From an uncultured Acidobacteriaceae bacterium (GTDB lineage: Bacteria; Acidobacteriota; Terriglobia; Terriglobales; Acidobacteriaceae), in assembly GCA_963765825.1 (NCBI GenBank), contig CAVXXU010000001.1, positions 26,801 to 90,800 on the forward strand: a stretch of DNA of 64,000 nucleotides, read 5' to 3'. A program made the position numbers and the translations under genes. How positions within the stretch are numbered: the stretch's first letter is position 1; each line of letters begins with the position of its first letter. A model generated the notes under the pieces. It made no database searches. It was not told where the DNA came from and saw nothing but the letters and a program-made list of their open reading frames with translations. Positions 1 to 64,000 of the stretch are shown here, piece by piece.

Positions 1-57
1 TGACTGCCTTGGTCGTCATGAGGGAAAAGTATACGGAAACGTATAAACTCAATCTCA

Positions 58-1641
58 ATGAATATAGTTAAAACACGCTTCACAGGGATTCTCCGGTTGC
101 TTTTGGCGGTTGGATTGGCTGCGGCCGCATGGACGCCGCTGGCCGCACGAGCACAAGACCCGCAGCCCGCGGAGAATCCTCCAGCCCACTCCGCTGAACC
201 TGCCCAGACTCGCACTTCGCCGGAAGAGCCCAAACCGATTCCACCCACGGCGCAGCCTAAGCAAGATCAGCCGCAGCAAGAGCCGCCCAAAGAAGAAGTC
301 AAAATCACGCCGCGTCAAGCCGAGGAACTGTTTCACTCGGTCGACGAAATTCTGGATTTCGACAGCAAGCAGACTGGCCTGCCCATCAAGAAACAAGTGA
401 AGCGCAAATTGACCAGCCGCGATGAGGTCGTCTCCTATCTCACTAAGCACGTGAATGACGAGGACACCAAGCGCCTGCGCCGCTCCGAACTGGTGCTGAA
501 AAAATTCGGCCTGCTGCCGCGTGATTTCAATCTCGAAACATTTCTGGTCGCCCTGCTGCGCGAGGAAGTTGCCGGCTACTACGATCCAAAAACCAAGACC
601 GTGAACCTGCTCGACTGGGTGCCCATCGAAGAGCAGGAACCGGTCATGGCGCATGAATTAACCCATGCCTTGCAGGATCAATCGGTCGGCCTGCAGAAAT
701 GGATGAAGAAAGGCGAAAAAGATCTCGGCGAAATCCGCAAAGATCCCACACCGACCGACATCGAGAACGACGAGATGGATAACGCCCGCGAAGCCATCCT
801 GGAAGGGCAGGCGCAGGCCATGATGTTTCAATATGCCATCGCCCCGACCGGCCACTCCATCGTTACTTCGCCCGCTCTGGTCGACGCTATGGAAGAGGAA
901 ACCCTCACCGGCACGCCAAGCACGAAGGTCTTCAACGACGCTCCCATTTTCCTGAAAGAATCGCTTACGTTTCCCTACAGCTACGGCATGGACTTCATCG
1001 TCAAGCTGATGCAGAAAGGCGGCAAGGAGAAAGCGTTTGCCGGGGTGCTGCGAAATCCTCCACACACCACGCGCCAGATCATGCAACCCGAAACTTATCT
1101 CGCGGACGAAAAAATCGAGCCCATGCGCGTGCCCGATTTCAAACACGATTTCAAGAATTACGAAAAGTTCGACATCGGCGCGATGGGAGAATTCGATGTC
1201 GCGGTGCTGATCGAGCAATACGCCGGAAAGCCGCTCTCCAAACGGCTCTATCCCGATTGGCGCGGCGGATATTACTATGCCGCAAAACCCAAGCCCGACG
1301 CCAAACCAGACTCAACTGCAACTGCGCCTCTCGCCCTGCTCTATGTTTCGCGCTGGTCGAGTGCCGACAAGGCCGCGGAGTTTGCGGAAATCTACGCGCA
1401 CTCGCTCAAGCAACGCTACAAAAAAGCGGATGAGATTGCGGATCCCGCTGCCGCCAATTCCGATACGCCGAGCGATTCCAAACCAGATCTTCTGCAAGGC
1501 CGCCATGCCTGGACCACCGAAGAAGGCGCGGTCATTATCGAAGAACGCGGCGACACAGTGTTAGTCAGCGAGAGTCTGGACGCGGCCACCACCGCGGCGT
1601 TGGAGAAGGAAGTCTTTGCGGCGTTACCAGCCCAGCAATAA
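58..1641 (+). CDS. secreted putative zinc metalloprotease (HExxH) with Pro/Gln-rich N-terminal linker
   Basis: 527-aa ORF. Signal-like N-terminus (LRLLLAVGLAAAAWTPLAARA). HExxH motif in VMAHELTHALQD. Family not recognised more precisely. Confidence 0.6.
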   Translation: MNIVKTRFTGILRLLLAVGLAAAAWTPLAARAQDPQPAENPPAHSAEPAQTRTSPEEPKPIPPTAQPKQDQPQQEPPKEEVKITPRQAEELFHSVDEILDFDSKQTGLPIKKQVKRKLTSRDEVVSYLTKHVNDEDTKRLRRSELVLKKFGLLPRDFNLETFLVALLREEVAGYYDPKTKTVNLLDWVPIEEQEPVMAHELTHALQDQSVGLQKWMKKGEKDLGEIRKDPTPTDIENDEMDNAREAILEGQAQAMMFQYAIAPTGHSIVTSPALVDAMEEETLTGTPSTKVFNDAPIFLKESLTFPYSYGMDFIVKLMQKGGKEKAFAGVLRNPPHTTRQIMQPETYLADEKIEPMRVPDFKHDFKNYEKFDIGAMGEFDVAVLIEQYAGKPLSKRLYPDWRGGYYYAAKPKPDAKPDSTATAPLALLYVSRWSSADKAAEFAEIYAHSLKQRYKKADEIADPAAANSDTPSDSKPDLLQGRHAWTTEEGAVIIEERGDTVLVSESLDAATTAALEKEVFAALPAQQ

Positions 1642-1647
1642 CCTTCG

Positions 1648-2888
1648 CTACTTCTTTTTCTTTTCTTTTTCGTCCGGCAGTTCACCCAAAAAATGCTGCA
1701 CCGTCGCCGCTATGTTGAATGGCTGCCCGCCGCGCTCGACGCGCAATCTCCGCTGCTGCCCCGGAGTTCCCCCAAGCATGTTCCACACCTGCCCCATCGT
1801 CGATCCTTGAACTGGAATGTCGTCAACCGCGACCAGATGATCGCCGGCCTGAACTCCATCTACCGACGGCTTACCTTCGAAATCCGCAACGCCGAGGATC
1901 GTGAATCGACCGTCGTCTTCCGGGCGCAGGATGAGCCCAATGACATCGAACTCGGGAAAATTAAACGTCCGTCCAAACTCGAAGTAGACCGTCGAATGCG
2001 CGTAGTCGAGCCCGACTCGATAGTTGAGCAAGGCATTCGACCCCAACAGTCCGGCAGTCGCAACGCCTGCGCGCTTCGCGAAGAACTCCATCCGATCCTT
2101 CGGAAAATCCACAACCACCTGGTTCGCCAAAAACAGCGGCCCGTACTGCATCCGGTCCACGCGCATCACTTTCCATTTCGTTTCGTCCTCTAGGTCCCAC
2201 ATGTTGGCGGATCCGACGGCCCCGGTCATGTGCGGCCAATTCGCATGCGCGGCGGCCAGTTTGTCGAACAAATCCTCCGAAAGAAAGCTGATACTGGAGC
2301 CTATGTCGAGCGCCAGATTGTATTTCTTGTTTTCAATCTGGCTCGGAACCTGGATCAATCCATTCTCGGCATTCACCTGCACCTTACTGCTAGGTCCCCG
2401 AAGCATAATCGTTCCCGGCGCGCCGATGGAGAATTTGCGTCCGGGAAAATCAATCAGCACGTCATAGTGCCGCAGGATGCTGGAGGGCAGGGTGATCTCC
2501 ACGTTCATACCCGGCGTCAGCACTGACGCAGCATTCACCGGCCTCAGCGGAATCTTCGCCTGCTTCACGCCCGAGAGCGGAACCGTCATCCCCCCGACTC
2601 TCATCTCTGGCGGCGGAGGCGCGGAGCATTCCTTGTCGTCGCAGGTCACCGCGAGTCCCAAAGCTGTTGCAAGTCGGCGCGACAAGTAGAGATCGGGATT
2701 ACCGTTATCCACCCACGCGCGAACGCGCTCTGTAGCTCCGCTCGGCAATGGGATTCGGCGTTGAGGACCACCCGATTGTGGTCGATCACCGCATTGACGG
2801 TGACCGATTTCGGCTCTGGCGGCGGCGCGGCTTTGTCCCGCGCAGAGCAAACCGACAACAGTACGCAGGCGGCGAAACAAAACTTCAT
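1648..2888 (-). CDS. bilobal retropepsin-like aspartyl-protease-fold protein with C-terminal PDZ domain; apparent 1-nt frameshift near 2750-2770
   Basis: Long ORF 1648..2982 carries two pseudo-halves (WVDNGNPDLYLS and LDIGSSISFLS) and a PDZ-like tail (DGVQAGDHLVAVDDIPV). The only signal peptide (MKFCFAACVLLSVCSA, ATG at 2888) lies in another frame (ORF 2646..2948). That frame reads KSVTVNAVIDHNRVVLNAE, then the sequence continues in the long frame as IPLPSGATERVRAW. Confidence 0.6.
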
Positions 2889-3034
2889 GTTCAAATTGTA
2901 GCGCCACTCGTCCTGGTGCCCACCCTCGCCGAATCGGTCTACGGTCACAGATCGCCTCGCTCACCGGGCTGCGATCCCCCAATTCTCATCCTGTATAATC
3001 ACGAGTTTGACTTACTACGCGTTTCGGAGGCGCA

Positions 3035-3898
3035 TTGGCACAGGCGGAAATCGGAATTATCGGCGGCAGCGGGCTCTACTCCATGCCCGGACTTACCAAG
3101 ATTAAGGAAATGCGCCTAAAAACCCCATTCGGCGCGCCTTCCGACGCCTACGTCTGCGGCACGCTGGAGAATCGTAAGGTCGCGTTTCTGGCGCGCCATG
3201 GGCGTGGCCATCGCATCCTGCCCACCGAATTGAATTTTCGCGCCAACATTCACGGCTTCAAACAACTTGGCGTCGACCGCATCGTTTCGATCTCGGCCGT
3301 CGGTTCGTTGAAGGAAGAGCATAAGCCGCTGGACTTCGTGATTCCCGATCAATTTTTCGATCGCACGCGCCATCGCGTGGATACTTTTTTCGGCGGCGGC
3401 GTGGTCGCGCACATCGCTTTCGCCGAACCAGTCTGCGGAGAACTCGCAGCAATAGTCGCCTCCGCGTGCAAGAAAGTCGGCGTCGTCGGCAAGCGCGGCG
3501 GAACTTATCTCTGCATGGAAGGCCCTCAGTTCTCCACGAAAGCAGAGTCGAATGTATATCGCAACTGGGGCATGGATGTCATCGGCATGACCAACCTGCA
3601 GGAAGCCAAGCTGGCGCGCGAGGCCGAGCTTTGTTATGTAACCGTCGCCATGGTGACCGACTACGATTGCTGGCATCCGCATCACGATTCGGTGACGGTC
3701 GATCAAATTGTCGCCGTGCTGGTCAAGAACGCGGAGAACGCAACGAAGGTGGTTCGCGAAACGATAGCGGCCATGCCGCGCGAGCGTTCGTGCAAGTGCG
3801 GCTCTGCGCTGGCCCACGCCATCCTGACCGATCGCAAGAAAATTCCCGCCGCTACCAAGAAAAAGTTGAAATTAATTCTGGGAAAGTATTTGACGTAG
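3035..3898 (+). CDS. mtnP: S-methyl-5'-thioadenosine phosphorylase
   Basis: 287 aa. N-terminus MAQAEIGIIGGSGLY and overall PNP/MTAP-type layout (TEYGAPS-like FGAPSDAY, MTNLQEAKLAREAE). Confidence 0.88.
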   Translation: MAQAEIGIIGGSGLYSMPGLTKIKEMRLKTPFGAPSDAYVCGTLENRKVAFLARHGRGHRILPTELNFRANIHGFKQLGVDRIVSISAVGSLKEEHKPLDFVIPDQFFDRTRHRVDTFFGGGVVAHIAFAEPVCGELAAIVASACKKVGVVGKRGGTYLCMEGPQFSTKAESNVYRNWGMDVIGMTNLQEAKLAREAELCYVTVAMVTDYDCWHPHHDSVTVDQIVAVLVKNAENATKVVRETIAAMPRERSCKCGSALAHAILTDRKKIPAATKKKLKLILGKYLT

Positions 3899-3959
3899 CG
3901 CATCACCGTCTGAAACAGTGCCCGATCAACTGGCCACGAATCAAGGAGCCAAATTCTGA

Positions 3960-4883
3960 ATGAGTATTCTCGTAGTCGGTTCAGTTGCGTTCGATGACGT
4001 CACCTCGCCTTCTGGCAGCGTGAAAAATATTCTCGGCGGCGCCGCGACTTATTTTTCCCTGGCGGCCAGTTATTTCACCAACGTACGAGTCGTCGCCGTT
4101 GTGGGCGAAGACTTTGGCCCCGAGCAGGAACAAGTGTTTCGCAGCCACGACATCGACATTCGCGGCCTGGAACGCGCGCCGGGCAAGACTTTCCGCTGGG
4201 GCGGCTCCTATACCGACAACCTTAACGAAGCTAAGACCGACTTTACCGATCTGAACGTCTTCGAAAAATTTCAGCCCCGCATTCCCCAGGAATACGAAGA
4301 CACCGATTTCCTTTTCCTCGCCAACATCCAGCCCACTCTGCAGGCCAACGTTCGCCGCAAGATGAACGGCGTCCGACTGACTGGCTGCGACACTATGAAT
4401 TACTGGATCAAGCGCGCGCCCCAGGAACTTCGTGAAACGTTGAAACTGGTAAATGTTTTGTTGATCAACGATACTGAGGCAAAGATGCTCGCCGGCGAGA
4501 CCAATCTGCCGCGCGCCGCCAACAAAGTTCTCGCCATGGGCCCGCAGGCCCTGGTCATCAAGCACGGCGAATACGGCGCGACCATTTTCTTCCGCGAAGG
4601 CGCTTTTGGCATCGGCCGCCATCCCTTCCGTGCCCCGGCGCTGCCCATCGAAGAAGTCAAAGATCCCACCGGCGCCGGCGATTCCTTTGCCGGCGGATTC
4701 ATGGGCTACTTGGCGGCGCAGGAGGAATTGACCCGCGAAGTATTGAAGCGCGCTTTGTTCTATGGCGGCGTCATGGGATCGTTTGCGGTCGAGCGCTTCG
4801 GCACCGAACGCCTGCAGTCCCTGACTCGCGAAGAAATCGACGCCCGCTTCCAGATCTTTCGCGAACTCACTCACCTGGAGTAG
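3960..4883 (+). CDS. PfkB-family carbohydrate/nucleoside kinase
   Basis: 307 aa. PfkB signature DPTGAGDSFAGGF near the C-terminus. Lies directly downstream of mtnP. Confidence 0.85.
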   Translation: MSILVVGSVAFDDVTSPSGSVKNILGGAATYFSLAASYFTNVRVVAVVGEDFGPEQEQVFRSHDIDIRGLERAPGKTFRWGGSYTDNLNEAKTDFTDLNVFEKFQPRIPQEYEDTDFLFLANIQPTLQANVRRKMNGVRLTGCDTMNYWIKRAPQELRETLKLVNVLLINDTEAKMLAGETNLPRAANKVLAMGPQALVIKHGEYGATIFFREGAFGIGRHPFRAPALPIEEVKDPTGAGDSFAGGFMGYLAAQEELTREVLKRALFYGGVMGSFAVERFGTERLQSLTREEIDARFQIFRELTHLE

Positions 4884-4925
4884 TCTGCCTCTGACCGCTC
4901 GATCGGCACTCGCACCGACAAAACT

Positions 4926-6617
4926 GTGCCCAGGAAATTAAAGAACGCACTTCCTAGTTCCCGCTCCAGTTCCCGCTGGGATTCTGAGATCAGCCTGCTG
5001 GCTTGGCTCGCGACCTGCGTTTCCGTTGTTTCATTTCTCTTTTATTTTCAGCGCGGCGACGTGCTCCTCTATGGCGACGCCGTCGCGCACATCAACATCG
5101 CGCGGCGCGTCTTCGATTCCAAAACTCCCGGGCTGCTGCAACTGGGTACCGTTTGGCTTCCTCTGCCGCACCTGCTCATGATTCCGTTCCTGCTCTCCAA
5201 CGAAATGTGGCGACGCGGCGTCGGCGGCTCCATCCCCTCCATGGCGGCTTACGTATTCAGCGTGGTTGGAATGTTTCGCCTGGTTCGAAGCGCGCTCTCT
5301 CGCGGCCTTGAACCGGATGCGACTGCACGCATCGCCGCATGGACGGCGGCGGTACTCTTCGCGGCCAACCCGAATCTGATTTACATGCAAACCACCGCCA
5401 TGGGCGAGACGCTCTATCTTGCGTTCTTTCTATGGACCGTCGTGTACTTCACCGACTTCCTGCGCGGAAACGCCAAGGCGCTCACAAAATGTGCGTTATG
5501 TCTTGCCGCCGCTTGCCTCACGCGCTACGACGGATGGTTCCTCGCCGCCGTGCTTACAGCCGTGGTCGTGCTCCTCAGCATGCGCTCTCGCAAGGTCGCA
5601 CAGGGCGTGAACGCGCTGCGGATTACGCAAGCCGCATTGGTGAAGTTCGTTCTAATCGCGGCAGCCGCGCCCCTGCTGTGGCTGGCCTACAACGGAATCG
5701 TCTATCGCAATCCACTCGAGTTCGCGAACGGCCCCTACTCGGCCAAGGCCATCGAGCGCCACAATCAGAGCGCCGGCAATGTTGGCCATCCCGGCACCGG
5801 CAATCCTCTGCTGGCCGGGATGTATTTTCTTAAATCGGCGGAAGACAATCTCGCAGACAATGTACCTCTGCAGCGGGCCTGGATCCTGGTCGCGGTTGCG
5901 GGCGTGCTCGCAGCCGCATTGATTCGCCATCCGGCAGCCGATGCGGCCATCTCATCTCCAGCGAGAGCCTGGCCCCTGCTTCTCTTGCTCGTCCCCGGAG
6001 TCTTCTACGCTCTCTCGGTCGCCTACGGCGGCGTTCCCATTTTCGTTCCGCAATGGTGGCCGTTCTCTTATTACAACGTGCGCTACGGATTGCAGTTGCT
6101 CCCCGCTTTTGCCGTAGCGCTGGCCGTCGTTGTCCATCTCGCAATGCGGTGCATCACCTGGAATCCCAAGCTGCGCGCGGCATGCGTGCTTGGCGTGTTC
6201 ACGTTAGCAATCGCGAGTTATGCCTCCATCGTGCGAGCCGCACCGGTTTCCCTGAAAGAAGCTCAAGTCAACATGCGCACCCGCATTCAACTCGAAACCC
6301 GGCTCGCCATCTGGCTGCGCGATCTGCCTTCCGACTCCACTCTGCTTATGTACGTCGGAGACCACGTCGGCGCACTCCAACGGGCAGGCATTCCTCTCAA
6401 GCGCGTCATCAATGAAGGCAATCATCGGGTTTGGAAGCAGACCGATCCCGACGGCTTGTGGGAACACGCGCTGGCCGATCCCGCCCACTATGCCGATTAT
6501 GTAGTCGCCTTCCAGGGAGACCCCGTATGGCAGGCGATGCAGGCGCGGCATTTGGCGGCACTGGTTGAAATCCACGCTTCCGGGCAGGCGCCCGCCATTC
6601 TCTACCGGGCCCGGTAA
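4926..6617 (+). CDS. polytopic membrane protein, ArnT/PMT-like (GT-C fold) glycosyltransferase candidate
   Basis: 563 aa, GTG start, more than 10 hydrophobic segments. First loop LLYGDAVAHINIARRV resembles PMT_2/ArnT-type first-loop acidic motifs. Assignment is by eye only. Confidence 0.5.
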   Translation: MPRKLKNALPSSRSSSRWDSEISLLAWLATCVSVVSFLFYFQRGDVLLYGDAVAHINIARRVFDSKTPGLLQLGTVWLPLPHLLMIPFLLSNEMWRRGVGGSIPSMAAYVFSVVGMFRLVRSALSRGLEPDATARIAAWTAAVLFAANPNLIYMQTTAMGETLYLAFFLWTVVYFTDFLRGNAKALTKCALCLAAACLTRYDGWFLAAVLTAVVVLLSMRSRKVAQGVNALRITQAALVKFVLIAAAAPLLWLAYNGIVYRNPLEFANGPYSAKAIERHNQSAGNVGHPGTGNPLLAGMYFLKSAEDNLADNVPLQRAWILVAVAGVLAAALIRHPAADAAISSPARAWPLLLLLVPGVFYALSVAYGGVPIFVPQWWPFSYYNVRYGLQLLPAFAVALAVVVHLAMRCITWNPKLRAACVLGVFTLAIASYASIVRAAPVSLKEAQVNMRTRIQLETRLAIWLRDLPSDSTLLMYVGDHVGALQRAGIPLKRVINEGNHRVWKQTDPDGLWEHALADPAHYADYVVAFQGDPVWQAMQARHLAALVEIHASGQAPAILYRAR

Positions 6618-6698
6618 TCACGCAGGTAACGCGAAGGCCGCCGCATCCGATGGTAAAATCCGGCCACGGAAGCTTGCGTCCGGCAAGCGTGCGACTCA

Positions 6699-7403
6699 AT
6701 GACCTGGCAACATTTCATCAATTTGGTGCGCGGAGAAGTGGCGAGCGGAATCGTCGGCAGTTCGCTCACTCGCATAGCGTTGGCGGCCATTCTCGGCGGA
6801 ATCATTGGGCTCGAGCGCGAATTTAAACACCGCGCCGCCGGTCTCCGCACCAACATGTTTATTTGTTTCGGCGCAGCTTTGTTCACACTCCTGTCCCAGC
6901 AACTCGCTGGCGTTCCCTCTGATGCGGCCAGAATCGCCGCTCAAATCATTCCCGGCATTGGCTTCATTGGCGCCGGTTCTATTCTTCACACTCGCGGCTT
7001 GACCACCGGCTTGACCACCGCATCTACGCTCTTCGTTGTCGCCTCGGTTGGAATGGCCGCTGGTGGCGGTCTCTACGTCACCGCGATTTTCGCCACCGGC
7101 TTCGTTCTCCTCGCGCTTTTTCTTCTCGGCCACATGGAAGAAACTTTCAATATCAAATTGCTGTTGAACAGCTACGAGGTGACCGGCCCCAGCGTGGAAC
7201 AAATCAGCATCGAGGTCAACCGCATTCTCGAGCCTCATCACCGCTTCATGAAAAATATGTGCAGTGCTAACACCGACCGGCACGTCCGCTTGCAATTTGA
7301 TGTCGACGGCTGTAACAGCGAGCAGAAGCAACTCCTGCAGCAATTGCAAGGTTCGAAAATTCTGCTAAGCGCGATCTGCCTCGGCCGGGTGGACCCCGAG
7401 TGA
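6699..7403 (+). CDS. MgtC/SapB family membrane protein
   Basis: 234 aa. Motif LAAILGGIIGLEREFKHRAAGLRTNMFICFGAALF is typical of the MgtC family. Confidence 0.85.
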   Translation: MTWQHFINLVRGEVASGIVGSSLTRIALAAILGGIIGLEREFKHRAAGLRTNMFICFGAALFTLLSQQLAGVPSDAARIAAQIIPGIGFIGAGSILHTRGLTTGLTTASTLFVVASVGMAAGGGLYVTAIFATGFVLLALFLLGHMEETFNIKLLLNSYEVTGPSVEQISIEVNRILEPHHRFMKNMCSANTDRHVRLQFDVDGCNSEQKQLLQQLQGSKILLSAICLGRVDPE

Positions 7404-8206
7404 ATTCGGGCGTATCCACTATCGCGTTCGTCAAGGCCAGCGCCTGCGGCAATGATTTCTTGTTGATCGAGTTCTCTCTGGCTCCGCGCGACACCAACAT
7501 TCACAGGTTCACACAACGCATTTGCGACCGCCACGACGGCGTGGGCGCCGACGGCGTGGAGTGGATGTTGCCGCATCCCTCGGCCGACGCCGAAATCCGC
7601 CTGATCAATGCAGACGGTTCCGACGCCGAAATTTCCGGCAACGGCACCCGCTGCGTCGCCGCATACTTGTGCTCCGAGCAGGGTAAAGAAAAGGTTACGA
7701 TTCAAACCGGCGCCGGTCTGAAAACTTGCATTCTCGCTTCCCGCAGCGACTGGGACTACGAGTTTGAAATCGGAATGGGAGAGCCGGTGGTCGACCGCGA
7801 ACTTGACCTGAGAACTACCAACGGAGAAGCGCGCGGTGTCCCCGTGTCGATGGGGAATCCCCACTTTGTCGTCTTCGTCCCTGAGTTCGCTGCAGATTGG
7901 CAGGAGCATGCCGCCGAAATCCAGCGCAATCCACACTTCAAACAAGGTGTGAACGTCGAGTTCGCAGTGGTCGACAGCAGGCACGATGTGCGCGCGCGCT
8001 TCTTCGAGCGTGGAGTGGGGGAAACACAATCTTCCGGCACAGGCTCGTGCGCGGTCGCGGCCGCGGCCATGGCGACCGGCCGTGCCGACTCGCCTGTGAA
8101 GGTTCACGCTCCCGGTGGCGCGCAAAGCGTCCGCAGCGACGGCCATGACATTTTTCTGTGCGGCCCGGCGTGCCTGGTATGCCGCGGAGAATTCTTACTG
8201 AGTTAG
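7400..8206 (+). CDS. dapF: diaminopimelate epimerase
   Basis: 268 aa. ASACGNDFLLIE (first catalytic Cys), GNPHFVVFV, SSGTGSCAVA (second catalytic Cys). 4-nt overlap with the preceding gene. Confidence 0.9.
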   Translation: MNSGVSTIAFVKASACGNDFLLIEFSLAPRDTNIHRFTQRICDRHDGVGADGVEWMLPHPSADAEIRLINADGSDAEISGNGTRCVAAYLCSEQGKEKVTIQTGAGLKTCILASRSDWDYEFEIGMGEPVVDRELDLRTTNGEARGVPVSMGNPHFVVFVPEFAADWQEHAAEIQRNPHFKQGVNVEFAVVDSRHDVRARFFERGVGETQSSGTGSCAVAAAAMATGRADSPVKVHAPGGAQSVRSDGHDIFLCGPACLVCRGEFLLS

Positions 8207-8331
8207 ATTTACGTAAAAGTGTAAAGCGCGGTAGAAAAAAAAGGCCGTCCAGGATGACCAGAGGAATTTTGGCGGTGATGTTTTCGCTGAAAGCTGACGG
8301 CTGAGAGCTGACAGCTAGTGTCTTGCGCAAC

Positions 8332-9279
8332 ATGTCTTCGTTCAGTCCTCAACTCGTGAAACCGCCCGCCCTGCGCCCCGGCGATACCGTCGGCATCGTC
8401 GCGCCCGCCAGCAATCTTAAGCGCGCAGATTTAGACGCCGGGTGCAACGCCTTGCGCAGCGCGGGATATCGTCCGCTCTACCTGGACTCCATTCTTGAGC
8501 AGGACCTTTACTTTGCGGGATCGGCCGACCGAAGGGCGCGCGAACTGGAGGAAATGTTCCTCCGCGACGATGTACGCGCCATCGTGTGCGCTCGCGGCGG
8601 CTATGGCGCAAACTATCTGCTGAGTAAACTTGACCTGAACATCGTAAAAGCGCATCCCAAGATTTTCGTCGGATACAGCGACATCGCCACCCTGCTCACC
8701 TGGTTTCACGACGCCGCTGGCCTCGTCACTTTCCACGGACCAATGGCGACAAAGGACTGGGCGCACGCCGACGGCGTCGACCTCGCGTCGTGGCAGGCGG
8801 CCGTCTCCGGAACTACGCCTTGGGATGTGGCTCTGGGCGCGGAAGTCAGCGCCTTGGTCGACGGTGACGCCGAAGGCGTTTTATACGGCGGTTGCCTCTC
8901 GATCCTGGTCGCGTCGCTGGGCACGCCCTGGGAAATCAAAACTGCCGGTACCATTCTCTTCCTCGAAGATCTCGCCACCAAGCCCTATCAGATCGATCGC
9001 ATGCTGATGCAACTGAAACTCGCGGGACATTTCAACGGCGTGCGCGGCATCGTATTCGGAGATATGCTCGACTGCGTGCAGACTGCAAATCAGAATTACA
9101 CTCTTCAGGAAGTGATCACTCGAATTGTCGGAGACCTTGGCGTGCCCGTCGCCTTCGGCGTTCGCTCGGGGCACGTGACCTCAGGCAACATCACGCTGCC
9201 GTTCGGAGTGCAAGCGAAACTGACAGTGTGCGCCGGAAAAGTCGCTCTGAAAATATTAGAATCCGCAGTCACGCCCTAG
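8332..9279 (+). CDS. ldcA: LD-carboxypeptidase (muramoyltetrapeptide carboxypeptidase, peptidase S66)
   Basis: S66 nucleophile motif VGYSDIATLL and GHVTSGNITLP near the C-terminus. Start is either ATG 8332 or TTG 8323. Confidence 0.85.
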   Translation: MSSFSPQLVKPPALRPGDTVGIVAPASNLKRADLDAGCNALRSAGYRPLYLDSILEQDLYFAGSADRRARELEEMFLRDDVRAIVCARGGYGANYLLSKLDLNIVKAHPKIFVGYSDIATLLTWFHDAAGLVTFHGPMATKDWAHADGVDLASWQAAVSGTTPWDVALGAEVSALVDGDAEGVLYGGCLSILVASLGTPWEIKTAGTILFLEDLATKPYQIDRMLMQLKLAGHFNGVRGIVFGDMLDCVQTANQNYTLQEVITRIVGDLGVPVAFGVRSGHVTSGNITLPFGVQAKLTVCAGKVALKILESAVTP

Positions 9280-9304
9280 CGGCTGCAAAAACAATTAAAA
9301 CGAG

Positions 9305-10744
9305 ATGAACCAGAAAAAACACATTCACCTCATTGGCATCTGCGGCACGGCGATGGCCTCTCTCGCCGGAATGCTGAAGCAGCGCGGGTTTCACGTCACC
9401 GGATCCGACGCCGCAGCTTATCCGCCCATGTCAGATTTTCTGCGCGAATTAAACATCCCCGTAGCGCAGCCATTCGACGCGAAAAACCTTGACCCTGCGC
9501 CCGATCTGGTGGTCGTCGGCAATGCCATGTCGCGCGGCAATGTTGAACTGGAGCACGTCCTCGACCAGCGCATCCCCTTTTGTTCTCTGCCGCAGTTGCT
9601 ACACGACGAATTTCTTCGCGGCAAAGAGGTTCTGGTCGTCGCCGGAACTCACGGCAAGACCACGACCACGTCCATGCTGGCGTGGATATTCCATTCCGCC
9701 GGACTGCACCCCTCGTTCCTGATCGGCGGCATCGCCGAAAATTTCGGTTCAAGTTTTCATCTCGACTCCGGCCGGCATTTCATTCTTGAAGGCGACGAGT
9801 ACGACACCGCTTTCTTCGACAAGGGCCCAAAATTTCTGCACTACTTTCCTGACTCGGTGATTCTGACCTCGGTGGAGTTTGATCACGCCGACATTTACGA
9901 AGATCTCGACGCCGTCGAGACTGCATTCAAGCGCCTGGTGAATCTCATTCCGCGCCGCGGACGAATCGTCGCCTTTGACGGCTTTACCGGAGACGCCTCA
10001 GAAAGCCCCAGCCTGGAGCGCTGTTTGGCTAAGGCGTTTTGCCCGGTCGAACGCTACGGCGCTGGCCCGCGCGCGAACTGGAAAGTCACGAACCTGCGTC
10101 TCGACCCCTCGCGCACTGCCTGGACCGTGCTTCACAATGACAAGCCGTGGGCCGATCTCGAGTTCGCGCTCGCCGGCGAATACAACGTCTGGAACGCGAC
10201 CGCCGCCGCGGCTCTTGCAGCCTCATGCGGCGTTCCAAAAGATGCGATCGCCGCCGCGCTGAAAACTTTCAAAAGCGTGAAGCGCCGTCTCGAGGTGAAG
10301 GCTCAGGTGGACGGCATTACGATCATCGACGACTTCGCGCATCATCCCACCGCGATTGCGGGCACGCTGAAAGCGCTGCGGGCGCGCTATCCCAGGGCGC
10401 GCCTATGGGCGATTCTTGAGCCGCGCTCCAACACTCTCCGTCGCCGCATTCTGCAAAGCGACTTAGCTCGCAGCCTGGCGCAGGCCGACCAGGTCATCGT
10501 CGCGGGCGTTTTCCGCTCCGAAGCAGTTCCAGAAAACGAGCGCCTGGAGTTACCAGCGCTCGCCGCGGAGATCGAGCGCAATGGCCGTCCCGCGCGCCTT
10601 CTCAACGACGCCGACGCCATCGTGCAAACCGTCGCTCCTGAGATGCGCAGCGGCGATGTCGTTGCCATTCTCTCCAACGGCGGGTTTGGAGGAATTTATG
10701 AGAAGCTGCCCGCACGCCTGCGCGAACTGGCAGGGAAGCGATGA
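9305..10744 (+). CDS. mpl: UDP-N-acetylmuramate:L-alanyl-gamma-D-glutamyl-meso-diaminopimelate ligase
   Basis: 479 aa. IHLIGICGTAMASLAGMLKQRGFHVTGSD and Mur-ligase P-loop AGTHGKTTTTSML. Confidence 0.9.
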   Translation: MNQKKHIHLIGICGTAMASLAGMLKQRGFHVTGSDAAAYPPMSDFLRELNIPVAQPFDAKNLDPAPDLVVVGNAMSRGNVELEHVLDQRIPFCSLPQLLHDEFLRGKEVLVVAGTHGKTTTTSMLAWIFHSAGLHPSFLIGGIAENFGSSFHLDSGRHFILEGDEYDTAFFDKGPKFLHYFPDSVILTSVEFDHADIYEDLDAVETAFKRLVNLIPRRGRIVAFDGFTGDASESPSLERCLAKAFCPVERYGAGPRANWKVTNLRLDPSRTAWTVLHNDKPWADLEFALAGEYNVWNATAAAALAASCGVPKDAIAAALKTFKSVKRRLEVKAQVDGITIIDDFAHHPTAIAGTLKALRARYPRARLWAILEPRSNTLRRRILQSDLARSLAQADQVIVAGVFRSEAVPENERLELPALAAEIERNGRPARLLNDADAIVQTVAPEMRSGDVVAILSNGGFGGIYEKLPARLRELAGKR

Positions 10745-12585
10745 ATCTGCGTCGCGCGCATCGTCGCCCGCTCGCTCGCGTGTTTTGCTTGGCGTTTTGC
10801 GGGGTCCTCGCGCTCTCATCCGCTGCGACCGGGCAGTCTCCAGTCGCCTACACAATCTCGCTCGCATCCCCCGAGCAGCATCTGGTCGACGTGCAAATCT
10901 TTCTCCCCGAAGGCCCCGCGCAGCGCGAACTCCAGCTTCCCGTCTGGAATGCTCTCTATCAGATTCGCGATTTTGCCCAGTATGTCAACTGGGTCCGTGC
11001 CAAAGATCGCTCCGGTAATCCGCTTGCACTGCACGAACTCAACATGAGCCGCTGGCAAGTTCAAGGTGCCGAGCACGGCGCGATCGTGGAATATGAAATT
11101 TATGCCGACTCTCCGGGTCCGTTCAACGCGCAATTCAACTCGCACCATGCCTTCTTCAATCTGGCGCAGCTTCTCATGTACTCCGTGGACGAGCGCGCAG
11201 CCCCGGTGCAGATTGGTTTCACGCATCTCCCCGAAGGATGGCAGATCGCAACTGCCCTCGCAGCATCGGCCAGCAAGTTCTCCGCCCCGAATTACGATCG
11301 CCTCGTCGACTCTCCAGTCGAAATCGGCGAATTTCAAGAATCAGATTTCGACGAAGGCGGCGCCCACTACCGCGTCGTCATCGATGCCGACTCCGCCGAC
11401 TACAACATGGCCAAAATCGTCGCCGCGTTGCGCAAGATTGTTGTGGCCGCGACCACCTGGATGAACGACCGCCCCTTCGACACCTACACGTTCATTTATC
11501 ACTTCCCGCACGGCCCCGCGGGCGGCGGCATGGAGCACGCCTTCTCCACCGCCATCGACGTGAGTGCGGGCGCCATGCGTCAATCTCTTGACGCTTTCAC
11601 CGGCGTCACCGCCCACGAATTCTTTCACCTGTGGAACGTCAAGCGCATCCGCCCGCAGACGCTTGAACCGGTGGACTACACCAAGGAAAATTACACGCGA
11701 GCGTTGTGGTTCAGCGAAGGCGTCACCAGCACCGCTGAAGGCACCATACAGTTGCGCGCGGGCCTGCTTGACGAACGCCAATATCTTCTCCGCCTCGGTG
11801 AACTGATTTCCGAACTCGAGCGCCGTCCCGCGCACCTCACCCAGTCGGCGGAAGAATCCAGCCTCGATGCCTGGCTTGAGGGCTACGGTTATTACCATCG
11901 TCCCGACCGCAGCGTATCCTATTACAACAAGGGCGAACTGCTCGGCATCCTGCTCGATCTGGAGGTGCGCAAAGTGAGCCACGGACAGGCATCGTTGCGC
12001 GAAGTCATGCAGTGGATGAACGACAACTATGCCCGCAAGGGCCGTTTCTTCAACGATTCCGCCGGCGTTCGCGAGGCCGCCGAAGCGGTCAGCCACGCCA
12101 ACCTGGATACATTCTTCGCCAGATACGTGGCCGGAACCGACGAAATTCCCTGGGACGTTTTTTTTCGATCTGTCGGCTTGCGCGTGGAAGCGATTCCAAA
12201 CACCGTTACCGACGCTGGTTTCATAGCCTCGCGCAACTTCGACGGACCCATGATGGTAGCGGCGGTCACGCCCGGCAGCCAGGCCGAGCAGGCAGGCTTG
12301 CGCGCGGGCGACACCGTTGTTGAACTCCAGGGCAAGCCCGCCGGGCAGGAATCTCGCGAAGAATTATCCCGCCTGAATCCCGGCGAGACGCTCACTGTAA
12401 AAGTCAGATCGCGCCGCGGCGCCGATCGCGAACTCAAGTTCAAAGTCGGCAGTCGCCAGGAAATCTCGTACCAACTGCAGGATCTCGAACAGGTCACTCC
12501 CCCGCAACGTGCGCGCCGCCTCGCCTGGCTGAAAGGCGAAGCTCAAACCCTCGACACAAGTGGCTCCACAGGAACAGCAAAATGA
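10741..12585 (+). CDS. M61 glycyl aminopeptidase family protein with C-terminal PDZ domain, secreted
   Basis: 614 aa. HEFFHLWNVKRIRP zinc motif, signal-like N-terminus, PDZ-like GSQAEQAGLRAGDTVVELQG. ATGA overlap with the mpl stop. Confidence 0.85.
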   Translation: MNLRRAHRRPLARVFCLAFCGVLALSSAATGQSPVAYTISLASPEQHLVDVQIFLPEGPAQRELQLPVWNALYQIRDFAQYVNWVRAKDRSGNPLALHELNMSRWQVQGAEHGAIVEYEIYADSPGPFNAQFNSHHAFFNLAQLLMYSVDERAAPVQIGFTHLPEGWQIATALAASASKFSAPNYDRLVDSPVEIGEFQESDFDEGGAHYRVVIDADSADYNMAKIVAALRKIVVAATTWMNDRPFDTYTFIYHFPHGPAGGGMEHAFSTAIDVSAGAMRQSLDAFTGVTAHEFFHLWNVKRIRPQTLEPVDYTKENYTRALWFSEGVTSTAEGTIQLRAGLLDERQYLLRLGELISELERRPAHLTQSAEESSLDAWLEGYGYYHRPDRSVSYYNKGELLGILLDLEVRKVSHGQASLREVMQWMNDNYARKGRFFNDSAGVREAAEAVSHANLDTFFARYVAGTDEIPWDVFFRSVGLRVEAIPNTVTDAGFIASRNFDGPMMVAAVTPGSQAEQAGLRAGDTVVELQGKPAGQESREELSRLNPGETLTVKVRSRRGADRELKFKVGSRQEISYQLQDLEQVTPPQRARRLAWLKGEAQTLDTSGSTGTAK

Positions 12586-13355
12586 TCCGCACGCTCCTCA
12601 TGCTGATCTTCTGGGCCCTTGCCGCTCCCGTCGCTGCAATTATCGGTTTCCCCGCAACTTTCATCATGGGAAATGTCCGCATTCTCTATCGCCTGTTCAT
12701 GTGGGGCGCATGGGCCGGCGTGTGGATCACCGGAGTGCGCGTTGAAAGCGTCGGCCTCGATCGCTTCGACCGTTCGCGCAGTTACATCTTCATGACCAAT
12801 CACGTTTCCAATCTCGATCCTCCGATTCAAGTTCCGCTCATCCCCCGGCGCACCTCCGTCCTGGTAAAAAAAGAATTGTTCAAAGTTCCCATCCTCGGTC
12901 GCGCCATGCGCATGGGATCGCTGGTGCCCGTCGACCGTGGAAATCGCGATGCCGGTATCGAAGCGGTTCGCGCCGCGAAGGCCGTCATCGTCGAGCAAGG
13001 CGTCAACATGATTATCTACATCGAAGGCAAGCGCTCCTTCGATGGCAAACTTCTCCCCTTCAAAAAAGGTCCGTTCTATCTCGCGATGGAATGCGGCGTT
13101 CCGGTAATTCCCATCACCATCGTCGGCACGCACTACACCATGCCCAAGGCGCGATTCTCCATCCGTCCCGGGCTGGTGAAAGTAATTTTTCATGAGCCGA
13201 TCGAGCCCAAGGATTTCGTCAGCCGCGATTGCCTGATGGAAAAAGTGAGAGCCGCCATCGAAAGCGGCCTGCCGGAAGAATATCGTCAACCCGCATTGTC
13301 GCCCGCAGAAGGCGCCGAGAATAAAGAACCCCAAGGCGGCACAGCCTACGCGTAA
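12582..13355 (+). CDS. plsC: 1-acyl-sn-glycerol-3-phosphate acyltransferase
   Basis: 257 aa. HX4D motif NHVSNLDP and YIEGKRS block. 4-nt overlap with the M61 gene. Confidence 0.85.
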   Translation: MIRTLLMLIFWALAAPVAAIIGFPATFIMGNVRILYRLFMWGAWAGVWITGVRVESVGLDRFDRSRSYIFMTNHVSNLDPPIQVPLIPRRTSVLVKKELFKVPILGRAMRMGSLVPVDRGNRDAGIEAVRAAKAVIVEQGVNMIIYIEGKRSFDGKLLPFKKGPFYLAMECGVPVIPITIVGTHYTMPKARFSIRPGLVKVIFHEPIEPKDFVSRDCLMEKVRAAIESGLPEEYRQPALSPAEGAENKEPQGGTAYA

Positions 13356-13356
13356 T

Positions 13357-13390
13357 TCCTCCGTGTCCTCGGTGTCCTCTGTGGTTAAGT
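13357..13390 (-). repeat. stop-codon-abutting repeat family S (TAACCRCNGAG-NNCRCNGAG..)
   Basis: On the minus strand the lpxD stop TAA runs directly into TAACCACAGAGGACACCGAGGACACGGAGG. Confidence 0.7.
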
Positions 13391-14386
13391 TTTTGAAAGT
13401 TTCCGCACCGCTCGCGCAATGTCAGGAAGTTTTGGCAAGATCGCTGAATATTTCAGCCACAATGTGTGATCCACGGCCGGGGCTCCGCTGACCAGCGCTC
13501 CCGCCGCAATATCATGAGCCACGCCGCTCTGCGGTGTAACGATCGCGCCTTCTCCCACTTTGCAGTGCCCGACCACGCCAACCTGCCCCGTTAGAATCGC
13601 CTTGTTACCAATCTCAGTTGACCCTGCGAGCCCCACCTGCGCGCACAGCAGCACGTCTTCCCCAACGTGAGATCCGTGCCCAACCTGCACCAGGTTGTCG
13701 ACCTTCACGCCGCGTCCGATGCGGGTTTCTCCGACGCTGGCGCGGTCGATGCACGAATTCGCCTGCACTTCCACATCGTCTTCGATCACCACCGGCGCTG
13801 CTTGTGGAATTTTATGCCAGCGTCCCTCGGGAGTTTTTGCAAAGCCAAAGCCGTCCGCGCCAATCACCACGCCGTTTTGCAGCAGCACGTTGTTGCCGAT
13901 CCGGCAGTTCTCCCGCACCACTGCATGCGCATGCGCAAAAAAATTTACGCCAATTTTCACACCCCGATAAATGACGACATGCGCCAGCAGCACTGCATTG
14001 TCCCCAATCTCAAAGTCTTCATCGATCACCACATAAGGCCCGATGTGCGCATTGGCCCCAATTCGCGCGCTCGCGTGCACGACGGCGGTCGCGTGTACGC
14101 CCGGCTCATACCGCAGCGGGCGGTGAAACAGTTCGAGGGCGCCGGCAAACGCCAAATACGGATCCTTCGCGCGCAACATCGCCGCCGGAATTGCAGGGAA
14201 GTTCTCGCCCACGATCACTGCCGACGCTTTCGTAGACCGCGCCGCTGCCGCATATTTGGGATTCGATACGAAGCTAAGTTCCCCGGGCCCAGCCTGTTCG
14301 ATTCCGTTGAGCCCGCTGATTTCTGTGTCCGGAGAACCGTTTTCTACACGCGCGTCGAGAGCCGAAGCGATCTGGGAAAGTTTCAT
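13385..14386 (-). CDS. lpxD: UDP-3-O-acylglucosamine N-acyltransferase
   Basis: Left-handed beta-helix hexapeptide repeats. N-terminus MKLSQIASALDARVENG...ISGLNGIEQAGPGELSFVSNPKY. ATG 14386 preferred over the longer ORF start 14440. Confidence 0.9.
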   Translation of the reverse strand: MKLSQIASALDARVENGSPDTEISGLNGIEQAGPGELSFVSNPKYAAAARSTKASAVIVGENFPAIPAAMLRAKDPYLAFAGALELFHRPLRYEPGVHATAVVHASARIGANAHIGPYVVIDEDFEIGDNAVLLAHVVIYRGVKIGVNFFAHAHAVVRENCRIGNNVLLQNGVVIGADGFGFAKTPEGRWHKIPQAAPVVIEDDVEVQANSCIDRASVGETRIGRGVKVDNLVQVGHGSHVGEDVLLCAQVGLAGSTEIGNKAILTGQVGVVGHCKVGEGAIVTPQSGVAHDIAAGALVSGAPAVDHTLWLKYSAILPKLPDIARAVRKLSKT

Positions 14387-14464
14387 GATGGTTGGAATGG
14401 AATGCGATTTAATCGTACACCACTCCCACGCCCGTTCCACGCCAGCAGCGCCACTCGCCGCAGT

Positions 14465-17400
14465 CTATTGCACGGAAAGCGTAAAGGTCGTCTGGCTCAC
14501 GCTCGTCCCGCTGGTCGCGGTCACCGTAACATTCGACACGCCGGGAGGCGTGCCCGAATTCGAAGGTGGGGGTTTCGTTCCGCCCCCGCCGCCCCCGCCG
14601 CAACCCGGCACCGTCACGATCATCAGCATGATCAGCAGGAACATTGCTCGCGTCCGTTGCTGTTTCCCGCCCACGAGCACCACGGAGAACAGCAGTCCCA
14701 AGCCCATCAGCGACTCCGCCAGCAAGAAAGTCCGGCGCTGGGGCGTGGCCATTGCTGTCGCCGCAGTGGTCGTAACCGTGACTGTCACATTCGTTGTGCC
14801 GAACGCGCCTGTTGCCTTGACGCTCGAGGGACTAAAGCCGCAGGTCGCTTCAGAAGGGAGGCCCGCGCACGCCAGCGTGATCGCACCGTTGAAGCCGGTC
14901 GAATTCACCACCGCGACGGTAGCAGTGCCGATTCCTCCCGGCGCCGAAATCATCACCTGCGAAGCGCTTGCCGCCATCGTCGCATAGAATCCCGGAGTCA
15001 CCGTAACCGATTGCGGCTGGGTCGTGCTGCTTGGGCTGAAACTCGCATCCCCGCTGTAGGAAGCCGAAATCGTATGCGTTCCTGTATCAAAATTCACTCC
15101 ATTTGGATTCGCCGTGTTGCCCTGGCTGTTGAGGGTGAACGTGCCGCCGCCGGGAATCGGGGCCGGGAAACTATCGGTGAAAGTAACGCTTCCGGTTGGC
15201 ACGCCTTGTCCCGAGGCGCCCTGCACGTCCGCTCGTAAATAAGTGAAACTTCCAAACGGCACGCCGTTCAGCGGAATGGAATTGCCTGTCGAGTTGTACG
15301 CCCCGATCGTTGCACTGACCGTGCTGGATTCAGCGCCGACTGTAACTGTCACAGGCGACGAAGTGCTGGGAGCGTACGTAGCATCCCCCGCATAGTTTGC
15401 CGTTACCGAATAGGTTCCACCCGGAAGGGCGCTCGTCGAGGAGGCGACCGCTCCTTGAGCAAGCGAAAAAGTTCCCGACAGCGTCTGCCCTGATCCACTC
15501 GCGCCGACGGAAGCAGACAATGCCACGTTGCCTGAGGGAATAGGCGTGCCCCCGCCGTTCGATGTCACCGAGATGTTCACGGTCACTGGCGACCCATGAA
15601 CAATGCCGGTGGTTGGGCTCAATGCCAAGTTAGTCGTCGTCGCATTAAATGTGACCGAGGCCCACTCGTTCACCAGGTTCGCCACATTCACCGAGCCCAG
15701 CCCCGTCGCCAGGTCGTAACCCGCACTCGCCGAATATTCTGTTGTGACCTCGCCAGGCACGGCGTCGTTTCCGACGGTCACGTCGTTGAAGATGCAAGTG
15801 CTCGCCGGCGGCGTGGTCGTGCTCGAACCGTTGCACTGCGCTGGATAAGCGCTCTGCGCCGCGGCCAGCCGGTAAAGCACGTAGTTGGCGAGACCTTGCC
15901 GGGCGTTGGTGGTTGCTATCAGCTGCTTCTGATCCACCAGCGCCATGATTCCCGCAAACGACGGCGCTGACGCAGAGGTGCCGCTGATGAAATATACATA
16001 GATGTTCCCCGTGCTATCCGGCGTGCACGAGCCTTCCAAACACAACAGGTACGGATCATGCGCGGCTGCGGTCAGCGAGACGTCGGGCAAGTCGCGTACC
16101 CCGTCCGCCGGGATTCCCGCAACCCCAGATTGCCAGTAAGGTTTTGGAACACCGGACGTCGTTCCCCCCGCTCGTACATTTCCGGCGCTGGCGCCGCCGG
16201 CGCCCGACCACAGCCCGTTGGCGAGGCTGCTCTCGTTCCAAACGTTTTCTGGAATGTACGAGATCGCCGACTCCTGAACTGGTGGTTCCGTTCCCCAATA
16301 TTTTGTAGGATCTCCGTTTTCGTTGAACTCGGTTCCACCCACCGCGACGTTAAACGCCGTGGACGCGATCAGGTTGACCGAAATCGGATTAGAAGCTGGC
16401 GCCACCGTCGGATCGTCGCACCCCGCCGTCCCATTGTCGCCGGTCGAAACGAAATACGTGATGCCCTGCGCCGCCGCTTGTTCCGCCATATTGGAACTAA
16501 ATGCAAGCTGACCGTCGGTGGCATAAAGTTCGCATGCGCTGAAGCTCTCGGTCATGATGTCGGTGAGATTGTTTTCGACGATGTACGTCTCTGACAGGTC
16601 AATGCCATCTGTGGTGTTCGTCGAAGCCGAGACCACTAAATTGACGTTCGCGGATGGTGCGATGGCGCCTGACCACGTCGAATCTAATGTCGCTTCCGCT
16701 TCCTCGCCGCCCCCTAGATCACCCGGGTCGGGACCGTCGAGAACAATGTTGATTGGCCCGCAGCATCCTCCAATGTTGTCGCGAAAATCCGAAATATCAG
16801 TTCCCCCGTTGTACAAATTGCTACGGCCCACCACGCCGATGCTAATTCCGCTGCCATTGACGACATTATTGAGCGGATTAATGTCGTAAATGACGGCGTA
16901 ATCCTGTGGTGCCAGCGCATTGGTTGTGCGTTGTCCACTCTGCGCCGGAAACGTCACCTGCGGCTTCTTGCCCGGCACAACCTTAGCCAGAACCGCTTGC
17001 CCGTTGAAATGGCTCGCCGGTTTTTTGAGGAAATTATGCAGCGTCAGCACTCCCGCCACCACCGGCGTCAACGCTGTGGGGATCATCGGATCGCTCGCGT
17101 TCGCCCAGTGCTGTTCGCCGTTCACCACGTATTTGTGAATGGTGGTATGAAACGCTTCGTTCACCTGGCTCGCCGATCCCGAAAACTCCAGCACGGTGCG
17201 TCCCTTGGTCGAACCAACCGTGAATCCGTGCGACTGCAGCCATGTGGTGATCGTCTGAATGTCCGCGTCGGCGGGCCCAAACTGTTTACCGAACTGCGCC
17301 GGCGTCAGCCACTGGTGATAATTCGGCGAATGCTTGTCCTGCTGATCGTCGAGCAACTTGCGTAGCGCCGTCTCCTGTTCAGCGCTGCGCTTCAGCACCA

Positions 17401-17752
17401 GCAGCATGCGGTCCATGGAGAGCGTCGCCGGAGCCGTCCCCAGGTCAAACTGCGGCCGCGCCAGTGGATGCGTATTGCCCTTCAGCGTGGTGAGATGCGT
17501 CTCGTCCACCGCCTGGCGGATCGGTGGACGCGGCACTCCCGCCGAGGCCTGCGCCGCCTGCTGGGCCGAACTCGAAGCGCAGAGTGCGGCCAAGCAGAGA
17601 ATTCCTGCGGCCCCAACTCGCTCCAGAACAGAGACCGGATGGCTGGAAGGCGATGCGGAAATCGCTGGCGTGGGGCACACTTCTGTTGGGCACATTTCTA
17701 CGGGGCACACCGGCATGGGCACACCTGGGACCGAAAGATTGTGGACCTCCAC
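14465..17752 (-). CDS. secreted S53 sedolisin-family peptidase (pro-kumamolisin activation domain) with C-terminal Ig-like repeats and unusual hydrophobic C-terminal module
   Basis: Pro-domain NYHQWLTPAQFGKQFGP. Catalytic Ser motif SGTSASAPSFAGIMALV. At least 3 Ig-like repeats ending in ...VTVTV/VTVTP. Start uncertain (ATG 17695 is an alternative); signal peptide GAAGILCLAALCASSSAQQ. Confidence 0.8.
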   Translation of the reverse strand: MEVHNLSVPGVPMPVCPVEMCPTEVCPTPAISASPSSHPVSVLERVGAAGILCLAALCASSSAQQAAQASAGVPRPPIRQAVDETHLTTLKGNTHPLARPQFDLGTAPATLSMDRMLLVLKRSAEQETALRKLLDDQQDKHSPNYHQWLTPAQFGKQFGPADADIQTITTWLQSHGFTVGSTKGRTVLEFSGSASQVNEAFHTTIHKYVVNGEQHWANASDPMIPTALTPVVAGVLTLHNFLKKPASHFNGQAVLAKVVPGKKPQVTFPAQSGQRTTNALAPQDYAVIYDINPLNNVVNGSGISIGVVGRSNLYNGGTDISDFRDNIGGCCGPINIVLDGPDPGDLGGGEEAEATLDSTWSGAIAPSANVNLVVSASTNTTDGIDLSETYIVENNLTDIMTESFSACELYATDGQLAFSSNMAEQAAAQGITYFVSTGDNGTAGCDDPTVAPASNPISVNLIASTAFNVAVGGTEFNENGDPTKYWGTEPPVQESAISYIPENVWNESSLANGLWSGAGGASAGNVRAGGTTSGVPKPYWQSGVAGIPADGVRDLPDVSLTAAAHDPYLLCLEGSCTPDSTGNIYVYFISGTSASAPSFAGIMALVDQKQLIATTNARQGLANYVLYRLAAAQSAYPAQCNGSSTTTPPASTCIFNDVTVGNDAVPGEVTTEYSASAGYDLATGLGSVNVANLVNEWASVTFNATTTNLALSPTTGIVHGSPVTVNISVTSNGGGTPIPSGNVALSASVGASGSGQTLSGTFSLAQGAVASSTSALPGGTYSVTANYAGDATYAPSTSSPVTVTVGAESSTVSATIGAYNSTGNSIPLNGVPFGSFTYLRADVQGASGQGVPTGSVTFTDSFPAPIPGGGTFTLNSQGNTANPNGVNFDTGTHTISASYSGDASFSPSSTTQPQSVTVTPGFYATMAASASQVMISAPGGIGTATVAVVNSTGFNGAITLACAGLPSEATCGFSPSSVKATGAFGTTNVTVTVTTTAATAMATPQRRTFLLAESLMGLGLLFSVVLVGGKQQRTRAMFLLIMLMIVTVPGCGGGGGGGTKPPPSNSGTPPGVSNVTVTATSGTSVSQTTFTLSVQ
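17672..17730. repeat. four degenerate ~14-16-bp tandem units (GGGGCACA-N7-8)
   Basis: ggggcacacttctgtt/gggcacatttctac/ggggcacaccggcat/gggcacacctggga, at the extreme 5' end of the S53 ORF. Confidence 0.75.
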
Positions 17753-17912
17753 CAGAGGCCGAACGGACGGGAGAAGGCGGGACCCGATCGTCTCTTGCCA
17801 GGCCGGAGCCTGTGTGGACCTGACACGTTACACCAACCCTTTATCACTTTTCAACGCTTTTCAAGGGGAAGAAGTAACCGTGTAGGGACGAACGACGTGT
17901 GGGAACGTGTAG

Positions 17913-17934
17913 GGACGGACGCATTCGTCCGTCC
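17913..17934. repeat. REP-like palindrome family B (GGACGGACGCATTCGTCCGTCC)
   Basis: Perfect 9-bp arms around CATT. Preceded by a degenerate half copy, gtagggacgaacgacgtg. Confidence 0.8.
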
Positions 17935-18023
17935 AGGTTTTCAAAAGCTTGGTTTTCAAGAGCCTGGTTTTCGGAACGCTGGCCCGGGCATGTCATTCGC
18001 AACCCGCTCGGCTTCGCTTTCGC

Positions 18024-18052
18024 GGGACAGCTGAGGCGGCTGTCGCTACATG
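18024..18052. repeat. REP-like hairpin family A (GACAGCNGRGGCGGCTGTC-NCTACATG)
   Basis: gggacagctgaggcggctgtcgctacatg. Confidence 0.7.
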
Positions 18053-18057
18053 CGCAT

Positions 18058-18567
18058 CTACTCTTCGAACATGGGCACTTGCCGCTGATCCTGCGCTCCG
18101 CGCCGCTGCCGCCGGGTGGCCCCAATCACCGCCAGCACGGTAAGCGACTCCAGCGCTGTACGCGGCACAAAGATGCGCTGCGTGTTCGATCGCTGGTCTG
18201 GCGGATTCACCAGAAAGCCCTCTGGCGTAGTCTGGGTCAAGTCGGCGGGCATCAGAGCTTCGAGAATCTCGCTGTCTTTGAATCGCAGCCGCACCCACAG
18301 TCCTTCCGACCGCGGACGAGTTGTAAACGTCTTGCGCGTTAACGACTCCGAATCCCCGAACTCGCGCACAAAATAAACGCCCTTAATCTCCCGCAGGTCG
18401 ATCGCAATCACCGTCCCCGAAGTATTCAACACTTCCAGCTTGCCCTCGTGGACGAACTGCTCGGGTGACACATAACCCGAAACCGTGTCCCGGTCCATCT
18501 TGCGGACGATCACTTTCTTGTGCGTCGAAGGCATTAAGTCTTTCTTGTCAATCAGAGGCGGGAGCAT
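18058..18567 (-). CDS. hypothetical cytoplasmic protein (two beta-rich half-domains)
   Basis: 169-aa ORF with protein-like composition. No family recognised. Confidence 0.5.
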   Translation of the reverse strand: MLPPLIDKKDLMPSTHKKVIVRKMDRDTVSGYVSPEQFVHEGKLEVLNTSGTVIAIDLREIKGVYFVREFGDSESLTRKTFTTRPRSEGLWVRLRFKDSEILEALMPADLTQTTPEGFLVNPPDQRSNTQRIFVPRTALESLTVLAVIGATRRQRRGAQDQRQVPMFEE

Positions 18568-18574
18568 GCGGGAA

Positions 18575-18680
18575 TTTCAGATTGCAGATTTCAAATCTCA
18601 GATTTCAAATTGAATCCTTCGTCGACCCTTCCGGTCTTCAATCAGCAATCAACAATCAAAAATCAGCAATCCCGCCTTGT
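18575..18680. repeat. short-period repeats (CAGATTTCAAAT units, then AATCAGCAATCAACAATCAAAAATCAGCAATC)
   Basis: Seen directly. Immediately upstream of the 18058..18567 gene start. Confidence 0.8.
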
Positions 18681-18974
18681 ACTCCACAATCCGCCCCTGA
18701 TTCTCGCACCTTTTCGTCGAAAACGAGTGGAATCCGCCTTGGCAGTAGCCAAAATGTAAACTGTGTGTTATTTTCTTTAGCTTGCCGCAAAGATTCCATT
18801 ACGCATAAGTACTTTGATTTAAGCCACTTGCATCCGGGCGGCAGAGTGCCGGAGAATGCGGTGGCTTAAGCTGTGGAAATCTTGTGGAAAGTTTTGGCAG
18901 GTCCGGCCCTCCCCCAGGCGCGATCGCTGCTCACATCGCCTTGGAAGTAAGGTCCGGCAGCCGCTTCGAAACGA

Positions 18975-20588
18975 ATGGCTGACTACATTTACACGATGGA
19001 AATCCGGCTGACCCCGGACCAGCTCAAGGGCGCCGGCTTGGTGCAAGACGTAGCCCGCGCCGCCGGCATGAACCTTTACCTCACGGGCGGCGCCATCCGT
19101 GACATCATCAGCGGCTTCACCATCCGCGACCTCGACTTCACCGTTCAGGGCAATCCTCTCAAGCTCCAGAAAGATCTGGAAAAAGCGGGCGCGAAGATCA
19201 CCGCCGTCGAAGAGGACATGCGGACCGTCTTCATCTCGCTGCCCGGCAATGCCCGCGCCGAAATCAGCATGGCGCGCACCGAGCGCTTCGAAAAAACCGG
19301 CAAGCCCCCCATCGTCACTCCCGCCACCATTCACGAAGACCTGCGCCGCCGCGACTTCACCGTCAACGCCATGGCGCTCTCGCTGAATGAAGGCTCCCGC
19401 GGCCTGCTGCTCGATCCTTTCAACGGCGTCGCCGACATCGAGACTAAGGTCATCCGCATTCTTCAGAACTATTCGTTCCTCGAAGATCCTTCGCGCCTCA
19501 TCCGCGCCACTCGCTTTGCCGCCCGCTTCAGTTGGCCGCTCGAAGAGCGCACCCAGGCCCGCTACGACGCGGCCAAGGAAGGCAAGTACATTGACCACAT
19601 CCTGCGCTCCTCCATCGGCCACGAAATCGCGGCCCTGGCGCACGAAGACGATCCCCTGCACGTCGTCAAGATGCTGGAGAAAGAAGGCTGGCTCCAGATC
19701 CTGCACGATCACTGGACCGTCGCGAAAGTCGACGCCAACGGCATCTCGCAGTTGATGAAGACGCGCCAGCAGATGGTCGACATGGGCTACACGCCCGACG
19801 CCGGCCCCGCCGTCATGTATTTCCTGACGTCGCACTTCTCTGACAAAGACGTTGCCGACATTCAGAAACTGATTCCGCGCAAAGACCTGGTCGAGGCTTG
19901 GCGCGACATTGAAGAGCACGCCAAACAGCTGGCCAAGCGCCTGATGGGCAAGGAAGCTGCAACTCCGTCGCGCACCTGGCAGCTGTTATCGTCGGCTCGT
20001 CCGGAGATGGTGTTGTTCCTCGCCGTCACCGCCAAGCAGCAGGCGGTGGAACAGAAAATTAAGAATTACCTGACGAAGTGGCGCCAGGTGCAGCAGAAGC
20101 TGCCGCTGCCTGAAATGACCGAACTGCTGATCACGCCGCAGTTGCCCGAGTATCCCAAACTCGCGCACGACGTCTTCATGCTCTTGCTGGATGGAAAGCT
20201 GCGCTCGCGCACCGAGACGCTGAAATATTTGAAGCCGTTCGCGCCGCCCCCTCCGCCGCCGCCTCCCGCGCCACGCCGAGGTCGCGCTGCCAAAGCTGCT
20301 GCCGCTGAAGCACCCGCAGCACCCGCAGCAGCCGCAGCGGGAAAGCCCGGTCCAAAAGGGAAGAAGGGGAAAGGCGCAGTCCCTCCCGCCGCCCCAGTGG
20401 CTACACCTCCTGTGGCAGCCCCGCCGGCAAAGGCTCCGGCAAAGCCGGCCGAAAAACCCAAGCCCGCGAAACCGACCCCGCCAGCCAAACCCGCACCCAA
20501 ACCGGCAAAGCCCGCCGCGAAACCGGCGAAGAAGCCGGTCGCGAAATCGAAGCCCGCCAAGCCCGCCAAGGGAAAGAAAAAGAAATAG
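18975..20588 (+). CDS. class-II nucleotidyltransferase (CCA-adding enzyme / poly(A) polymerase family) with ~130-aa Ala/Lys/Pro-rich C-terminal tail
   Basis: LTGGAIRDIISGFTIRDLDF, RRDFTVNAMA and EDPSRLIRATRFAARF (PolyA_pol head motifs). Tail PPPPPPPPAPRRG...AKPAEKPKPAKPTPPAKPAPKPAKPAAKPAKKPVAKSKPAKPAKGKKKK. Confidence 0.8.
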   Translation: MADYIYTMEIRLTPDQLKGAGLVQDVARAAGMNLYLTGGAIRDIISGFTIRDLDFTVQGNPLKLQKDLEKAGAKITAVEEDMRTVFISLPGNARAEISMARTERFEKTGKPPIVTPATIHEDLRRRDFTVNAMALSLNEGSRGLLLDPFNGVADIETKVIRILQNYSFLEDPSRLIRATRFAARFSWPLEERTQARYDAAKEGKYIDHILRSSIGHEIAALAHEDDPLHVVKMLEKEGWLQILHDHWTVAKVDANGISQLMKTRQQMVDMGYTPDAGPAVMYFLTSHFSDKDVADIQKLIPRKDLVEAWRDIEEHAKQLAKRLMGKEAATPSRTWQLLSSARPEMVLFLAVTAKQQAVEQKIKNYLTKWRQVQQKLPLPEMTELLITPQLPEYPKLAHDVFMLLLDGKLRSRTETLKYLKPFAPPPPPPPPAPRRGRAAKAAAAEAPAAPAAAAAGKPGPKGKKGKGAVPPAAPVATPPVAAPPAKAPAKPAEKPKPAKPTPPAKPAPKPAKPAAKPAKKPVAKSKPAKPAKGKKKK

Positions 20589-20625
20589 GCTGGAACGATT
20601 CGTTCGCGCTACTTCTAATTACGTA

Positions 20626-20649
20626 GGGACGGACGCATTCGTCCGTCCC
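20626..20649. repeat. REP-like palindrome family B, second copy
   Basis: gggacggacgcattcgtccgtccc, 38 nt after the stop of the nucleotidyltransferase gene. May act as a terminator hairpin. Confidence 0.8.
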
Positions 20650-20826
20650 GGGCTGGATTCTGGAATGCTTTGTCCTATTGCCTCGTGGCCGGCGTGCGCC
20701 TTTGGCAGCATCATCAGAAGGCTTGCGTGGAAGGGCACGGCTTTAGCCGTGCCGTCAGAACCCGCCAAGGACGGGGCGTTAGCCCCTGAGGGCTGCTCCA
20801 CACCAATCGCAAAGCGGAAACAAAAT

Positions 20827-20859
20827 TTGACAATCAGGCGTTATCGCTGAGCGTATAAT
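20827..20859 (+). promoter_or_regulatory. candidate sigma70-like promoter giving a leaderless or near-leaderless transcript of the Gly-rich protein gene
   Basis: Perfect TTGACA (20827-20832) and TATAAT (20854-20859). The spacer is 21 nt, longer than canonical. ATG 20866 lies 7 nt after the -10 hexamer, with no room for an SD. Confidence 0.35.
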
Positions 20860-20865
20860 TTTGCT

Positions 20866-21645
20866 ATGCGCCGCCTGATGGCGATTTCCGCATTCACTCT
20901 CTTCCTGACCGTCCCCCTGTGGGCGCAACATGGCGGCGGAGGTCACGGCGGTTTCAGCGGCGGGCATGCTGGCGGCTTCGGTGGACACGCTTCATTCAGC
21001 GGTGGTCACGTTGGCGGCGGAAGTTTTGCTGGCGGCATGCGTTCGGGCGCTGGGTTCTCTCGCGGAGTTTCTCCTGCGTCGCGCTCCCACGTTTCTCGCA
21101 GTCCCGATCTGCATGGCGGATTTCGCGGCAATCGCTTTGGCTTCAACAACCGCTTTCGCGGCTACGGCTTCCGCAATAACTGCTCTGGCTACCGGTGCGG
21201 TGGTTACGGCTATCCGTGGGACTATTACGGATATTACGATCCGGGGTGGTGGGATTCAGGTTCTTCGTACGATGAGGACGACGAACGTGACCGCGCCACT
21301 GCCAACGACATGAACGAGCAGAGTCTCGAACAACAGCGAATGTTCCATCAGGAACAGGCTGATGGCGATCGCGATGTCTACGCCCGCTCCGATCCCAGGC
21401 CAAGACCGGCGCCCAGCAGCGAACCGCAGGGCACGCCGATCATGCCCGCCACGGTCCTGGTGTTTCGCGATCAGCATCGGAAAGAAATCCAGAACTACGC
21501 CATCGTGGGCCAGACGCTGTGGAATTTCGCTCCGCAGCACACCGAAAAGATTCCACTCGCCGATCTCGATTTGGTAGCCACCGCGAAAGCTAACGATGAT
21601 CGCGGCACCACTTTCCGCGTTCCCGCCAGCAATGAGGCCCAGTAG
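20866..21645 (+). CDS. secreted Gly/His/Phe- and Arg/Gly/Tyr-rich low-complexity protein with globular C-terminal domain
   Basis: 259 aa. Signal peptide MRRLMAISAFTLFLTVPLWA, then GGGGHGGFSGGHAGGFGGHASFSGGH repeats. The C-terminal ~80 aa are non-repetitive. Confidence 0.6.
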   Translation: MRRLMAISAFTLFLTVPLWAQHGGGGHGGFSGGHAGGFGGHASFSGGHVGGGSFAGGMRSGAGFSRGVSPASRSHVSRSPDLHGGFRGNRFGFNNRFRGYGFRNNCSGYRCGGYGYPWDYYGYYDPGWWDSGSSYDEDDERDRATANDMNEQSLEQQRMFHQEQADGDRDVYARSDPRPRPAPSSEPQGTPIMPATVLVFRDQHRKEIQNYAIVGQTLWNFAPQHTEKIPLADLDLVATAKANDDRGTTFRVPASNEAQ

Positions 21646-21867
21646 TTTCTACGGTTTAACTTCTCCAGGCCCCACTCACAGCACCCTCTTGCCTTTCGCT
21701 GCAGCGAAGGGGGTGTTTAATCCCGCGGCGTTTCCTTTTCGCCGCCGGGCTAGTACAGTTAAATCAAACGTTTAGGTCATGACCATCGGATGTGGGGAAC
21801 CTGCGGAAATACGGGGTGAAACCCCGGTAGAACCCTGTCTGAATGGTAAAATAAAAGAATACCCACT

Positions 21868-23337
21868 ATGCCTTTAAAAACACTGTTTCTGAATCCCCCA
21901 TCGTTTGAAAACTTTGACGGAGGGGCCGGGTCGCGTTGGCCCGCCACCCGCGAAATCGAAAGCTACTGGTACCCGGTCTGGTTGGCTTATCCGGCGGGGA
22001 TGCTGGAAGGGGCGCGGCTGCTGGATGCGCCGCCGCATCACGTTTCGGGCGATGAGACCATCGAGATCGCGAAGGAGTACGAGTTTCTCGTGCTCTTCAC
22101 TTCGACGCCGGGATTTCCGGGCGACATTCTTCTGTCGCGCGCGATCAAGCAGGCGAATCCGAATATCAAGATTGCATTTGTGGGACCGCACGTGAGCGTG
22201 CTGCCGGAGAAGTCGCTGCGCGATTGTCCGGAAATCGATTTCGTTTGCCGCAAAGAGTTTGACTTCGCGGTGGTGGACTATGCCAAGGGTAAGCCACTGG
22301 CGGACATACCGGGTGTGTCGTTCCTGAAAGATGGAAAAGTTGTACACAATCCCGATGCGCCGCAGATTCAGGATCTGGACGCGCTGCCGCACGTCACCGA
22401 CGTCTACAGGCGCGATCTCGACGTCACGCGTTACAACGTGCCATTTCTGTTGCATCCGTTCGTTTCGCTCTACACCACGCGTGGCTGCCCGGCGCAGTGT
22501 ACGTTTTGCTTGTGGCCGCAGACGCTAAGCGGACACCCGTGGCGCAAACGTTCCGCCGATGACGTGGCCCGCGAAATGGCGAAAGCTAAGGAAATGTGGC
22601 CGAACGTAAAGGAATTTTTCTTCGACGACGACACTTTCAATATTCAGAAGGCACGCACCATCGAACTCTGCGCCAAGTTGAAGCCGTTGGGCCTGACCTG
22701 GTCCTGCACCTCGCGCGTGACCACCGATTTCGAAACTCTGAAGGCGATGAAGGAAGCGGGCTGCCGCCTGCTGATCGTGGGTTACGAGTCGGGAGACCAG
22801 CAGATCCTGAAGAATATCAAGAAAGGCGCCACGATCGAACGCGCGCGCCAGTTCACCAAGGACTGCCACAAACTGGGCCTGGTGATTCATGGCGACTTCA
22901 TCATGGGGCTGCCGGGTGAGACGCACGAGACCATCAACAACAGCATCGCGTTCGCCAAGGAACTCGACGTGGAAACCATCCAGGTTTCAGTGGCGCACGC
23001 CTATCCGGGCACCGAGCTTTACGACTACGCGGTAAAAAACGGATTCATGGTGGGCGACAACAAGATGGTCGATGAGGGTGGACATCAGCTGGCGCAGATT
23101 CAGTATCCGGGACTGCCGGCTGACGACATCATGTCGGCGGTGCATCGCTTCTATGACGAATATTACTTCCGGCCGAAGGCCGTGTTTCGCATCTTGAGGA
23201 AGGCGGCGTTCGACAGCAACGACCGCAAGCGCCTGTACAAAGAAGCGAAGTCGTTCCTGAAGCTGCGCGCGGCGCGCAACAAGATGGTGAAGAAACATCA
23301 CGACGAAGCCGCGACCGCTGAGCCGGTTAAAGCGTAG
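21868..23337 (+). CDS. hpnJ: hopanoid biosynthesis-associated B12-binding radical SAM protein HpnJ
   Basis: 489 aa. N-terminus MPLKTLFLNPPSFENFDGGAGSRWPATREIESYWYP matches my memory of the HpnJ family. Radical SAM cluster motif CPAQCTFC. Confidence 0.82.
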   Translation: MPLKTLFLNPPSFENFDGGAGSRWPATREIESYWYPVWLAYPAGMLEGARLLDAPPHHVSGDETIEIAKEYEFLVLFTSTPGFPGDILLSRAIKQANPNIKIAFVGPHVSVLPEKSLRDCPEIDFVCRKEFDFAVVDYAKGKPLADIPGVSFLKDGKVVHNPDAPQIQDLDALPHVTDVYRRDLDVTRYNVPFLLHPFVSLYTTRGCPAQCTFCLWPQTLSGHPWRKRSADDVAREMAKAKEMWPNVKEFFFDDDTFNIQKARTIELCAKLKPLGLTWSCTSRVTTDFETLKAMKEAGCRLLIVGYESGDQQILKNIKKGATIERARQFTKDCHKLGLVIHGDFIMGLPGETHETINNSIAFAKELDVETIQVSVAHAYPGTELYDYAVKNGFMVGDNKMVDEGGHQLAQIQYPGLPADDIMSAVHRFYDEYYFRPKAVFRILRKAAFDSNDRKRLYKEAKSFLKLRAARNKMVKKHHDEAATAEPVKA

Positions 23338-23342
23338 CGGCA

Positions 23343-23432
23343 GGTTTCAAAGTTTCACGTTTCAAGGTTTCAAGGCCTTGACTCTTGGCGTCTTTGAAAC
23401 CTTGAGACTCTGCAACCTTGAAAGTTTGAAGC
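23343..23432. repeat. GTTTCAA-based repeat block forming a long imperfect palindrome
   Basis: ggtttcaaagtttcacgtttcaaggtttcaagg ... ctttgaaaccttgagactctgcaaccttgaaagtttgaagcc. Fills the hpnJ-DMT spacer. Confidence 0.8.
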
Positions 23433-23443
23433 CTGAATTCTAA

Positions 23444-23950
23444 GTGACCTTCCGTAAGTATCTGGTGCTGGCTGGAGTGACCGTCTTTGCGGCGGCCGGG
23501 GACTCCATGCTCTCGCACGGAATGAAGCAGACCGGCAATATTTCCCTCCATCACCTGCAGAGCATTATCCTCGCGGTGCTCAATCCGTGGGTGGCGGTGG
23601 GCATTGTTCTGCTGCTCGCGTTTTTCGCCGCGTATATGAACGCACTCTCTTGGGCGGACCTGACTTATGTTTTGCCCGCGACCTCGCTGGGATATGTGCT
23701 GCTGGCGCTGGTGGCGAAGTTTGCGCTGCATGAGCAGGTCAGTCCGATGCGCTGGCTGGGAATTGCGCTGATTTCGGGTGGAGTGGGATTTGTGGCGGGA
23801 GGACCGGCGCTGACTGCGCAAGATTCCAATAAGCCGCTCATCGATTCCGCTCAGGGCAAGCTTCTGGCCGAAAGCTCGAGGAACTCCACCGTTGAGAACG
23901 GATCATCCGTTGAAGACGTTGCCGCGGTATCGAGCGGGGAGCGGCGATGA
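23444..23950 (+). CDS. 4-TM DMT/SMR-like (EamA-type half) membrane protein, subunit 1
   Basis: 168 aa, GTG start, four hydrophobic helices. Paralogous to the next ORF (GD..L...MKQ.G; ALSW.D...V.PA.SL; KF.LHE.V...RW). Confidence 0.65.
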   Translation: MTFRKYLVLAGVTVFAAAGDSMLSHGMKQTGNISLHHLQSIILAVLNPWVAVGIVLLLAFFAAYMNALSWADLTYVLPATSLGYVLLALVAKFALHEQVSPMRWLGIALISGGVGFVAGGPALTAQDSNKPLIDSAQGKLLAESSRNSTVENGSSVEDVAAVSSGERR

Positions 23951-24327
23951 GGGAAGCCTACACCTGGGGCGGCATTGTTGTAGTGGTCTTCGCGTCGGTG
24001 GTGGGGGATGTGTTGCTGGCGCGCGCCATGAAACAAGTCGGCGATGTGCATGAGCTTTGGAGCCGTTCGGGGTTTTGGGCCGTGGTGTCGCGTACGCTGG
24101 GCAACGCGAGTTTTTTTCTGGGCGTGACTGCGATGGCGGTGGCTTTTTTCAGTCTGCTGTTTGCGCTGTCGTGGGGAGACGTGAGTTTGGTGGCGCCGGC
24201 TGCGGCGTCGCTGACTTTCATCGGCAACGCGTTTGCGGCGAAAATCTTTCTGCATGAGAAAGTTGACCGCAGGCGCTGGATTGCGGCAGTGCTGGTGGCG
24301 GGGGGAGTGGCACTGCTGGCGGGATGA
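23947..24327 (+). CDS. 4-TM DMT/SMR-like (EamA-type half) membrane protein, subunit 2
   Basis: 126 aa, four helices. ATGA start/stop overlap with subunit 1. Shares motifs with subunit 1. Confidence 0.65.
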   Translation: MREAYTWGGIVVVVFASVVGDVLLARAMKQVGDVHELWSRSGFWAVVSRTLGNASFFLGVTAMAVAFFSLLFALSWGDVSLVAPAAASLTFIGNAFAAKIFLHEKVDRRRWIAAVLVAGGVALLAG

Positions 24328-24414
24328 GTTCTTTCTTGCCTTGCGAAAATCAAGAACTGGCGGGCGAGTCGGGATGTGGCACACAAGTCAAAAACTGGCG
24401 AGCGAGGGCGCCCG

Positions 24415-24460
24415 CCCCACACATTCCATCCCCACACATACCAGACCCGCACATTTCGTC
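24415..24460. repeat. three degenerate 15-bp tandem units (CCCCACACATNCCAN)
   Basis: ccccacacattccat/ccccacacataccaga/cccgcacatttcgtc. Confidence 0.75.
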
Positions 24461-24668
24461 CTACACGAAAATCTTGTCAAGACCCTTGCGGCGAGGTTTT
24501 TTGCGTAAGTTATTGATTGCGGGAGAAATATAAAGTTGGAATTTTTGCCGGTTTACCCCCTTCGATTTGGTATTCTGAATTTATAGAGAAGAAGTTGTGG
24601 CGCAGGCCCCGATTGGGCGCTGCGCCATTCTTATTTTGGGGCTGAGGTAGGGGCCGCGCTGCGCGCGG

Positions 24669-24697
24669 CGGACAGCCGGGGGCGGCTGTCCCCACAT
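24669..24697. repeat. REP-like hairpin family A, copy 2
   Basis: cggacagccgggggcggctgtccccacat. Confidence 0.7.
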
Positions 24698-24736
24698 AAA
24701 CCGGCGCCACATAATCCAAGTGGCGAGGGTGAAATT

Positions 24737-26770
24737 TTAGCGGGTGGCGGTTTTGGTGGTGGAAGTTTGCGGCGTGAAGTAGCGGACGGTCACGTCGTCG
24801 CCTAAATGGGTAGTGCGTGTGGCTGCTAATCGCGGACGCGTGGCGTGGGATCGGTCGGGAAAGGTTCGAACGGTGACGTCGTCGCCGATGTACTCGACTT
24901 CATTGGGCCCGACCTGCACTCGCTTGAGCGAAGGTGCGGAATGAGCGGCGGTGGCCTTCGCTGAAACCGGCGCCGGAGTGGGCGAGGCATCGGCTGCCGC
25001 CGTCGGCTTGGGAAGTTGAGGATGCGCATCATTGGCAGCGGCGCTGGTTGAAGTCGAAGATTCAGCGGGCTTTGCTGGGCCGTGGCTGCGGTAGGCCAGC
25101 ACGGTCGTAAAAGCGAACAAGATGGCGGCAGCCATAGCGAGGTCCCGCGAGGCGTTGGTCCAGCGAAGACTTCGAGCGCGTTGCGTCAGCAAGGCCACCG
25201 ATGAGACTGTGTTCTTCAAGATCGAAGAAAACTCGGAGGCGGCGTCGCGCGATCCTGCGCGCAAGCGGTCGGGCCAGTTGGAATTTCTGGCGCGTTGCGT
25301 GAGCCGGGCCGCGGATAAGGACGCTTGTTTAAAAGTAGAAGAAAACTGGGAGGAGGCATCGTGAGCTCTGGCGCGCAAACGGTCGGGCCATTTGGAATTC
25401 CTGGCGCGCTGCGCGAGCAAGGCTGCGGAGGCGGCGGTATTTTTAAAAGTCGAAAAGAGTTCTGTCGAAGCGTCCTGAGCCGTGCTTCGCAAATTTTCGC
25501 GCCATGCGGAAGTTCTGGTTCGCCAAGCGGGCGTAGCGGGGATCGCCGTTGTTGGCGGGATGGCTGGCAGCTCTTGCGAACGGGATTTCTGTTCGGACTG
25601 CTCTTGTGCCGGCGACAACGTTTGTGCGAGCGGCTCCTGCGGGGCTATTGCTTCTGGTGGCAACGGCTGCGTTGGCAGAACTTGTTTGGCAAACTGTTGT
25701 GCGGGGAGTTCTTCCTGCGGCCAATCTCGCGCCGACCAGTCTTGCGTCTCGAGTTTCTGGGTTGCCATTTCTTGTTGCGGAAATTCTTGCGGCAGCAACT
25801 CCTGCGGCAATTCCGGACCTGCGGCCTCGGCTGAGAGTTGGGTACGGCTGGGCCGGCGCCGGCTCTTCGCTCGTTGTGCCGCGGCAGTGGCGAGCCATGC
25901 GGCGTGACGGAATACGGGCAACTGCATGATGTCGGCAAACAATGCTCCGCAGCGAGCGTAGAGAGAATGCTCGTTTTCGGGAAGCATCAGGAAATCGGGT
26001 GCAGGCTCGAAGGCGTCGTCGAGCGGCGCAATTTCCTCAACGTCGTCAGCGGATGTCAATTGACTGACTGGCCGATTTTCTTCGACCTGACTGTTTGCGA
26101 AGCGATCCAGATCGATCTTGTTCTGTTCGATCTGACTGGGTACGAGTTGGTTTTTTTCAAACTGGGCAGCGTGGAAAAGCGCGGCTTCAATCTGTTCGGC
26201 CATCAAGCGGTAAGCACGCACTTCGGGAACGTCGAAGGCGTGGGGTTCGTGGAAGCGGATGTCAAGAACTCCACCGAGAGTTCCATCCTGATAAATCGGC
26301 ACAATGAGCAGCGCATTGGCGCCGAACTGGCGGCAAATGTCGGCTTCGATGCGCGTATCGGTTTGCGCATTTTCGACTCGAAGAATTTCGCAGTTAGTTT
26401 TTGTGCCGGGGGAAACGGTCAGGGAAGCGGTCACCTGGTGTCCAATCAAGGGGGCGCTGGTTCCGCTTCCGGCGCGGTAGGTCAAGCGATCACGCTTCAG
26501 CAGGGCAACGGCGATACCGCTGGCATTGGCCACGTGGCGCGCCGAATCCACGATGTGAGCCATCACGGAATCAACGTCAAGCTTGCCGCTGGCGAGCAAA
26601 CGCTGGATTTGCATGATTGCAGTGAGGGAGTGAGGATCGATGCGGCTTTCCTGCACCGCAAAAGCGTTGGCCAAAAGCTGCTGAAGAGTTTCGCGGTCGT
26701 TGGGTGGGTTGGTCATACTGCGGTGACACTCGGTGTAGCGACGTTGGCGGGCGAGCGGGCCGAACCACAT
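24737..26770 (-). CDS. membrane-anchored GAF-domain protein with Gln/Pro-rich linker, three 38-aa tandem repeats, one TM helix and short extracytoplasmic tail
   Basis: N-terminal GAF-like region (LLIVPIYQDGTLGGVLDIRF). Repeats DAS.(E/Q)FSS(T/I)(F/L)K...L(A/T)QRAR... occur three times. TM helix LAMAAAILFAFTTVLAY. Alternative start ATG 26716. Confidence 0.7.
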   Translation of the reverse strand: MWFGPLARQRRYTECHRSMTNPPNDRETLQQLLANAFAVQESRIDPHSLTAIMQIQRLLASGKLDVDSVMAHIVDSARHVANASGIAVALLKRDRLTYRAGSGTSAPLIGHQVTASLTVSPGTKTNCEILRVENAQTDTRIEADICRQFGANALLIVPIYQDGTLGGVLDIRFHEPHAFDVPEVRAYRLMAEQIEAALFHAAQFEKNQLVPSQIEQNKIDLDRFANSQVEENRPVSQLTSADDVEEIAPLDDAFEPAPDFLMLPENEHSLYARCGALFADIMQLPVFRHAAWLATAAAQRAKSRRRPSRTQLSAEAAGPELPQELLPQEFPQQEMATQKLETQDWSARDWPQEELPAQQFAKQVLPTQPLPPEAIAPQEPLAQTLSPAQEQSEQKSRSQELPAIPPTTAIPATPAWRTRTSAWRENLRSTAQDASTELFSTFKNTAASAALLAQRARNSKWPDRLRARAHDASSQFSSTFKQASLSAARLTQRARNSNWPDRLRAGSRDAASEFSSILKNTVSSVALLTQRARSLRWTNASRDLAMAAAILFAFTTVLAYRSHGPAKPAESSTSTSAAANDAHPQLPKPTAAADASPTPAPVSAKATAAHSAPSLKRVQVGPNEVEYIGDDVTVRTFPDRSHATRPRLAATRTTHLGDDVTVRYFTPQTSTTKTATR
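25142..25480 (-). repeat. three 114-bp tandem coding repeats inside the GAF-domain gene
   Basis: A 38-aa period is seen in the protein, and the DNA blocks are visibly similar. Confidence 0.8.
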
Positions 26771-27110
26771 TAAAGCTGATGACGCGAGTCTCTCACCCGG
26801 TAAAATCGGTTGTCAATTAAAAATGCCAAGCTGCCGACAGATTTTGATGCGAACTGCTAAAAAGCTGTTGCCGCTCAAATGGAGACCGGGAATGGGCAGG
26901 ACGCAAGGAAGTTAAGGGTGGGGCGGTGGTTTTAAGTACGAGATGGAAATGCGGAAGAGGGACAATGGATTATGGATTTCAGCGCGAGGTGCTATAGAGC
27001 TATTGTTCGAAGAATTTTGCAGCGGCCAATGCTGAAATGAGAGGTTGCTCGCGCCGCTATAGAGTACTATACTCCGCCCGTTCCAACTTTCGTTCCACTG
27101 GAGAGCTTGT

Positions 27111-28442
27111 ATGTCGAAGATGATTTCGCCGCAATTCTGCCGAAGGTTCCTGATCGGCGCCCTCACACTGATAGCAGCGTCCGTTCCTGGCTTCGCGGAA
27201 GACAACCAGAAAATTCTCGGGGGATATTTCGAAGAATGGAGTATCTACTACGCGGGCTACAACATTGCGAACCTGCAGCAGAATGGCGTCGCGGGAAAGC
27301 TGACACACCTGATGTACGCATTCGCGAATGTGACGACCACACCGGCGCCGGCGTGCGCCATCGCGGACTCGTGGGCCGATTATCAGACTCCGTATTTGCC
27401 GAGCGTGAGCGGGGTTGCGTACGCGGGGCCGATGTATGGAAATTTTGCGGCGATTCAACAACTCAAGCAACTACATCCCAAGCTCAAAGTTCTGATGTCG
27501 ATTGGAGGAGCGTCGGCGGCGAACACCGCGGCGTTTGTAAGTGCGGCAAGCACAGCGGCGGGCCGGCAGGCGCTGGCGGCGTCGTGCATTGACATGTTCG
27601 TGAAAGGCAACATTGCTATCGGGATTACGGCTCCCGGGTTGTTTGACGGGTTCAATATCGATTGGGAGTTTCCGACGGCGAGCGATACGCAGAACTTCAC
27701 GGCGCTGCTCGGCGAGTTCCGCAGCCAACTGCGGGCGCTCGGACTGGCGACAGGGAAAAAGTATGTGATGTCGTTCGATGGGCCGGCGGGTTCGCAGAAT
27801 TACGTGAACATCGATTTGAGAGCCGCGGCCAAACAAGTAGATTTCATTACCATCGACGGCTACAACTACGCGGGATCGTGGGACACGCAGACTAACGACG
27901 CTTCTCCGCTGTTGGACAGCAAGCAGGATCCGCTGTACGGACAGGGACTGGATATCGATGCGACGGTGAATGCGTATTTGGCGGCAGGGGTTCCGGCTTC
28001 GAAGTACACGATGGGTGTGCCTACTTATGGAGCAGGGTGGACTGGCGTTGGGAACGTGAATCACGGGCTGTACCAGAATTCGACGGGGCCCTCGCCGGTT
28101 CAGCTGGCGAACGGAAGCGGACTGTGTCCAGACGTGAGCGGCAATACGGCGGGATGCGATCCGCTGCTAACGCCGGGGGTGGCGACGTACGCGACGTTGG
28201 CGAATTTGACGGCGAATGGATTCAGTTCGACGTTCGATCCAAGGCGAATCGCGGTGACGATGTACGATCCGGTCGGCGGAACGTTCTATACCTATGACAA
28301 TCCGACGACGGCATTTCTGAAAATGCTTTACATCAACCTGAAAGTGCGGGGCGGGTTAGGCGGTGCATATGTATGGGCGCTCAAGGATGACGATGCAAAC
28401 GGAACGATCGTGAAAACCATGGCCCAGGGGCTAGGGCGTTAG
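27111..28442 (+). CDS. secreted glycoside hydrolase family 18 (chitinase-like)
   Basis: 443 aa. Signal peptide. Catalytic motif FDGFNIDWEFP (DxxDxDxE). Confidence 0.9.
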   Translation: MSKMISPQFCRRFLIGALTLIAASVPGFAEDNQKILGGYFEEWSIYYAGYNIANLQQNGVAGKLTHLMYAFANVTTTPAPACAIADSWADYQTPYLPSVSGVAYAGPMYGNFAAIQQLKQLHPKLKVLMSIGGASAANTAAFVSAASTAAGRQALAASCIDMFVKGNIAIGITAPGLFDGFNIDWEFPTASDTQNFTALLGEFRSQLRALGLATGKKYVMSFDGPAGSQNYVNIDLRAAAKQVDFITIDGYNYAGSWDTQTNDASPLLDSKQDPLYGQGLDIDATVNAYLAAGVPASKYTMGVPTYGAGWTGVGNVNHGLYQNSTGPSPVQLANGSGLCPDVSGNTAGCDPLLTPGVATYATLANLTANGFSSTFDPRRIAVTMYDPVGGTFYTYDNPTTAFLKMLYINLKVRGGLGGAYVWALKDDDANGTIVKTMAQGLGR

Positions 28443-28503
28443 GATCGATCGAGTTGGGAGTGAAATTCGGCGGCAGGTGGAAGGAGTCTTCCGCCTGCCG
28501 TTT

Positions 28504-29799
28504 TCATTTGGCTTTGGCGGGGGCGACGGCGGACGCAGAGCCGGCGGACGCGGCGGCGGCGTTGGCAAGGGGAGCCGTGGCAGGTTGCTTGGCGCAGAGT
28601 TCGATGACCTCGGAGATGCGCTGGTTCTCGCATTGCTTTTGCATCTGCCAGTTGCGGAGAGTTTCTCTTTCCTGGGCAATCTGATCGTGGTTGTGCTGGA
28701 TGCGCTCGGCGTAGTGGGCGGTGACACGATCCATCTCGGCCTGAATCTGGGCGTTCTCGGCGGCTTTGCGGGCTTCGAATTCTTCGAGCTGTTTCTGCTG
28801 GCCCGCCTCGTAGGAGGTGAGAGCCTGCTGGCGGCGAGTGGCGTCCTGAAGCAGATCGTCGGAGGAAGTGCCGGCGGCATCGAGGGCCATGAGGACGGAG
28901 GCACGCTTGACGTCGGGCGCGAGGGCCTGAAGGCGGTCGCTGTTAAGCATGTCGACGACTTTGTGGATGCCGTATCCGGAGCGCGGGCTGAGAATGCCAG
29001 CGGCGCGGTAGATATCTTCGTAAGAGAGCAGATTGGTTTGGGGGCCGGTAAGGCCCTCCGCGGGACGAGATGGCGATTGGGTCATAGAAGCCTCCGTGGG
29101 TGGTGAAACGGTTTTGGGCGCGACAGGTTGCTCGTGCTTGCGCCAGAGATTTGGAAAGAATCCTTTGGACTGCATAATGTTCCTTTCTTGCCGCGGGGGC
29201 GCGCCTGCGGGTTGGGACTGGGCTCGTCGCGGGGGATCAGCGGGACGCATGGTGGATTTTGCAGAGTCGTTCGCGGTAGAGCGGGGCGCCGGAATGCGAG
29301 AGGCTGGATGGGTGAGATCGGGGACGGGATTTGAGCGCGAAATGAAAGTGCGCGCTGGCGCCTGACGAGCCTGGGGCGACGGCATTGCGACGGACGGTGC
29401 GGGGAAAGGTTGAGGGCGGGGCGGCGCGACTGGGGAAGGAGAAATGGCTTCCTTCGCGGCTGAGCTGGCTTGGAGGAGCAAGGGATCGCGGCGGACGCCG
29501 AGGAGAAAATCTCTGCCATCCTTGCGGCAGTTTCTGGCAATGGCGGAAAATTGCTCACGTTGCCACTTGACGACGAGTTTGGAACCGACCGTGACGGGAG
29601 TCTTGACGCGGATGCAGGCGCCGGACGGGGAAGTGTCTTCCATGGTAGCGGGCTCGCGATAGGGAGTTCCTGTGGGATCCTCCCAGGAAACCTCAGCGAC
29701 TGCCCACAAGACCGTTCTTGGTTCGAAGTTGCGGCCGTCCATGCCATGTTTATCGGCAGGGGAGTGGGGTGGATTAGTTACGAGTGGGGGGATTTTCAA
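28504..29799 (-). CDS. PilZ-like domain protein with Pro-rich linker and C-terminal coiled-coil domain of unknown function
   Basis: 431 aa. N-terminal beta-barrel-like region with DTSPSG (DxSxxG) preceded by RNFEPR, a degenerate RxxxR. ~170-aa Pro/Ala/Ser-rich linker. C-terminal helical region rich in Q/E/A. Confidence 0.6.
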   Translation of the reverse strand: MKIPPLVTNPPHSPADKHGMDGRNFEPRTVLWAVAEVSWEDPTGTPYREPATMEDTSPSGACIRVKTPVTVGSKLVVKWQREQFSAIARNCRKDGRDFLLGVRRDPLLLQASSAAKEAISPSPVAPPRPQPFPAPSVAMPSPQARQAPARTFISRSNPVPDLTHPASRIPAPRSTANDSAKSTMRPADPPRRAQSQPAGAPPRQERNIMQSKGFFPNLWRKHEQPVAPKTVSPPTEASMTQSPSRPAEGLTGPQTNLLSYEDIYRAAGILSPRSGYGIHKVVDMLNSDRLQALAPDVKRASVLMALDAAGTSSDDLLQDATRRQQALTSYEAGQQKQLEEFEARKAAENAQIQAEMDRVTAHYAERIQHNHDQIAQERETLRNWQMQKQCENQRISEVIELCAKQPATAPLANAAAASAGSASAVAPAKAK

Positions 29800-29895
29800 A
29801 GTGGTATGTTTCCCGAATTGAATTCGTGGTGGAAGGAGCGCGGCCGAGCTTTGCTCGGCTTGTCCGGGTTGAAACCCGGAGCCACATCAACAAAC

Positions 29896-31512
29896 CTAAC
29901 TGCTGAAGAGGCGCATCAGGTCGGAGGCTGGCAGGTCGGGGGAGAGGAAGCGCGGGACGGTGCGGCCGGCGGCGCGGGCGAGGGCTTCGGCGGCGAGATA
30001 GCCGCTGCGGACGGCGCCTTCCATGGTGGCGGGCCAGCCGGTGGCGGTCCAGTCTCCAGCGAGAAAAACGCGGGGCCATGCGGTGGCGGGCGAGGGGCGG
30101 TGGGCGTCGATGCCGGGGCGCGGGGAATAGGTGGCGTGGAGTTCCTTGATTACCGTGGATTTCACAAGATTGGCAGTGCGGGCGGCGGGGAAGAATTCGC
30201 GGACTTCGGCGAGAGCGAGGTCGACGATTTCGGCGCGGGATTTGTCGATGAGGGATTTGGAGGAGCTGACGACGAGCTCGATGTAGCTGCCGGTCGACTC
30301 AGGATTCTTTCGCCCCTCCGGGGCTATCGCTTCATCGTTGTCGTCGGCCCCACGGCTTGCGCCGTGGGCTGCATTCTTGCGCCGCTCCGCGGCTTGTGCT
30401 GCCGATGTGGGGATAGGGTCGCCTCCGCCGCGGGTGGGATTGCCGGTGGTGCGCATGGGTTGGAGGCGGGATTTGTGAAACATCCATTGGATGGTGCGGT
30501 CGAGGAGGACGGCGTGGTCGAGGTCGGAGATCTGGCGGTCGAACCAGAGGTGGATGCCGGTGATGGGTGCGGTTTCGAAATGGCTGAGTTGCTCGCGGAT
30601 GGGGGCACTTTCGGGAGTGTCGGGGAGGACTTTTTGTAGAGCGTCGAAGGGTAGGGCCAGGATCAGGAAGTCAAAATCCCCACCCTGTCCCTGCAAAGTG
30701 CGCAGGGACAAGGGTGGGGCACCCTCGTTATCCCCACGCTTGTTGGAATTTCTTTCTTCTTGATTTCGGAGTTGCAGGTGAACGCGGTCCGCGTCGGCGG
30801 TGAAACTTTCTATTGGTTGGCGGAAGTGGAGTTCGCCGCCGCGGGCGCGGATGTAGTCGCCGGCGGCGTTGTAGAGGTCGGTGAGGGGGACGGTGGGCAC
30901 GCCCATTTGGCGGGCGGCGGGAGATTTCATGGATTCGCGGACGACTTGAGCGGCGGCTGAGATGGAGATGAGATCGAGTTCCTCGCTCAGGGCGCTGATC
31001 AGGATGGGGCGCCAGAAGCGCTCGACGGCTTGCTTGGTTTGACCGTGCTGATCGAGCCAGTGCTGGAAAGATTGTCCGGTGTCGGGTTGCGAGGTAAGCG
31101 TGAGCGGGACCAGTGCGCGGGCGATGGCGAGTTTGTCGGTAACGCTGAGGAAATGGAAACGCAGAAACGACGGGGCGGTGTGGAGCGGGGCGGGGAGCGA
31201 GGAGGATTTCATGATTGACGTGCGGCCGCCGGGCTCGATGAAGGTCATTTCGTCGTACCAGCGGATTTGGTTGGCGACGCCGATACGGTCGTAAAACTCA
31301 AGCAGGTTGGTGCAGACGCGAAACAGGACGTGCTGGCAGTTGTCGACGACTTCGCCGGTGCCGGGATGTTCCCAGGAGGAAGCACGGCCGCCGAGGAAGG
31401 GACGCTTCTCGAAGAGGGTGACGTGAAAACCGGCGTCGGACAAGGCGCAGGCGGCGGCGAGTCCGGCGAGACCGCCTCCGGCGACTGCGACTTTGGGTTG
31501 GGTGGGAGGCAT
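29896..31512 (-). CDS. hpnE: hydroxysqualene dehydroxylase (FAD-dependent amine-oxidase fold) HpnE, carrying two repeat-derived in-frame insertions
   Basis: 538 aa. Rossmann motif VAVAGGGLAGLAAACALSDAGFHVTLFEKRPFLGGRA. Sits downstream of hpnC-hpnD on the same strand. Confidence 0.85.
   Translation of the reverse strand: MPPTQPKVAVAGGGLAGLAAACALSDAGFHVTLFEKRPFLGGRASSWEHPGTGEVVDNCQHVLFRVCTNLLEFYDRIGVANQIRWYDEMTFIEPGGRTSIMKSSSLPAPLHTAPSFLRFHFLSVTDKLAIARALVPLTLTSQPDTGQSFQHWLDQHGQTKQAVERFWRPILISALSEELDLISISAAAQVVRESMKSPAARQMGVPTVPLTDLYNAAGDYIRARGGELHFRQPIESFTADADRVHLQLRNQEERNSNKRGDNEGAPPLSLRTLQGQGGDFDFLILALPFDALQKVLPDTPESAPIREQLSHFETAPITGIHLWFDRQISDLDHAVLLDRTIQWMFHKSRLQPMRTTGNPTRGGGDPIPTSAAQAAERRKNAAHGASRGADDNDEAIAPEGRKNPESTGSYIELVVSSSKSLIDKSRAEIVDLALAEVREFFPAARTANLVKSTVIKELHATYSPRPGIDAHRPSPATAWPRVFLAGDWTATGWPATMEGAVRSGYLAAEALARAAGRTVPRFLSPDLPASDLMRLFSS
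30300..30420. repeat. REP-like GC-rich hairpin element embedded in frame in hpnE
   Basis: Contains cccacggcttgcgccgtggg (8-bp stem), flanked by cgcccctccggggc and gcgccgctccgcggc. Translated as the low-complexity AAERRKNAAHGASRGADDNDEAIAPEGRK. Confidence 0.55.
30672..30724. repeat. palindromic element family P (copy 1), in frame inside hpnE
   Basis: caaaatccccaccctgtccctgcaaagtgcgcagggacaagggtggggcaccc, with ~17-bp imperfect stem arms. Confidence 0.85.
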
Positions 31513-31564
31513 TCTTAGTTAGAGACTTAGGGTCGAGTCACAAAACTTACTTCTGACGACGAAG

Positions 31565-31635
31565 ATCAGAAGTCAGAAGTCAAAAATCAAAAGTCAGAAG
31601 TCAGAAGTCAACAAGTCAGAAGTCACAAGTCAGAG
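31565..31635. repeat. short-period (7-8 nt) tandem repeat, GTCAGAA/GTCAAAA units
   Basis: atcagaagtcagaagtcaaaaatcaaaagtcagaagtcagaagtcaacaagtcagaagtcacaagtcagag, in the hpnD-hpnE spacer. Confidence 0.85.
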
Positions 31636-31636
31636 T

Positions 31637-31686
31637 AAAATCCCCACCCTCTTTCGCAGAAAACGCGAAAGAAGGATGGGGCACCC
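31637..31686. repeat. palindromic element family P (copy 2), intergenic hpnD-hpnE
   Basis: aaaatccccaccctctttcgcagaaaacgcgaaagaaggatggggcaccc. Same termini as copies 1 and 3; the inner stem sequence differs but is still complementary. Confidence 0.8.
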
Positions 31687-31706
31687 ATCCGCGTCTTTTT
31701 GCATGA

Positions 31707-32645
31707 TCACGTTATGCGTCGGAGGAAACCTTTCGCTAGGATGCGGAGCTTTTCCCATGTGCTGAGGGAGATTTTGGCAGTGAAGACGTCGTATTGTTTT
31801 TCGGCGATTTTTTCGAGCAGGCGGCGGTAGATAGTTACCAGCACCCAGAGCGCGGGCTGGCTGTCTTCGGCGATATAGGGAATGAGCGCTTCACCGGAGA
31901 GGTAGAACTTGCGGGCGCGGTCGGCTTCGAGTTCGAGGACGGGGCGGAAGCGGGCCGCGTCGGGCGTCGCGAGAAGTTCGGCGGCGGATAAATTGAACTT
32001 CGCCAGATCTTCTTCGGGAAGATAGACGCGGCCCATGCCGGCGTCTTCTTTCACGTCGCGAATAATGTTGGTGAGCTGAAAGGCGAGGCCGCAGGTTTCG
32101 GCGAGAGGCTCGGCGGCGGGGTCGCGGTATCCGAAGATGTGAATGCAGACCAGGCCGACGACCGAAGCGACGCGATAACAATAGAGGCGAAGGTCTTCGA
32201 AAGTTCGGTACTGGATGGTTATGGCCGGAGCGCCGGTGGTTTGGGCTTCGGCTTGTTCCACGTCCATGGCGGTGCCGTGGGCGAGTTCGTCGAGCAATCC
32301 GGCGGGAATGGAAAAGCGGCGCTGAGCGTCGGTGAGGGCGAGCAGGATGGCGTCGTCGGTGGGGTGGCCCTGCTGGGCGCGATGCAGAGCGTCGAGCCAG
32401 GTCTCGAGTTTCTGGCGACGCTCGGGCAAACTTAATTTTGGGTCGTCGGTGATGTCGTCGCAAAGACGCATGAAGGCGTAGACGGCGCACAGGGCTTCGC
32501 GTTTGCGGCGGGGGAGAACGAGGAAGGCGTAGTAGAAATTTTTAGCCGCGGTGCGAGTGATGCCCTTGCACACGGAGTAGGCCATGACGAGCTGAGGCGG
32601 AGCTGGAGTCCAGGGAACGGGGACCTGCTGGGTGCCGACGCTCAT
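31707..32645 (-). CDS. hpnD: presqualene diphosphate synthase HpnD
   Basis: 312 aa. Squalene/phytoene synthase fold with Asp-rich motif RLCDDITDD. ATGA overlap with the hpnC stop. Confidence 0.85.
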   Translation of the reverse strand: MSVGTQQVPVPWTPAPPQLVMAYSVCKGITRTAAKNFYYAFLVLPRRKREALCAVYAFMRLCDDITDDPKLSLPERRQKLETWLDALHRAQQGHPTDDAILLALTDAQRRFSIPAGLLDELAHGTAMDVEQAEAQTTGAPAITIQYRTFEDLRLYCYRVASVVGLVCIHIFGYRDPAAEPLAETCGLAFQLTNIIRDVKEDAGMGRVYLPEEDLAKFNLSAAELLATPDAARFRPVLELEADRARKFYLSGEALIPYIAEDSQPALWVLVTIYRRLLEKIAEKQYDVFTAKISLSTWEKLRILAKGFLRRIT

Positions 32646-33589
32646 GGCTTGCCTCCGAAGATCTTTGCTATTGCGGCGCGGGCTACCAGAGCGAGTTTCC
32701 GGGCCTTGGAGATGGCGGGACGCTTGCCGAGGACGGCATAGTTCTGTTGTTCAATGGCGTTCAGAATTTCCAGGCCGCCGCGGCTGAAGAGATCGAGATC
32801 GACGGCGAGTTCGCGGTCTACTTTTTTTATCAGCGGCATCCCTTGGCGAAACCAGTCGCGGGCGCGCTCGACTTCAAACTTCATCATGGCGCAGAAGGCG
32901 GGAGTGTTCTGATTGTTGGCAATTTCCTGCTGGGTGACGTTGAAGCGGCGGAGGTCTTCGAGGGGGAGATAGACGCGTCCCTTGTCGTAGTCGATGCTGA
33001 CATCCTGCCAGAAGTTGGCGAGTTGCAAGGCGGTGCAGGTGAAATCGGAAAGATACTGGCGCTCGACGTCGCGATATCCGCAGAGGTAGAGGACGAGATG
33101 GCCGACGGGATTGGCGGAGTAGCGGCAATAGGCCAGGACGTCGTTGAAAGTTTCGAAGCGGGTTACGGTTTGGTCCTGGCGAAAGGCGCGGAGAAGATCG
33201 GAGAACTCGAGCTTGGGGATATCAAATTCGCGGACGGTTTCGGCGAGCGCGACGAAAACAGGATGGTGCGGATTGCCGTCGTAGCAGGCGTCGAGCTCGA
33301 GTTGCCATTGATCGAGCAGGGCGAGGGAAGCGGCGGGGTCGCCGACTTCGTCGCCGAGATCGTCGGAGATGCGGCAGTAGGCGTAGACATTGAAGAAATG
33401 CTGGCGGAGACGGCTGGGGAGGAACCAGCTGGCGACGGAGAAATTTTCGTAGTGGGTGCGGGCGAGGCGGGCGCAGTATTCGCGGGCTTCCGCGAGAGTG
33501 GGAGGAGTGGCCGGAATGGCGTAGTCGGAGGGCAGGCGGGACCAGCCGAGAGCGGCGGGGGACGCGGATTGGGTCACGACTTCGGTCAT
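32642..33589 (-). CDS. hpnC: hydroxysqualene synthase HpnC
   Basis: 315 aa. Squalene/phytoene synthase fold with YAYCRISDDLGDEV. First gene of the hpnCDE order. Confidence 0.85.
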   Translation of the reverse strand: MTEVVTQSASPAALGWSRLPSDYAIPATPPTLAEAREYCARLARTHYENFSVASWFLPSRLRQHFFNVYAYCRISDDLGDEVGDPAASLALLDQWQLELDACYDGNPHHPVFVALAETVREFDIPKLEFSDLLRAFRQDQTVTRFETFNDVLAYCRYSANPVGHLVLYLCGYRDVERQYLSDFTCTALQLANFWQDVSIDYDKGRVYLPLEDLRRFNVTQQEIANNQNTPAFCAMMKFEVERARDWFRQGMPLIKKVDRELAVDLDLFSRGGLEILNAIEQQNYAVLGKRPAISKARKLALVARAAIAKIFGGKP

Positions 33590-33744
33590 TCAAGTTCAAC
33601 ACGCAAGTTCGGCGGCCGAGGGCTTCGTGGAAACTCCTCTCCAGGCCGGGAATGGCGCGAGCAAACACGGGGTCCTTCGACTGCGCAAATGGTTCGCATT
33701 CGCGAACCATTTACTCCGCTCAGGATGACAAGAGCTTAGGACCG

Positions 33745-33800
33745 GGTCTTCAATCACAATCGGAAATCAACAATCAGAAATCAACAATCATCAATAATTA
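33745..33800. repeat. short-period A-rich repeat (AATCAACAATCA type)
   Basis: caatcacaatcggaaatcaacaatcagaaatcaacaatcatcaataatt, between the dehydrogenase stop and the hpnC start. Confidence 0.8.
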
Positions 33801-33804
33801 TTGC

Positions 33805-34854
33805 TCAATGGCCGGGGATGATTGCGGTTTTGATGTCGCCGCCGCGGTTCAGCATGTGGCGCAGAACCTGCTGCAGGCGCGACAGCGGCGCCTCTCCGGT
33901 AATGTAGTCGGTGGGGCGAATCTTTTTGGCCGCGATCAATCCAAAGGCCCGGCGAACCGTTTCCGGCGTGTGGTGGAACGTCGCTTTCAACGTGATTTCG
34001 GAGTAGTGCAGGCGATTGGTCTCGAGCTGCACTTTGGTTCCGCTGGCACATCCGCCGAAAAAGTTGACGGTGCCGCCTTTGCGCACCATGTCGACGGCCC
34101 ACTCCCAGGCTTCGGGGCGGCCGACGGCTTCGATGACCACGTCGCAGCCGCGCTTTTGCGGAGAGAGCGCGCGGACGGCGTCGACCACATTGGGAACTTT
34201 GGTGGTTTGAATAATTTCGTGCGCGCCCATGTGCTTGGCGGCTTCGACCTGGCCGTCGCGCTTGACTACGGAGATGACGTTGCAGCCGATAGCGCGGGCG
34301 ACTTGAACGAACATGAGGCCAATGGGGCCGCCGCCAAGGATGGTGACGGTGTCGCCGATCTCGACTCCGGTCTCGTGCAGGCCGCGCAGGACGCAGGCCA
34401 AAGGCTCGGTCATGGCAGCATCTTCCATGCTGACGTTGGGCGGGATGATGAGCATGTTGGCTTCAACGATGCGGCGCGGAACGCGGATGTATTCGGCGTA
34501 CGCGCCGTTGTTGAAGAGCAAATCTTCGCAGAGGTTTTCCTGATGTTTGGAGCAGTAGAAGCACATCTGGCACGGCGCGGAGTTGAGGGCGACGACGCGC
34601 ATGCCCTTTTTGAAGCCATTGACTCCGGCGCCGACTTCCTCGATGACTCCGGCGAGTTCGTGGCCGAACAGGGCGGGAGGGACGATCATGCGGGCGTGGT
34701 AGCCGCGCTGGTAAACCTTGAGATCGGTGCCGCAGGTCAAGGCGACTTGGACCTTGACCAGAACCTCGCCGTCTCCGACGCGAGGGATGGGGACTTTTTC
34801 GATTTTGAGATCTTCTTTGCCGTACAGGACGGCAGCGGTCATTTTTCCATTCAC
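33805..34854 (-). CDS. zinc-dependent MDR alcohol/polyol dehydrogenase (sorbitol/threonine dehydrogenase-like)
   Basis: 349 aa. LTCGTDLKVY, GHELAGVIEEVG and structural-zinc Cys cluster CQMCFYCSKHQENLC. GTG start preceded by GGAAGGA. Confidence 0.85.
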   Translation of the reverse strand: MNGKMTAAVLYGKEDLKIEKVPIPRVGDGEVLVKVQVALTCGTDLKVYQRGYHARMIVPPALFGHELAGVIEEVGAGVNGFKKGMRVVALNSAPCQMCFYCSKHQENLCEDLLFNNGAYAEYIRVPRRIVEANMLIIPPNVSMEDAAMTEPLACVLRGLHETGVEIGDTVTILGGGPIGLMFVQVARAIGCNVISVVKRDGQVEAAKHMGAHEIIQTTKVPNVVDAVRALSPQKRGCDVVIEAVGRPEAWEWAVDMVRKGGTVNFFGGCASGTKVQLETNRLHYSEITLKATFHHTPETVRRAFGLIAAKKIRPTDYITGEAPLSRLQQVLRHMLNRGGDIKTAIIPGH

Positions 34855-34877
34855 TGCGAGTTTCCTTCCGGTAACGC

Positions 34878-34948
34878 GGGGCTAAAGCCCCATCTTGCAT
34901 TTGCCCTTAGCGGCGTGGCTGAAACCGCGCCCTTTCAAAGCCGTGAGA
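34878..34948. repeat. REP-like family C (GGCTAAAGCC ... AAGCCGCGCCCTTTCAAA)
   Basis: gggctaaagcccc...ggctgaaaccgcgccctttcaaagcc. Lies between the two MDR dehydrogenase genes. Confidence 0.7.
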
Positions 34949-35030
34949 TGGCACGACTCAAGTCGTGGCATTCCACAAAAGTCGTGCCGTTCCCCAAAAA
35001 CCTTGCGGGGGCAGGGAACCGTCAAAACCT

Positions 35031-35058
35031 GAACAGCCGAGGCGGCTGTACCTACGTG
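35031..35058. repeat. REP-like hairpin family A, copy 3
   Basis: gaacagccgaggcggctgtacctacgtg. Confidence 0.7.
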
Positions 35059-35124
35059 AACCTTGCCCCTTCACAACAAACATCCGTACTCGCGGTGCGG
35101 CTGACGCCGCGTAAAATCGTGCTT

Positions 35125-36234
35125 TCAAAACGAAGCGCCGGGTTGAATCATGATCTTCATCGAGGAGGGCTGGGGATGGGCGGCCAGATCCAGGGCTTGC
35201 GGAGCTTGCGCAAGCGGGAAGCGATGACTGACCAACCGTTCCAGATCCATCTCTCGGTTCATAACAAAACGCACCGACTCTTCTTGCAAATCGACCGATG
35301 CACTGTAAGACCCGACCAGGGTTTTTTCATCGACGCAAATAGCCGCGGGATCGATGACCGCCTCCCCGTGCTGGGTTTGCGCGAAAAGCAATACCCGACC
35401 GCCGGGTCGGGACGCATCCATCGCAGTGCGAATCAGAGAATTGCCGCCCACTGCAAGAATGACCGCGTCGGCGCCACGCCCCTGGGTCAACTCACGGACA
35501 CGCTCGACCACATTTGTCTGTGAAGCATCAATTGTAAGGTCTAAACCCAAGCTTGCCCCTATTTTAAGCCTCTCAGGATACAAATCGGAAGTAATTAAGG
35601 TGGCCCCGGCACGGCGGGCCAGCACGCTCAATATGATGCCGATGGGGCCCTGGCCGATGGCTAGAACGGTCTCATCCTTACGCAGGCGGAGGGCCTCGAT
35701 TCCTTTCATGCAAGTGTTGACGGGCTCGACGAAACAGGCTTGCTCGAAGGAAACGCCCTCGGGAATGTGGACGGTGCCGTGTTCGACGATCCAATCCATG
35801 ACCCGGACGTATTCGGCGAAGCCGCCGCCGGAGGGCTCGAATCCGGCGGTGACGCCGACTTTCTTATAAGTGGCGCACTGCGCGAAAGTTTTGTTCTGGC
35901 AATAGAAACATTCGCGGCAAGGGATGTGATGGAAGACCACCACGCGATCGCGGGGGTGATAGTTGTGAACGTCCTGGCCAACGGCGGCGACGGTGCCGGA
36001 AGTTTCGTGCCCGAAGATGCGTGGGGCGGAATGGGAGCCGGTGGAAATTTTTTTGAGATCGGTGCCGCAGACGCCGCAGGAGTGAACCCGCACAAGAATC
36101 TCTTTGGGGCCGATTTTGGGGACGGGAACGGTTTCGGTGCGGACGTCGTTGACGCCGTGGTAGACGGCGGCGAGCATGGTCGCAGGGACCGAGCGTGCGT
36201 CCATTTCGAGCGCAAACTGTCCGGCTATTGCCAT
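35125..36234 (-). CDS. zinc-dependent MDR alcohol/polyol dehydrogenase (second paralogue)
   Basis: 369 aa. CGVCGTDLKK, GHETSGTVAAVG, CRECFYCQNKTFAQC. The exact start is uncertain. Confidence 0.85.
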   Translation of the reverse strand: MAIAGQFALEMDARSVPATMLAAVYHGVNDVRTETVPVPKIGPKEILVRVHSCGVCGTDLKKISTGSHSAPRIFGHETSGTVAAVGQDVHNYHPRDRVVVFHHIPCRECFYCQNKTFAQCATYKKVGVTAGFEPSGGGFAEYVRVMDWIVEHGTVHIPEGVSFEQACFVEPVNTCMKGIEALRLRKDETVLAIGQGPIGIILSVLARRAGATLITSDLYPERLKIGASLGLDLTIDASQTNVVERVRELTQGRGADAVILAVGGNSLIRTAMDASRPGGRVLLFAQTQHGEAVIDPAAICVDEKTLVGSYSASVDLQEESVRFVMNREMDLERLVSHRFPLAQAPQALDLAAHPQPSSMKIMIQPGASF

Positions 36235-36559
36235 TGGGTCTTATTTTAGATGATGCGGGCGAGGAGTTTGGTTCAAATCGAGGGCGCGGGTGGACTGATG
36301 GTAACTGGGGTTTCTAGCGGGTGCGGTGGCGTACAAATCGGGGTTTGGGAGTTTTATGAGCCGAGGGCGAAGACGCCCCTTCGACAAGCTCAGGGCGAGC
36401 TCTCGGGACAGCCGGCAGGGTGCCGGCGCTACTCTTATGGTGTGCTGTCTGGGAGCGTGCTGGGCGAGCGGGCCGATGTTGTCAATGGCGCTGCGCCTCA
36501 CGGACTTGCGAGGCGTTTCATGCTATGCTGCGCAAAACTTTTGGATTCCGGGAGTGGCC

Positions 36560-38332
36560 GTGCTGATTGAAATGCGGCTGGAAAATTACGCGGTGATCGA
36601 CAACTTGGTGGTGGAGTTCGGGCAGGGGTTGAACCTGCTGACGGGCGAGACCGGAGCGGGGAAGTCGATCCTGGTGGACGCGCTGGCGCTGCTGTTGGGC
36701 GATAAGGCGTCGAGCGACGTGATTCGCATGGGCGCGGAGCGGGCCATGGTGTCGGCGGTGTTTGAGGCTGAATGCGCGGCGGAGAAGCCGCTCGCGCGGA
36801 TTCTGGAAGCGAATGGGTTGGATGAGTCGGACGACGGGTCTTTGATTTTGCGTCGGGAGATTGCGGCGTGTGGCAAGGGACGAGTGTTCGTGAACAACCA
36901 GCCGGCGACTGTCGCGGTGTTGCGGCTGCTGGCGCCGTTTCTGGCGACGGTCCACGCGCAGAATGAATCGCTCGCATCTTTCGACGGCCCGGCGCGGCTG
37001 GGGCTGCTGGACGCGTTTGCGGGAAGTCAACTCGACGCGATAGAGAGTGGGTTCGCGGCGTGGAAGGAAATTCGCAACCGCATCGACGAACTGGAGCGCG
37101 GAGAGCAGGACCGGCTGCGGCTGGTCGATTTATGGATTTTCCAAAAGAAAGAGATTGAAGAGGCGCGGCCACAGAGCGGAGAAGACGAGGGGCTGGAGAC
37201 GGAGAAGCGCGTTCTGGCGAATGCGGAGAAAATTTATAACGCAGCGATGAACGCGTTTGATTTGCTGTATGAGGGGAATGGTTCGACGGCATCGACATTG
37301 CGAGCGGCGCAGAAGCAGGTGGAGGAGTTGGTTCGGTACGAGCCCAAGTTTCAGGAGGCGCTGGCGGCGCTGGAGACGGCGCGGATCAGCGTGGAAGACG
37401 TGGGCGCGACGGTGCGCGATTATGCGGGAGGGATTCATGCTTCGCCGGAACACCTGGCGCAGGTGGAAGATCGGCTGGCGCTGCTGGAGCGGTTGAAGCG
37501 GAAGTATGGGCCGCGCCTGGATGAGGTGATCGCGTTCGGGGAGGAGGTGACGCGCAAATTGTCGGAGGTCGAGAACAAAGATGAGATTCTGCGCGGGCTG
37601 CGGAGTGAACTGGCGAAGGCTGCGGGGGAGTATTTGCGAGCGGCGCGAGCACTGTCGAAGAAACGGGCGGAGGCGGCACGGCGGCTGGAGAAGTTGGTAG
37701 AGGCCGAGATCAACGATCTGGCGATGAAGTCGGCATTTCGGATTGAGATGACGAGTTCGGACGAGCAAGGGAACTGGACGGGGTCGGGAATCGACCAAGT
37801 TGTATATATGATTTCGACGAATCCGGGGGAGCCGTTGCGGCAATTGGAACATATCGCGTCGGGTGGAGAGTTGTCGCGGGTGATGCTGGCGCTGAAAGCG
37901 AGTGTAGAGGCGGGCAAAAGGCCCGCTCCTAGCAAAGACCGCGAAAAATGGGTCAGCCAGGAAAAAGTCAAAATCCCCGCCCTGTCTCTGCAAAAGACGC
38001 AGAGACAAGGACGGGGCACCCAGAGGACTTTGGTTTTTGACGAGATCGATACTGGGATTGGGGGGCGGGCGGCGGAGGCGGTGGGGAAGAAGTTGAAGTC
38101 GCTGGCACGATCGAACCAGGTGTTGTGCGTGACGCATTTGCCGCAGATCGCTACTTTCGGGGATCATCACTACGTGATTGAGAAGAAGGAATCCGGAGGA
38201 CGGACGCGGACGAGTATTCGCCGGGTGACGGGCGAGGAACGAACGGAAGAAGTGGCGCGCATGTTAAGTGGGGCGAAGCTCACCGAGACTTCGCGCAAGC
38301 ATGCGGAGCAGATGATCAAGACTAACGGGTGA
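36560..38332 (+). CDS. recN: DNA repair protein RecN with ~35-aa in-frame insertion before the Walker B region
   Basis: Walker A LTGETGAGKS. SMC signature SGGELSRVMLALK. Walker B LVFDEIDTGIGG. GTG 36560 gives MLIEMRLENYAVID, a typical RecN N-terminus; the upstream part of ORF 36326.. overlaps a REP-like element. Confidence 0.9.
   Translation: MLIEMRLENYAVIDNLVVEFGQGLNLLTGETGAGKSILVDALALLLGDKASSDVIRMGAERAMVSAVFEAECAAEKPLARILEANGLDESDDGSLILRREIAACGKGRVFVNNQPATVAVLRLLAPFLATVHAQNESLASFDGPARLGLLDAFAGSQLDAIESGFAAWKEIRNRIDELERGEQDRLRLVDLWIFQKKEIEEARPQSGEDEGLETEKRVLANAEKIYNAAMNAFDLLYEGNGSTASTLRAAQKQVEELVRYEPKFQEALAALETARISVEDVGATVRDYAGGIHASPEHLAQVEDRLALLERLKRKYGPRLDEVIAFGEEVTRKLSEVENKDEILRGLRSELAKAAGEYLRAARALSKKRAEAARRLEKLVEAEINDLAMKSAFRIEMTSSDEQGNWTGSGIDQVVYMISTNPGEPLRQLEHIASGGELSRVMLALKASVEAGKRPAPSKDREKWVSQEKVKIPALSLQKTQRQGRGTQRTLVFDEIDTGIGGRAAEAVGKKLKSLARSNQVLCVTHLPQIATFGDHHYVIEKKESGGRTRTSIRRVTGEERTEEVARMLSGAKLTETSRKHAEQMIKTNG
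37969..38021. repeat. palindromic element family P (copy 3), in frame inside recN
   Basis: caaaatccccgccctgtctctgcaaaagacgcagagacaaggacggggcaccc. Confidence 0.85.
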
Positions 38333-38362
38333 CATTGCCGGGTGAGCCTAGCGGGTCAGAGC

Positions 38363-39151
38363 TTAACGGGTGATGACCAGCACGCGGTCGGAGCGGCTCT
38401 CGGCCAGGGTAATTTTCTCGGAGCTGTCGGCAATCCGGATGCTGAAGTTGACGACGATGTTGGCCATGGTTTCGACCGGCCGGCCTTCCTGCAAGATCGG
38501 CTTGAAGTGCCATTCGCGCACGGCCTGCTGGGCGGCGGCGGCCAGGATCGCGGGGCCGCTGAGTACGTGAAGATCCTGAATAATCCCATCCGCACCGATC
38601 AGAGCTTTCAAAACGACCGAACCCTGCACATTCATGTGCTGCGCCAGCGGCGGATAGGTGGCTTGCTGGACGGCATCGGAGGAAATGGGCTCGCGGCCGA
38701 CGGCGTTGGTCAGGGCGTTGGTGCCGGCGTTGGGAGCGGGATTCGTCATTTGGACAGTCGCGGGCTGATTGGCGGTACGAACCGCATGGCGCGCGTTTCC
38801 GGCTACGATTTCAACGCTCAGCGGAGGCAGAACGGTGCGAGTCGTGGCGACGACGGGTGAGTTCGCGGCTTTGGGAGCGGCGGACTTGACGGCCTGCTTC
38901 TTCGCTGCGGGTGCAGGTTGTTGACGAGTCGGAATTGGCTGCGCGGCTGGCGTGGCGGCGGTTTCGGTTCCGTCTGAATCCAGGATGAGTTGGTTGGAGC
39001 CGAACCAGAACTGGCGATCAGTCACGATCACGACGGCGATGGCTGCGATCAGGATAACGAGCGCGAGCAGGAGACGCTGGGATTGCCGGTTTTTTTGAGC
39101 CAGCCGGTCCTCCGAGGTTTCGATCGCCGGTCTGGGTTTCATTTCCTGCAT
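38363..39151 (-). CDS. TonB-family energy transducer
   Basis: N-terminal TM helix (LLLALVILIAAIAVVIV), Pro/Ala-rich spacer, TonB C-terminal domain (QGSVVLKALIGADGIIQDLHVLSGP...). ATG 39151 preferred over 39262. Confidence 0.75.
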   Translation of the reverse strand: MQEMKPRPAIETSEDRLAQKNRQSQRLLLALVILIAAIAVVIVTDRQFWFGSNQLILDSDGTETAATPAAQPIPTRQQPAPAAKKQAVKSAAPKAANSPVVATTRTVLPPLSVEIVAGNARHAVRTANQPATVQMTNPAPNAGTNALTNAVGREPISSDAVQQATYPPLAQHMNVQGSVVLKALIGADGIIQDLHVLSGPAILAAAAQQAVREWHFKPILQEGRPVETMANIVVNFSIRIADSSEKITLAESRSDRVLVITR

Positions 39152-39346
39152 TGGCTCTAACCTGAAAGTCTGAGCAACAACATCTGTATGTTGCGCGAAA
39201 TGGCTTGCACCCGCAATGGCACGCGGAGGGGGGATGGGGGCACGTCCGGGCCATATGGGCATGGGCCAAGACTTTGTGTTTGCGGAGGAGTGTGGGTGTG
39301 ATTGAGATCACTGCTTGTTGCGGTCGGCAGCGATATATCCAGAAGA

Positions 39347-40135
39347 ATGAAGACACAGAGCCCGAAGAATCGAATGGCGTGGCTGCAAGGACCAGCGCTG
39401 CGCTGCGACGGGGTGCCGGAGAATTCCGAGACACCCTGGAGACTGGTGCTGCTGGGAGCGCCGGGCGTGGGCAAGGGCACGCAAGCCGACCTGCTCAATC
39501 AGCGGATGGGTGCCTGCCATCTGTCCACGGGGGATATTTTCCGCGCGGCAGGCAGCCAGAACGATTGCATGCAGAGTGCCGCGATCAAGCAGGCGCTGGA
39601 GTACATGCGGCGGGGCGCGCTGGTGCCGGACGCGACGGTGTGGGAGATGATGCGGGAACGAATCATGTGTTTGAAGTGCGATGGGGGATTCATTCTGGAC
39701 GGGTTTCCGCGGACGGTGGGGCAGGCGGAGTCGCTCAAGCAGTTGATGGACAGCGAAGGGATGGGGCTGACGGCGGTGGTCAGCTACGCGCTGCCGTTTG
39801 AGGAGATCGTGGCGCGGCTGGGCGGCAGGCGGACGTGTGAGAAGTGTAAGGCGGTATATCACGTGACTGAGCGGCCGCCGCTGGTTGCGGATCGCTGCGA
39901 CCGGTGTGAGGGCAAGCTATTTCAGCGGGAGGACGACCGCCCGGAGTCGATCAAGGTACGACTGCAGACATATGAGACGTGTACGGCGCCCCTAATTGAG
40001 TTTTATAAGAAACTTTGTTTGTTGATCGAGGTGGAGGCGAAGGGGTCGCCCGAGGAAATTTGCAATCGCACCATGGCGAAAGTTCAGGAGCATTACAGCC
40101 GGCGGCTGGGCCCGGTCGCGGCTTTCGACGAATAG
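39347..40135 (+). CDS. adk: adenylate kinase (Cys4 zinc-lid type) with N-terminal extension
   Basis: P-loop LLGAPGVGKGTQ. Lid CEKCKAVYH...CDRCEGKL. Start uncertain (TTG 39302, ATG 39347 or ATG 39374). Confidence 0.85.
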   Translation: MKTQSPKNRMAWLQGPALRCDGVPENSETPWRLVLLGAPGVGKGTQADLLNQRMGACHLSTGDIFRAAGSQNDCMQSAAIKQALEYMRRGALVPDATVWEMMRERIMCLKCDGGFILDGFPRTVGQAESLKQLMDSEGMGLTAVVSYALPFEEIVARLGGRRTCEKCKAVYHVTERPPLVADRCDRCEGKLFQREDDRPESIKVRLQTYETCTAPLIEFYKKLCLLIEVEAKGSPEEICNRTMAKVQEHYSRRLGPVAAFDE

Positions 40136-40366
40136 CTTTTGAGGCTTATCCATTCAAGGGCTAAATTTCCCTATTCACTGCTAATCCCCGCGCTTTCTGT
40201 GGCTTACGTTGACCACGGGGGTACTTTCCCGTAATTTAATAGTTATCGCCACAATGGGGATCGTGTACCCTGAGGGTAGGGTTTGTGGCGGCTTTTGAGA
40301 CTGGGAAAGCAGATTCCTCGCTGCGCTCGGAAACGAAAATTCGATGGTTGACCGCGCGGAGCCGTT

Positions 40367-41377
40367 GTGGAATTTGGGGAGAAATCTGACATCGTGGCTG
40401 GAATTCTAGGGAAGACTGACGGCAAGACTTTACTGTTGCTGAAGCCGAGAGGTTTCTGCGCGGGCGTAGTGCGGGCGATCGACGTGGTACGCATTGCGCT
40501 GGAGGCGTTTGGGCCGCCGATTTATGTGCGCAAGGAAATCGTGCATAACAGCTTTGTCGTGGAAGAACTGCGCGGCAAGGGGGCGATTTTCGTCGACAGC
40601 GAGGACGAGGTGCCCAACGGCGAACGCATCATTTACAGCGCGCACGGGGTTTCGCCTGACGTGCGCGAACACAGCGCGCGGCGCGGGTTGCGGGTGATTG
40701 ATGCGACCTGTCCACTGGTCACCAAGGTGCACGTGGAAGCCGTGAAGTTTGCCAAGGAAGGATTTTCGCTGATCCTGATTGGGCATAAGGATCACGACGA
40801 GGTGGTGGGGACGCTGGGCGAGGCGCCGCTGGTGACGCAGGTTGTGGGGTCGCCGGAGCAGGTAAAGTCGCTGAGCGTGCCGGACCCGGATCGCGTAGCG
40901 TACCTGACACAGACGACGCTGAGCCTGGATGAGACCAAGGACATTATTGCGGCGCTGAAACAGAAGTTTCCCAATATCACGGGGCCGGCGGCGCAGGATA
41001 TTTGTTACGCCACGGAGAATCGGCAGGTCGCGGTGAAGCAGGTGGCATCGGAGGCCGACTTACTACTGGTGGTGGGATCGGAAAACAGTTCGAACTCCAA
41101 CCGGTTGGTGGAAGTGGCGCGCAACCTGGGCACGAACGCGCACTTGATCGATAGCTGCAACGATATTGAGCCGGAGTGGTTGAAGGGCGTGAAGACGATC
41201 GCGCTGACGGCCGGGGCTTCGGCGCCGGAATGCCTGGTGGAAGAGACGGTGACGTTCCTGCGGAACAAGGGATTCGACAACTTGCAGGAGTTGGAAGTCA
41301 TGCCGGAGAACGTGCGCTTTGGGCTGCCGCCGGAGATTGTGAGCGCGATCGCGGCGGCTCCGGTGAGCGCGAATTAG
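40367..41377 (+). CDS. ispH: 4-hydroxy-3-methylbut-2-enyl diphosphate reductase
   Basis: 336 aa. PRGFCAGVVRAIDVV (first cluster Cys) and the typical LytB repeat architecture. GTG start. Confidence 0.9.
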   Translation: MEFGEKSDIVAGILGKTDGKTLLLLKPRGFCAGVVRAIDVVRIALEAFGPPIYVRKEIVHNSFVVEELRGKGAIFVDSEDEVPNGERIIYSAHGVSPDVREHSARRGLRVIDATCPLVTKVHVEAVKFAKEGFSLILIGHKDHDEVVGTLGEAPLVTQVVGSPEQVKSLSVPDPDRVAYLTQTTLSLDETKDIIAALKQKFPNITGPAAQDICYATENRQVAVKQVASEADLLLVVGSENSSNSNRLVEVARNLGTNAHLIDSCNDIEPEWLKGVKTIALTAGASAPECLVEETVTFLRNKGFDNLQELEVMPENVRFGLPPEIVSAIAAAPVSAN

Positions 41378-41468
41378 AACGTAGAGACGTTGCTTGCAAC
41401 GTCTCTGCCAGCGGCAAGACGTAGCCAGCTACGTCTCTACGGCAAGCGTTACGAATAGGTGACATTAG

Positions 41469-43451
41469 ATGGATACAAACTCCCCCGAGTCCAATGCAAC
41501 TTCCGCACCTTTAGGTTCGAGTCCGCAGCTTCGCTTCGGGAAAATTGAGGACCTGGGCAGCCGCGTGGGCGCGGCGATTGCGGCTGCGCGCAAGTTTCTT
41601 TTTTCGCAGCAGCATGAAGACGGGTACTGGTGCGGGGAACTCGAAGCGGACACGACTCTGGAGTCGGATTACATTCTGCTCCACACCTTGCTCGGGACAG
41701 GGAACCAGGAGCGGTTTCAGAAGGCGGCGAACTGGATTCTGCGGCACCAGAACGAAGACGGTGGGTGGAGCATTTACGCGGCCGGGCCCTCGAACATCAG
41801 TGCGTCGGTAAAGGCTTATTTCGGGTTGAAGCTGGCGGGGTACGCGGCGGATCATGCGGCATTGCAGCGGGCGCGCAAAAAAATCCTGGAGATGGGCGGC
41901 GTCACCGAAGTTAATACATTCACCAAGATCTATCTATGTTTCTTCGGGCAGTACGATTACGACGCGGTTCCAGCGATTCCGCCGGAGATCGTGCTGTTTC
42001 CGAACTGGTTCTGGTTCAACATCTACGAGATTTCTTCGTGGTCGCGGGCCATCCTGGTGCCGCTGTCAATCTGCTACGCGAAAAAGCCGTTTAAGAAAAT
42101 TCCGCGCGAGATGGGCGTGGAAGAATTGTTTGTTGGCGGAATGCAGAAGTCGCGCATGCACCTGCAGTGGGCGAAGAAAATCGTCTCGTGGCGCAATTTC
42201 TTTCTGGTGCTCGATCGCATGACGCATTGGCTGGAGCGCGTGCACGTGCGTCCGCTGCGGTCCATCGCTTTGAAAAGCGCAGAGCGGTGGATGCTGGAGC
42301 GCTTCGAGATGAGTGATGGGCTGGGCGCGATTTATCCGTCAATGATGAACGCGATCATTGCGCTGCGCTGCCTGGGATATTCGCTGGACGATCCGCAGGT
42401 GATTCGCGCGATGGACGAGTTCGAGAAGCTGGGGATCGAAGAGGAAGACACGTTCCGCATGCAGCCCTGCATGTCGCCGGTGTGGGATACGGCGTACGCG
42501 CTGTTTGCGTTGGGAGAGGCGGGAGTACCGGCGAACGATCCGCGGATGGTGAAGAGCGCGGATTGGATTCTACAGAAGCAGGTTCGCAATCCGGGCGACT
42601 GGCAGGTCAAGAATAAAGCGGGCAAGCCGGGCGGATGGTATTTCGAGTTTAACAATGAGTTCTATCCCGACGTGGATGACAGCGCGATGGTGTGCCTGGG
42701 ACTGAGCCGGGTGGAACACCCTAATGGCCGCTACCAGCGCGAGTCGGTGCAGCGCGCGATCGACTGGATTTTCTCAATGCAGTGTAAGAACGGCGGCTGG
42801 GCGTCGTTTGACAAAGACAATGACAAGATGGTGTTCCAGTACATTCCGTTTGCCGATCACAACGCGATGCTTGATCCGCCGACCGTGGACATTACGGGAC
42901 GCATTCTGGAGATGCTGGCGACCTATGGATATGACAAGAATCATCCGGCGGTGAAGCGGGCGATCACCTTTATCAGAGAAGAACAGGAGCCGGACGGAAG
43001 CTGGTTCGGACGCTGGGGCGTGAACTACATTTACGGCACGGCGCTGGTGTTGCGCGGTTTGGACGCGATTGGCATGGACCTGCACGAGCCGTGCGTGCAA
43101 CAGGGCGCGGAGTGGCTGCGCATGGTGCAGAACGCCGACGGTGGCTGGGGCGAGACCGTGGGGTCATACGATGATCCGAACCTGCGCGGGCAGGGCGAGA
43201 GTACGCCTTCGCAGACTGCGTGGGCGATCCTGGGATTGCTGGCGGCCAATGATATTCGCAGCGACTCGGTGGCGCGCGGAGTGGCCTATCTGCTGCGCAC
43301 GCAGAGGAAAGATGGATCGTGGGATGAGCCGTTCTTTACGGGCACCGGATTTCCACGCGTGTTTTATCTGATGTACCACCTTTATCGCGATTACTTCCCG
43401 CTGCTGGCGCTGACTACCTACGGCAAGATGATGGAGAAGGCGGCAAGCTAA
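41469..43451 (+). CDS. shc: squalene-hopene cyclase
   Basis: 660 aa. DxDD motif in FYPDVDDSAMV. Multiple QW repeats (QNEDGGWS, QCKNGGWA, QNADGGWG, QRKDGSWD). Confidence 0.95.
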   Translation: MDTNSPESNATSAPLGSSPQLRFGKIEDLGSRVGAAIAAARKFLFSQQHEDGYWCGELEADTTLESDYILLHTLLGTGNQERFQKAANWILRHQNEDGGWSIYAAGPSNISASVKAYFGLKLAGYAADHAALQRARKKILEMGGVTEVNTFTKIYLCFFGQYDYDAVPAIPPEIVLFPNWFWFNIYEISSWSRAILVPLSICYAKKPFKKIPREMGVEELFVGGMQKSRMHLQWAKKIVSWRNFFLVLDRMTHWLERVHVRPLRSIALKSAERWMLERFEMSDGLGAIYPSMMNAIIALRCLGYSLDDPQVIRAMDEFEKLGIEEEDTFRMQPCMSPVWDTAYALFALGEAGVPANDPRMVKSADWILQKQVRNPGDWQVKNKAGKPGGWYFEFNNEFYPDVDDSAMVCLGLSRVEHPNGRYQRESVQRAIDWIFSMQCKNGGWASFDKDNDKMVFQYIPFADHNAMLDPPTVDITGRILEMLATYGYDKNHPAVKRAITFIREEQEPDGSWFGRWGVNYIYGTALVLRGLDAIGMDLHEPCVQQGAEWLRMVQNADGGWGETVGSYDDPNLRGQGESTPSQTAWAILGLLAANDIRSDSVARGVAYLLRTQRKDGSWDEPFFTGTGFPRVFYLMYHLYRDYFPLLALTTYGKMMEKAAS

Positions 43452-43583
43452 CTGGCGGCTTCAACCGGGTCGCCATTGCAGCTCGCCGTGGGCCACACCC
43501 GGGTCAGCGAGTGTAACGCGATTTTACATTAGCAATCGCCTCCGGCTTCCCGCTCTTGAAGCGATAGGACTATACTTGGCCCG

Positions 43584-43994
43584 ATGATTCCTCTTCCCAA
43601 GCCGCGGGGTTTTTGGGACTACGCGCTTTCTGCATTGGTGATGACAGGGCTGTTGTCGCTCTTATTTTGGTTGGAGGCGAGTGATGGTGTTCATTGGGTT
43701 GACGCCGTAGTTGCATTTGTGTCAGCCGTGTTGTCGGTTTTCGGCATTATCCTTGCTCGCCGGGCAGAGAAGGCAAGCTGGATAGAACAGCCGACTTGGC
43801 GCGTGTATTTGATCGCCGCTCCCGGGGCTTTTGCAATGATGTTCGGAGCTATATACGCGGACGCCTACTTCTTCCATCGAAGGGACATCACTGCCAGACG
43901 ATTCTGGGATGACGTGGTCCTCGCCATATTATTGACAGCGGTGATGCTGTGGTCATCGCGAAGGCGACTTTCTACTCCGCGTCAGGTGTTATAA
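43584..43994 (+). CDS. small 4-TM membrane protein, unknown function
   Basis: 136 aa with four hydrophobic segments. Visibly lower GC than its neighbours. Confidence 0.5.
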   Translation: MIPLPKPRGFWDYALSALVMTGLLSLLFWLEASDGVHWVDAVVAFVSAVLSVFGIILARRAEKASWIEQPTWRVYLIAAPGAFAMMFGAIYADAYFFHRRDITARRFWDDVVLAILLTAVMLWSSRRRLSTPRQVL

Positions 43995-44100
43995 CCTTGC
44001 CGTTTCGCTCAAAACCCAGCGTCGCAGGCGAGAGTGGGCCCGCTTGCCGTCCCGTTCTTCCGACCCCTGCAGTTGTCCGAAATGTTTATACTGGTCCCGG

Positions 44101-44376
44101 ATGCAGTTCGAGTGGGATCTGCGCAAAGAGGTCTCGAACCGGCGTAAGCACGGCGTTGGGTTTCGGGAGGCCGCAACGGTCTTCGGTGATCCTCTGGCGA
44201 CGACTTTTCCAGATCCTGATCATTCAGCATTCGAAGAGCGTTTCCTTACCATTGGAGAATCGGCAAGTGGGCGAATACTGGTTGTGGCCCACGGCGAGAG
44301 TGGCGAGAATGTTCGAATCATCAGTGCGCGGCGAGTTGCGCGCCGCGAGAGGGAATTCTATGAAGAAGCCCGTTAG
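44101..44376 (+). CDS. brnT: BrnT-family (DUF497) type II toxin
   Basis: MQFEWDLRKEVSNRRKHGVGFREAATVFGDP...RIISARRVARREREFYEE, the typical BrnT pattern. ATG 44101 lies within the longer ORF 44044... Confidence 0.8.
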   Translation: MQFEWDLRKEVSNRRKHGVGFREAATVFGDPLATTFPDPDHSAFEERFLTIGESASGRILVVAHGESGENVRIISARRVARREREFYEEAR

Positions 44377-44647
44377 TCGCAGAAACCATGATGGGATGAG
44401 GTCTGAGTACGACTTCAACTCGATGAAGGGAGGAGTCCGGGGCAAACATTACCGGGATTATCGAAGCGGGACGAACGTCGTTCTGCTTCAGCCTGATGTT
44501 GCCGAGGCGTTTCCTACGGAGGATGCAGTAAACGAAGCTCTGCGGGGAGTACTCACTACAACGCGTGCCGTGCGCCGTACCGGAGGACTGCCTGACCGCG
44601 CGGTAGGGGCGACTCCGAACACGTCCAAACCCAACCGCCGCAAATAA
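44360..44647 (+). CDS. putative cognate antitoxin (BrnA-like position)
   Basis: 95-aa reading frame starting MKKPVSRRNHDGMRSEYDFNSMKGGVRGKHY. Overlaps the brnT end by 17 nt. The EYDF..KGG.RGK.Y motif is common in small antitoxins (from memory). Confidence 0.6.
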   Translation: MKKPVSRRNHDGMRSEYDFNSMKGGVRGKHYRDYRSGTNVVLLQPDVAEAFPTEDAVNEALRGVLTTTRAVRRTGGLPDRAVGATPNTSKPNRRK

Positions 44648-44708
44648 TTCGCTGATCCATCGGCTTGTCGCTCAGGAGAGCTGTCTGGATTGAGATGCCG
44701 ACCCCTCC

Positions 44709-45707
44709 ATGAAGGCTTTCGTCACTGGTGCCACCGGATTTCTCGGATCGCACGTTGCCCGCGCTCTTGCCGATGAGGGCGCGGACCTGCGGCTGCTGGT
44801 GCGTCCTACGAGCAATTTGCGGAACCTTGAAAACCTTCGAGCTGAGACTGCAACTGGAGATCTTCGCGATTGCCCATCACTGGAAAAAGCCATGGCTGGG
44901 TGCGACACGGTGTTTCACGTGGCGGCTGACTACCGGCTGTGGGTGCGGGATCCGGAGGAGATGTACCGGTCGAACGTGGAGGGAACGCGGGCGATTCTGG
45001 AGGCGGCGCGAAAGAATGGCGTGCGGCGCGTGGTGTACACGTCGAGCGTTGCGACTGTGGGATTTACTGGCAATGGACATTCTGTTGGACGACCGGCGGA
45101 TGAAGATTCTCCGGTATCTCTCGGCGACATGATTGGGCATTACAAGCGGTCGAAGTTCATGGCGGAGCAGGTGGCGCTCGAGGCGGGACGCAGCGGGATG
45201 CATGTGGTGACTGTGAATCCGACGACGCCGGTGGGGGAGCAGGATGTGAAGCCGACGCCTACGGGGAGGATTGTCCTCGACTTTCTCAAGCGGAAGTTTC
45301 CTGCTTATGTGGACACTGGATTGAATCTGGTCGACGTAAGAGAATGCGCGCAGGGACACATGGCAGCGCTGGAAAAAGGACGGACGGGCCAGCGCTACAT
45401 TCTGGGCGGGGAAGATCTGACTCTCAAGCAGATTCTGGACAAGCTAGGCGAGATCACGGGGCTGCCGTCGCCGAGGGTGAAGTTGCCCTATTTTTTCGCG
45501 TTTGCTACCGGGGTCATCGACGAGGCTTTTACCGGGAGACTCTTGAAGCGCGAGCCGCGCGCCACGGTTGACGCGGTGCGCATGGGCAAGAAAAAAATGT
45601 TTGCGAGTTCGGCTAAGGCGCAGCGCGAGTTAGGTTGGAAGATTGTTCCGGTCGAAGGTGCGCTGCGGAGAGCGGTGGAGTGGTTCAAGAGCAACGGCTA
45701 TGTCTAG
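44709..45707 (+). CDS. hpnA: hopanoid-associated NAD-dependent sugar epimerase/dehydratase HpnA
   Basis: 332 aa. MKAFVTGATGFLGSHVARAL, FHVAADYRLW, SDR-type YKRSK. Confidence 0.85.
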   Translation: MKAFVTGATGFLGSHVARALADEGADLRLLVRPTSNLRNLENLRAETATGDLRDCPSLEKAMAGCDTVFHVAADYRLWVRDPEEMYRSNVEGTRAILEAARKNGVRRVVYTSSVATVGFTGNGHSVGRPADEDSPVSLGDMIGHYKRSKFMAEQVALEAGRSGMHVVTVNPTTPVGEQDVKPTPTGRIVLDFLKRKFPAYVDTGLNLVDVRECAQGHMAALEKGRTGQRYILGGEDLTLKQILDKLGEITGLPSPRVKLPYFFAFATGVIDEAFTGRLLKREPRATVDAVRMGKKKMFASSAKAQRELGWKIVPVEGALRRAVEWFKSNGYV

Positions 45708-46419
45708 AGTCGCAATTGTGGCTGCGCTGGAGTGGGAGGTGCGTCCGCTGGTCAACTCGTGGGGCGTGAGCGAGAGGGAATTCAGCGGGCGGCGCTTTCT
45801 TTTTTTCGAGTACGGCGAAGTGGTTTTGGTGTGCGGCGGAATTGGAGCGGAAGCGGCGCGGCGTGCGACGGAGGCGGTGATCGCGCTATACACGCCGGGC
45901 GTGGTTTATTCGGCGGGCTTTGCGGGAGCGCTCGATCCGATGCTGAAAGTTGGAGACGTGCTGCAGCCGCGGCGCGTGGTGAATGCGAACGATGGAAGCA
46001 GCTTGACCCTTGAACAGGGCGAAGGCGAGCTGGTGAGTTTCGGTTCAGTTGCGAGCGCGGCGCAGAAGGGGAGTTTGAGAGAGTCGTTTCAGGCGCAGGC
46101 AGTCGACATGGAAGCGGCTGCGGTGGCGCGAGCGGCGGAGGCGCGGGGCGCGGAATTCGCGGTGGTGAAGGTGATTTCGGATGAATTCGATTTCGACTTT
46201 CCTGCAATGGAGCGCTTTGTCGATTCCAACGGACGATTTCTAGAAGGCGGATTCGCTTGGTACACCGCGCTGCGTCCCTGGCTGTGGCTGAAATTGGCGC
46301 GGCTGGCGCGGAATAGCCGTCGCGCCTCGCTGGCGCTTTGTGAGCGGCTGCGAATAATCACGGGAGCAAATTGCGAATCTTCCGGCGTTCATAATATGGG
46401 AGCAGCGAACCGGCGATGA
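45700..46419 (+). CDS. hpnG: hopanoid-associated phosphorylase/nucleosidase HpnG (PNP/UDP-1 fold)
   Basis: MSRVAIVAALEWEVRPLV...VDMEAAAVA. ATG 45700 overlaps the hpnA stop (ATGTCTAG). Confidence 0.8.
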   Translation: MSRVAIVAALEWEVRPLVNSWGVSEREFSGRRFLFFEYGEVVLVCGGIGAEAARRATEAVIALYTPGVVYSAGFAGALDPMLKVGDVLQPRRVVNANDGSSLTLEQGEGELVSFGSVASAAQKGSLRESFQAQAVDMEAAAVARAAEARGAEFAVVKVISDEFDFDFPAMERFVDSNGRFLEGGFAWYTALRPWLWLKLARLARNSRRASLALCERLRIITGANCESSGVHNMGAANRR

Positions 46420-46554
46420 TCGCGACAACCTGGCGCATCACATTGCAAAGATAGTTCGATCGCAGCAATGTTTAGTTGGCAGATTGGATACGTGTGGGAA
46501 AGTTCCCGGTTGGCTTCATCTATAATCGCGGAAGGCGTTCTCCAGAAAAAAACG

Positions 46555-47274
46555 ATGCATTGTTTCCCCTTGCTAGCAGTGTTTGTCGGCGGCGAAATCG
46601 TCGACATGATTTCCAACATGGGCGCGGTCGCCAGGCTGGTTTTGCTGGCGCTACTGGTGTTCAGTCTCATCTCGTGGGCAATCATCCTGACCAAATGGAG
46701 CTTGCTGCGGCGGGCGCGCGCGCAGAGTGGAAGGTTCGTGCGCGCGTTTCGCAAGGCGCAGCGCTTACAGGATATTGCGGCAGTGGCGGAGCAGTTCAAG
46801 CCCAGCCCACTGGTCGGCGTGTTCGAGGGCGGCTATGAGGAATATAAGCGGCAGGCGGGAACATTCGGCACGCTGCGGAACCTGGTGACGATCCAGCGGG
46901 GAATGCAGATCGGGGCGTCGGAGGAGATCACGCGGTTGGAGCGAAATCTTCCGTGGATTGCGATTACTGCCGCAGTGACGCCATTTGTAGGATTGTTTGG
47001 AACCGTCTGGGGAATTATAGATGCGTTTCACGGGCTGGGGACGGCGGGAGCGGCGACGCTGCGCGCGGTTGCGCCCGGCATTTCGGAAGCGCTGATCACG
47101 ACTGCTGCGGGACTGGCGGCTGCGATTCCGGCGGTGATTGCCTATAACCTGATCGGCGCGTCGATCAAGGATCTCGCGGCGCGCAGCGACGATTTTGCGC
47201 TGGAGGTGCTGAATGCGGTGGAACATAGCCAGGCGCAGTCGCAAGCACAAGTTGCGAGTGAAGTGAGGCGCTGA
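46555..47274 (+). CDS. tolQ: Tol-Pal system protein TolQ (MotA/TolQ/ExbB proton channel)
   Basis: Three TM helices. Conserved AVAPGISEALITTAAGLAAAIPAVIAYN. Start ATG 46555 or 46606. Confidence 0.85.
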   Translation: MHCFPLLAVFVGGEIVDMISNMGAVARLVLLALLVFSLISWAIILTKWSLLRRARAQSGRFVRAFRKAQRLQDIAAVAEQFKPSPLVGVFEGGYEEYKRQAGTFGTLRNLVTIQRGMQIGASEEITRLERNLPWIAITAAVTPFVGLFGTVWGIIDAFHGLGTAGAATLRAVAPGISEALITTAAGLAAAIPAVIAYNLIGASIKDLAARSDDFALEVLNAVEHSQAQSQAQVASEVRR

Positions 47275-47702
47275 TGGCATTCACGACTTCCAACGGGCGC
47301 ACGCAAACGGCGATGGCCGATATCAACATCACTCCGCTGGTGGACGTGGTGCTGGTGCTGCTGATTATTTTTATGGTGACGGCTCCGGTGCTGCAGTCGG
47401 GAATCGACGTGAGCGTGCCGAAGACGCGGACAGTGAAAGAGATCACCGAAGAGCGCACGGTGATCACGATTAATAAAGATCAGCGTGTCTTCTTGGGCAA
47501 TGACGCCATCAATATTAACGAGATTAAAACGAAGTTGCGGCAAAAGATTCGGGATCCCAGGAACCAGTTTATTTTTGTAAGGGCGGACGAGAATGTTCCG
47601 TTCGGAGCGTTCGCCACGGTGATGGACGCCGTGAAGCAGGCAGGCATTACGAACGTGAGCATTGTGACGCAACCGCTAGAGCAAAATGGCAGCAAACGCT
47701 GA
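47274..47702 (+). CDS. tolR: Tol-Pal system protein TolR (ExbD/TolR)
   Basis: 142 aa. INITPLVDVVLVLLIIFMV motif. ATG overlaps the tolQ stop codon (TGATG, 1-nt overlap). Confidence 0.85.
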   Translation: MAFTTSNGRTQTAMADINITPLVDVVLVLLIIFMVTAPVLQSGIDVSVPKTRTVKEITEERTVITINKDQRVFLGNDAININEIKTKLRQKIRDPRNQFIFVRADENVPFGAFATVMDAVKQAGITNVSIVTQPLEQNGSKR

Positions 47703-48480
47703 GATTTATTTCGAACATGACAGTTGGGGCCGGGCGTTGGCCTGGTCGGCTGGGCTGCATGTGGGAATCACGGCGGCGCTTCTGATCTATTCCGCGATCG
47801 TCATGGGGCCGAGCGGCGACACGTGGGGCGCGGGCGGAGGCGGCGAGGCGATTGGCGCAACGCTGGTGAGCACGGTGCCGCTGCCGGCGAATCCGGCGCA
47901 GACCAAGAACGTCCTGGCCAACGAGTCGAAAGGCGTGACGCAGTCGCAACCTAAGATCGAAGAGAAGCAGCCAGAGCCAGATGCGATCGAAATTCAGGGC
48001 AAGAACGCAAAGATAAAACCGAAGAAGAAACAGGAAACGGCTTCGAAGGAAAAGCCGCTGCCCGCGCCGGAGGAAGAGACGAATCAGGTTGCGTTCGGAG
48101 AAGGCGGGCCGGTTAGCGGGCCGTATGGAAGTTTCAGCGCTGCCGGGGCGAAGGGCGGATTTGGAATCACCGGGGGCGGCGGTGATTTCGGAACCAAGTA
48201 TGCGTGGTACGTCCACGTGATCCAGCAGAAGGTTTCGGAAAATTGGCTCAAGTACGAAGTGGATCCGAGAATCACGAGCGCGCAGCGGGTGTATATCACG
48301 TTCGACATTGCGCGTGACGGGCATCCTTCGAACGAGCGGATCGAGCAATCGAGCGGCGTTCCTTCGCTGGATATTTCGGCGGTGCGGGCGCTGCAGCGGA
48401 TTGATACTTTCGGTCCGTTGCCGCCGGATTATGCGGGCGGCAAGATTTCGGTGGAGTACTGGTTCGACTACAAGAAGTGA
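47686..48480 (+). CDS. tolA: TolA-like protein with TonB-type C-terminal domain
   Basis: 264 aa. N-terminal TM helix, charged/Pro-rich spacer, C-terminal domain (RVYITFDIARDGHPSNERIEQSSGVPSLD). Positioned between tolR and tolB. Confidence 0.7.
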   Translation: MAANAEIYFEHDSWGRALAWSAGLHVGITAALLIYSAIVMGPSGDTWGAGGGGEAIGATLVSTVPLPANPAQTKNVLANESKGVTQSQPKIEEKQPEPDAIEIQGKNAKIKPKKKQETASKEKPLPAPEEETNQVAFGEGGPVSGPYGSFSAAGAKGGFGITGGGGDFGTKYAWYVHVIQQKVSENWLKYEVDPRITSAQRVYITFDIARDGHPSNERIEQSSGVPSLDISAVRALQRIDTFGPLPPDYAGGKISVEYWFDYKK

Positions 48481-48652
48481 ACCTATAGCGTAAACAAGAT
48501 GCACTATTGACTGACTTTGTGCTGCGAGAACAGGGGCACAATGATGGGCATTCAGCGCAGTGAGTGGCGTGGAGAGAGAAGAAGAAACCTTGCAAAGCAA
48601 TTCCTATCGGGATACGATATTGTCTTACAACGTAATTTTCACCCCCACACGG

Positions 48653-50023
48653 ATGGACGAAAGCGATAGATCTGTTTCATGGTGTCGGTCAATAGGCGCG
48701 ATCGGGGCGCTGGTTTTGCTGTTGGCCTTCTGCAGTTATTCCACTCAAAGTTTCGCGCAGGATTGGGTTAAGACCGGGACGAGCCTGGGCGTGGAGAAGG
48801 TGCGCCTGGCGGTTCCAGATTTTAAACCGGCGAACGCCGATGCGCAGAATGCCGCGCTGCTCAAGACTTTCAACGACACGCTGTGGAACGACCTTGATGT
48901 GTCGGGCGTCGTCGAGCTGGTTTCCAAGAGTTTTTATCCTTTGCAGGTTCCCGGCCAGCCTACGGAAGTGAATAACTTGGCCTGGAATGCGCCTCCGCCA
49001 GATGCGGCGATGCTGGCTTTTGGGAATCTGGGCGTGGCCGGCGGGAAGCTCACGGTGCAGGGCTGGCTGTATGACGTAAAGAATTCGCAATCGCCGCAGG
49101 TTCTGGGCAAGCAGTATTCCGATGTGCCAAGCGACGCTGCGGCGCGAATGATGGCGCACAAGTTCGCCGATGAAATTATTTTTCGGTTGGGCGGCGGCGT
49201 TCAAGGCATTGCCGAGACACAGATTTATTTTGTGAGTGACCGGACGGGACACAAAGAAATCTGGGCGATGGATTATGATGGCTCGAATCAACACCAGATC
49301 ACGCATTTGGGATCGATCTCCTTGTCGCCGCGGATTTCGCCGGACGGGTCTCGTATAGCTTTCAGCAGCCTGACGAAAAGCGGCTGGGAGATTATGATGT
49401 ACTCTCTCGAACTGAACCGGCAGGTAAGTTTTCCGCACATGGGCGGAACGAATTTGTCGCCGGCGTGGTCGGGGGATGGCAGCAAGTTATCGTTTTCATC
49501 GTCGCGCGGGGGCGCGCCTGAAATTTATGTGTCCGATGTGTCTGGCGGAAATTTGCGTCGCATGACGACCGACAAAGGTCCGGATGTATCGCCATCGTGG
49601 AATCGGAAAACCAATGCGCAAATTGCATTCGTGAGCGGGCGGACGGGTCTGCCGCAGATTTATACGATGGAAGCGGACGGCACCAACCAGCAGCGCATGA
49701 CGGATCAGGGATATGCGGTATCGCCAAACTGGGCGCCCAACGGACAGTTTCTTGCGCTCGCATGGATCCGGAAGTACGGACCGGGAGAGCCGGGTTCGTC
49801 GGACATTTACCTGATGGATATTGCCAGCAAGCAGTGGGTGCAGTTGACCCACGACGGTGGGCGCAACGATTTTCCTTCGTGGTCGCCGGATGGACGGCAT
49901 ATTGTGTTTCAATCCAGCCGCTCGGGGAAGGAAGAAATCTGGACCATGCTGGCGAATGGAACCAAGGTTCAGCAGTTAACTTTTACCGGTCGTAACAGCC
50001 AACCGAATTGGAGTTGGAAATAG
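48653..50023 (+). CDS. tolB: Tol-Pal system beta-propeller protein TolB
   Basis: Signal peptide after ATG 48653. Repeated ...SP.WSPDG... blades (ISPDGSRIAFSS, SPAWSGDGSKLSF, FPSWSPDGRHIVFQS). Confidence 0.85.
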   Translation: MDESDRSVSWCRSIGAIGALVLLLAFCSYSTQSFAQDWVKTGTSLGVEKVRLAVPDFKPANADAQNAALLKTFNDTLWNDLDVSGVVELVSKSFYPLQVPGQPTEVNNLAWNAPPPDAAMLAFGNLGVAGGKLTVQGWLYDVKNSQSPQVLGKQYSDVPSDAAARMMAHKFADEIIFRLGGGVQGIAETQIYFVSDRTGHKEIWAMDYDGSNQHQITHLGSISLSPRISPDGSRIAFSSLTKSGWEIMMYSLELNRQVSFPHMGGTNLSPAWSGDGSKLSFSSSRGGAPEIYVSDVSGGNLRRMTTDKGPDVSPSWNRKTNAQIAFVSGRTGLPQIYTMEADGTNQQRMTDQGYAVSPNWAPNGQFLALAWIRKYGPGEPGSSDIYLMDIASKQWVQLTHDGGRNDFPSWSPDGRHIVFQSSRSGKEEIWTMLANGTKVQQLTFTGRNSQPNWSWK

Positions 50024-50084
50024 TAAATACACTTCGTCTGACCCATTGGGGGGCAAAGCCTTTGGGTCGCAGGAGGAAATAAAA

Positions 50085-50819
50085 GTGAATCAAAGAAGCA
50101 TGAAGTGGTTCGCACTCGTAATAATGCTGGGCGCCGTAATGATGCTGGGCGCCTGCAAGAAGAAAGCGACTCCGCCACCACCACCGCCGCCACCGCCGCC
50201 GCCGACGCCAACCGCATCGATTTCGGTGAGCCCCAGCAGCATCCAGGCGGGCCAATCAGCATCACTAACCTGGCAAACCAGCAATGCGACCGATGTGTCG
50301 ATCGACGGCATTGGCGCAGTGCAGCCCAACGGTTCGCAAAGCGTGTCGCCGACCGATTCGACGACTTATCACCTGACCGCCAAAGGATCGGGCGGGACGC
50401 AGGAGGCCACGGCGCGATTGACGGTAACGCAAGCGCCGCCGCCACCGCCGCCACCGCCATCGGTGACGGACGAAGACCTGTTCAGCCAGAACGTGAAGGA
50501 CGTTTACTTCGACTATGACAAGTCGGACATTCGTGGCGATCAACAGGCTTCGGTGCAGGCCGACGCGCAGTTCTTCGCGCAGCACACGAACATGAACTTC
50601 ACGGTCGAAGGGCACTGCGACGAGCGGGGATCGACGGACTACAACCTGGCGCTCGGCGACAAGCGTGCCAGCGCGGTGAAGGATGCGTTGACTTCGGCGG
50701 GCGTGAGTGCCAGCCGGATCAAAACCATCAGCTACGGCAAAGAAAAACCATTCTGCACGGAAAGCAACGAAGCTTGCTGGCAGCAGAACCGCCGCGGCCA
50801 TCTGGTCTATTCAAAGTAA
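50085..50819 (+). CDS. pal: peptidoglycan-associated lipoprotein Pal with inserted Ig-like domain flanked by polyproline linkers
   Basis: Lipobox MLGAC. OmpA-like domain EGHCDERGSTDYNLALGDKRA. AGGAGG lies 8 nt upstream of GTG 50085 (ATG 50100 is an alternative). Confidence 0.85.
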   Translation: MNQRSMKWFALVIMLGAVMMLGACKKKATPPPPPPPPPPPTPTASISVSPSSIQAGQSASLTWQTSNATDVSIDGIGAVQPNGSQSVSPTDSTTYHLTAKGSGGTQEATARLTVTQAPPPPPPPPSVTDEDLFSQNVKDVYFDYDKSDIRGDQQASVQADAQFFAQHTNMNFTVEGHCDERGSTDYNLALGDKRASAVKDALTSAGVSASRIKTISYGKEKPFCTESNEACWQQNRRGHLVYSK

Positions 50820-50826
50820 GGAATGC

Positions 50827-50860
50827 GGGGACGCCGCGAAGGCGTCCCCGTGTTGTAATT
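50827..50860 (+). terminator. candidate intrinsic terminator after pal
   Basis: GGGGACGCC-gcgaa-GGCGTCCCC, followed by gtgttgtaatt. Confidence 0.5.
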
Positions 50861-51019
50861 GCAGCGAATTTCGCATTGGTGTGCGCTGAAACCGGCAAAA
50901 CGCGTGGAGAAGGACATATTTCCCTGTTGCGTCTTAGGATTCCGGGGAACGCCTGTGCATGTGAATACTTCCTGCCTGTGGGACAATCATTGCATCTAAA
51001 ATAGAGGCGGGTTCAGGGA

Positions 51020-51871
51020 ATGCTTATGAAACTACATCGCAACTCCGCATGGTTGGCACTGCCGCTGGCGCTCGCGCTGGGATCGGCTCCGGCTTGGGGC
51101 GTCAACAAAGACATGATCCAGTTGCAGACGCAGGTGCAGCAACTGCAGGAGCAAATGACGGCCATGCAGCGCAGCTTCGATGAGCGCATGGGCGTGATGA
51201 AGAACCTGGTCGAGCAGGACACCGACGCCGTGAACAAAGTGGCGAATGCCCTGAACGGACTGCAGGCGACCCTGCAGAAACAGCAGAGTGAGGGAGGGTC
51301 GAAGGCTGATCAACTTTCGGGTCAGATCCAGTCGCTCAACGATACTTTGGATGAGCTGAAGGTGCGGCTAGCGAAAGTGAGCAAGCAGCTCGAGGACATG
51401 CAGGCGGCGCAGCAGAGCGCGAGCGCTCAACAGGCGACGCAGCAAGCGCAACAGCAGGCGATGGCACAGGCCCCGGCACCAGACGTGCTGTACAACAACG
51501 CGCTGCGCGATTACAACGGCGGCAAGAACGATTTGGCTTTGCAGGAGTTTTCGGATTACGTGAAGTTTTATCCCAACACCGATCTGGCAGGGAACGCTTA
51601 TTTTTATCTAGGGGAAATTCAGTTCCGGCAGGGAAATTTCCAGCAGGCGGCGCAGACTTATGACCAGGTGCTGCAGAATTTTCCCAGCGGGAACAAGGCT
51701 GCGTCGGCGGAGCTGAAGAAGGGTTTTTCGTTAATCGAACTGGGCAAGCAGGATGACGGGGTCAGCGAGTTGCGACATTTGATCCAGCGATATCCGCACT
51801 CTCCAGAGGCGTTGCAGGCGCGGGAGCGGTTGCGGAAATTGGGAGTTTCGAGTTCGGGCAGGAATTCGTAG
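51020..51871 (+). CDS. ybgF: Tol-Pal system protein YbgF/CpoB (coiled coil + TPR)
   Basis: 283 aa. Signal peptide, Gln-rich coiled coil, TPR region YNNALRDYNGGKNDLALQEFSDYVKFYPN. Confidence 0.8.
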   Translation: MLMKLHRNSAWLALPLALALGSAPAWGVNKDMIQLQTQVQQLQEQMTAMQRSFDERMGVMKNLVEQDTDAVNKVANALNGLQATLQKQQSEGGSKADQLSGQIQSLNDTLDELKVRLAKVSKQLEDMQAAQQSASAQQATQQAQQQAMAQAPAPDVLYNNALRDYNGGKNDLALQEFSDYVKFYPNTDLAGNAYFYLGEIQFRQGNFQQAAQTYDQVLQNFPSGNKAASAELKKGFSLIELGKQDDGVSELRHLIQRYPHSPEALQARERLRKLGVSSSGRNS

Positions 51872-52028
51872 GCGGTACCTCAGCGGCTAAAGCCGGCATC
51901 ATTTCGGATCGCTTACGGCGCGTCTGAAGCCGCGCCCTTTCAAACAAGGCCGACGCCCTTTCAAAGCAAAGCCAGCACCCTTTCAAAACAAAGGTGCGAC
52001 CTTTTACGGCAAAGCCGACCCCTTTGAG
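51868..52028. repeat. REP-like family C with about 5 degenerate ~21-bp tandem modules (..CGCCCTTTCAAA..)
   Basis: cctcagcggctaaagccg...cgcttacggcgcg...gaagccgcgccctttcaaacaagg/ccgacgccctttcaaagcaaag/ccagcaccctttcaaaacaaagg/tgcgaccttttacggcaaag/ccgacccctttgagac. Confidence 0.8.
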
Positions 52029-52038
52029 ACTGAGTGCT

Positions 52039-52218
52039 TTAGATTGAGCGGTGGTGGGCACGCTTGGCATGATGGTGCCTGGCGGCTTTGTGGGCGTGAT
52101 GACGCTGGGCGCGCTGATGAGTCGCCCTTGCGGGGATCAGGCGAGCTTCTGAGGGAGCGGCCAGCGCCAAGGTTGCGGCAAAAAGGATTAAGCCCAGTAC
52201 CGATAAGCAGCGTTTCAT
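52039..52218 (-). CDS. 59-aa secreted His/Arg/Ala-rich peptide (not in the supplied ORF track, below the 60-aa cutoff)
   Basis: Hand translation gives MKRCLSVLGLILFAATLALAAPSEARLIPARATHQRAQRHHAHKAARHHHAKRAHHRSI. GGAG lies 9 nt upstream of the ATG. Clean signal peptide with an ALA-A cleavage context. Confidence 0.45.
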   Translation of the reverse strand: MKRCLSVLGLILFAATLALAAPSEARLIPARATHQRAQRHHAHKAARHHHAKRAHHRSI

Positions 52219-52318
52219 ATACCTATTCTCCGCCGACGTTCTCCTACTTTATATCTATATTCATGGGAAAGCTCCAGAGATAAAGTGGGGTTGTAAGATT
52301 GATGGGCGAGGTTCATCG

Positions 52319-52519
52319 ATGCCAGAAAACAGACCCGATCAGGATGCGGCGAAAGGTGCCACCGAGACTGAAGACCACAAAGATGCGGGCAATGTCGGCC
52401 TGCAGGAGCAGATTGGGCATCGCGATCAGGACCCGAATTTAAAGGATGCAGACTCCGATTTTCCCGAACCTGGGAATAATCCCGAACACAGCGGCGAACC
52501 GGAAAGCAAAACGGCGTAA
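52319..52519 (+). CDS. 66-aa highly acidic hydrophilic protein
   Basis: GAGG lies 7 nt upstream of the ATG. Followed about 30 nt later by a strong hairpin plus T-run. Composition rich in D/E/P/N/H. No family recognised. Confidence 0.4.
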   Translation: MPENRPDQDAAKGATETEDHKDAGNVGLQEQIGHRDQDPNLKDADSDFPEPGNNPEHSGEPESKTA

Positions 52520-52552
52520 ACGATTTGCCGGGAGTCAAGCAGATATAAAGCG

Positions 52553-52582
52553 AGGCCCTCTCGTTGGAGAGGGCCCTTTTTT
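52553..52582. terminator. strong hairpin + T6; terminator for the 66-aa ORF, possibly bidirectional for korB
   Basis: ggccctctc-gttg-gagagggcc, followed by cttttttg. Confidence 0.65.
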
Positions 52583-52599
52583 GCGTCTTCTAAGAGGCG

Positions 52600-53658
52600 C
52601 TAACGCAGTTCTTCCATGACGGCATCCAGGACTTCTTTTCCGGGACGGGTGATTGAATCGGGTAGAGTGGCCAGGGGTTGATCGACTGTGTTCAGCATTT
52701 CAATGAAGTTTGGTGCCTCGGGATTTACATAGAAGACTCCGGTCAGCACTTCGCCCTTATCGTGCGCTTCGGTAAGGCGGGTGATGGCGCGAATCTTGTC
52801 GGTCGGGTCGTAGTCTTCTTCGAGCTTGCGCAGGTGCAGGCGGGAACCGTCGTGCATGGTGACTTCGACGGTTGAGCCAGGATCGTATTCAACGGCGATT
52901 TCTTCGAAGTGTGGAACGAAGCTGACGTCCTGCAGCGTCTCTTCGTGCTCTTTCACGTATTTGTAGGACTTGGTGGAACCCTCGTGGTCGTTGAAGGTGA
53001 CGCAGGGGGAAACGACGTCGAGCATGACGGTGCCTTTGTGGGCGATGGCGGCTTTGAGCATGGCGCTTAGTTGGCGCTTATCCCCGGAGAAGGAGCGTCC
53101 GACGAGCGTCGCGCCGAGCTGAATGGCAAGCGCGCAGGTATCGATCGGGGGAAGGTCGTTCACTACGCCGGTCTTGAGCTTGGAGCCGAGGTCGGCGGTG
53201 GCCGAGAATTGGCCCTTGGTGAGGCCGTAGACTCCGTTATCTTCGATGATGTAGATGATGGGAAGATTACGGCGCATCAAGTGAATGAATTGGCCAATAC
53301 CGATAGAGGCGGTGTCACCGTCGCCGCTGACGCCGATACAGACGAGCTTTCGGTTCGCGAGGATGGCGCCCGTAGCGACTGAGGGCATGCGGCCGTGCAC
53401 CGCATTGAAGCTGTGGGAGCGGCTCATGAAGTAGGCGGGGGTTTTCGAGGAGCAACCAATGCCACTGGGCTTGATGAGCAACTCAGGCTGCACGCCCATC
53501 TCGTACATGGCTTCGATGATGCGTTCAGAGATGGCGTTGTGGCCGCATCCGGCGCAGAGCGTGGTCTTGCCGCCTTTGTAGTCCATGACGGTGAGGCCGA
53601 TGCGGTTTGTTTTTGGTCCGGGTGCGGCGGTTCCGGGTTCGACGGTTGTGGTGCCCAT
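52600..53658 (-). CDS. korB: 2-oxoacid:ferredoxin oxidoreductase, beta (TPP-binding) subunit
   Basis: 352 aa. CAGCGH, TPP motif GVSGDGDTASIG, downstream IIEDNGVYGLTKGQ. Confidence 0.9.
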   Translation of the reverse strand: MGTTTVEPGTAAPGPKTNRIGLTVMDYKGGKTTLCAGCGHNAISERIIEAMYEMGVQPELLIKPSGIGCSSKTPAYFMSRSHSFNAVHGRMPSVATGAILANRKLVCIGVSGDGDTASIGIGQFIHLMRRNLPIIYIIEDNGVYGLTKGQFSATADLGSKLKTGVVNDLPPIDTCALAIQLGATLVGRSFSGDKRQLSAMLKAAIAHKGTVMLDVVSPCVTFNDHEGSTKSYKYVKEHEETLQDVSFVPHFEEIAVEYDPGSTVEVTMHDGSRLHLRKLEEDYDPTDKIRAITRLTEAHDKGEVLTGVFYVNPEAPNFIEMLNTVDQPLATLPDSITRPGKEVLDAVMEELR

Positions 53659-53661
53659 TTC

Positions 53662-53733
53662 GTTAATTCTCCCTCAGCGGCTAAAGCCGCGACTCAATTG
53701 GTACGCTTACGGCGCGGCTTTAGGCCGCGCCCT
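53662..53733. repeat. REP-like family C copy between korA and korB
   Basis: cctcagcggctaaagccgcgactcaattggtacgcttacggcgcggctttaggccgcgccctttcaaaaca. Shares the cctcagcggctaaagcc and cgcttacggcgcg blocks with the 51868 copy. Confidence 0.8.
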
Positions 53734-53810
53734 TTCAAAACAATTCAGGTCGACAGGTCGGATCCCTCGAACTCTTTAAAACAACTCGGGGCCTTAGCGC
53801 TTCGAGCGGA

Positions 53811-55649
53811 TCATTTCCCTTCCATGCTGGTCAATTCGTCGGTAATGGAGCGTGCGTCGAGCGGCAGGCCGGTGATGTGGGCGATGCTGCGGAGGCGCGT
53901 GGTCAGTTCGGGCTTGAGGTCGAGCCGGAGCAGGGTGAGCATCTGGGCGTCGCGGTTTTGCTCGACAACGTAAATGCGTTCGTGCTGCTCGACAAACTCA
54001 TTCACTTCGCGAGTGAAGGGATAGGCGCGAAGGCGCAGGTAATCGGTTTCGATGGAGTATTCGTCGCGAAGCTGGTCGCGGCTCTCGGTGATGCCCCAGT
54101 GCGAGGTCCCGTAGCCGATGATGCCGATTTTGGCGTTGTTACCTTTTGTGATTTCGGGGCGCGGAACGAAGGAGCGGGCGGTTTCAAATTTGCGGTTCAG
54201 GCGCTCCATGTTGTTTTCGAAGTCGTCGGCGCGCTCGCTGTACTGGGCTCGCTCGTTGTGGCCGCTGCCGCGGGCGAAGTAGGCGGCTGCGGGATGAATG
54301 GTTCCGGGGAGGGTGCGATAGCCGATCCCGTCGCCGTCAACGTCTTTGTAGCGCGCGAATCCGCCGAGGCGGTCGAGGTCTTCTTTGCTCAGAACTTTTC
54401 CGCGCTTGATCGGCGTGGTCGGATATTGGAACGGGTCGGACATCCAGTTGTTCATGCCCAGGTCGAGATCGGACATGACGAAGACCAAAGTCTGAAACTG
54501 TTCGGCGAGATTGAAAGCTTCGGGCGCCATGCTGAAACATTCTTCGACGGAGCAGGGCAGCAGCATGATGTGCTTGGTGTCGCCGTGAGAGAGGAAAGCG
54601 GTGGAAAGGATGTCGCCCTGGGAGGTGCGCGTCGGCAGGCCGGTAGAGGGGCCAACACGTTGGATGTCCCAGATGACTCCTGGAACTTCGACGTAATAGG
54701 CGAGGCCGGCGAATTCAGACATGAGGGAGATGCCTGGGCCGGCGGTGGCAGTCATGCTGCGCGCGCCCGCCCATCCGGCGCCGATAACCATGCCGATCGC
54801 GGCGAGTTCGTCTTCGGCCTGGACAATGGCGAAGGTGGCTTTGCCGTCGGGAGTAATGCGGTATTCCTTCATGTACTCGATCAGGGTCTCGACGAGCGAT
54901 GAGGAGGGCGTGATGGGATACCAGGTCACGACGGTGCATCCGGCGAACATGCAGCCGAGAGCGGCGGCGGAATTGCCGTCGATGATGATCTTGCCGGCAG
55001 TTTCGTTCATGCGCTCGATGTAGAAAGCGCCGCGCTTTTGCAGGTTCGCTTTGGCGTAGTCGAATCCTGCCTGCGCCGCAGCCAGATTCAAGTTAGCGGC
55101 CTTCACTTTCTTGGCGAACTGCTTACGGATGGCCTTTTCGACCTCGGCCATGTCGATGGTGAGCAGGCTAGCGACGACGCCCACGTAGACCATGTTCTTG
55201 ACCAGTTTGCGCAGTTTGGCTTCGGGGCAAACCGCGGCGACCAGCTTGTCGTAGGGGACGGCGTAAAAGATCAGATCGCTGCGCAGCTTGTGCAGGGCCA
55301 GTGGCTCGTCGTAGAGCACCGCAGCTCCCGGCGCAAGCGACATGGTGTCTTCCTGAGCGGTTTCGGGATTCATGGCTACCAGGAAGTCGATTTCTTTTTT
55401 GCGGCCGATGTAGCCACGCTTGTTGGCGCGAATCGTGTACCACGTCGGAAGTCCGGCGATGTTCGAGGGGAACATGTTCTTGCCGGAGACGGGCACGCCC
55501 ATTTGAAAAATGCTGCGTAAGAGAACCGTGTTTGAACTCTGCGAGCCGGAACCATTGACCGTCGCGACCTGAATGCTCATGTCGTTGACGATGCGCTTGT
55601 GCCCCACGCCTCCGGAGGATTCGCGAGGCGTAACATCCGTCGTTGCCAT
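53811..55649 (-). CDS. korA: 2-oxoacid:ferredoxin oxidoreductase, alpha subunit
   Basis: Fused gamma/alpha-type layout. VTWYPITPSS motif. ATG 55649 is preceded by AAGGAAGG. Confidence 0.9.
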   Translation of the reverse strand: MATTDVTPRESSGGVGHKRIVNDMSIQVATVNGSGSQSSNTVLLRSIFQMGVPVSGKNMFPSNIAGLPTWYTIRANKRGYIGRKKEIDFLVAMNPETAQEDTMSLAPGAAVLYDEPLALHKLRSDLIFYAVPYDKLVAAVCPEAKLRKLVKNMVYVGVVASLLTIDMAEVEKAIRKQFAKKVKAANLNLAAAQAGFDYAKANLQKRGAFYIERMNETAGKIIIDGNSAAALGCMFAGCTVVTWYPITPSSSLVETLIEYMKEYRITPDGKATFAIVQAEDELAAIGMVIGAGWAGARSMTATAGPGISLMSEFAGLAYYVEVPGVIWDIQRVGPSTGLPTRTSQGDILSTAFLSHGDTKHIMLLPCSVEECFSMAPEAFNLAEQFQTLVFVMSDLDLGMNNWMSDPFQYPTTPIKRGKVLSKEDLDRLGGFARYKDVDGDGIGYRTLPGTIHPAAAYFARGSGHNERAQYSERADDFENNMERLNRKFETARSFVPRPEITKGNNAKIGIIGYGTSHWGITESRDQLRDEYSIETDYLRLRAYPFTREVNEFVEQHERIYVVEQNRDAQMLTLLRLDLKPELTTRLRSIAHITGLPLDARSITDELTSMEGK

Positions 55650-55833
55650 CCCAACACCTTCCTTCAATTAGAGGGCGGAACCCTGTCGCCCATGAATTTG
55701 TGGACCGTAGAAGAGGAAACATTCCATTATAAACGCCCTGCGCGCCGATGGTGGCGGCAAATTGCCCGGTGGAGGCCGGAGGAACCCGAATTGGAAATGC
55801 GGGGCGACGCGATGCGGTTAGGGCGCGGCGGAA

Positions 55834-55879
55834 ACGAAGGAGAAAAACGAAGGAGAAAAACGAAGGAGAAAAACGAAGG
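55834..55879. repeat. 13-bp tandem repeat (acgaaggagaaaa), about 3.5 copies
   Basis: Perfect copies at 55834, 55847 and 55860, plus a partial fourth. Confidence 0.9.
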
Positions 55880-55914
55880 CCGGGTATCCCGGAAGGAAGT
55901 TCCGGATCCCGGCC
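55834..55914 (-). terminator. candidate intrinsic terminator of the M48 peptidase gene (hairpin followed by a T-rich tandem repeat on the minus strand)
   Basis: The minus strand reads GGCCGGGATCCGGAA-cttcc-TTCCGGGATACCCGGCC, then ttcgtttttctccttcgtttttctcc. Confidence 0.5.
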
Positions 55915-55942
55915 CACGTCTTACATCAACTTGGAGTAGAAG

Positions 55943-57715
55943 CTAGTTGCCTGAGCCTGAGTTGGCGGCGGTGGTTGGAGCCGCAGCGGGAGCGGCGTTG
56001 GCACCGAAGCGAGCCAGACGCGGGAAGAAGGGCGTGACCTCGAACGGCATTTTGTCACGCGCCGAGGTGATGGCGACCGGAGCCGTCTTCACCATTTCCG
56101 CTTTGTCGTTCCAGGGATTGATCTTTACGCGGCCTCCCAAAGGAAGAGCCGCAATCTGATCGAGCTTCCCGTTGTCGAGCGCCGGGCCTTGAGCAGACAG
56201 ACCTGACAAACGAGTCACGGTCCCGCCCTCCGCTAAAGGATTGCCCAGGTGTGTGGTCAGGAGCGCGCCCAGTTGTGGGGCACGCAGTTGCAGTTCGCGA
56301 AGGAACAGGCCGACGTTGTCGAGTTTCTGGGCGTAGGGCGAATTCTTGAGGAGTTCGATTGCCTTCTTGTCGGCTGCCTGTTCTTCTTCGGGGATGTGCT
56401 TGAATCCCAGGTTTTGATATGTGGAATCATCGTTGAAGAGCATGCGGTCGTTGAATGCGTATTTGCTGCCCAGGTTGTGGCCGAGAACGATGTGGGCGAG
56501 TTCATGGGCGAGCACGGCGGCGAGACTGGCTTCGTCCGGAAGCACATCGACCAACCCACGGCTGATGACGATGGTGTTGCCTACGCTGAATGTTTCCAGC
56601 GGAGAAGTGAGCAGAACGCGAGTACGTACGGGCCGGGGCAGATCGATATTGTTGGTGACTTCAAGGTTGTTGACCACGGTCTGAAGAATGTGGTCGACAT
56701 CGCCCTCGGGCGCGAGCAATCCGCCGGTGATGAGGCGATCGACAACGTTGTCTTCGGCTTGCTGCTGCCAGACGCGCTCAGCCTGCAGCGGGGAAGCGTC
56801 CTGGGCAGCGGCACTTTCGTCGGTGACGCTGTCCACGCGGATCTGGGTTAGTTCGTCATCCTTGCCACCTTTTTTCAGGTCATAACCCCAGATGCGGGTT
56901 TGAGCCTTGAATGCGTCCTTATTCTTCACGCCAGCGCTGAAGTCGCCTTCTTCGCTGTAAATGTAGGATGGCACCCAGTAGCCGGGAATCAGGTTCAGGC
57001 GCCAGCTGTCCATGTGGAAGAACATAGCGTTGCGCGGCGCAGGAGCGTAAGTGCCGTTGAGGCGCACGATGTTGAATCCCTGATCTTCGACCCAGATGCG
57101 GCCCACGAAGCGTCCTTTGCCGGAATTCTTCTTGGGAGTAACGTCAAAGACCAGGCAGCGGACGTCGCCCAGAAATTCGCGTCGAACATAAGTGAAGCCG
57201 TAATGTTCGCGGTCAAAGTCGGTATGATCGGCGTAGACCATCCAGGAGAAGCCCAAGGGCTGATACTGAACCTTGAAGAGCTTCTGGAAGCCGCCCATCA
57301 AACGGGTTTGCATACTGGCCTCGGAGTCTTTCAGATAATCCTTGCGCTCGACGGTTTCGCCCATATCCATGCGGCCGAGGAAATAATGATCGGTGCTGGG
57401 GACGGGGCCGAGTTGGGGATCGGCAGACAGATTCTGCAGATAGGTCTCGACGATCGGCGTGCGCTTGGCGAGCATCTGGATCAAGGCATGCTCCCTCTGA
57501 ATGAACAGGTCCACGACCTGATCCATGGTGGTGGGAGCGGGCGCAACGGCCGGTTGCTCGGCCGGCGTGGCTGGCGCGGAAGCCTGAGGAACCGGTTGCG
57601 CGGTCGTCGCCGAGGGGGCCGGCTGTGAAGTGGCCGCATGCTGCGCGGCTGCGCTCATGGAACTCAGTAGGGCGGCTACCAGGGCCGCAGCTAGCATCGC
57701 TTTCTCAGTACGCAT
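55943..57715 (-). CDS. secreted M48-family zinc metallopeptidase
   Basis: HExxH in LAHELAHIVLGH. Signal peptide MLAAALVAALLSSMSAAAQ. ATG 57715 preceded by GGAGAG. Confidence 0.8.
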   Translation of the reverse strand: MRTEKAMLAAALVAALLSSMSAAAQHAATSQPAPSATTAQPVPQASAPATPAEQPAVAPAPTTMDQVVDLFIQREHALIQMLAKRTPIVETYLQNLSADPQLGPVPSTDHYFLGRMDMGETVERKDYLKDSEASMQTRLMGGFQKLFKVQYQPLGFSWMVYADHTDFDREHYGFTYVRREFLGDVRCLVFDVTPKKNSGKGRFVGRIWVEDQGFNIVRLNGTYAPAPRNAMFFHMDSWRLNLIPGYWVPSYIYSEEGDFSAGVKNKDAFKAQTRIWGYDLKKGGKDDELTQIRVDSVTDESAAAQDASPLQAERVWQQQAEDNVVDRLITGGLLAPEGDVDHILQTVVNNLEVTNNIDLPRPVRTRVLLTSPLETFSVGNTIVISRGLVDVLPDEASLAAVLAHELAHIVLGHNLGSKYAFNDRMLFNDDSTYQNLGFKHIPEEEQAADKKAIELLKNSPYAQKLDNVGLFLRELQLRAPQLGALLTTHLGNPLAEGGTVTRLSGLSAQGPALDNGKLDQIAALPLGGRVKINPWNDKAEMVKTAPVAITSARDKMPFEVTPFFPRLARFGANAAPAAAPTTAANSGSGN

Positions 57716-57788
57716 AAACGTTCTCTCCAATTTCACTGACTCGACCTTTGTTTTCTGCCAAAACATCAAAGTAATTCGCCAAAACTTT

Positions 57789-58823
57789 TCAGTACGCCAA
57801 CTGGAACGTTACGTGAACGATCGCCGTGGAATCGACGGGCTGTCCGCCCCGCAACGCCGGCTTAAAACGGATCTTGTTGGCGGCGGCGACCGCCGCTTCG
57901 TCCAGTCCGTGGCCCAGGCCGCGCACTACTCGGTTCACATGGAGCGTCCCGTTTGCCGAAAAGCTGACTTCGAGAAGCACTTCGCCTTCGAGCTTCATGC
58001 TGCGGGCTTCGTCGGTGTAAGCCGGATTTGGCTTGAACGTAATTTCCACCGGAGTGCTCGCGCCGGTATCGGGCTGAACAATTTTCGGTCCAGTGCTTTG
58101 CGCCATTTGCTCGGCGGCAAATCCGCCGGTGGCGATAGCGCCCTTGCCACTATTGCGACTGCCAGTGGCCACGGCGGCGCCGAAATCCGCGCTGGCGACC
58201 GTGCCCTTGATTCCTTTTGCCCCGCCTGATCCATTGCCTTGTCCCGGTCCGGCGGGCATGTCGAACGATCCGGTGGAAGCGGTATACAGCTTCGCTCCCT
58301 GCTTGCCGGTGCCGGGCAAACCGTTGGGATCGCCAAAGCCGCCGGTCTGCACCTTGTCCACGGCAGCGTTCACTGTGGGCTTTTGGGAACTGCCGCCGAA
58401 ATCTCCGGTGTGCACGAGTTGCGGGCGCGCTGCGCTTACCGCTATTTTCAATTGCGGCGCGGCGAACTGATTGACCACAACCTTTGGCGCCTCCACCGGC
58501 TGCGGGGCTTGGTGATGAACCGCAGGGGGTAATACGAGCCTGGGCTGGTCAAGAACGGGAAGCTTTACTGCGGGAATCAGCTTGGCCTTGATCGCAGGCT
58601 TCGGCTGTACTGGAGGCGGTTCCGGCCGCAACGACGGCCTTGGGATCAACTCGGTGACGCGATACTGCGCAACTTGCATCTGTTCTGGCAGGATTAGGCC
58701 GATGTTGATGACGATGAGCAGCAGGAGCGTGACCAGCGCGTAGCTGGTCATCATTGCCCGTTTGTTGACCTTGCGTTCGGGCAACAGCCCCAATTGAAAT
58801 CCGCCGTAAGACGTAGCCATCAA
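57789..58823 (-). CDS. TonB-family energy transducer
   Basis: 344 aa. N-terminal TM helix, Pro-rich spacer (RPEPPPVQPKP), TonB C-terminal domain (LEGEVLLEVSFSANGTLHVNRVVRGLGHGLDEAA). Confidence 0.75.
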   Translation of the reverse strand: MMATSYGGFQLGLLPERKVNKRAMMTSYALVTLLLLIVINIGLILPEQMQVAQYRVTELIPRPSLRPEPPPVQPKPAIKAKLIPAVKLPVLDQPRLVLPPAVHHQAPQPVEAPKVVVNQFAAPQLKIAVSAARPQLVHTGDFGGSSQKPTVNAAVDKVQTGGFGDPNGLPGTGKQGAKLYTASTGSFDMPAGPGQGNGSGGAKGIKGTVASADFGAAVATGSRNSGKGAIATGGFAAEQMAQSTGPKIVQPDTGASTPVEITFKPNPAYTDEARSMKLEGEVLLEVSFSANGTLHVNRVVRGLGHGLDEAAVAAANKIRFKPALRGGQPVDSTAIVHVTFQLAY

Positions 58824-59064
58824 AATTGCTCCGTTGGAACCCGGCCGGGGAGAAGGCTGGGACTTGGAGTCTTAAAAATACGGGAGAAGGTACAGGGGGT
58901 AAACGTGTCAACGGCTCTTGACCTTAGGTAACGTTCCGAGGTTCTTTTTGAAACCGGGCCCGAAATGAGACGGGAATGGCCCATCACCGATTCGCGCGAA
59001 TCTGGTTAAGAAACCGGGGAGAAATTCACAGAATCCAGTTCTCTTGCGGGAGTTTTTGGGGCGG

Positions 59065-60474
59065 CTAGCGAGAGCGGAAACCTTCGCCAGTATTTCGACG
59101 GCGGGAGAAATAAAAAAAGAGTGGGATTCCTGCGAGGATGACGAGCACTCCGTAGCCGGAGTTTGGCCAGTCGTTCTTGAAAGTGTAGGCGAGAAGAGCG
59201 GCGGCAACTGCAACGAAAATAATCGGAACAAAAGGATAGCCCCACATGCGATAGGGACGATTCGCCTGCGGTTCGCGACGGCGGAAGACAAAAATCGAGC
59301 TGCCGGCGATCATGTAGAAGAGCCATTCGGCAAAAATCGCAAGGGAGAAAAGCTGCCGGAAATTTGCGCCGACGAGGAGAAGCAGGATCGACAGCAGGGC
59401 TTGTACCGCGATGGCAACCGACGGAGTGTGAAAGCGGGGATGCACTTTGGCGAGCGCGGAGAAGAAGTAGCCGTCGCGAGCGACCGCAAAGGGCACACGG
59501 GCTCCGCTCATGATGGTGCCATTCAACGTCACCAGCATGGATAGCGCCATGCCCGCTGAAACAATGCTGGCGCCCATGCGTCCCATGACGAGCGCAACGG
59601 CATCGGAGGCGGGCCGGGGCGAAGCCGCAATGGCGCTGGCGGGGAGAACATATTGAACGCCAGCGTTGACCAGGATGTACAGCACGCCCACGGTAGCCAC
59701 GCCAGCAATCAGGGCGATTGGAATATTTCGCTCGGGATGCTTGACCTCGCCGGCCACCATGTTGAGATCGTTCCATCCATCGTAGGCCCAGAGTGCCGCA
59801 ACCAGTGCGGCCATGAAGCCTGCGATGCCGCCCTTTGCGCCCGCGAACGTGCCGGCGAAGTTGCTCCAGCCGCGACCTGGGGCGTCGCCAATTCCGCTGA
59901 AGCACACCACGACGATTCCGAGGATGATTGCTACTTTCAGCAGCGTGAAGACGAACTGGAACTCACCCGCCTTTTTAACTCCGAGATAGTTGAGGACGGA
60001 GATGAGGATGGCGGCGGCGATGGCAAAGATCTGTCCCCAGTTCACGGAAAATGGTGAGGAGATGATGTTGGCGGAGAAAAAAGAGAAGACGGGAAAAGTG
60101 CCAAGAATGCGGACCAGACCGGTGACGACGGTGGCCACCGATGCGGGCTTGGCGATGACGAACCAGGTCCAGGCGTAAAGAAATCCGGACATGGGTCCGT
60201 AAGCATCGCGGACGTAGACGTATTCGCCGCCGGCCTGTGGCTTCATGGCCCCGAGTTCGGCATAAGTGAGCGCGCCGAAAAAGGAGAGGAGTCCGCCGAC
60301 CACCCAGGCCAGATAGACAAGCTTGGCCGAGCCGACGGCTTGCATCATCTCGGCGGGGACAAGAAAAATTCCGCTGCCAATGATCGTGCCGACCACGACG
60401 GCAGAGGCGTGACTGACCCCTAAGTCGCGGGAAAGCTGTGGGCGAGAATCGGGTCGCGGCTCGGGCTCAGGCAT
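59065..60474 (-). CDS. APC-superfamily amino acid permease
   Basis: About 12 TM helices. N-terminal GTIIGSGIFLVPAEM motif. ATG 60474 preferred over 60537. Confidence 0.85.
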   Translation of the reverse strand: MPEPEPRPDSRPQLSRDLGVSHASAVVVGTIIGSGIFLVPAEMMQAVGSAKLVYLAWVVGGLLSFFGALTYAELGAMKPQAGGEYVYVRDAYGPMSGFLYAWTWFVIAKPASVATVVTGLVRILGTFPVFSFFSANIISSPFSVNWGQIFAIAAAILISVLNYLGVKKAGEFQFVFTLLKVAIILGIVVVCFSGIGDAPGRGWSNFAGTFAGAKGGIAGFMAALVAALWAYDGWNDLNMVAGEVKHPERNIPIALIAGVATVGVLYILVNAGVQYVLPASAIAASPRPASDAVALVMGRMGASIVSAGMALSMLVTLNGTIMSGARVPFAVARDGYFFSALAKVHPRFHTPSVAIAVQALLSILLLLVGANFRQLFSLAIFAEWLFYMIAGSSIFVFRRREPQANRPYRMWGYPFVPIIFVAVAAALLAYTFKNDWPNSGYGVLVILAGIPLFFYFSRRRNTGEGFRSR

Positions 60475-60508
60475 GGTGAGAGTGTGCCAGTATACGCGAG
60501 GAAAGCTC

Positions 60509-60535
60509 TTGACCGCAGAGTTCGCGGAGAAGGTC
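60509..60535 (+). repeat. repeat family S copy
   Basis: ttgaccgcagagttcgcggagaaggtc, preceded by gaaagctc. Confidence 0.7.
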
Positions 60536-60624
60536 AAAAACGAGACAGGGGAAAAGTCAAGAAAAGCAGAGAGTCAACAAAAGAGTTATAGCAGTTCAGA
60601 AGATGGTCATCAGATTTGCTCGGC

Positions 60625-60666
60625 GTTCTCTGCGGGGTTTTCTCTGCGAACTCTGCGGTTAGAAGC
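60625..60666 (-). repeat. repeat family S copy forming the left inverted repeat of the GxxExxY cassette
   Basis: The minus strand reads gcttcTAAccgcagagttcgcagagaaaaccccgcagagaacgcc. The TAA is the stop codon of the GxxExxY reading frame. Confidence 0.75.
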
Positions 60667-61095
60667 TTTCTTTCGCGGTAATAATTTTGTAGGTGCCGTC
60701 GCAATCGTCGGCCGGTTCGCGATAGTTGTTGACCATGCGTTTAATTCCGTCTTTGAGTTGGACGACGTGGAAATTGATCAAGAGGCCAATCTGGAGATCG
60801 AGCAATCGCAGATGTGATAACAACTGAGCTTGGTCTACGGGGTGAAGTGCCTCTTTGATTTGATCTCGACCACGACGCTTCGCTCAACGACTAAATCCGC
60901 GCGAAAGCCGCACTCCAATCTCACTGTCCCATAGATGAGCGGTACTGCTTTCTGTCGCTGCACGTAGAATCCTGACTGCTCAAGCTCATGCGCCAAGCAG
61001 GCTTCGTACGCCGACTCTAAGAGTCCGGGACCAAGCTTACGATGAACTCTTATCGCGGCCCCGATGATCTGACCAGTGAGGTCTGTGTGGATCAC
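60659..61095 (-). pseudogene. GxxExxY-family (PD-(D/E)XK-like) protein gene interrupted by a 1-nt frameshift
   Basis: ORF 60835..61188 encodes ...LTGQIIGAAIRVHRKLGPGLLESAYEACLAHELEQSG...ADLVVERSVVVEIKSK, then stops. The family C-terminus (EALHPVDQAQLLSHLRLLDLQIGLLINFHVVQLKDGIKRMVNNY...) continues in another frame down to stop 60659-60661. Likely start GTG 61095, with GAGG 8 nt upstream. Confidence 0.65.
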
Positions 61096-61202
61096 GTCTT
61101 GCGCCTCAGCTATGACTTTACTCCGCGAGGCAAGTTGGTTGGAGAGATAACGTTCAAAAAAGCCGAACCGATTCCTGAAATGAACCACAATGGAGAGTGA
61201 AA

Positions 61203-61256
61203 AGGCTTCTAACCGCTGAGTTCGCGGAGAACGGCCGCTGAGGACGCGGAGAAAGG
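61203..61256 (+). repeat. repeat family S copy forming the right inverted repeat of the GxxExxY cassette
   Basis: aggcttctaaccgctgagttcgcggagaacggccgctgaggacgcggagaaagg. About 27 of 29 positions match the reverse complement of 60636-60666. Confidence 0.75.
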
Positions 61257-61300
61257 CAAAACAAGAACAGGAAGGTCGAGAACAGAATCAGAGGACTGAG

Positions 61301-62725
61301 CTAGTCCCTGATAAGAGAGCTGGCGGCGTAGCCTACGATGAAGGTCACGGCGGAGCCGATCAGGACCCACCATGTCCAGGGTATGGGAGTGCGGAGCCAA
61401 AGATACAAGTCCATCGCAAAGCCGCAGGCCATTCCGGCGATCGCGCCACGCTGATTGGCGCGGCGCGTTAGCACGCCCAGCAGAAACACTCCGAGTAGAG
61501 CTCCGTACGCCACTGACGCAATCTGCAGGCCGACTTCTACGACGCGCCCAACTTTGTGCAGGGCGATGACCGCCAGTCCGAACAATACAAAAGCCCAAGC
61601 CAGGGTTGCCAGTCGTGAGAGCCGCATCTTGGTTTTCTCGTCGGCCTGGGGACGCAGGCGCGCGTAAAAATCCATGATGGTGGTAGAGGAAAGAGAATTC
61701 AGCGCGGCGCTTAGGTTCGACATGGCGGCAGCGAGGATTGCGGCAATGAGGAGTCCGGAGATTCCGTGCGGCATGCGGGTAACGATAAAGGTGGGATAAA
61801 TCCGGTCAGGCTTGCCGAACACGGCGGAGGGCACGCGGTAGTAGGCCCACAACATAATCCCGACTGTTAGAAATAGCGCAAATTGAAACAAAACGGCAAC
61901 GCCGCTCGATATGAGAGCGGTCGCCGACTGTTTCTGTCCCCGTGCCGCGAGCAAGCGCTGGACGATGAGCTGGTCGGTGCCGTGACTGGCGGTCGTGAAC
62001 ACAGTCCCGCCAATTACTCCAGACCAGAACGTGTAAGGAATCAAAACGTTGGGGCTAAAGTTGAAAACCTGCAGCTTGCCCGTGGCGGCAGCCGATGCGT
62101 GGATCGCACTCCAACCTCCGGGCACGAGGTGAATAATCGTTGCCAAGCCTACGAGCGTCCCGCCAACATAAATCGCGGTCTGCACAACGTCAGTCCAGAT
62201 GACCGCGGCGAGTCCGCCTTCAAACGTGTAGATGACTGTCAGTGCGGTAATGATTGCGATCGATGACATCTCGCCGGTGCCGAGCGCGATTGAGACTACG
62301 ATGGACACGGCATAAACTCGAACGCCTTCCGCGGCGGCTCGAGTCAGGAGAAATAAGCCTGCGGTTAGGGAGCGGAGTCCGCGCCCGAAGCGGCGTTCGA
62401 TTAATTCGTAAGCCGTATAAAGATCGCCGCGAAAGTAATGCGGCAGCAACACCAAGCTGATGACCACGCGGCCGACGCAATATCCCATGACGACTTGAAG
62501 GAATGTGAAGTTCGTGTCGTAGGCGAGGCCGGGAATGCTGATGATGGTGAGGGTGCTGGTTTCGGCAGCAACAATGGAAAGCGCAATCGCCCACCAGGGG
62601 ATGTCGCGCCCGGCAAGAAAATAATCGCGGAGAGAACGCTGCTTTTTGCGGAATCGCAGGCCGAACAGGGTAATGCCTGCCAAGTAAAGCGCGATAATCG
62701 CGAAATCGAGCGGATTGAGGCCCAT
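61301..62725 (-). CDS. sodium:solute symporter family transporter
   Basis: 474 aa, about 13 TM helices, SSF-like N-terminus (YFLAGRDIPWWAIALSIVAAETSTLT). Confidence 0.85.
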   Translation of the reverse strand: MGLNPLDFAIIALYLAGITLFGLRFRKKQRSLRDYFLAGRDIPWWAIALSIVAAETSTLTIISIPGLAYDTNFTFLQVVMGYCVGRVVISLVLLPHYFRGDLYTAYELIERRFGRGLRSLTAGLFLLTRAAAEGVRVYAVSIVVSIALGTGEMSSIAIITALTVIYTFEGGLAAVIWTDVVQTAIYVGGTLVGLATIIHLVPGGWSAIHASAAATGKLQVFNFSPNVLIPYTFWSGVIGGTVFTTASHGTDQLIVQRLLAARGQKQSATALISSGVAVLFQFALFLTVGIMLWAYYRVPSAVFGKPDRIYPTFIVTRMPHGISGLLIAAILAAAMSNLSAALNSLSSTTIMDFYARLRPQADEKTKMRLSRLATLAWAFVLFGLAVIALHKVGRVVEVGLQIASVAYGALLGVFLLGVLTRRANQRGAIAGMACGFAMDLYLWLRTPIPWTWWVLIGSAVTFIVGYAASSLIRD

Positions 62726-62747
62726 CGTGTTTGATTACGAGGACAGA

Positions 62748-62800
62748 AAGCTTTTAACCGCGGAGTTCGCAAAGTGAAATCCGCAGAGATCGCAGAGAAG
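62748..62800 (+). repeat. repeat family S copy
   Basis: aagcttttaaccgcggagttcgcaaagtgaaatccgcagagatcgcagagaag. Confidence 0.7.
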
Positions 62801-62945
62801 AGCTGGCACGGGTGCAGTATTCCCGGCGATCTCCAATTATCAGAGCAATCGCATTTTTGCGGGAGTGAGACTCTATGGTCGGGTTGCCGGCGGAAAGAAA
62901 AGGGTAGCTGCCAGTTGCCGCCCGGTGTGTGCTAAAAATAATCTC

Positions 62946-63893
62946 GTGCTCTACTTTCTTGGCATTGACGGCGGCGGTACTAAGACCACTTGCGCGGTGG
63001 GCGACGAATCGCAACTGCTGGCCGAAGCTACTGCGGGGCCCAGCAACGTTGTTCGCGTCGGAGAAGGGAAGGCGCGCGAGTCGCTGCAGCGGTGCGTGCG
63101 GCAGGCGTGTGTCGCCGCGGGCATTGTCCCCGAGGAAGTGTCGCGCACCTGTGTTGGTGGTGCGGGTGCGGCTCGACCCGAAATTGCGGAGATTGTGCGG
63201 CGTTCGCTGGCTGAAATTTTGCCCACGCCCGTCGACGTTGTGGGCGATATGCAGATCGCTCTCGAAGCTGCTTTCAACACCGGACCTGGTGTTGTTGTCA
63301 ATGCGGGCACTGGTTCGTTCGCATACGGTCGCGATGCGCAGGGAAGGACTGCGCGGGCTGGAGGCTGGGGATTTGCCATTGGTGATGAAGGCTCCGCGCA
63401 CTGGATTGGCCGCGCGGCTGTGACTGCGGTTCTGCGCGCCGCCGATCTGACTGAAGGAGGCGTCAAGAGTGGAGCGAATTCTGCGATTGTGAAATCTTTC
63501 TTTAAAGCCTGGGGAGTGGCGTCGATCGCCGACCTAGCGCGCGCCGCGAATTCTATTCCACCTCCTGACTTTGCGGTCCTGTTTCCAGCCATCGCCAGCA
63601 GTTCCGACGACTTGGCCACGCAAGTTTTGACCGATGCGGGGGGCGAGCTTGCGGAAGTTGCTGCTGTAGTGATTCGGAGACTGTTCGCGAAGGACCATCC
63701 GGGTGCAGTTCCAGTGGCCATGATCGGAGGCGTCTTTCGTCACGCGGCGCTGGTGCGACAGGTTTTTTACAATGAACTCCGCGCCCTGGATCCGAGGGTA
63801 GAAGTGAATCCCCAAGTTGTGGAACCAGTCGAGGGGGCGCTGCGCATGGCGCGAAGAGCGATGGAACGCGGTGTGGGCACTGGCCGTCGTTGA
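62946..63893 (+). CDS. BadF/BadG/BcrA/BcrD-type ATPase (N-acetylglucosamine kinase-like)
   Basis: GTG 62946 gives MLYFLGIDGGGTKT, an ASKHA phosphate-1 motif. VVNAGTGSFAYG and WGFAIGDEGSAHWIG also present. Confidence 0.8.
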   Translation: MLYFLGIDGGGTKTTCAVGDESQLLAEATAGPSNVVRVGEGKARESLQRCVRQACVAAGIVPEEVSRTCVGGAGAARPEIAEIVRRSLAEILPTPVDVVGDMQIALEAAFNTGPGVVVNAGTGSFAYGRDAQGRTARAGGWGFAIGDEGSAHWIGRAAVTAVLRAADLTEGGVKSGANSAIVKSFFKAWGVASIADLARAANSIPPPDFAVLFPAIASSSDDLATQVLTDAGGELAEVAAVVIRRLFAKDHPGAVPVAMIGGVFRHAALVRQVFYNELRALDPRVEVNPQVVEPVEGALRMARRAMERGVGTGRR

Positions 63894-63930
63894 ACGTGTT
63901 TGAGTGGGATGTGAAATTAATTTGCAAAAC

Positions 63931-64000
63931 ATGAATCCGGAAACCGAGAATTCGCGCGAGTCACGAATTGCGGCCGACGGAATTCACGGCGACCCGGGAG
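63931..64000 (+). CDS. possible 5' end of a gene running off the window
   Basis: ATG 63931 opens a frame (MNPETENSRESRIAADGIHGDPG) that stays open to the window end. No further support. Confidence 0.2.
   Translation, partial: MNPETENSRESRIAADGIHGDPG

What the first reader, a model, noticed from the sequence alone, without database searches (positions are those of the whole stretch)
21868..24327. hpnJ is followed by an overlapping pair of 4-TM DMT/SMR-like half-transporters: a candidate hopanoid head-group flippase
HpnJ is the radical SAM enzyme known to form the cyclitol ether head group of bacteriohopanepolyols. Here it stands apart from the other hpn genes.

It is followed, after a 106-bp spacer filled with a GTTTCAA-type palindromic repeat, by two paralogous 4-TM proteins of 168 and 126 aa. 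Their genes overlap by ATGA. This architecture mirrors heterodimeric lipid-linked-sugar flippases such as ArnE/ArnF. Known hopanoid transport uses the RND protein HpnN, and I know of no description of a small DMT pair linked to hpnJ.

The usual partners hpnI (glycosyltransferase) and hpnK (deacetylase) are not adjacent.
Basis: inference. Interest (0 to 1): 0.6.

Follow-up and report, generated by a model that had tools for sequence, protein, structure and literature searches.

The report
Hopanoid-linked small membrane transporter pair
Two small overlapping membrane-protein genes after the hopanoid gene hpnJ belong to an unnamed family that sits beside, or is fused to, the enzymes that put an amino sugar on hopanoid lipids, making them a testable candidate for the unknown step that flips these lipids across the inner membrane.

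Summary
hpnJ (21868-23337) is followed by a 106-nt hairpin repeat and two paralogous 4-helix genes, A (23444-23950) and B (23947-24327), overlapping by ATGA. One detail is wrong: hpnE/D/C and shc lie 5.6 and 17 kb away in the same window.

The link to hopanoid head-group synthesis is strong.
- In 301 genomes of the phylum, strong B matches occur in 33. All 33 carry hpnJ; none of the other genomes has one.
- 29 of the 33 pairs lie within 2 kb downstream of hpnJ. Three more lie beside hpnI or hpnK.
- 65 of 71 further Terriglobales loci keep hpnJ-A-B.
- B is fused to the glycosyltransferase HpnI in two genera and in four protein clusters.
- Cyanobacterial-type contigs carry a fused A-B gene inside hpnI/J/K clusters.
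- Where the pair is missing, an HpnL-like gene takes its slot.

B folds like an SMR protomer (EmrE, Gdx). Charge bias predicts an antiparallel A/B dimer. Similarity to ArnE is only remote.

Most likely (about 0.5) it is a flippase or transporter for glucosaminyl or cyclitol-ether hopanoids, parallel to ArnC/ArnD/ArnEF. Transport is untested. No paper in the library describes it. This scan has found the same module before on other DNA (at least 14 genomes).

The parts
21868..23337 (+). hpnJ, a B12-binding radical SAM enzyme of bacteriohopanetetrol cyclitol-ether synthesis
   Evidence: TIGR03471 786 bits (cut-off 577.6). PF02310 and PF04055 match. It is the only copy over the cut-off in the genome.
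23338..23443 (+). 106-nt spacer made of a dispersed palindromic repeat (GTTTCAA / TTGAAAC). It forms a long RNA hairpin with no T-run after it.
   Evidence: Repeats. Fold of -43.9 kcal/mol, z -5.0. Other genome copies of the motif. In 20 of 65 related loci A starts within 60 nt of the end of the hpnJ match, so the spacer looks like an insertion.
23444..23950 (+). Subunit A: a 168-aa, 4-helix DMT/SMR-like protein with a variable hydrophilic C-terminal tail. Predicted N-in/C-in.
   Evidence: PF00892 22 bits, below the gathering score. Homologous to B at 99.7%. Alignment A2 has invariant G19, D72, E97 and W104, and D20 in 30 of 32 sequences. K+R bias.
23947..24327 (+). Subunit B: a 126-aa, 4-helix DMT/SMR-like protein. 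Predicted N-out/C-out. Its start overlaps the stop of A by ATGA.
   Evidence: PF00892 32.5 bits (cut-off 28.2). Alignment A1 has an acidic residue at position 21 in 32 of 32 sequences, and E104 and R110 invariant. The AF2 model has pLDDT 76. Its nine best PDB matches are all SMR protomers, Gdx-Clo or EmrE; the best five have target-normalised TM 0.67-0.77. K+R is 8.1 in loops 1+3 against 0.8 elsewhere.
29896..33589 (-). Context: hpnE, hpnD and hpnC (squalene synthesis for hopanoids), 5.6 kb from the pair
   Evidence: TIGR03467 447 bits. TIGR03464 347 bits. TIGR03465 248 bits, just under its cut-off.
41469..43451 (+). Context: shc, squalene-hopene cyclase
   Evidence: TIGR01507 795 bits at G000:C1:68362-70233, which is window 41562-43433. 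ORF.

Best explanation
A and B are the two halves of a small SMR/DMT-type membrane transporter that belongs to the hopanoid amino-sugar module.

Established pathway: HpnI adds GlcNAc to bacteriohopanetetrol (BHT) on the cytoplasmic face. HpnK removes the acetyl group. HpnJ contracts the ring to the cyclitol ether.

Proposed role (inferred): A and B pair as an antiparallel heterodimer. They carry the now cationic amino-sugar head group of the hopanoid across the inner membrane. Conserved acidic residues in helix 1 of each subunit are proposed to bind the amine. This is the same three-step logic as ArnC (glycosyltransferase), ArnD (deacylase) and ArnE/ArnF (4-helix pair that flips the amino-sugar lipid).

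Shown here: family membership, fold, paralogy, translational coupling, conserved synteny, and gene fusion with HpnI.

Inferred, not shown: heterodimer formation, topology, the substrate, and flipping itself.
For: 1. Phylogenetic profile. In 301 genomes of the phylum, 36 have HpnJ over the cut-off. B-profile matches of 95 bits or more occur in 33 genomes. 32 of these are among the 36, and one more has an HpnJ match that covers only part of the model, beside the pair. No other genome has such a match.

2. Position. 29 of the 33 pairs lie within 2 kb downstream of hpnJ on the same strand. 65 of 71 further Terriglobales loci have hpnJ-A-B, and 50 of those 65 keep the 4-nt overlap.

3. Rearranged but still linked.
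- hpnJ-A-B-hpnI, and hpnJ-A-hpnI with only a B remnant (L021, L037).
- hpnJ-hpnK followed by the pair (L029, L035, L038-L040).
- A-B-hpnI where the pair is unlinked from hpnJ (G189).
- hpnJ-hpnK-A-B-hpnI and hpnJ-A-B-hpnI on metagenome contigs.

4. Fusions. B is fused to HpnI in two genera (386 and 379 bits against a cut-off of 310), with hpnK-A directly upstream. It is also fused in representatives P0179, P0200, P0203 and P0270.

5. Another phylum. Fused A-B genes of about 280 aa lie in hpnK/hpnI/hpnJ clusters on cyanobacterial-type contigs, one of them next to kaiABC. A published Leptospirillum hopanoid cluster lists an EamA protein beside a glycosyltransferase and a B12/radical SAM gene, without comment (PMC12654047).

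6. Slot replacement. Mycetohabitans has hpnI-J-K followed by a translationally coupled lysyl-PG-synthase-domain protein (HpnL type). In the pair-less acidobacteria G286 and G056, an HpnL-like gene follows hpnJ or hpnK directly. This genome has no HpnL match and no HpnN over the cut-off.

7. Fold and residues. The B model matches SMR protomers. Each half of the fused homolog does too: pLDDT 89, EmrE and Gdx target-normalised TM about 0.7. An acidic residue in helix 1 is conserved in both subunits. K+R bias predicts opposite orientations. An N-out/C-out B also fits fusion to the N-terminal helix of HpnI.

8. Remote full-length similarity of the B profile to E. coli ArnE: hhalign E 1.6e-4 over 103 columns.
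Against: - No experiment or transport assay exists.
- Four HpnJ-positive genomes in the sample lack an intact pair. The one proteobacterial hpnIJK locus examined has none. So the pair is not universally required.
- Solved SMR proteins carry small cations, not lipids, so fold alone does not point to a lipid substrate.
- Scores against the ArnE and ArnF models are far below their cut-offs, and there is no ArnF similarity.
- B is fused to the first enzyme (HpnI), not the last (HpnJ). This fits an accessory subunit as well as a flippase.
- More distant relatives sit in YdjC-DMT-GT21 triads in genomes where no shc was found. The wider family is therefore not hopanoid-specific.
- Many of the supporting genomes are close kin, so the counts overstate independence.
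- Published BLAST surveys report that subdivision 1 acidobacteria lack hpnK (PMC5462960). Here the only candidate scores below the cut-off. The true end product in this organism is therefore uncertain.
Confidence: 0.5

Rival explanations
1. A and B are non-transporting membrane partners of the glycosyltransferase HpnI. As accessory subunits they anchor or organise an HpnI/HpnK/HpnJ complex at the membrane, or present the hopanoid acceptor to it. Nothing is moved across the bilayer.
For: - B is fused directly to HpnI in several lineages.
- The pair sits between the enzyme genes and is translationally coupled to them.
- HpnK and HpnJ are soluble-type enzymes that act on a membrane lipid and would benefit from a membrane dock (inference).
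Against: - The proteins keep the SMR transporter fold.
- They keep a conserved membrane-embedded acidic residue in helix 1 of both subunits, plus invariant E/R motifs. Such features are expected for substrate or proton binding, not for a passive anchor.
- HpnI already has its own membrane helices. In the fusion, the match to the HpnI model starts at model position 7, at residue 230, after the B domain.
Confidence: 0.2
2. The pair is an ordinary small-solute SMR/DMT exporter, for example of a cationic by-product or toxic intermediate of the pathway. It is co-expressed with the hopanoid enzymes but does not handle the lipid.
For: - The closest solved folds are small-cation exporters, Gdx-Clo and EmrE.
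- EamA-family proteins are mostly metabolite exporters (Pfam family description).
Against: - The pathway has no obvious soluble cationic product that needs export. UDP, acetate, methionine and 5'-deoxyadenosine are handled by general metabolism (established biochemistry).
- Fusion to a lipid glycosyltransferase is hard to explain for a solute exporter.
- So is replacement of its slot by an HpnL-type protein.
Confidence: 0.12
3. The association is inherited gene order without a shared function. The pair has an unrelated role and merely hitch-hikes in the hpnJ operon of one phylum.
For: Most of the supporting loci come from one order, Terriglobales, and are not independent.
Against: - The link survives rearrangement into at least five gene orders.
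- It survives separation from hpnJ, in which case the pair stays with hpnI or hpnK.
- It survives gene fusion and transfer to cyanobacterial-type genomes.
- No genome without hpnJ in the sample has a strong B match.
Confidence: 0.04

Closest known systems
ArnE/ArnF (PmrL/PmrM), the undecaprenyl-phosphate-alpha-L-Ara4N flippase of E. coli
   Same: - Two small 4-helix proteins of about 110-130 aa from overlapping genes (arnE and arnF share a base at 2372892).
- They sit in an operon with a GT2 glycosyltransferase and a deacylase that unmask an amino sugar on a lipid.
- Remote full-length similarity of the B profile to ArnE (hhalign E 1.6e-4).
   Different: - Scores of about 23 bits against cut-offs of 92 (ArnE) and 99 (ArnF), and no similarity to ArnF.
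- The lipid carrier would be a C35 hopanoid, not undecaprenyl phosphate.
- There is no ArnT-like periplasmic transferase.
- B occurs fused to the glycosyltransferase.
SMR family: EmrE, Gdx-Clo, and the paired SMRs EbrAB and MdtIJ
   Same: - The 4-helix protomer fold. Target-normalised TM is 0.67-0.77 and rmsd 3.3-4.5 Å for the five best matches.
- A conserved acidic residue in helix 1.
- As in paired SMRs, two paralogs with opposite charge bias, which predicts an antiparallel heterodimer (knowledge of paired SMRs is my own).
   Different: - No Pfam PF00893 match at E up to 0.1.
- A longer loop 1 that holds one or two short extra helices.
- The context is lipid glycosylation rather than drug or guanidinium export.
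HpnL (TIGR03476, lysyl-phosphatidylglycerol-synthase membrane-domain family)
   Same: It occupies the same slot, translationally coupled after hpnI-J-K in Mycetohabitans and after hpnJ or hpnK in the pair-less acidobacteria G286 and G056. It is likewise an uncharacterised polytopic membrane protein linked to hopanoids (preprint 10.1101/2025.07.29.667474).
   Different: It has an unrelated fold and size (about 320 aa). Below its cut-off, the model also hits generic family members in many genomes without hpnJ. Genome-wide complementarity with the pair therefore could not be shown; only the positional replacement could.
HpnN, the RND-type hopanoid transporter
   Same: It is the one established hopanoid transport protein. 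It moves hopanoids towards the outer membrane (my own knowledge of Doughty et al. 2011).
   Different: It is a large 12-helix RND protein that acts after the lipid is already in the outer leaflet. This genome has no match over the cut-off: best 60 bits against 751.85.
Ten-helix DMT transporters (YddG, SLC35 nucleotide-sugar transporters, LicB)
   Same: The EamA domain matches B. The fused A-B homolog gives Foldseek probabilities of 0.85-0.96 to these structures.
   Different: The overall superposition is poor (TM 0.3-0.4). Each half has four full helices rather than five.

Membership tests
HpnJ (TIGR03471) | Whole-protein score over the curated equivalog cut-off of 577.6 bits | tested here: met
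   786 bits, covering model positions 2-472 of 472.
HpnJ (TIGR03471) | B12-binding domain plus radical SAM domain | tested here: met
   PF02310 49.8 bits and PF04055 80.5 bits.
EamA / DMT superfamily (PF00892) | Score over the Pfam gathering threshold of 28.2 bits | tested here: met
   B scores 32.5 bits. A scores only 22.1 bits on its own, but A is homologous to B at 99.7% profile probability.
EamA / DMT superfamily (PF00892) | Five-helix repeat, normally two per protein (ten helices) | tested here: not met
   Four membrane helices per protein. Only model positions 64-133 of 135 are matched. These are half-size, 4-helix forms.
ArnE (NF011625) / ArnF (NF002816) | Score over the NCBIfam equivalog cut-offs of 92 and 99 bits | tested here: not met
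   A scores 22.9 and B 23.0 bits against ArnE. ArnF is not listed for either. hhalign of the B profile against E. coli ArnE gives probability 50%; against ArnF, none.
ArnE (NF011625) / ArnF (NF002816) | Location in an arn operon with arnT, arnC and arnD | tested here: not met
   The neighbours are hpnJ here and hpnI or hpnK elsewhere. There are no arn genes.
ArnE (NF011625) / ArnF (NF002816) | Flipping of a lipid-linked amino sugar | not testable with these tools
   This needs genetics or reconstitution.
SMR family (PF00893) | Sequence match to the Multi_Drug_Res model | tested here: not met
   Not among the Pfam matches at E up to 0.1.
SMR family (PF00893) | Four-helix protomer fold | tested here: met
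   The nine best PDB matches of the B model are all Gdx-Clo or EmrE chains. The best five have target-normalised TM 0.67-0.77 and Foldseek probability 1.00, though the E-values are weak at 0.06-0.3.
SMR family (PF00893) | Membrane-embedded carboxylate in helix 1 (E14 of EmrE) | tested here: inconclusive
   D or E at B position 21 in 32 of 32 sequences. D at A position 20 in 30 of 32. Structural equivalence to E14 was not checked residue by residue.
SMR family (PF00893) | Antiparallel dimer | tested here: inconclusive
   K+R bias predicts opposite orientations. No structural support was obtained.

The most novel reading that the evidence does not exclude
GT21 glycosyltransferase, YdjC deacetylase and the 4-helix DMT pair form an old, portable three-step module: make the glycolipid, unmask the amine, flip it. 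It would be the hopanoid counterpart of ArnC/ArnD/ArnEF for cationic glucosaminyl lipids. In Pseudomonadota and some acidobacteria the flipping part would be supplied instead by the unrelated HpnL. This would assign a function to HpnL and fill the missing inner-membrane step upstream of HpnN.
Probability: 0.3. Interest if true: 0.75.

Novelty: new variant of a known kind. Interest (0 to 1): 0.62.

Why it matters
Hopanoids with polar head groups are made on the cytoplasmic face, yet they function in the outer leaflet and the outer membrane. Only the later RND step (HpnN) is known, and this genome has no HpnN over the cut-off.

A dedicated small transporter that travels with the head-group enzymes, and is sometimes fused to them, would be a concrete, knock-out-ready candidate for the missing flipping step. 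It also gives a testable idea for the unexplained HpnL.

It would further extend the ArnE/ArnF principle, a 4-helix pair that flips an amino-sugar lipid, from polyprenyl carriers to triterpenoid lipids. That bears on how amino-bacteriohopanepolyol biomarkers are produced and exposed.

The most recent microsynteny study of hopanoid loci names HpnL, HpnM, HpnS and HpnT but no EamA or DMT protein.

Tried and rejected
- **Complex prediction of A (residues 1-126) with B, using alignments.** Score 0.01, no verdict. It counts neither for nor against binding.
- **The search for related loci with HpnJ in genome contigs.** It returned only close Terriglobales relatives. This spent the single scan without reaching other phyla. 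Cross-phylum context came instead from the representative search with contig look-ups and from the plasmid collection.
- **Methylobacterium hit H17.** It carries no annotation, so it was unusable.
- **The genome search centred on L135.** The genome is not held.
- **Genome-wide complementarity of HpnL and the pair.** The HpnL model below its cut-off hits generic relatives in 64 of 301 genomes, including some that carry the pair. Only the positional replacement is used.
- **PDB sequence search with the B profile.** Nothing meaningful.
- **Fold of the fused homolog against ten-helix DMT structures.** Only a poor global fit, TM 0.3-0.4. The relative orientation of the two halves in that model is not used.
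- **L058 in-frame A-B fusion of 274 aa.** It has a non-hydrophobic linker. It is probably a one-base indel at the ATGA overlap in a single long metagenome-assembled contig, so it is not counted as a fusion.
- **Read laying.**
  - Soil metatranscriptome contigs of relatives cover hpnJ and A.
  - One 151-nt contig from an RNA library is identical to 23669-23819.
  - Two RNA-library contigs join 23292 to 23442/23444, which skips the spacer.
  - Contigs cannot show a single transcript, and DNA carry-over cannot be excluded. This is no more than a weak hint of expression.
- **Protein atlas look-up.** It gave only "EamA domain-containing protein, Acidobacteriota".
Full report
**What is in the window**

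The ORF 21868-23337(+) is a true HpnJ. It scores 786 bits against TIGR03471 (cut-off 577.6) and has B12-binding and radical SAM domains. It is the only copy over the cut-off in this 5.4-Mb genome of 8 contigs, which is 100% complete by marker genes.

A spacer of exactly 106 nt follows (23338-23443). It consists of direct and inverted GTTTCAA / TTGAAAC repeats. As RNA it folds into one long hairpin of -43.9 kcal/mol, z = -5.0, with no T-run after it. The motif recurs at a dozen or more other places in the genome, so this is a copy of a small dispersed palindromic repeat. In 20 of 65 related loci gene A starts within 60 nt of the end of the hpnJ match, and in many the gap from the hpnJ stop is 6-20 nt. 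The spacer here therefore looks like an insertion into a tight operon.

Gene A (23444-23950, GTG start, 168 aa) and gene B (23947-24327, 126 aa) overlap by ATGA. They are paralogs, with hhalign probability 99.7% and E 8.6e-27. hpnE, hpnD and hpnC lie at 29896-33589 on the other strand, and shc lies at 41469-43451. hpnJ therefore sits in a loose hopanoid region. hpnI (two copies on contig C6) and a sub-threshold HpnK-like gene (contig C3) are indeed elsewhere. hpnH is on contig C2.

**What the two small proteins are**

- **Family.** B passes the Pfam EamA threshold (32.5 against 28.2 bits). A does not on its own (22.1 bits). Both give only about 23 bits against the ArnE model, whose cut-off is 92.
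- **Helices and topology.** Each has four hydrophobic helices. In B, loops 1 and 3 hold on average 8.1 Lys+Arg against 0.8 on the other side. In A the bias is weaker and reversed: 5.5 for the N-terminus plus tail, against 2.2. This predicts B as N-out/C-out and A as N-in/C-in. That is an antiparallel heterodimer, as in paired SMR proteins and in the inverted repeats of ten-helix DMT transporters.
- **Conserved residues.** Both subunits keep an acidic residue in helix 1: D or E in 32 of 32 B sequences, and D in 30 of 32 A sequences. Both keep an invariant Glu before helix 4.
- **Fold.** An AlphaFold model of B (pLDDT 76) has only SMR protomers among its nine best PDB matches. For the best five (Gdx-Clo, EmrE) the target-normalised TM is 0.67-0.77 and the rmsd 3.3-4.5 Å. 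A well-predicted model of a naturally fused homolog (pLDDT 89, pTM 0.82) matches EmrE and Gdx with each half. It fits ten-helix DMT structures only loosely.
- **Other comparisons.** No solved structure is related by sequence. The B profile aligns over its full length with E. coli ArnE at hhalign E 1.6e-4 (probability 50%) and not with ArnF.

**Conservation of the link to hopanoid head-group genes**

In an even sample of 301 genomes of the phylum, 36 have HpnJ over the cut-off. A profile of B finds matches of 95 bits or more in 33 genomes. 32 of these are among the 36. The other one has an HpnJ match that covers only part of the model, next to the pair. None of the remaining genomes has such a match.

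29 of the 33 pairs lie within 2 kb downstream of hpnJ on the same strand. Among 80 further loci fetched with HpnJ (all Terriglobales-like), 65 of the 71 with enough downstream sequence have A then B, and 50 of those keep the 4-nt overlap. B is 126 aa in 62 of all 82 pairs, while A varies only in its tail.

The link also survives rearrangement.
- Other families of the phylum have hpnJ-A-B-hpnI, or hpnJ-hpnK followed by the pair.
- In G189 the pair is on a different contig from hpnJ and is followed by hpnI (314.9 bits).
- In two genera of another family (G016, G251) the order is hpnK, A, then B fused in frame to HpnI. HpnK scores 286 and 285 bits. HpnI scores 386 and 379 bits over residues 230-602 and 362-733.

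**Beyond the phylum sample**

A search of 1.8 billion cluster representatives with the B profile found 35 proteins below E 1e-30.
- Four further B-HpnI fusion representatives were found. P0179 and P0203 score over the HpnI cut-off, P0200 just under it, and P0270 is cut off.
- There are seven representatives (P0137, P0141, P0143, P0145, P0146, P0148, P0150) of a fused A-B protein of about 280 aa.
- All six contig look-ups showed a GT21 (HpnI-type) gene adjacent or fused. Four showed a B12/radical SAM gene. Two of those were compared with HpnJ of this window and are 48-49% identical. Three showed a YdjC (HpnK-type) gene.
- One contig with two fused copies flanking hpnK and hpnI also carries kaiA, kaiB and kaiC. 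Another carries domains that I know as typical of cyanobacteria. These are cyanobacterial-type genomes.
- A 2025 paper on Leptospirillum lists an EamA-like protein among the domains of a hopanoid cluster, without comment (PMC12654047).
- Weaker single relatives in acidobacteria without hpnJ again sit between a YdjC gene and a GT21 gene. One of them is fused to the GT21. No shc was found in those two genomes.

The conserved core is therefore glycosyltransferase, deacetylase and 4-helix transporter. hpnJ is a frequent addition.

**Where the pair is missing**

Three HpnJ-positive acidobacteria lack it (G024, G056, G286), and a fourth (G269) keeps only a remnant of B. In G286 an HpnL-like gene (155 bits, below the 195.65 cut-off) starts directly after hpnJ. 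In G056 one follows hpnI-hpnJ-hpnK.

In Mycetohabitans the annotated order is hpnI, hpnJ, hpnK and a lysyl-phosphatidylglycerol-synthase-domain protein. The last three genes are joined by 4-nt overlaps. This genome has no HpnL match and no HpnN over the cut-off. A genome-wide exclusion test failed, because the HpnL model below its cut-off hits generic relatives widely.

What is said of G024 (an HpnJ-positive genome without the pair, with order hpnJ-hpnK-hpnI and an unlinked HpnL-like gene) rests on an unpublished genome. It may not be published without the depositors' permission.

**Interpretation**

Established work says that HpnI, HpnK and HpnJ convert BHT to BHT-glucosamine and on to the cyclitol ether (as summarised in PMC5462960). 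All three steps need cytoplasmic substrates.

The most economical reading of the context is that A/B handles the resulting amino-sugar hopanoid at the membrane. Most probably it flips the lipid to the outer leaflet. This parallels ArnC, ArnD and ArnE/ArnF. I put this at about 0.5.

Alternatives:
- An accessory, non-transporting subunit of HpnI (0.2). The fusion fits this equally well.
- A small-solute exporter (0.12). The closest solved folds favour it, but the fusion and the replacement by HpnL argue against it.
- Mere inherited gene order is essentially excluded.

One caveat for this organism. Published surveys report that subdivision 1 acidobacteria lack hpnK, and the only candidate here is sub-threshold. 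The actual head group made is therefore not certain.

**Novelty**

- No paper in the searchable library combines hpnJ with EamA.
- None links hopanoids to a DMT flippase. Such terms co-occur only incidentally.
- The recent microsynteny study of hopanoid loci does not mention such a protein.
- Public annotations call these proteins only "EamA family transporter" or "DMT-like permease".
- This scan has flagged the same module before on other DNA: 14 notes in at least 14 genomes, and three follow-ups with the same conclusion. I read those notes only after my own tests were done.

Noticed in passing
L058:5482-6303 (+): A and B read as one 274-aa frame with a non-hydrophobic linker. This would force a parallel arrangement, against the charge bias. 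It is probably a one-base indel at the ATGA overlap in a single long metagenome-assembled contig.
   Followed up: partly
L154 (G152:C60:16500-25000) and L155 (G117:C45:15500-24500): More distant single B-like proteins lie between a YdjC deacetylase gene and a GT21 glycosyltransferase gene. In G152 the B-like protein is fused to the GT21, with DUF6962 and an FAD-binding oxidase upstream. No shc was found in either genome. This may be a glucosaminyl-lipid module for a non-hopanoid lipid.
   Followed up: partly
L156 (G279:C1:1006149-1006888): One genome holds a second, diverged pair of 130-aa paralogs, next to a POT-family peptide transporter gene and an S1/P1 nuclease gene. It has no hpn neighbours.
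   Followed up: no
L135:6879-7748 and L136:1303-2169: A conserved gene of 288-289 aa with no family match directly follows the fused DMT gene on two cyanobacterial-type contigs. It may be a further unnamed member of the module.
   Followed up: no
G000:C7:327324-328787 (outside the window): The genome holds a second HpnJ-like B12/radical SAM gene (343.6 bits, below the cut-off). Similar sub-threshold paralogs occur in several other families of the phylum.
   Followed up: no
G000:C6:1166559-1168843 (outside the window): Two HpnI genes over the cut-off (363 and 341 bits) lie side by side on opposite strands, far from hpnJ and from the pair.
   Followed up: no
whole genome G000: No HpnN match over the cut-off (best 60 bits) and no HpnL match, although shc, hpnH, hpnC/D/E, hpnI and hpnJ are present. 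The known hopanoid export route seems to be missing in this organism.
   Followed up: partly
window 23338-23443 and about a dozen other genome sites: The hairpin repeat between hpnJ and A belongs to a low-copy dispersed family (GTTTCAA-N-GTTTCA). Metagenome contigs of relatives join 23292 directly to 23442/23444, so close relatives lack the insert.
   Followed up: partly
L030, L033, L063, L090, L096: In some Terriglobales loci 0.8-1.8 kb lies between hpnJ and A. At E 1e-10 it matches neither HpnK nor HpnI by tblastn. The inserted gene or genes were not identified.
   Followed up: no

Follow-up and report, generated by a model that had tools for sequence, protein, structure and literature searches.

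Colonisation of coding sequence by repeats is a textbook feature of Rickettsia and is also known from other bacteria rich in REPs. The Rickettsia palindromic elements (RPE) are short palindromic repeats that have inserted, with the reading frame kept, into numerous unrelated genes which appear to be functional (Ogata et al. 2000, summarised in PMC3733652). Among intragenic REPs carrying a GTAG or CGTC tag, many are located in genes for replication and repair (Di Nocera et al. 2013, PMC3733652), and an association of these REPs with tyrosine transposases (RAYT) has been proposed (PMC3733652). For the Acido-Lenti-1 RNA motif (RF01687), the original description is of a small RNA that is probably non-coding (Weinberg et al. 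2010, PMC2864571).

Here we analyse a 64,000-nucleotide stretch of DNA from an uncultured Acidobacteriaceae bacterium (the window), in which interspersed repeats of two unrelated families, P and Q, both short, GC-rich and hairpin-forming, have probably landed in the hpnE gene and persisted there (Table 1). An earlier note on this DNA had proposed that hpnE carries two separate repeat-derived in-frame inserts. Copies of repeat family D5 and a match to RF01687 confirmed that both are repeats, and orthologues are shorter at both positions.

Table 1. Coordinates of hpnE, recN, neighbouring genes and repeat features in the window
Feature	Position	Strand	Basis
hpnE CDS, 538 aa, host of both inserts	29896..31512	-	TIGR03467 and ORF list
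hpnD, directly upstream of hpnE	31707-32645	-	ORF list
hpnC, upstream beside hpnD	32642-33589	-	ORF list
Element P, subfamily c, in hpnE	30668..30724	-	Repeat family D5, RNA fold
P hairpin, 48 nt	30677-30724	-	Part of hpnE element P
P tail TTTTGACTT	30668-30676	-	Part of hpnE element P
Variable low-complexity stretch QEERNSNKRGDNE beside P, outside the repeat	30725..30762	-	Orthologue alignment
Element Q, ~95-nt three-hairpin repeat	30297..30396	+	Covariance model R1
Q core, full-length Rfam RF01687 Acido-Lenti-1 match	30349..30394	+	Covariance search
Low-complexity segment GNPTRGGGDPIPTSAA, lineage-specific, separating Q from the conserved HpnE strand	30397..30444	-	Orthologue alignment
Intergenic P-type copy, subfamily b, hpnD-hpnE spacer	31632..31688	-	Sequence, fold
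Heptamer tandem array GAAGTCA, 10.3 copies	31561..31634	.	TRF
recN ORF, second P host	36326..38332	+	TIGR00634
P copy in recN	37965..38021	-	Repeat family D5, fold
Remnant of a P-type copy (subfamily a), degenerate, in the recN loop that holds P; translated as RPAPSKDREKWVSQ	37921..37959	-	Peptide match

Both inserts occupy length-variable loops of HpnE

The product of the host gene is HpnE, a predicted hydroxysqualene dehydroxylase: the ORF passes the equivalog cut-off of TIGR03467 (HpnE, profile length 430; 447.5 bits, cut-off 283), with the match split in two stretches and the break at insert 2. The gene sits with hpnC and hpnD, two SQS_PSY genes, and PF00494 SQS_PSY was found on both hpnE neighbours in syntenic loci.

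We compared filled and empty sites at both DNA and protein level across 84 orthologous hpnE loci. Site 1 is 16-24 aa long in most loci and 41 aa here, and site 2 is 14-20 aa in most loci and 64 aa here. The earlier note had named an orthologue alignment as its test, with segments of equal length in repeat-free orthologues counting against it; element-less orthologues proved shorter at both sites. Site 1 is long in 25/84 taxa, while site 2 holds Q in 13/84 and another two-hairpin family (R/S), which also has copies outside hpnE, in 26/84. By DNA pattern, 13 more orthologue loci have P at this hpnE site, and peptide comparison adds others. A single-gene NJ tree of hpnE requires at least 8 state changes at site 1 and at least 21 at site 2, with empty-site lineages scattered through it. 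Both HpnE loops and one RecN loop hold different repeat families in different lineages. The nearest P-less alleles differ by 12 aa, which does not correspond to the element's 16 or 19 codons, and they provide no clean filled/empty pair with exact borders. For a P copy outside hpnE (in L035) no clean empty allele was obtained, the flanks being insufficiently conserved.

The elements themselves are narrower than the two peptides first quoted for the inserts, although both inserts are repeat DNA as claimed. hpnE reads P as GAPPLSLRTLQGQGGDFDF only, at about aa 264-282; the adjoining QEERNSNKRGDNE stretch aligns to QEENxxx stretches that are also present in P-less orthologues. Similarly, GNPTRGGGDPIPTSA, the N-terminal part of the second quoted peptide (30397-30444, the segment GNPTRGGGDPIPTSAA), lies outside Q. 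This segment is present only here and in the closest relative, L001, where it is expanded as tandem ADPxR-like units.

An AF2 model of HpnE built from 30 close sequences was too poor (pLDDT 51), but a 120-sequence alignment gave a usable core (pTM 0.71), whose best PDB match is rice phytoene desaturase (PDS) 5MOG (TMt 0.67). Placed on this model, as the earlier note had suggested, both inserts lie between strands (insert 1 bounded by E244-248 and E282-285, insert 2 by E342-346 and E409-416), and the alignment to 5MOG is interrupted at both (PDS 262/280 and 337/359). Model confidence is lowest precisely within the inserts, with pLDDT <50 at 261-267 and 331-405. If P and Q are inserted repeats, the encoded peptides would be passengers, forming flexible, poorly ordered loops without a catalytic role.

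Element P is a multi-copy hairpin with several in-frame hosts

The 57-nt P copy of hpnE is repeated within recN at 86% identity. As RNA, the hpnE copy folds at -39 kcal/mol (z -5.5) and the recN copy at -28.8 kcal/mol (z -5.9). The intergenic copy upstream of hpnE (-30.9 kcal/mol, z -5.2) has the head GGGTGCCCC and the end GGGGATTTT as in P, differs in the inner stem, and has orthologous P-type counterparts in the hpnD-hpnE spacer of seven other loci. The GAAGTCA array abuts this intergenic copy, and its reverse complement resembles the P tail. Across 1.7 Mb of syntenic loci the P superfamily gave 79 pattern matches, with 73/79 copies on one strand, and soil and peat metagenomes contain P in at least 120 stretches, with at least 88 non-hpnE flank contexts. 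The stem of P is 17 bp, with covariation at two pairs (A-T 43 vs G-C 8; C-G 47 vs T-A 7).

The recN ORF matches TIGR00634 at 502.6 bits in two stretches. The RecN profile match begins at aa 79, and the true start probably lies downstream of the annotated ORF start. Its P copy, read from the other strand than in hpnE as VKIPALSLQKTQRQGRGTQ, sits between the ABC signature motif and Walker B. The remnant in the same loop matches PTSRKxREKWGTQ, the peptide that subfamily a gives in orthologues of recN; one or two units of this type are present in several of these orthologues. Across orthologues this loop is 41-74 aa long, with up to two recognisable P-type peptide units.

P(c) was also found in frame in a PP-loop plus TilS_C protein (TilS-like), a Mur ligase, an AMP-binding enzyme, a family-2 glycosyltransferase and a TPR/FG-GAP protein, all Pfam-confirmed, and an SLT transglycosylase gene holds a composite repeat with P-type termini. 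These predicted products place P in frame inside at least five other unrelated protein families, with three different frames used. The five Pfam-confirmed families, like recN, read P from the other strand than hpnE. In all, P was found in seven or more real genes, and most copies look intergenic in an open-frame test. Long ORFs spanning P at eight further loci (L116, L120, L121, L135, L174, L176, L178 and L193) were on inspection spurious antisense or low-complexity frames.

Element Q contains a full-length Acido-Lenti-1 motif

The second insert had been described in the earlier note as a REP-like hairpin block. It is a hairpin repeat, and can now be defined as an Acido-Lenti-1 motif inside a longer three-hairpin element (B' hairpin, spacer, A hairpin, linker, B hairpin), which scores 95.7 bits against the 97-position three-hairpin model R1. 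Its core matches RF01687 at 49.3 bits (gathering score 37, E 4e-8, model positions 1-46 of 46), with an additional half-unit at 30305-30324 (13.9 bits), and orthologous and intergenic Q copies score 45.5-53.8 bits. The core shares the two hairpins and linker of the described Acido-Lenti-1, a family from the same phylum. In contrast to that description, and to the Rfam type of the family (gene, sRNA; non-coding location), Q is longer, lies inside the hpnE CDS in frame in 12 orthologues, and is read antisense, here as QAAERRKNAAHGASRGADDNDEAIAPEGRKNPE.

Self-BLAST of insert 2 found no second Q copy within the window, and the repeat nature of Q was therefore taken from Rfam and related loci. Model R1 gave 30 Q copies; 12 of these lie in hpnE, and 18 lie outside it in related genomes. 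In-frame Q was seen in hpnE only; the 18 other copies lack a convincing gene-spanning frame and, by the open-frame test, appear to be mostly or all intergenic. A protein-database search for other hosts with the 50-aa insert-2 peptide returned 3 weak matches only. With the 30 copies aligned, paired cells make up 97.2%, compensatory change is seen in 13/18 pairs, and 0/500 shuffles attain the observed score. Both P and Q are thus multi-copy elements with covarying stems.

Tyrosine transposase genes adjoin P copies in related contigs

The 64-kb window itself contains no transposase gene. In related loci, the profile for REP-associated tyrosine transposase, NF047646 (cut-off 80), matched an ORF in L115 (105 bits) and one in L007 (112 bits). 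RAYT genes are flanked by P in two related metagenome contigs: in L087 the 3' end of the gene overlaps one P(c) copy, with a second copy ~55 nt beyond, and the L115 gene has P(c) 186 nt upstream.

Over 57 independent P contexts the TTTTGA tail is conserved at 81-96% and the 5' flank is weak. In the empty hpnE allele, TTTGAC coincides precisely with the junction. This pattern would fit a mechanism in which a RAYT, by IS200/IS605-like chemistry, moves P as a single-stranded hairpin and inserts it beside a TTTGAY target, in which case the FD(F/Y) codons of hpnE would be target and not cargo. Alternatively, the element itself could include the conserved tail, which would then not be a target.

Relationship to described repeat systems

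P and Q are intragenic REP or RPE-like elements, a kind already known. Like the Rickettsia RPE, they appear to be tolerated as extra peptide segments, with members of the same family also intergenic; the host here belongs to another phylum and lifestyle (free-living soil Acidobacteriota), and the likeness is one of behaviour, with no homology claimed or expected. Unlike in the RPE case, two loops of one enzyme are here filled by different families in sister lineages, and RAYT genes adjoin copies.

The recN host and the RAYT genes adjoining P copies also recall the intragenic GTAG/CGTC REPs. However, P ends carry no GTAG or CGTC tag of the kind found on classical REPs but a GGGTGCCCC head and a TTTTGAYTT tail, and P copies are mostly single hairpins and not inverted dimers; Q, which begins TTCTTTCG, likewise lacks such a tag. 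Both elements share with REPs and REPINs a short imperfect palindrome with compensatory stem changes and many copies. As in the REPIN/RAYT system (Bertels and Rainey 2011, PMC3116915; PMC3337134), the hairpins covary, show a one-strand bias and flank a single-copy-type Y1 transposase (NF047646). In contrast to REPINs, the inverted-pair arrangement was not seen for P and was seen once for Q, in L022, and mobilisation is something we infer here. The IS200/IS605 family (IS608 paradigm; PMC6006769) offers a further likeness in its subterminal hairpin, absence of target duplication and one-sided short conserved sequence. The one-sided sequence here pre-exists at the empty hpnE site, as may be compared with IS608 (PMC6006769), whereas the TTTGAY motif and the side of insertion are in our case read from flanks only. 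P and Q are probably of the REP/MITE class and behave like Rickettsia palindromic elements, with the qualification that the MITE combination of terminal inverted repeats and target-site duplication is lacking in the P contexts: no duplication was seen, and only the 3' flank is conserved.

Synonymous conservation and alternative explanations

We propose that an insert persists where it keeps the frame, contains no stop in the frame used and sits in a length-tolerant loop of the flavoenzyme. One result was unexpected, and would not be predicted for a purely neutral passenger: both elements are conserved at synonymous sites. Third-codon conservation is 0.853 in P and 0.818 in the Q core, above every hpnE core window (0/365 windows as conserved as P, 0/368 as the Q core). 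The R hairpin of other lineages behaves in the same way (0.89 vs 0.55).

This could mean that the hairpins are kept by selection as nucleic-acid elements within the coding region, with the peptides a by-product of dual-coding DNA. Within the hpnCDE transcript, P could act as a stem-loop that stabilises the mRNA, or as a pause or terminator sensitive to translation, and Q could be an antisense Acido-Lenti-1 small RNA. Besides the synonymous sites, several features of P and Q agree with this. The P copies of hpnE share private loop variants, which indicates one old insertion and not simple re-insertion. On the hpnE mRNA the strongly folded P hairpin is followed by AUUUUGACUU, and compared with recN and the five Pfam-confirmed families hpnE is the only P host with the hairpin ahead of a U-rich tail in the sense strand. 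The stems of Q contain 16 G.U against 5 A.C in the Rfam orientation, antisense to hpnE, although the model's own orientation may account for part of this bias. However, the stems have decayed without compensation, or with deletions, in seven loci (L002, L006, L007, L008, L009, L012 and L084), and many hpnE orthologues have neither element. A scan of 29500-32000 for intrinsic terminators (GC-rich stem plus at least 5 U in 8) called neither P copy there, the hpnE tail AUUUUGAC having 4 U. Moreover, palindrome-arm correction or copy turnover would be expected to leave the same conservation. We consider selection on the hairpins as nucleic acids unlikely. Its specific form, with structure selected within a translated region so that P acts as a translation-coupled pause or attenuator of hpnCDE and Q as an antisense Acido-Lenti-1 RNA, seems to us a shade more doubtful still. 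Were it true, such dual use would explain why synonymous conservation is highest in P, Q and the R family, and would give the Rfam sRNA family its first functional context. Under the preferred reading of P and Q as inserted repeats, hairpin nucleotide conservation would instead reflect the repeat family's own constraints and not protein function, with transposase recognition, arm-to-arm correction and turnover as candidates.

The earlier note had also observed that hpnE and recN read P in opposite orientations and that it is open in both. Reading of both ORFs bears this out, the two peptides being near-mirror versions of each other (PPLSLRTLQGQGG and PALSLQKTQRQGRG). It had taken this openness as a sign of selection against stop codons on both strands; such selection would enable the repeat families to colonise genes. 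Two observations favour this: 57/70 P-superfamily cores are open in all six frames (mean 5.80 vs 5.12 in shuffles), and at least three different P frames are used in real proteins. However, since P is palindromic and its two strands are nearly the same sequence, openness on one strand largely implies openness on the other, and dinucleotide shuffles are equally open. The 57-mers have 5/6 frames open, which shuffles reach in 71% (hpnE copy) and 50% (recN copy) of cases; the 48-nt core has 6/6, matched by 36% of shuffles; and one random frame per strand is open in 65% of P shuffles. Overall, shuffles do as well as the actual copies in 36-79% of trials. Two of the three sense frames of Q contain stops, and for the Q copies that lie outside hpnE the mean number of open frames is 3.39, compared with 3.25 after shuffling. 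The 70 P-superfamily copies are related, so that their small excess is worth about one observation, and survivorship, the purging of stop-carrying insertions, accounts for the remainder. We regard selection for stop avoidance as improbable.

That both segments are native variable HpnE linkers, assembly artefacts or parts of a decaying pseudogene, with a coincidental or gene-derived likeness to repeats, has hardly any probability left and is refuted as far as the sequence data allow, for although both sites are low-complexity and length-variable across the HpnE family, the elements recur at many unrelated loci with the same borders, the scattered empty-site lineages demand repeated state changes, the same inserts are found in assemblies from several different accession series, and the hpnE ORF is intact with codon-like core conservation (0.925 at positions 1+2, 0.644 at position 3).

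Implications

Inserted repeats explain the HpnE ORF length range of 468-599 aa and, likewise, spurious small ORFs in related metagenome-assembled genomes. Acido-Lenti-1, a listed candidate small RNA, behaves here as the core of a translatable REP-like interspersed repeat, and this reading affects the annotation of RF01687 matches. The synonymous conservation leads one to ask how hairpins are maintained inside genes. Three loops, two in HpnE and one in RecN, serve as natural 'permissive sites': they have been hit repeatedly, which is useful for protein engineering. Colonisation of genes by repeats is wider than thought: it is active in Acidobacteriota that live free in soil, namely Candidatus Sulfotelmatobacter and its relatives, and affects their housekeeping and repair genes.

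Two repeat-derived insertions in HpnE

The earlier note had proposed that hpnE in the window carries two separate in-frame insertions derived from repeats. We compared the gene with 84 hpnE loci: 80 taken with 10-kb flanks from species-representative genomes, mostly Sulfotelmatobacter, Acidobacteriaceae or Terriglobales MAGs by record titles, and four fetched earlier. The ORF scored above the cut-off of the HpnE profile TIGR03467 (283 bits; profile length 430), and its nearest database proteins (84-86% identity, 482 to 569 aa) are, where the source names them, HpnE of Candidatus Sulfotelmatobacter (Acidobacteriota). Site 1 (residues 244-284) has 41 aa in the window versus the usual 16-24 aa in orthologues, and site 2 (residues 348-411) has 64 aa versus 14-20 aa. 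Orthologue DNA alignments showed filled and empty states of both sites directly, and orthologues without repeats did not have conserved segments of equivalent length. The observation was confirmed and its reading as repeat insertion supported. An assembly artefact was ruled out, since the same inserts occur in assemblies from several different accession series.

Alignment to rice phytoene desaturase (PDS; 5MOG) was interrupted at both inserts (PDS 262/280 for insert 1, 337/359 for insert 2). A second AF2 model of HpnE, built from 120 sequences (pTM 0.71; best match 5MOG, TMt 0.67), placed insert 1 between strands 244-248 and 282-285 and insert 2 between strands 342-346 and 409-416, with low-confidence stretches including 261-267 and 331-405. 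Because each is flanked by strands in this model, both inserts are predicted to be excursions from strand-connecting loops; disorder is beyond what the model can prove.

Features of the window, with positions, strand and supporting observations
Feature	Position	Strand	Remarks
hpnE ORF, 538 aa	29896-31512	-	TIGR03467, 447.5 bits
hpnD	31707-32645		directly upstream of hpnE
hpnC	32642-33589		with hpnD, directly upstream of hpnE
P in hpnE (insert 1)	30668-30724		57 nt
P in hpnD-hpnE spacer	31632-31688		ends GGGTGCCCC ... GGGGATTTT as in P
P in recN	37965-38021		same plus-strand orientation as hpnE copy; 86% identity
P-type remnant in recN loop	37921-37959		degenerate; read as RPAPSKDREKWVSQ; adjoins intact P
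recN ORF	36326-38332	+	TIGR00634, 502.6 bits; holds P copy
recN upstream part	36326-36570		encodes PFDKLRASSRDSRQGAGAT
Acido-Lenti-1 (RF01687)	30349-30394	+	antisense to hpnE; full length; 49.3 bits, E 4e-8
Acido-Lenti-1 half-unit	30305-30324
R/S copies	51878-51944, 53672-53719, 34911-34939		same family as at site 2 in 26 other lineages
21-nt tandem array	51927-52025		from one R/S end (AAGCCGCGCCCTTTCAAAGCA)
GAAGTCA heptamer array	31561-31634		10.3 copies; intergenic; directly abuts spacer P
Further heptamer arrays	18574-18671, 33752-33795		intergenic
GTAG-tagged REP-like hairpin GTAGGGACGGACGCATTCGTCCGTCC	17909-17937, 20623-20651		97% identity
114-nt tandem duplication	25224-25480		about 2 copies, 75-82% matches

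Element P in hpnE, recN and other genes

Insert 1 is element P, a 57-nt palindromic repeat made of a 48-nt hairpin and a tail. The spacer copy has a different, self-complementary inner stem. RNA folds of the hpnE, recN and spacer copies reached -39, -28.8 and -30.9 kcal/mol (z-scores -5.2 to -5.9). The peptide that P encodes in hpnE is GAPPLSLRTLQGQGGDFDF only; QEERNSNKRGDNE, which the earlier note had also assigned to it, belongs to an adjoining variable stretch. Site 1 is long in 25 of 84 taxa, requiring at least 8 state changes on an NJ tree. Most of these long forms hold P subfamily c; in some, the insert is a different P variant that shares its ends, either GAPLLPGVGRSGDFD or a composite in which EPALSLSKG occurs. 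Read in reverse complement, the GAAGTCA array gives TGACTTC, which is similar to the conserved tail of P (TTTTGACTT), and some metagenome P copies (loci L086/L157 and L152) go on to carry tandem tail-like units.

As had been noted, hpnE and recN read P from opposite strands: the copies are co-oriented, and the genes lie on the minus and plus strand, respectively. Among 50 RecN orthologues, the loop from the ABC signature motif to Walker B ranged from 41 to 74 aa and held at most two recognisable peptide units of P type, which are read antisense (PTSRKxREKWGTQ or IPALSLQK.QGQG.GT). The recN loop in the window contains two such units, one degenerate and one intact. The recN ORF begins ~78 codons before the RecN profile match, and the true start is probably downstream of the listed one; an SLT transglycosylase of the related locus L028 contains, in frame, a repeat peptide similar to that of the upstream part.

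A pattern scan of metagenome contigs found at least 120 P stretches. After removal of duplicates and hpnE copies, the matches listed had at least 88 distinct flank contexts, and their hairpins covaried at two pairs (A-T 43 versus G-C 8; C-G 47 versus T-A 7). Open frames spanning P were found in real proteins of five other families: a TilS-like protein (PP-loop and TilS_C domains), a Mur ligase, an AMP-binding/acyltransferase enzyme, a family-2 glycosyltransferase and a TPR/FG-GAP protein. All five read P from the recN-type strand, and three different frames of P are used in proteins. A composite repeat with P-type termini was present in an SLT transglycosylase. Besides P, the TilS-like proteins of two loci (L095, L139) carry several other repeat-like peptides in the same loop, such as GLKPSVSEVAPGRGPEGPLFHG and AGSRALSKH, which suggests stacked insertions. 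The GTAGGGACGGACGCATTCGTCCGTCC motif also lies just upstream of P in three metagenome loci (L152, L190, L193).

Insert 2 and the Acido-Lenti-1 motif

Insert 2 has no second copy elsewhere within the window. Its match to Acido-Lenti-1 exceeds the Rfam gathering score of 37. Weinberg et al. (PMC2864571) described 89 representatives of this motif, from Acidobacteria and Lentisphaerae, and classed it as a probable non-coding RNA; element Q, of which it forms the core, passes by score but departs from the expectation of being non-coding. Comparison with related loci gave a Q unit of ~95 nt, longer than the Rfam motif and made up of hairpin B', a spacer of 22-24 nt, hairpin A (8 bp), the linker CTGCATTCTTNCG and hairpin B. 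Run over 1.7 Mb of related sequence, a covariance model of this unit found 30 copies, 12 in hpnE and 18 elsewhere, several of the latter sharing one spot upstream of hpnC. None of the 18 has a convincing gene-spanning frame, so most or all of these copies seem to be intergenic. When the 30 copies were aligned, 97.2% of cells were paired, 13 of 18 pairs showed compensatory change, and none of 500 shuffles scored as high. One related locus (L022) carries two inverted, abutting Q elements, at 5071-5167 (-) and 5164-5261 (+), as a REPIN-like pair.

The hpnE peptide due to Q is QAAERRKNAAHGASRGADDNDEAIAPEGRKNPE. Ahead of it, GNPTRGGGDPIPTSA is a separate low-complexity stretch, found otherwise only, in expanded form, in the closest relative (L001). 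Across 84 taxa, site 2 holds Q in 13, R/S in 26 and neither in 45, with at least 21 state changes on the NJ tree. R/S is a two-hairpin family distinct from Q, encodes EGHDFSRA or RGRAALQGRV ... ALAPEG, and has copies also outside hpnE.

Open frames and synonymous-site conservation

Selection against stop codons on both strands, which the earlier note had suggested, was not borne out, because shuffles were as open as the observed P and Q. Five of the six frames of P are open, a number equalled by 71% (hpnE copy) and 50% (recN copy) of dinucleotide shuffles; in its 48-nt core all six are open, equalled by 36%; and in 65% of shuffles one random frame per strand was open. For Q, four frames are open versus a shuffle mean of 4.17, with one of three sense frames open, and non-hpnE copies average 3.39 versus 3.25 in shuffles. 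Openness is a chance outcome for GC-rich short palindromes, together with purging of disruptive insertions.

Third-codon identity among orthologues was 0.853 in P versus 0.644 in the hpnE core (none of 365 core windows reached P), 0.818 in the Q core versus 0.585 (none of 368) and 0.89 in the R hairpin versus 0.55, each core value coming from the same orthologue set as the element. At codon positions 1+2 the core was more conserved than the elements, which therefore show a nucleotide-like and not a codon-like pattern of conservation. Constraints on the repeat family, correction between arms or a nucleic-acid function could each account for it. In some lineages the stems decay without compensation. 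The hpnE copies of P have private loop variants (GTAGTTT, GCACTTT), others having mostly GTCTTTT or GCTTTTT; this sequence pattern argues for one old insertion in hpnE, not repeated re-insertion. In the Rfam orientation, Q stems contain 16 G.U versus 5 A.C, which hints weakly at structure in the strand antisense to hpnE.

Relation to known repeats and possible mobilisation of P

Palindromic repeats inserted in frame are known in Rickettsia (RPE), and Di Nocera et al. (PMC3733652) catalogued REPs lying within genes, of which many serve in repair. Full-text searches by motif name, and for Acidobacteria with 'repetitive extragenic palindromic', found no description of the present repeat families in Acidobacteria, nor of Acido-Lenti-1 within genes. 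P does not qualify as a MITE, being without target duplication. It shares with systems of REPs and REP-associated tyrosine transposases (RAYTs; PMC3116915, PMC3337134) a palindromic, multi-copy, covarying structure and adjacency to RAYT genes, but lacks the GTAG/CGTC tag of REPs.

Y1 transposase motifs (HUH and Y) are present in six ORFs of the fetched DNA. All four Y1-type ORFs tested matched PF01797, and two tested further scored 112 and 105 bits with NF047646 (REP-associated tyrosine transposase, cut-off 80). In one locus (L087) the 3' end of the RAYT gene overlaps a P copy, with a second ~55 nt beyond; in another (L115) P lies 186 nt upstream of the gene. Three loci have syntenic RAYT genes ~10 kb downstream of hpnE (L007, 20198-20923; L010, 20859-21509; L020, 21025-21462), with P-like hairpins within about 100 nt. 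The window has no RAYT gene, including in the part corresponding to this site. In the syntenic region, 73 of 79 P-superfamily pattern hits are on one strand. Among the metagenome matches listed, the first six positions of the 3' flank TTTTGAYTT are 81-96% conserved and the 5' flank is weakly conserved; in the DNA alignment, TTTGAC stands precisely at the junction in the empty hpnE allele. From the RAYT adjacency, the one-strand bias and this junction, we infer that P was probably moved by a RAYT through single-strand transposition of the IS200/IS605 type, and would have inserted beside a TTTGAY target.

What the first reader, a model, noticed from the sequence alone, without database searches (positions are those of the whole stretch)
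37921..38030. Palindromic repeat element inserted in frame inside recN, between the SMC signature motif and Walker B
The signature motif SGGELSRVMLALK is separated from Walker B (LVFDEIDTGIGG) by about 44 residues (ASVEAGKRPAPSKDREKWVSQEKVKIPALSLQKTQRQGRGTQRT). From memory, RecN proteins of E. coli and B. subtilis have only about 8-12 residues there.

The segment KIPALSLQKTQRQGRGT is encoded exactly by a ~53-bp palindromic element (37969-38021). The same element recurs at 30672-30724 and 31637-31686. A selfish hairpin element that keeps the reading frame open inside a conserved DNA-repair ATPase parallels Rickettsia palindromic elements. To my knowledge this has not been described for this lineage.
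Basis: partly seen in the sequence, partly recalled or inferred. Interest (0 to 1): 0.75.

Follow-up and report, generated by a model that had tools for sequence, protein, structure and literature searches.

The report
REP hairpin repeats inside recN
Two copies of a small hairpin-forming DNA repeat (a REP element, the kind mobilised by a RAYT transposase) sit in frame in a loop of the DNA-repair gene recN of a soil acidobacterium; this is real, but it is a new example of a known phenomenon.

Summary
recN (36560-38332, +) has a 44-residue linker between the signature motif and Walker B. The usual RecN linker is 11 residues.

The extra 99 nt are two tandem copies of one hairpin repeat: an intact copy at 37965-38021 and a decayed copy at 37911-37958. 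Two more copies lie at 30668-30724, in frame inside hpnE on the opposite coding strand, and at 31632-31686, which is intergenic.

The repeat is not a new kind of element. It is the reverse complement of the REP sequences (foot GGGTGC/GGTG plus a CCCCAY hairpin) catalogued beside RAYT transposase genes of Acidobacteria by Quentin et al. 2018. In related genomes fetched here, inverted copies flank RAYT genes, which is the REPtron arrangement.

Orthologues show gain and loss. The RecN linker ranges from 21 to 65 residues in 78 related species and carries at least three hairpin families. The hpnE sites are filled, empty or hold a remnant.

Metagenome copies lie in frame in ligA, mutL, rarA/mgsA, ftsZ, RNase R and other genes. 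They also show a strong strand bias. A confident AlphaFold model places the insert in a low-confidence coil.

In-frame REPs in repair genes are already described in other phyla. Verdict: new member of a known kind, moderate interest.

The parts
36560..38332 (+). recN coding sequence (590 aa, GTG start)
   Evidence: TIGR00634 RecN at 505 bits against a cutoff of 408. A 100% identical 590-aa database protein, P0001, exists. The AlphaFold model matches D. radiodurans RecN 4AD8/4ABY.
37898..38029 (+). RecN linker between the signature-motif helix and the Walker B strand; 44 codons against the usual 11
   Evidence: Modelled as coil with pLDDT 41-65, between helix 435-452 and strand 490-494.
37965..38021 (+). 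Intact REP copy (5' tail AAGTCAAAAT, hairpin, 3' GCACCC), read as VKIPALSLQKTQRQGRGT. In the REP convention (foot GGGTGC first) it lies on the - strand.
   Evidence: Covariance model R1 at 56.2 bits, E = 4e-14. Fold of -31.2 kcal/mol, z = -4.9.
37911..37958 (+). Decayed REP copy of the short form, read as GKRPAPSKDREKWVS, in tandem with the intact copy
   Evidence: Model R1 at 25 bits, E = 5e-5. Orthologues carry an intact short copy (PTSRKEREKWGTQ) at this position.
30668..30724 (+). Intact REP copy in frame inside hpnE, translated from the - strand as GAPPLSLRTLQGQGGDFD
   Evidence: Model R1 at 55.4 bits. Present, absent or reduced to a remnant among hpnE orthologues.
29896..31512 (-). hpnE (hydroxysqualene dehydroxylase), 538 aa against a 430-position profile; carries two in-frame repeat insertions
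   Evidence: TIGR03467 at 447 bits. Orthologue alignment.
31632..31686 (+). Intergenic REP copy between hpnE and hpnD
   Evidence: Model R1 at 59 bits. No spanning ORF. Conserved at the same position in L001, L005, L006, L013 and L023.
31561..31632 (+). Array of about 7-nt units (AGAAGTC-like) abutting the 5' tail of the intergenic REP
   Evidence: the repeat finder families D4 and D5; sequence. The unit resembles the REP 5' tail AAGTCAAAA.
30349..30394 (+). Second, unrelated repeat inside hpnE (site 2), matching Rfam Acido-Lenti-1
   Evidence: RF01687 at 49.3 bits against a gathering score of 37. Present or absent among orthologues.

Best explanation
The segment is two tandem copies of a REP (repetitive extragenic palindrome) of the acidobacterial family: foot GGGTGC/GGTG, then a CCCCAY...RTGGGG hairpin. 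REPs are non-autonomous elements. Their cognate RAYT enzyme is a single-strand-specific HUH/Y1 tyrosine transposase that recognises the hairpin and its foot.

Copies landed in the loop that joins the RecN signature-motif helix to the Walker B strand. They persist for three reasons. The hairpin core has no stop codon in any frame in the window's intact copies. The net added length is a multiple of three. The loop tolerates extra, probably disordered, residues.

After insertion the site keeps changing by new insertions, tandem duplication, internal insertions or deletions, slippage deletion and point decay. This makes the loop hypervariable among close relatives.

**Shown:** family identity; the REPtron association in the same clade; in-frame retention; gain and loss at orthologous sites; strand bias; loop location.

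**Inferred:** that RAYT catalysed the insertions; that the insert is translated; that it is near-neutral for RecN.
For: **Identity**
- The reverse complement of the window copies (GGGTGCCCCACCC...GGGTGGGG) has the same foot and stem ends as REPs listed beside RAYT genes. These are K. versatilis ABF42478.1, A. capsulatum ACO33629.1 and G. mallensis AEU35143.1 (PMC6006769 Table S1).
- One listed variant, GGGTGCCCCATTCAAGCC..GGCTTGAGTGGGG, matches copies seen here in L027, L082 and L101.

**REPtron arrangement**
- In L170, a RAYT gene (NF047646 at 112 bits, cutoff 80; Pfam Y1_Tnp) is flanked by inverted copies at 9104-9155(-) and 9756-9807(+).
- The same arrangement occurs in L201, which lies on the same 625-kb contig as recN orthologue L040, and in Ca. 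Sulfotelmatobacter contigs L202-L204.

**Hairpin.** On 38 copies, 90.9% of cells pair against 81% in shuffles, with 71 double-change cells against 27.5, and 0 of 500 shuffles reach the observed values.

**Insertion**
- The usual RecN linker is 11 aa.
- It is 21-65 aa in 78 related species and in the 120 closest proteins, which carry 0 to 3 element copies. There are four architectures among proteins at least 92% identical.
- hpnE site 1 is filled in 11 orthologues and empty in about 27. Three (L005, L006, L034) hold a hairpin-less remnant that differs by 39 nt bounded by a GGGTG direct repeat, and a fourth (L007) retains a GGDFDF remnant.

**Generality.** Pfam confirms in-frame copies inside LigA, RNase R, MutL, MgsA/RarA (twice), MoeA, PEP carboxylase, FtsX, FtsZ, MeaB, ThiE and others.

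**Strand specificity**
- The element strand is the G-rich strand of its flanks in 91 of 111 metagenome copies (p = 5e-12).
- In the window the skew has the same sign in genes of either orientation.

**Loop.** The AlphaFold model has pLDDT 89.4. The insert, residues 453-489, is coil at pLDDT 41-65.
Against: - No RAYT gene lies in the 64-kb window, and the source genome could not be scanned.
- No close RecN orthologue has an empty 11-residue site; the minimum is 21 aa. The original insertion into recN is therefore inferred, not captured.
- Many copies are conserved at orthologous positions across species, for example in hpnE and in the hpnE-hpnD spacer. Current mobility may be low.
- From my own knowledge, RAYT-driven REP transposition has been shown only as in vitro cleavage and rejoining, not as in vivo movement.
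- Perfect inner-stem complementarity with different stems at different loci is not simply explained by copying followed by random decay.
- Translation of the insert is not demonstrated.
Confidence: 0.85

Rival explanations
1. The hairpins are host-functional cis elements, for example mRNA stabilisers or processing sites, protein-binding sites, or translation pause sites. On this view selection keeps them in recN and hpnE, and they are not tolerated junk.
For: - Several copies are conserved at orthologous positions, with intact and covarying stems, across species whose RecN proteins are about 80-90% identical. Examples are hpnE site 1 and the hpnE-hpnD spacer.
- REPs elsewhere are reported to bind gyrase and IHF and to stabilise mRNA (background given in PMC3733652).
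- Repair and replication genes recur among the hosts: recN, ligA, mutL and rarA.
Against: - Copies are lost or decayed in many orthologues while the gene stays intact.
- Unrelated hairpin families occupy the same sites.
- Host genes are functionally unrelated and several reading frames on both strands are used.
- No expression data exist.
- This reading does not conflict with the REP identity. It only adds a role.
Confidence: 0.12
2. The long linker is an ancestral, lineage-specific basic loop of RecN with a protein-level function, and its palindromic DNA is incidental.
For: - Every one of about 200 close RecN sequences has an extended linker of at least 21 aa.
- The encoded peptides are mostly Lys/Arg-rich.
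Against: - The same DNA element occurs in intergenic DNA, in other genes read in other frames and from the other strand, and beside RAYT genes.
- Linker sequence and length are not conserved even at 92-95% overall identity.
- The region is modelled as low-confidence coil.
Confidence: 0.03
3. The insertion is an assembly or binning artefact, that is, repeat-induced misassembly in a metagenome-assembled genome.
For: The window and most relatives are metagenome assemblies. Repeats can mislead assemblers.
Against: - The open reading frame is preserved through the insert in 78 independently assembled genomes and in 120 protein clusters from several sources, including long-read-scale contigs of up to 7.2 Mb.
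- The element is only about 50 nt long, shorter than a sequencing read.
Confidence: 0.01

Closest known systems
REP sequences associated with RAYT/TnpA-REP transposases (REPtrons), specifically the acidobacterial REPs with a GGTG/GGGTGC foot listed for subclass 2.1/2.2 RAYTs (Quentin et al. 2018, PMC6006769 Table S1)
   Same: - The same foot and stem ends (GGGTGC-CCCCAY...RTGGGG).
- Hairpins of about 30-55 nt with variable inner stems.
- Many dispersed copies.
- Inverted copies flanking a RAYT gene in genomes of the same clade.
   Different: - The window holds no RAYT gene.
- Three of the four window copies are inside genes rather than extragenic.
- The copies here also carry a conserved tail, (G)AGTCAAAAT, on the side opposite the foot. 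That tail is not part of the consensus sequences printed in that table.
Intragenic GTAG/CGTC REPs (Di Nocera et al. 2013, PMC3733652)
   Same: - In-frame REP monomers, dimers and clusters that encode roughly 10-80 extra residues.
- Often found in DNA replication and repair genes (uvrA/B/D, polA, recBCD, ligase, dnaE2).
- Two insertions can occur in one gene.
   Different: - That survey sorted REPs by GTAG or CGTC tags and reported Opitutus, Rickettsia, Thauera and others.
- In the passages I retrieved, Acidobacteria appear only for their transposases, and a text search found no mention of recN.
- Repeated colonisation of one codon-level site by several families was not described in the text I read.
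Rickettsia palindromic elements (RPEs)
   Same: Selfish palindromic repeats that sit in frame in housekeeping genes and are thought to be tolerated in surface regions of the proteins.
   Different: - The RPEs as first reported are about 150 bp, are specific to Rickettsia, and each encodes a conserved peptide (PMC10969869).
- The present element is about 48-57 nt, is read in several frames, and is tied to a RAYT gene.
- Sequence relatedness to RPEs was not tested here.
Rfam Acido-Lenti-1 RNA (RF01687)
   Same: A short hairpin motif found in Acidobacteria. One copy also sits inside hpnE in this window.
   Different: It is a different sequence family. The recN element matches no Rfam family even at E = 1.

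Membership tests
REP / RAYT system (REPtron) | Short imperfect palindrome that forms a stable hairpin | tested here: met
   Folds of -23 to -36 kcal/mol with z-scores of -3.9 to -5.1. On 38 copies, 90.9% of cells pair, with compensatory changes above all 500 shuffles.
REP / RAYT system (REPtron) | Conserved short 'foot' (guide) sequence at one end of the hairpin | tested here: met
   GCACCC is invariant at the 3' end of all 38 aligned copies, which equals a 5' GGGTGC foot on the other strand. The same foot is recorded for acidobacterial REPs. It is a GGTG variant, not the canonical GT[AG]G.
REP / RAYT system (REPtron) | Copies flank a RAYT (Y1/HUH) gene in inverted orientation | tested here: met
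   Seen in L170, in L201 (same contig as recN orthologue L040) and in L202-L204 (Ca. Sulfotelmatobacter). Not seen in the window, which has no RAYT gene.
REP / RAYT system (REPtron) | High copy number dispersed through one genome | tested here: inconclusive
   There are 4 copies in 64 kb. No whole genome could be scanned.
REP / RAYT system (REPtron) | Cleavage and rejoining by the cognate RAYT on single-stranded DNA | not testable with these tools
   Only indirect support: a strand bias of 91/111 relative to the GC skew of the flanks.
REP / RAYT system (REPtron) | Predominantly extragenic location | tested here: inconclusive
   Most copies outside recN and hpnE have no spanning ORF. However, 3 of 4 window copies, and at least 14 of 124 metagenome copies, lie in frame inside genes.
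Rickettsia palindromic elements | In-frame presence inside conserved protein-coding genes | tested here: met
   recN, hpnE and 14 further genes.
Rickettsia palindromic elements | Member of the RPE sequence families (about 150 bp as first reported, Rickettsia lineage, each encoding a conserved peptide) | tested here: not met
   The element is 48-57 nt long, comes from Acidobacteriota MAGs, and is read in several frames giving different peptides. RPE properties are taken from PMC10969869. No direct sequence comparison with RPEs was made.
MITE | Terminal inverted repeats of a parent insertion sequence, plus target-site duplication | tested here: inconclusive
   No flanking duplication is evident. 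The only direct repeat (GGGTG/CACCC) is foot against stem, so it is internal to the element. No parent insertion sequence was seen. The element is a single hairpin.
Rfam Acido-Lenti-1 (RF01687) | Scores above the family's gathering threshold | tested here: not met
   No hit for the recN, hpnE site 1 or spacer copies even at E = 1. Only the separate element at 30349-30394 matches.
RecN (TIGR00634) | Full-length match above the curated cutoff, with an SMC-like head fold | tested here: met
   505 bits against a cutoff of 408, split by the insert into two stretches. Foldseek top hits are 4AD8 and 4ABY.

The most novel reading that the evidence does not exclude
In these soil Acidobacteria, REP families may repeatedly target the same few codon-level sites, namely loops of RecN, HpnE, MgsA and the FtsZ linker. 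Insertion next to a resident hairpin is one possible route. They also seem to fall in replication and repair genes more often than chance would give. If so, REP/RAYT activity would be a fast, site-directed generator of loop diversity. It could be functionally coupled to the DNA-repair machinery rather than being random junk filtered by selection.
Probability: 0.12. Interest if true: 0.6.

Novelty: new member of a known kind. Interest (0 to 1): 0.35.

Why it matters
**Annotation.** Insert-bearing RecN and HpnE split into two profile matches, and hypervariable loops in alignments of these MAGs are repeat-derived. One Rfam 'sRNA' family (Acido-Lenti-1) is found here inside a coding sequence, as a segment that is present or absent among orthologues.

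**Biology.** The result extends in-frame REP colonisation of housekeeping genes, repair genes in particular, to abundant soil and peat Acidobacteria. It also supplies a clade with dozens of species-level snapshots of gain, loss and decay at the same sites. Such a series suits the study of how REP/RAYT systems persist and how proteins tolerate inserted peptides. It does not reveal a new type of element or mechanism.

Tried and rejected
- **Codon-usage model.** A log-odds model trained on recN, meant to call intragenic copies, could not separate the sense frame from the antisense frame. I replaced it with Pfam checks of spanning ORFs.
- **Source contig.** The look-up of encoding contigs found no record for the window's own RecN, so the source contig and genome could not be explored.
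- **Class 3 transposases.** I considered class 3 Y1 transposases and their 'CnGA-foot' structures, about 600 of which are reported in Solibacter (PMC6006769), as the cognate system. I set this aside because I saw no consistent CnGA at the tail end of the copies listed, whereas the subclass 2.1/2.2 REPs match exactly.
- **HUH/Y motif search.** A first regular expression was too strict and found nothing. A looser one found the RAYT gene in L170.
- **Structure.** The first AlphaFold run, on a shallow alignment of sequences at least 86% identical, gave pLDDT 41 and was discarded. A deeper alignment gave a usable model.
- **Target-site duplication.** The 39-nt difference between filled and hairpin-less hpnE alleles is bounded by GGGTG. 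One repeat is the foot and the other is part of the stem. L007, L015, L018 and L027 show that the tail-encoded GGDFD is separate from the native FDY motif. Deletion from a filled ancestor is therefore the better reading.
- **Replication origin.** DnaA boxes are not enriched near the GC-skew switch, so I make no origin call.
- **Stop-free frames.** My hand estimate that all six frames are open holds only for the hairpin core of the window's intact copies. With the 5' tail included, one minus frame has a stop. Among 139 distinct copies, 13-25% have a stop in any given frame.
Full report
**1. The observation**

The window encodes a RecN protein. The ORF 36326..38332(+) most likely starts at the GTG at 36560, because a 590-aa database protein is 100% identical. 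It matches TIGR00634 at 505 bits against a cutoff of 408, in two stretches.

Between SGGELSRVMLALK and LVFDEIDTGIGG lie 44 residues, at 37898-38029.
- Of 104 diverse RecN representatives clustered at 50% identity, 80 have exactly 11 residues there and 91 have 9-12.
- The D. radiodurans crystal sequence aligns with a break from query 448 to 490, against 413 to 420 in the chain.

The excess is therefore about 33 residues, or 99 nt.

The repeat is real. The pattern AAAATCCCCRCCC-N(15-40)-GGGGCACCC occurs three times, all on the + strand, at 30673-30724, 31637-31686 and 37970-38021. None of 100 shuffles gave a match. All three fold as hairpins with z-scores of -3.9 to -5.1.

**2.

I built a covariance model (R1) from 38 copies. 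On that alignment 90.9% of cells pair against 81% in shuffles, and 71 cells carry double changes against 27.5 expected, with 0 of 500 shuffles as high.

R1 finds four copies in the window, all on the + strand:

| Coordinates | Score | Location |
|---|---|---|
| 31632-31686 | 59 bits | hpnE-hpnD spacer |
| 37965-38021 | 56 bits | recN |
| 30668-30724 | 55 bits | hpnE |
| 37911-37958 | 25 bits, E = 5e-5 | recN, decayed |

The decayed copy lies six bases upstream of the intact recN copy. The recN insert is thus a tandem of two elements. Close relatives carry an intact short-form copy (PTSRKEREKWGTQ) where the window has the decayed PAPSKDREKWVSQ.

The copy at 30668-30724 is also intragenic. It lies in frame in hpnE (29896-31512, minus strand; TIGR03467 at 447 bits) and is read from the opposite strand as EGAPPLSLRTLQGQGGDFDF. 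Only the copy at 31632-31686 is intergenic.

**3. Comparative evidence for gain and loss**

*RecN.*
- The 120 closest proteins (86-100% identity) have linkers of 25-65 residues. These are built from one to three element-derived peptides. There are four different architectures among proteins at least 92% identical.
- In 78 species-level genomes of Ca. Sulfotelmatobacter-like Acidobacteriaceae (74-92% RecN identity), the linker is 21-65 residues with a median of 31.
- The DNA shows at least three unrelated hairpin families at this one site: the present family in short, long and internally expanded forms; GTGG-CGCGGGCG..CGCCCGCG; and GCGGCCCTTCAGGGCCGC.
- More distant Acidobacteria-like RecNs have 15-44 residues, and most other bacteria have 11.

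*HpnE.*
- Site 1 carries the element in 11 orthologues. It is empty in about 27, for example ...NPEQAFDYL.... In L005, L006 and L034 it is reduced to GAG-GGTGGGGAYTTTGAC. This differs from the filled allele by 39 nt bounded by a GGGTG direct repeat. L007 keeps a further remnant, QGGDFDFS.
- L007, L015, L018 and L027 keep the tail-encoded GGDF/GGEV segment apart from the native FDY motif. I therefore read the short alleles as hairpin deletions, not as empty targets.
- Site 2, which holds the Acido-Lenti-1 match in the window, is empty in most orthologues. Elsewhere it is occupied by at least three other repeat types.

**4. Identity of the element**

No Rfam family matches it, even at E = 1. The literature does.

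Table S1 of Quentin et al. 2018, 'REP manually identified in REPtrons', lists the following beside RAYT genes (PMC6006769):
- Koribacter versatilis ABF42478.1: GGTGCCCCATTCTAAGC...GCTTAGGGTGGGG
- Acidobacterium capsulatum ACO33629.1: GGGTGCCCCACATCTCGCAGAGATGTGGG and GGGTGCCCCATTCAAGCCTGGTTTTGGCTTGAGTGGGG
- Granulicella mallensis AEU35143.1: GGTGCCCCATCCTCGACGCGC...GGGTGGG

These are the reverse complement of the present family, with foot GGGTGC followed by a CCCCAY...RTGGGG hairpin.

My own data show the defining genomic arrangement:
- In metagenome locus L170, a 173-aa gene matches NF047646 (REP-associated tyrosine transposase) at 112 bits against a cutoff of 80, and Pfam Y1_Tnp. Inverted copies flank it at 9104-9155(-) and 9756-9807(+).
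- Homologues of that RAYT are abundant. One, P0295, sits on the same 625,001-bp contig as recN orthologue L040. Another, P0298, is from Ca. Sulfotelmatobacter.
- Both are flanked by inverted copies scoring 50-65 bits.

The element is therefore a REP of a RAYT system resident in this clade.

**5. How general is the in-frame habit**

Pfam confirmed that at least 14 lie in frame within real genes, with domains on both sides. The hosts are:
- NAD-dependent DNA ligase
- RNase R
- MutL (in its linker)
- MgsA/RarA (two contigs)
- MoeA
- PEP carboxylase
- an ASPIC/UnbV protein
- a molybdenum hydroxylase
- an MFS transporter (C-terminal tail)
- an FtsX-type permease (two tandem copies)
- the FtsZ C-terminal linker
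- MeaB
- ThiE (four tandem copies)

Both strands and several reading frames are used. The resulting peptides end in ...WGTQ, ...DGAP/NGAP or ...MGHP on one strand, and begin with GAP... on the other.

The hairpin core of the window's intact copies is stop-free in all six frames. With the 5' tail included, one frame has a stop. Across 139 distinct copies, 13-25% carry a stop in any given frame.

Four of the host proteins seen here (RecN, LigA, MutL and MgsA/RarA) act in replication or repair. This echoes Di Nocera et al. 2013, who reported that intragenic REPs often lie in such genes in other phyla (PMC3733652). I did not test the enrichment statistically.

**6. Strand bias**

The strand reading 5'-tail-hairpin-GCACCC-3' is the G-rich strand of its flanks, with the element itself excluded:
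- in 91 of 111 metagenome copies with at least 1.5 kb of flank (p = 5e-12);
- in 51 of 64 copies with at least 4 kb of flank.

In the window all four copies are on the G-rich + strand. The + strand skew is positive in every gene, whatever its orientation (recN +0.31; hpnE, which is on the minus strand, +0.28). The skew is therefore strand-wide, not transcription-linked.

This fits a process that acts on one DNA strand, as known for HUH/Y1 enzymes. I cannot say whether the direction agrees with the lagging-strand-template model described for IS200/IS605 (background in PMC6006769). Strand-specific selection is an alternative.

**7. Where the insert sits in the protein**

A shallow alignment gave an unusable model with pLDDT 41. 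An 85-sequence alignment gave pLDDT 89.4 and pTM 0.74. Its best structural matches are D. radiodurans RecN 4AD8 (TM 0.74 to target) and the head domain 4ABY (TM 0.87).

Residues 453-489 are coil, apart from a four-residue helix. Block pLDDT there is 41-65, flanked by blocks above 90. The region lies between the signature-motif helix (435-452) and the Walker B strand (490-494). This is consistent with a flexible loop. It does not prove surface exposure or lack of effect.

**8. Mechanism and rivals**

*Best explanation (confidence about 0.85).* RAYT-associated REP copies entered a permissive loop and were retained. They keep the frame open and add a multiple of three bases. Later insertion, duplication, slippage deletion and decay produce the hypervariable loop.

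*Shown:* family identity, REPtrons in the clade, polymorphism at orthologous sites, in-frame retention, strand bias and loop location.

*Inferred:* catalysis by RAYT, translation and near-neutrality.

*Weak points:*
- There is no RAYT gene in the window.
- No empty recN site exists among close relatives.
- Many copies are old and conserved at orthologous positions.
- The perfect but locus-specific inner stems are unexplained.

*Rivals:*
- A host function for the hairpins (about 0.12; compatible with the REP identity).
- An ancestral functional basic loop (about 0.03; contradicted by the dispersed copies).
- An assembly artefact (about 0.01).

**9. Novelty and score**

The element type, its transposase association in Acidobacteria, and in-frame REPs in repair genes are all published (PMC6006769, PMC3733652). 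RPEs are the classic analogue (PMC10969869). I found nothing on intragenic REPs in Acidobacteria, in recN, or in Sulfotelmatobacter.

The finding is a new member of a known kind. Its modest extras are multi-family hot spots, a clade-wide series of gain and loss, and the strand bias. Interest: 0.35.

Noticed in passing
window 30349-30394 (+), inside hpnE (29896-31512, -): An Rfam Acido-Lenti-1 'sRNA' match (49 bits against a gathering score of 37) lies inside the hpnE coding sequence, antisense and in frame (peptide ...AAHGASRG...). In four of the five orthologues scanned that carry this insert (L001, L011, L017, L029) the only hit is at the same hpnE site. L012, which also carries the insert, gave no hit, and most orthologues lack the segment. 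Here it behaves like another inserted repeat, not like a stand-alone RNA gene.
   Followed up: partly
window about 20000-24000: The GC skew of the + strand flips from about -0.08 (1-20 kb) to +0.2 (24-48 kb), with the cumulative minimum near 21-23 kb. This is origin-like, but DnaA boxes are not enriched and the neighbouring genes are a polyA-polymerase/CCA-adding-like gene, a B12/radical-SAM gene and a GAF gene. It could be an origin remote from dnaA, an inversion breakpoint, or a misjoin.
   Followed up: partly
window 31561-31632; also 18572-18671 and 33757-33803: Arrays of about 7-nt units (AGAAGTC / CAATCAG-like). The array at 31561-31632 runs straight into the 5' tail (AAGTCAAAAT-like) of the intergenic REP. 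This suggests tandem expansion of the tail motif. Its function is unknown.
   Followed up: no
window 36370-36430, just upstream of recN: Another repeat-like module, CCCTTCGACAAGCTCAGGGCGAGC (read as PFDKLRAS or LRQAQGEL). The same module of about 24 nt is nested inside long forms of the REP in RecN linkers and elsewhere (L015 20825-20896, L071 945-1019, L098). Some REP copies are therefore composite.
   Followed up: partly
hpnE orthologues, site 2 (window residues about 355-410); L007, L020, L045; L015, L018, L024, L034; L030 3604-3651: One HpnE loop carries at least four different repeat-derived inserts in different species: AAHGASRG (Acido-Lenti-1-like), RGRAALQGRV (GCGGCCCTTCAGGGCCGC hairpin), REGHDFSRA, and, in L030, a REP of the present family in the opposite orientation. 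Most orthologues have none.
   Followed up: partly
window 60501-60531, 60640-60670, 61202-61231, 62747-62776; and 51878-51925 / 53672-53719: Two further dispersed repeat families, one of which forms inverted pairs about 110-530 nt apart. They are unrelated to the recN element by the covariance model, apart from one weak 11-bit hit.
   Followed up: no
L137 11318-11356(-) and 11400-11442(+): Two REP copies in inverted orientation about 45 nt apart, a REPIN-like dimer. The family therefore also occurs as inverted doublets, unlike the direct tandem in recN.
   Followed up: no
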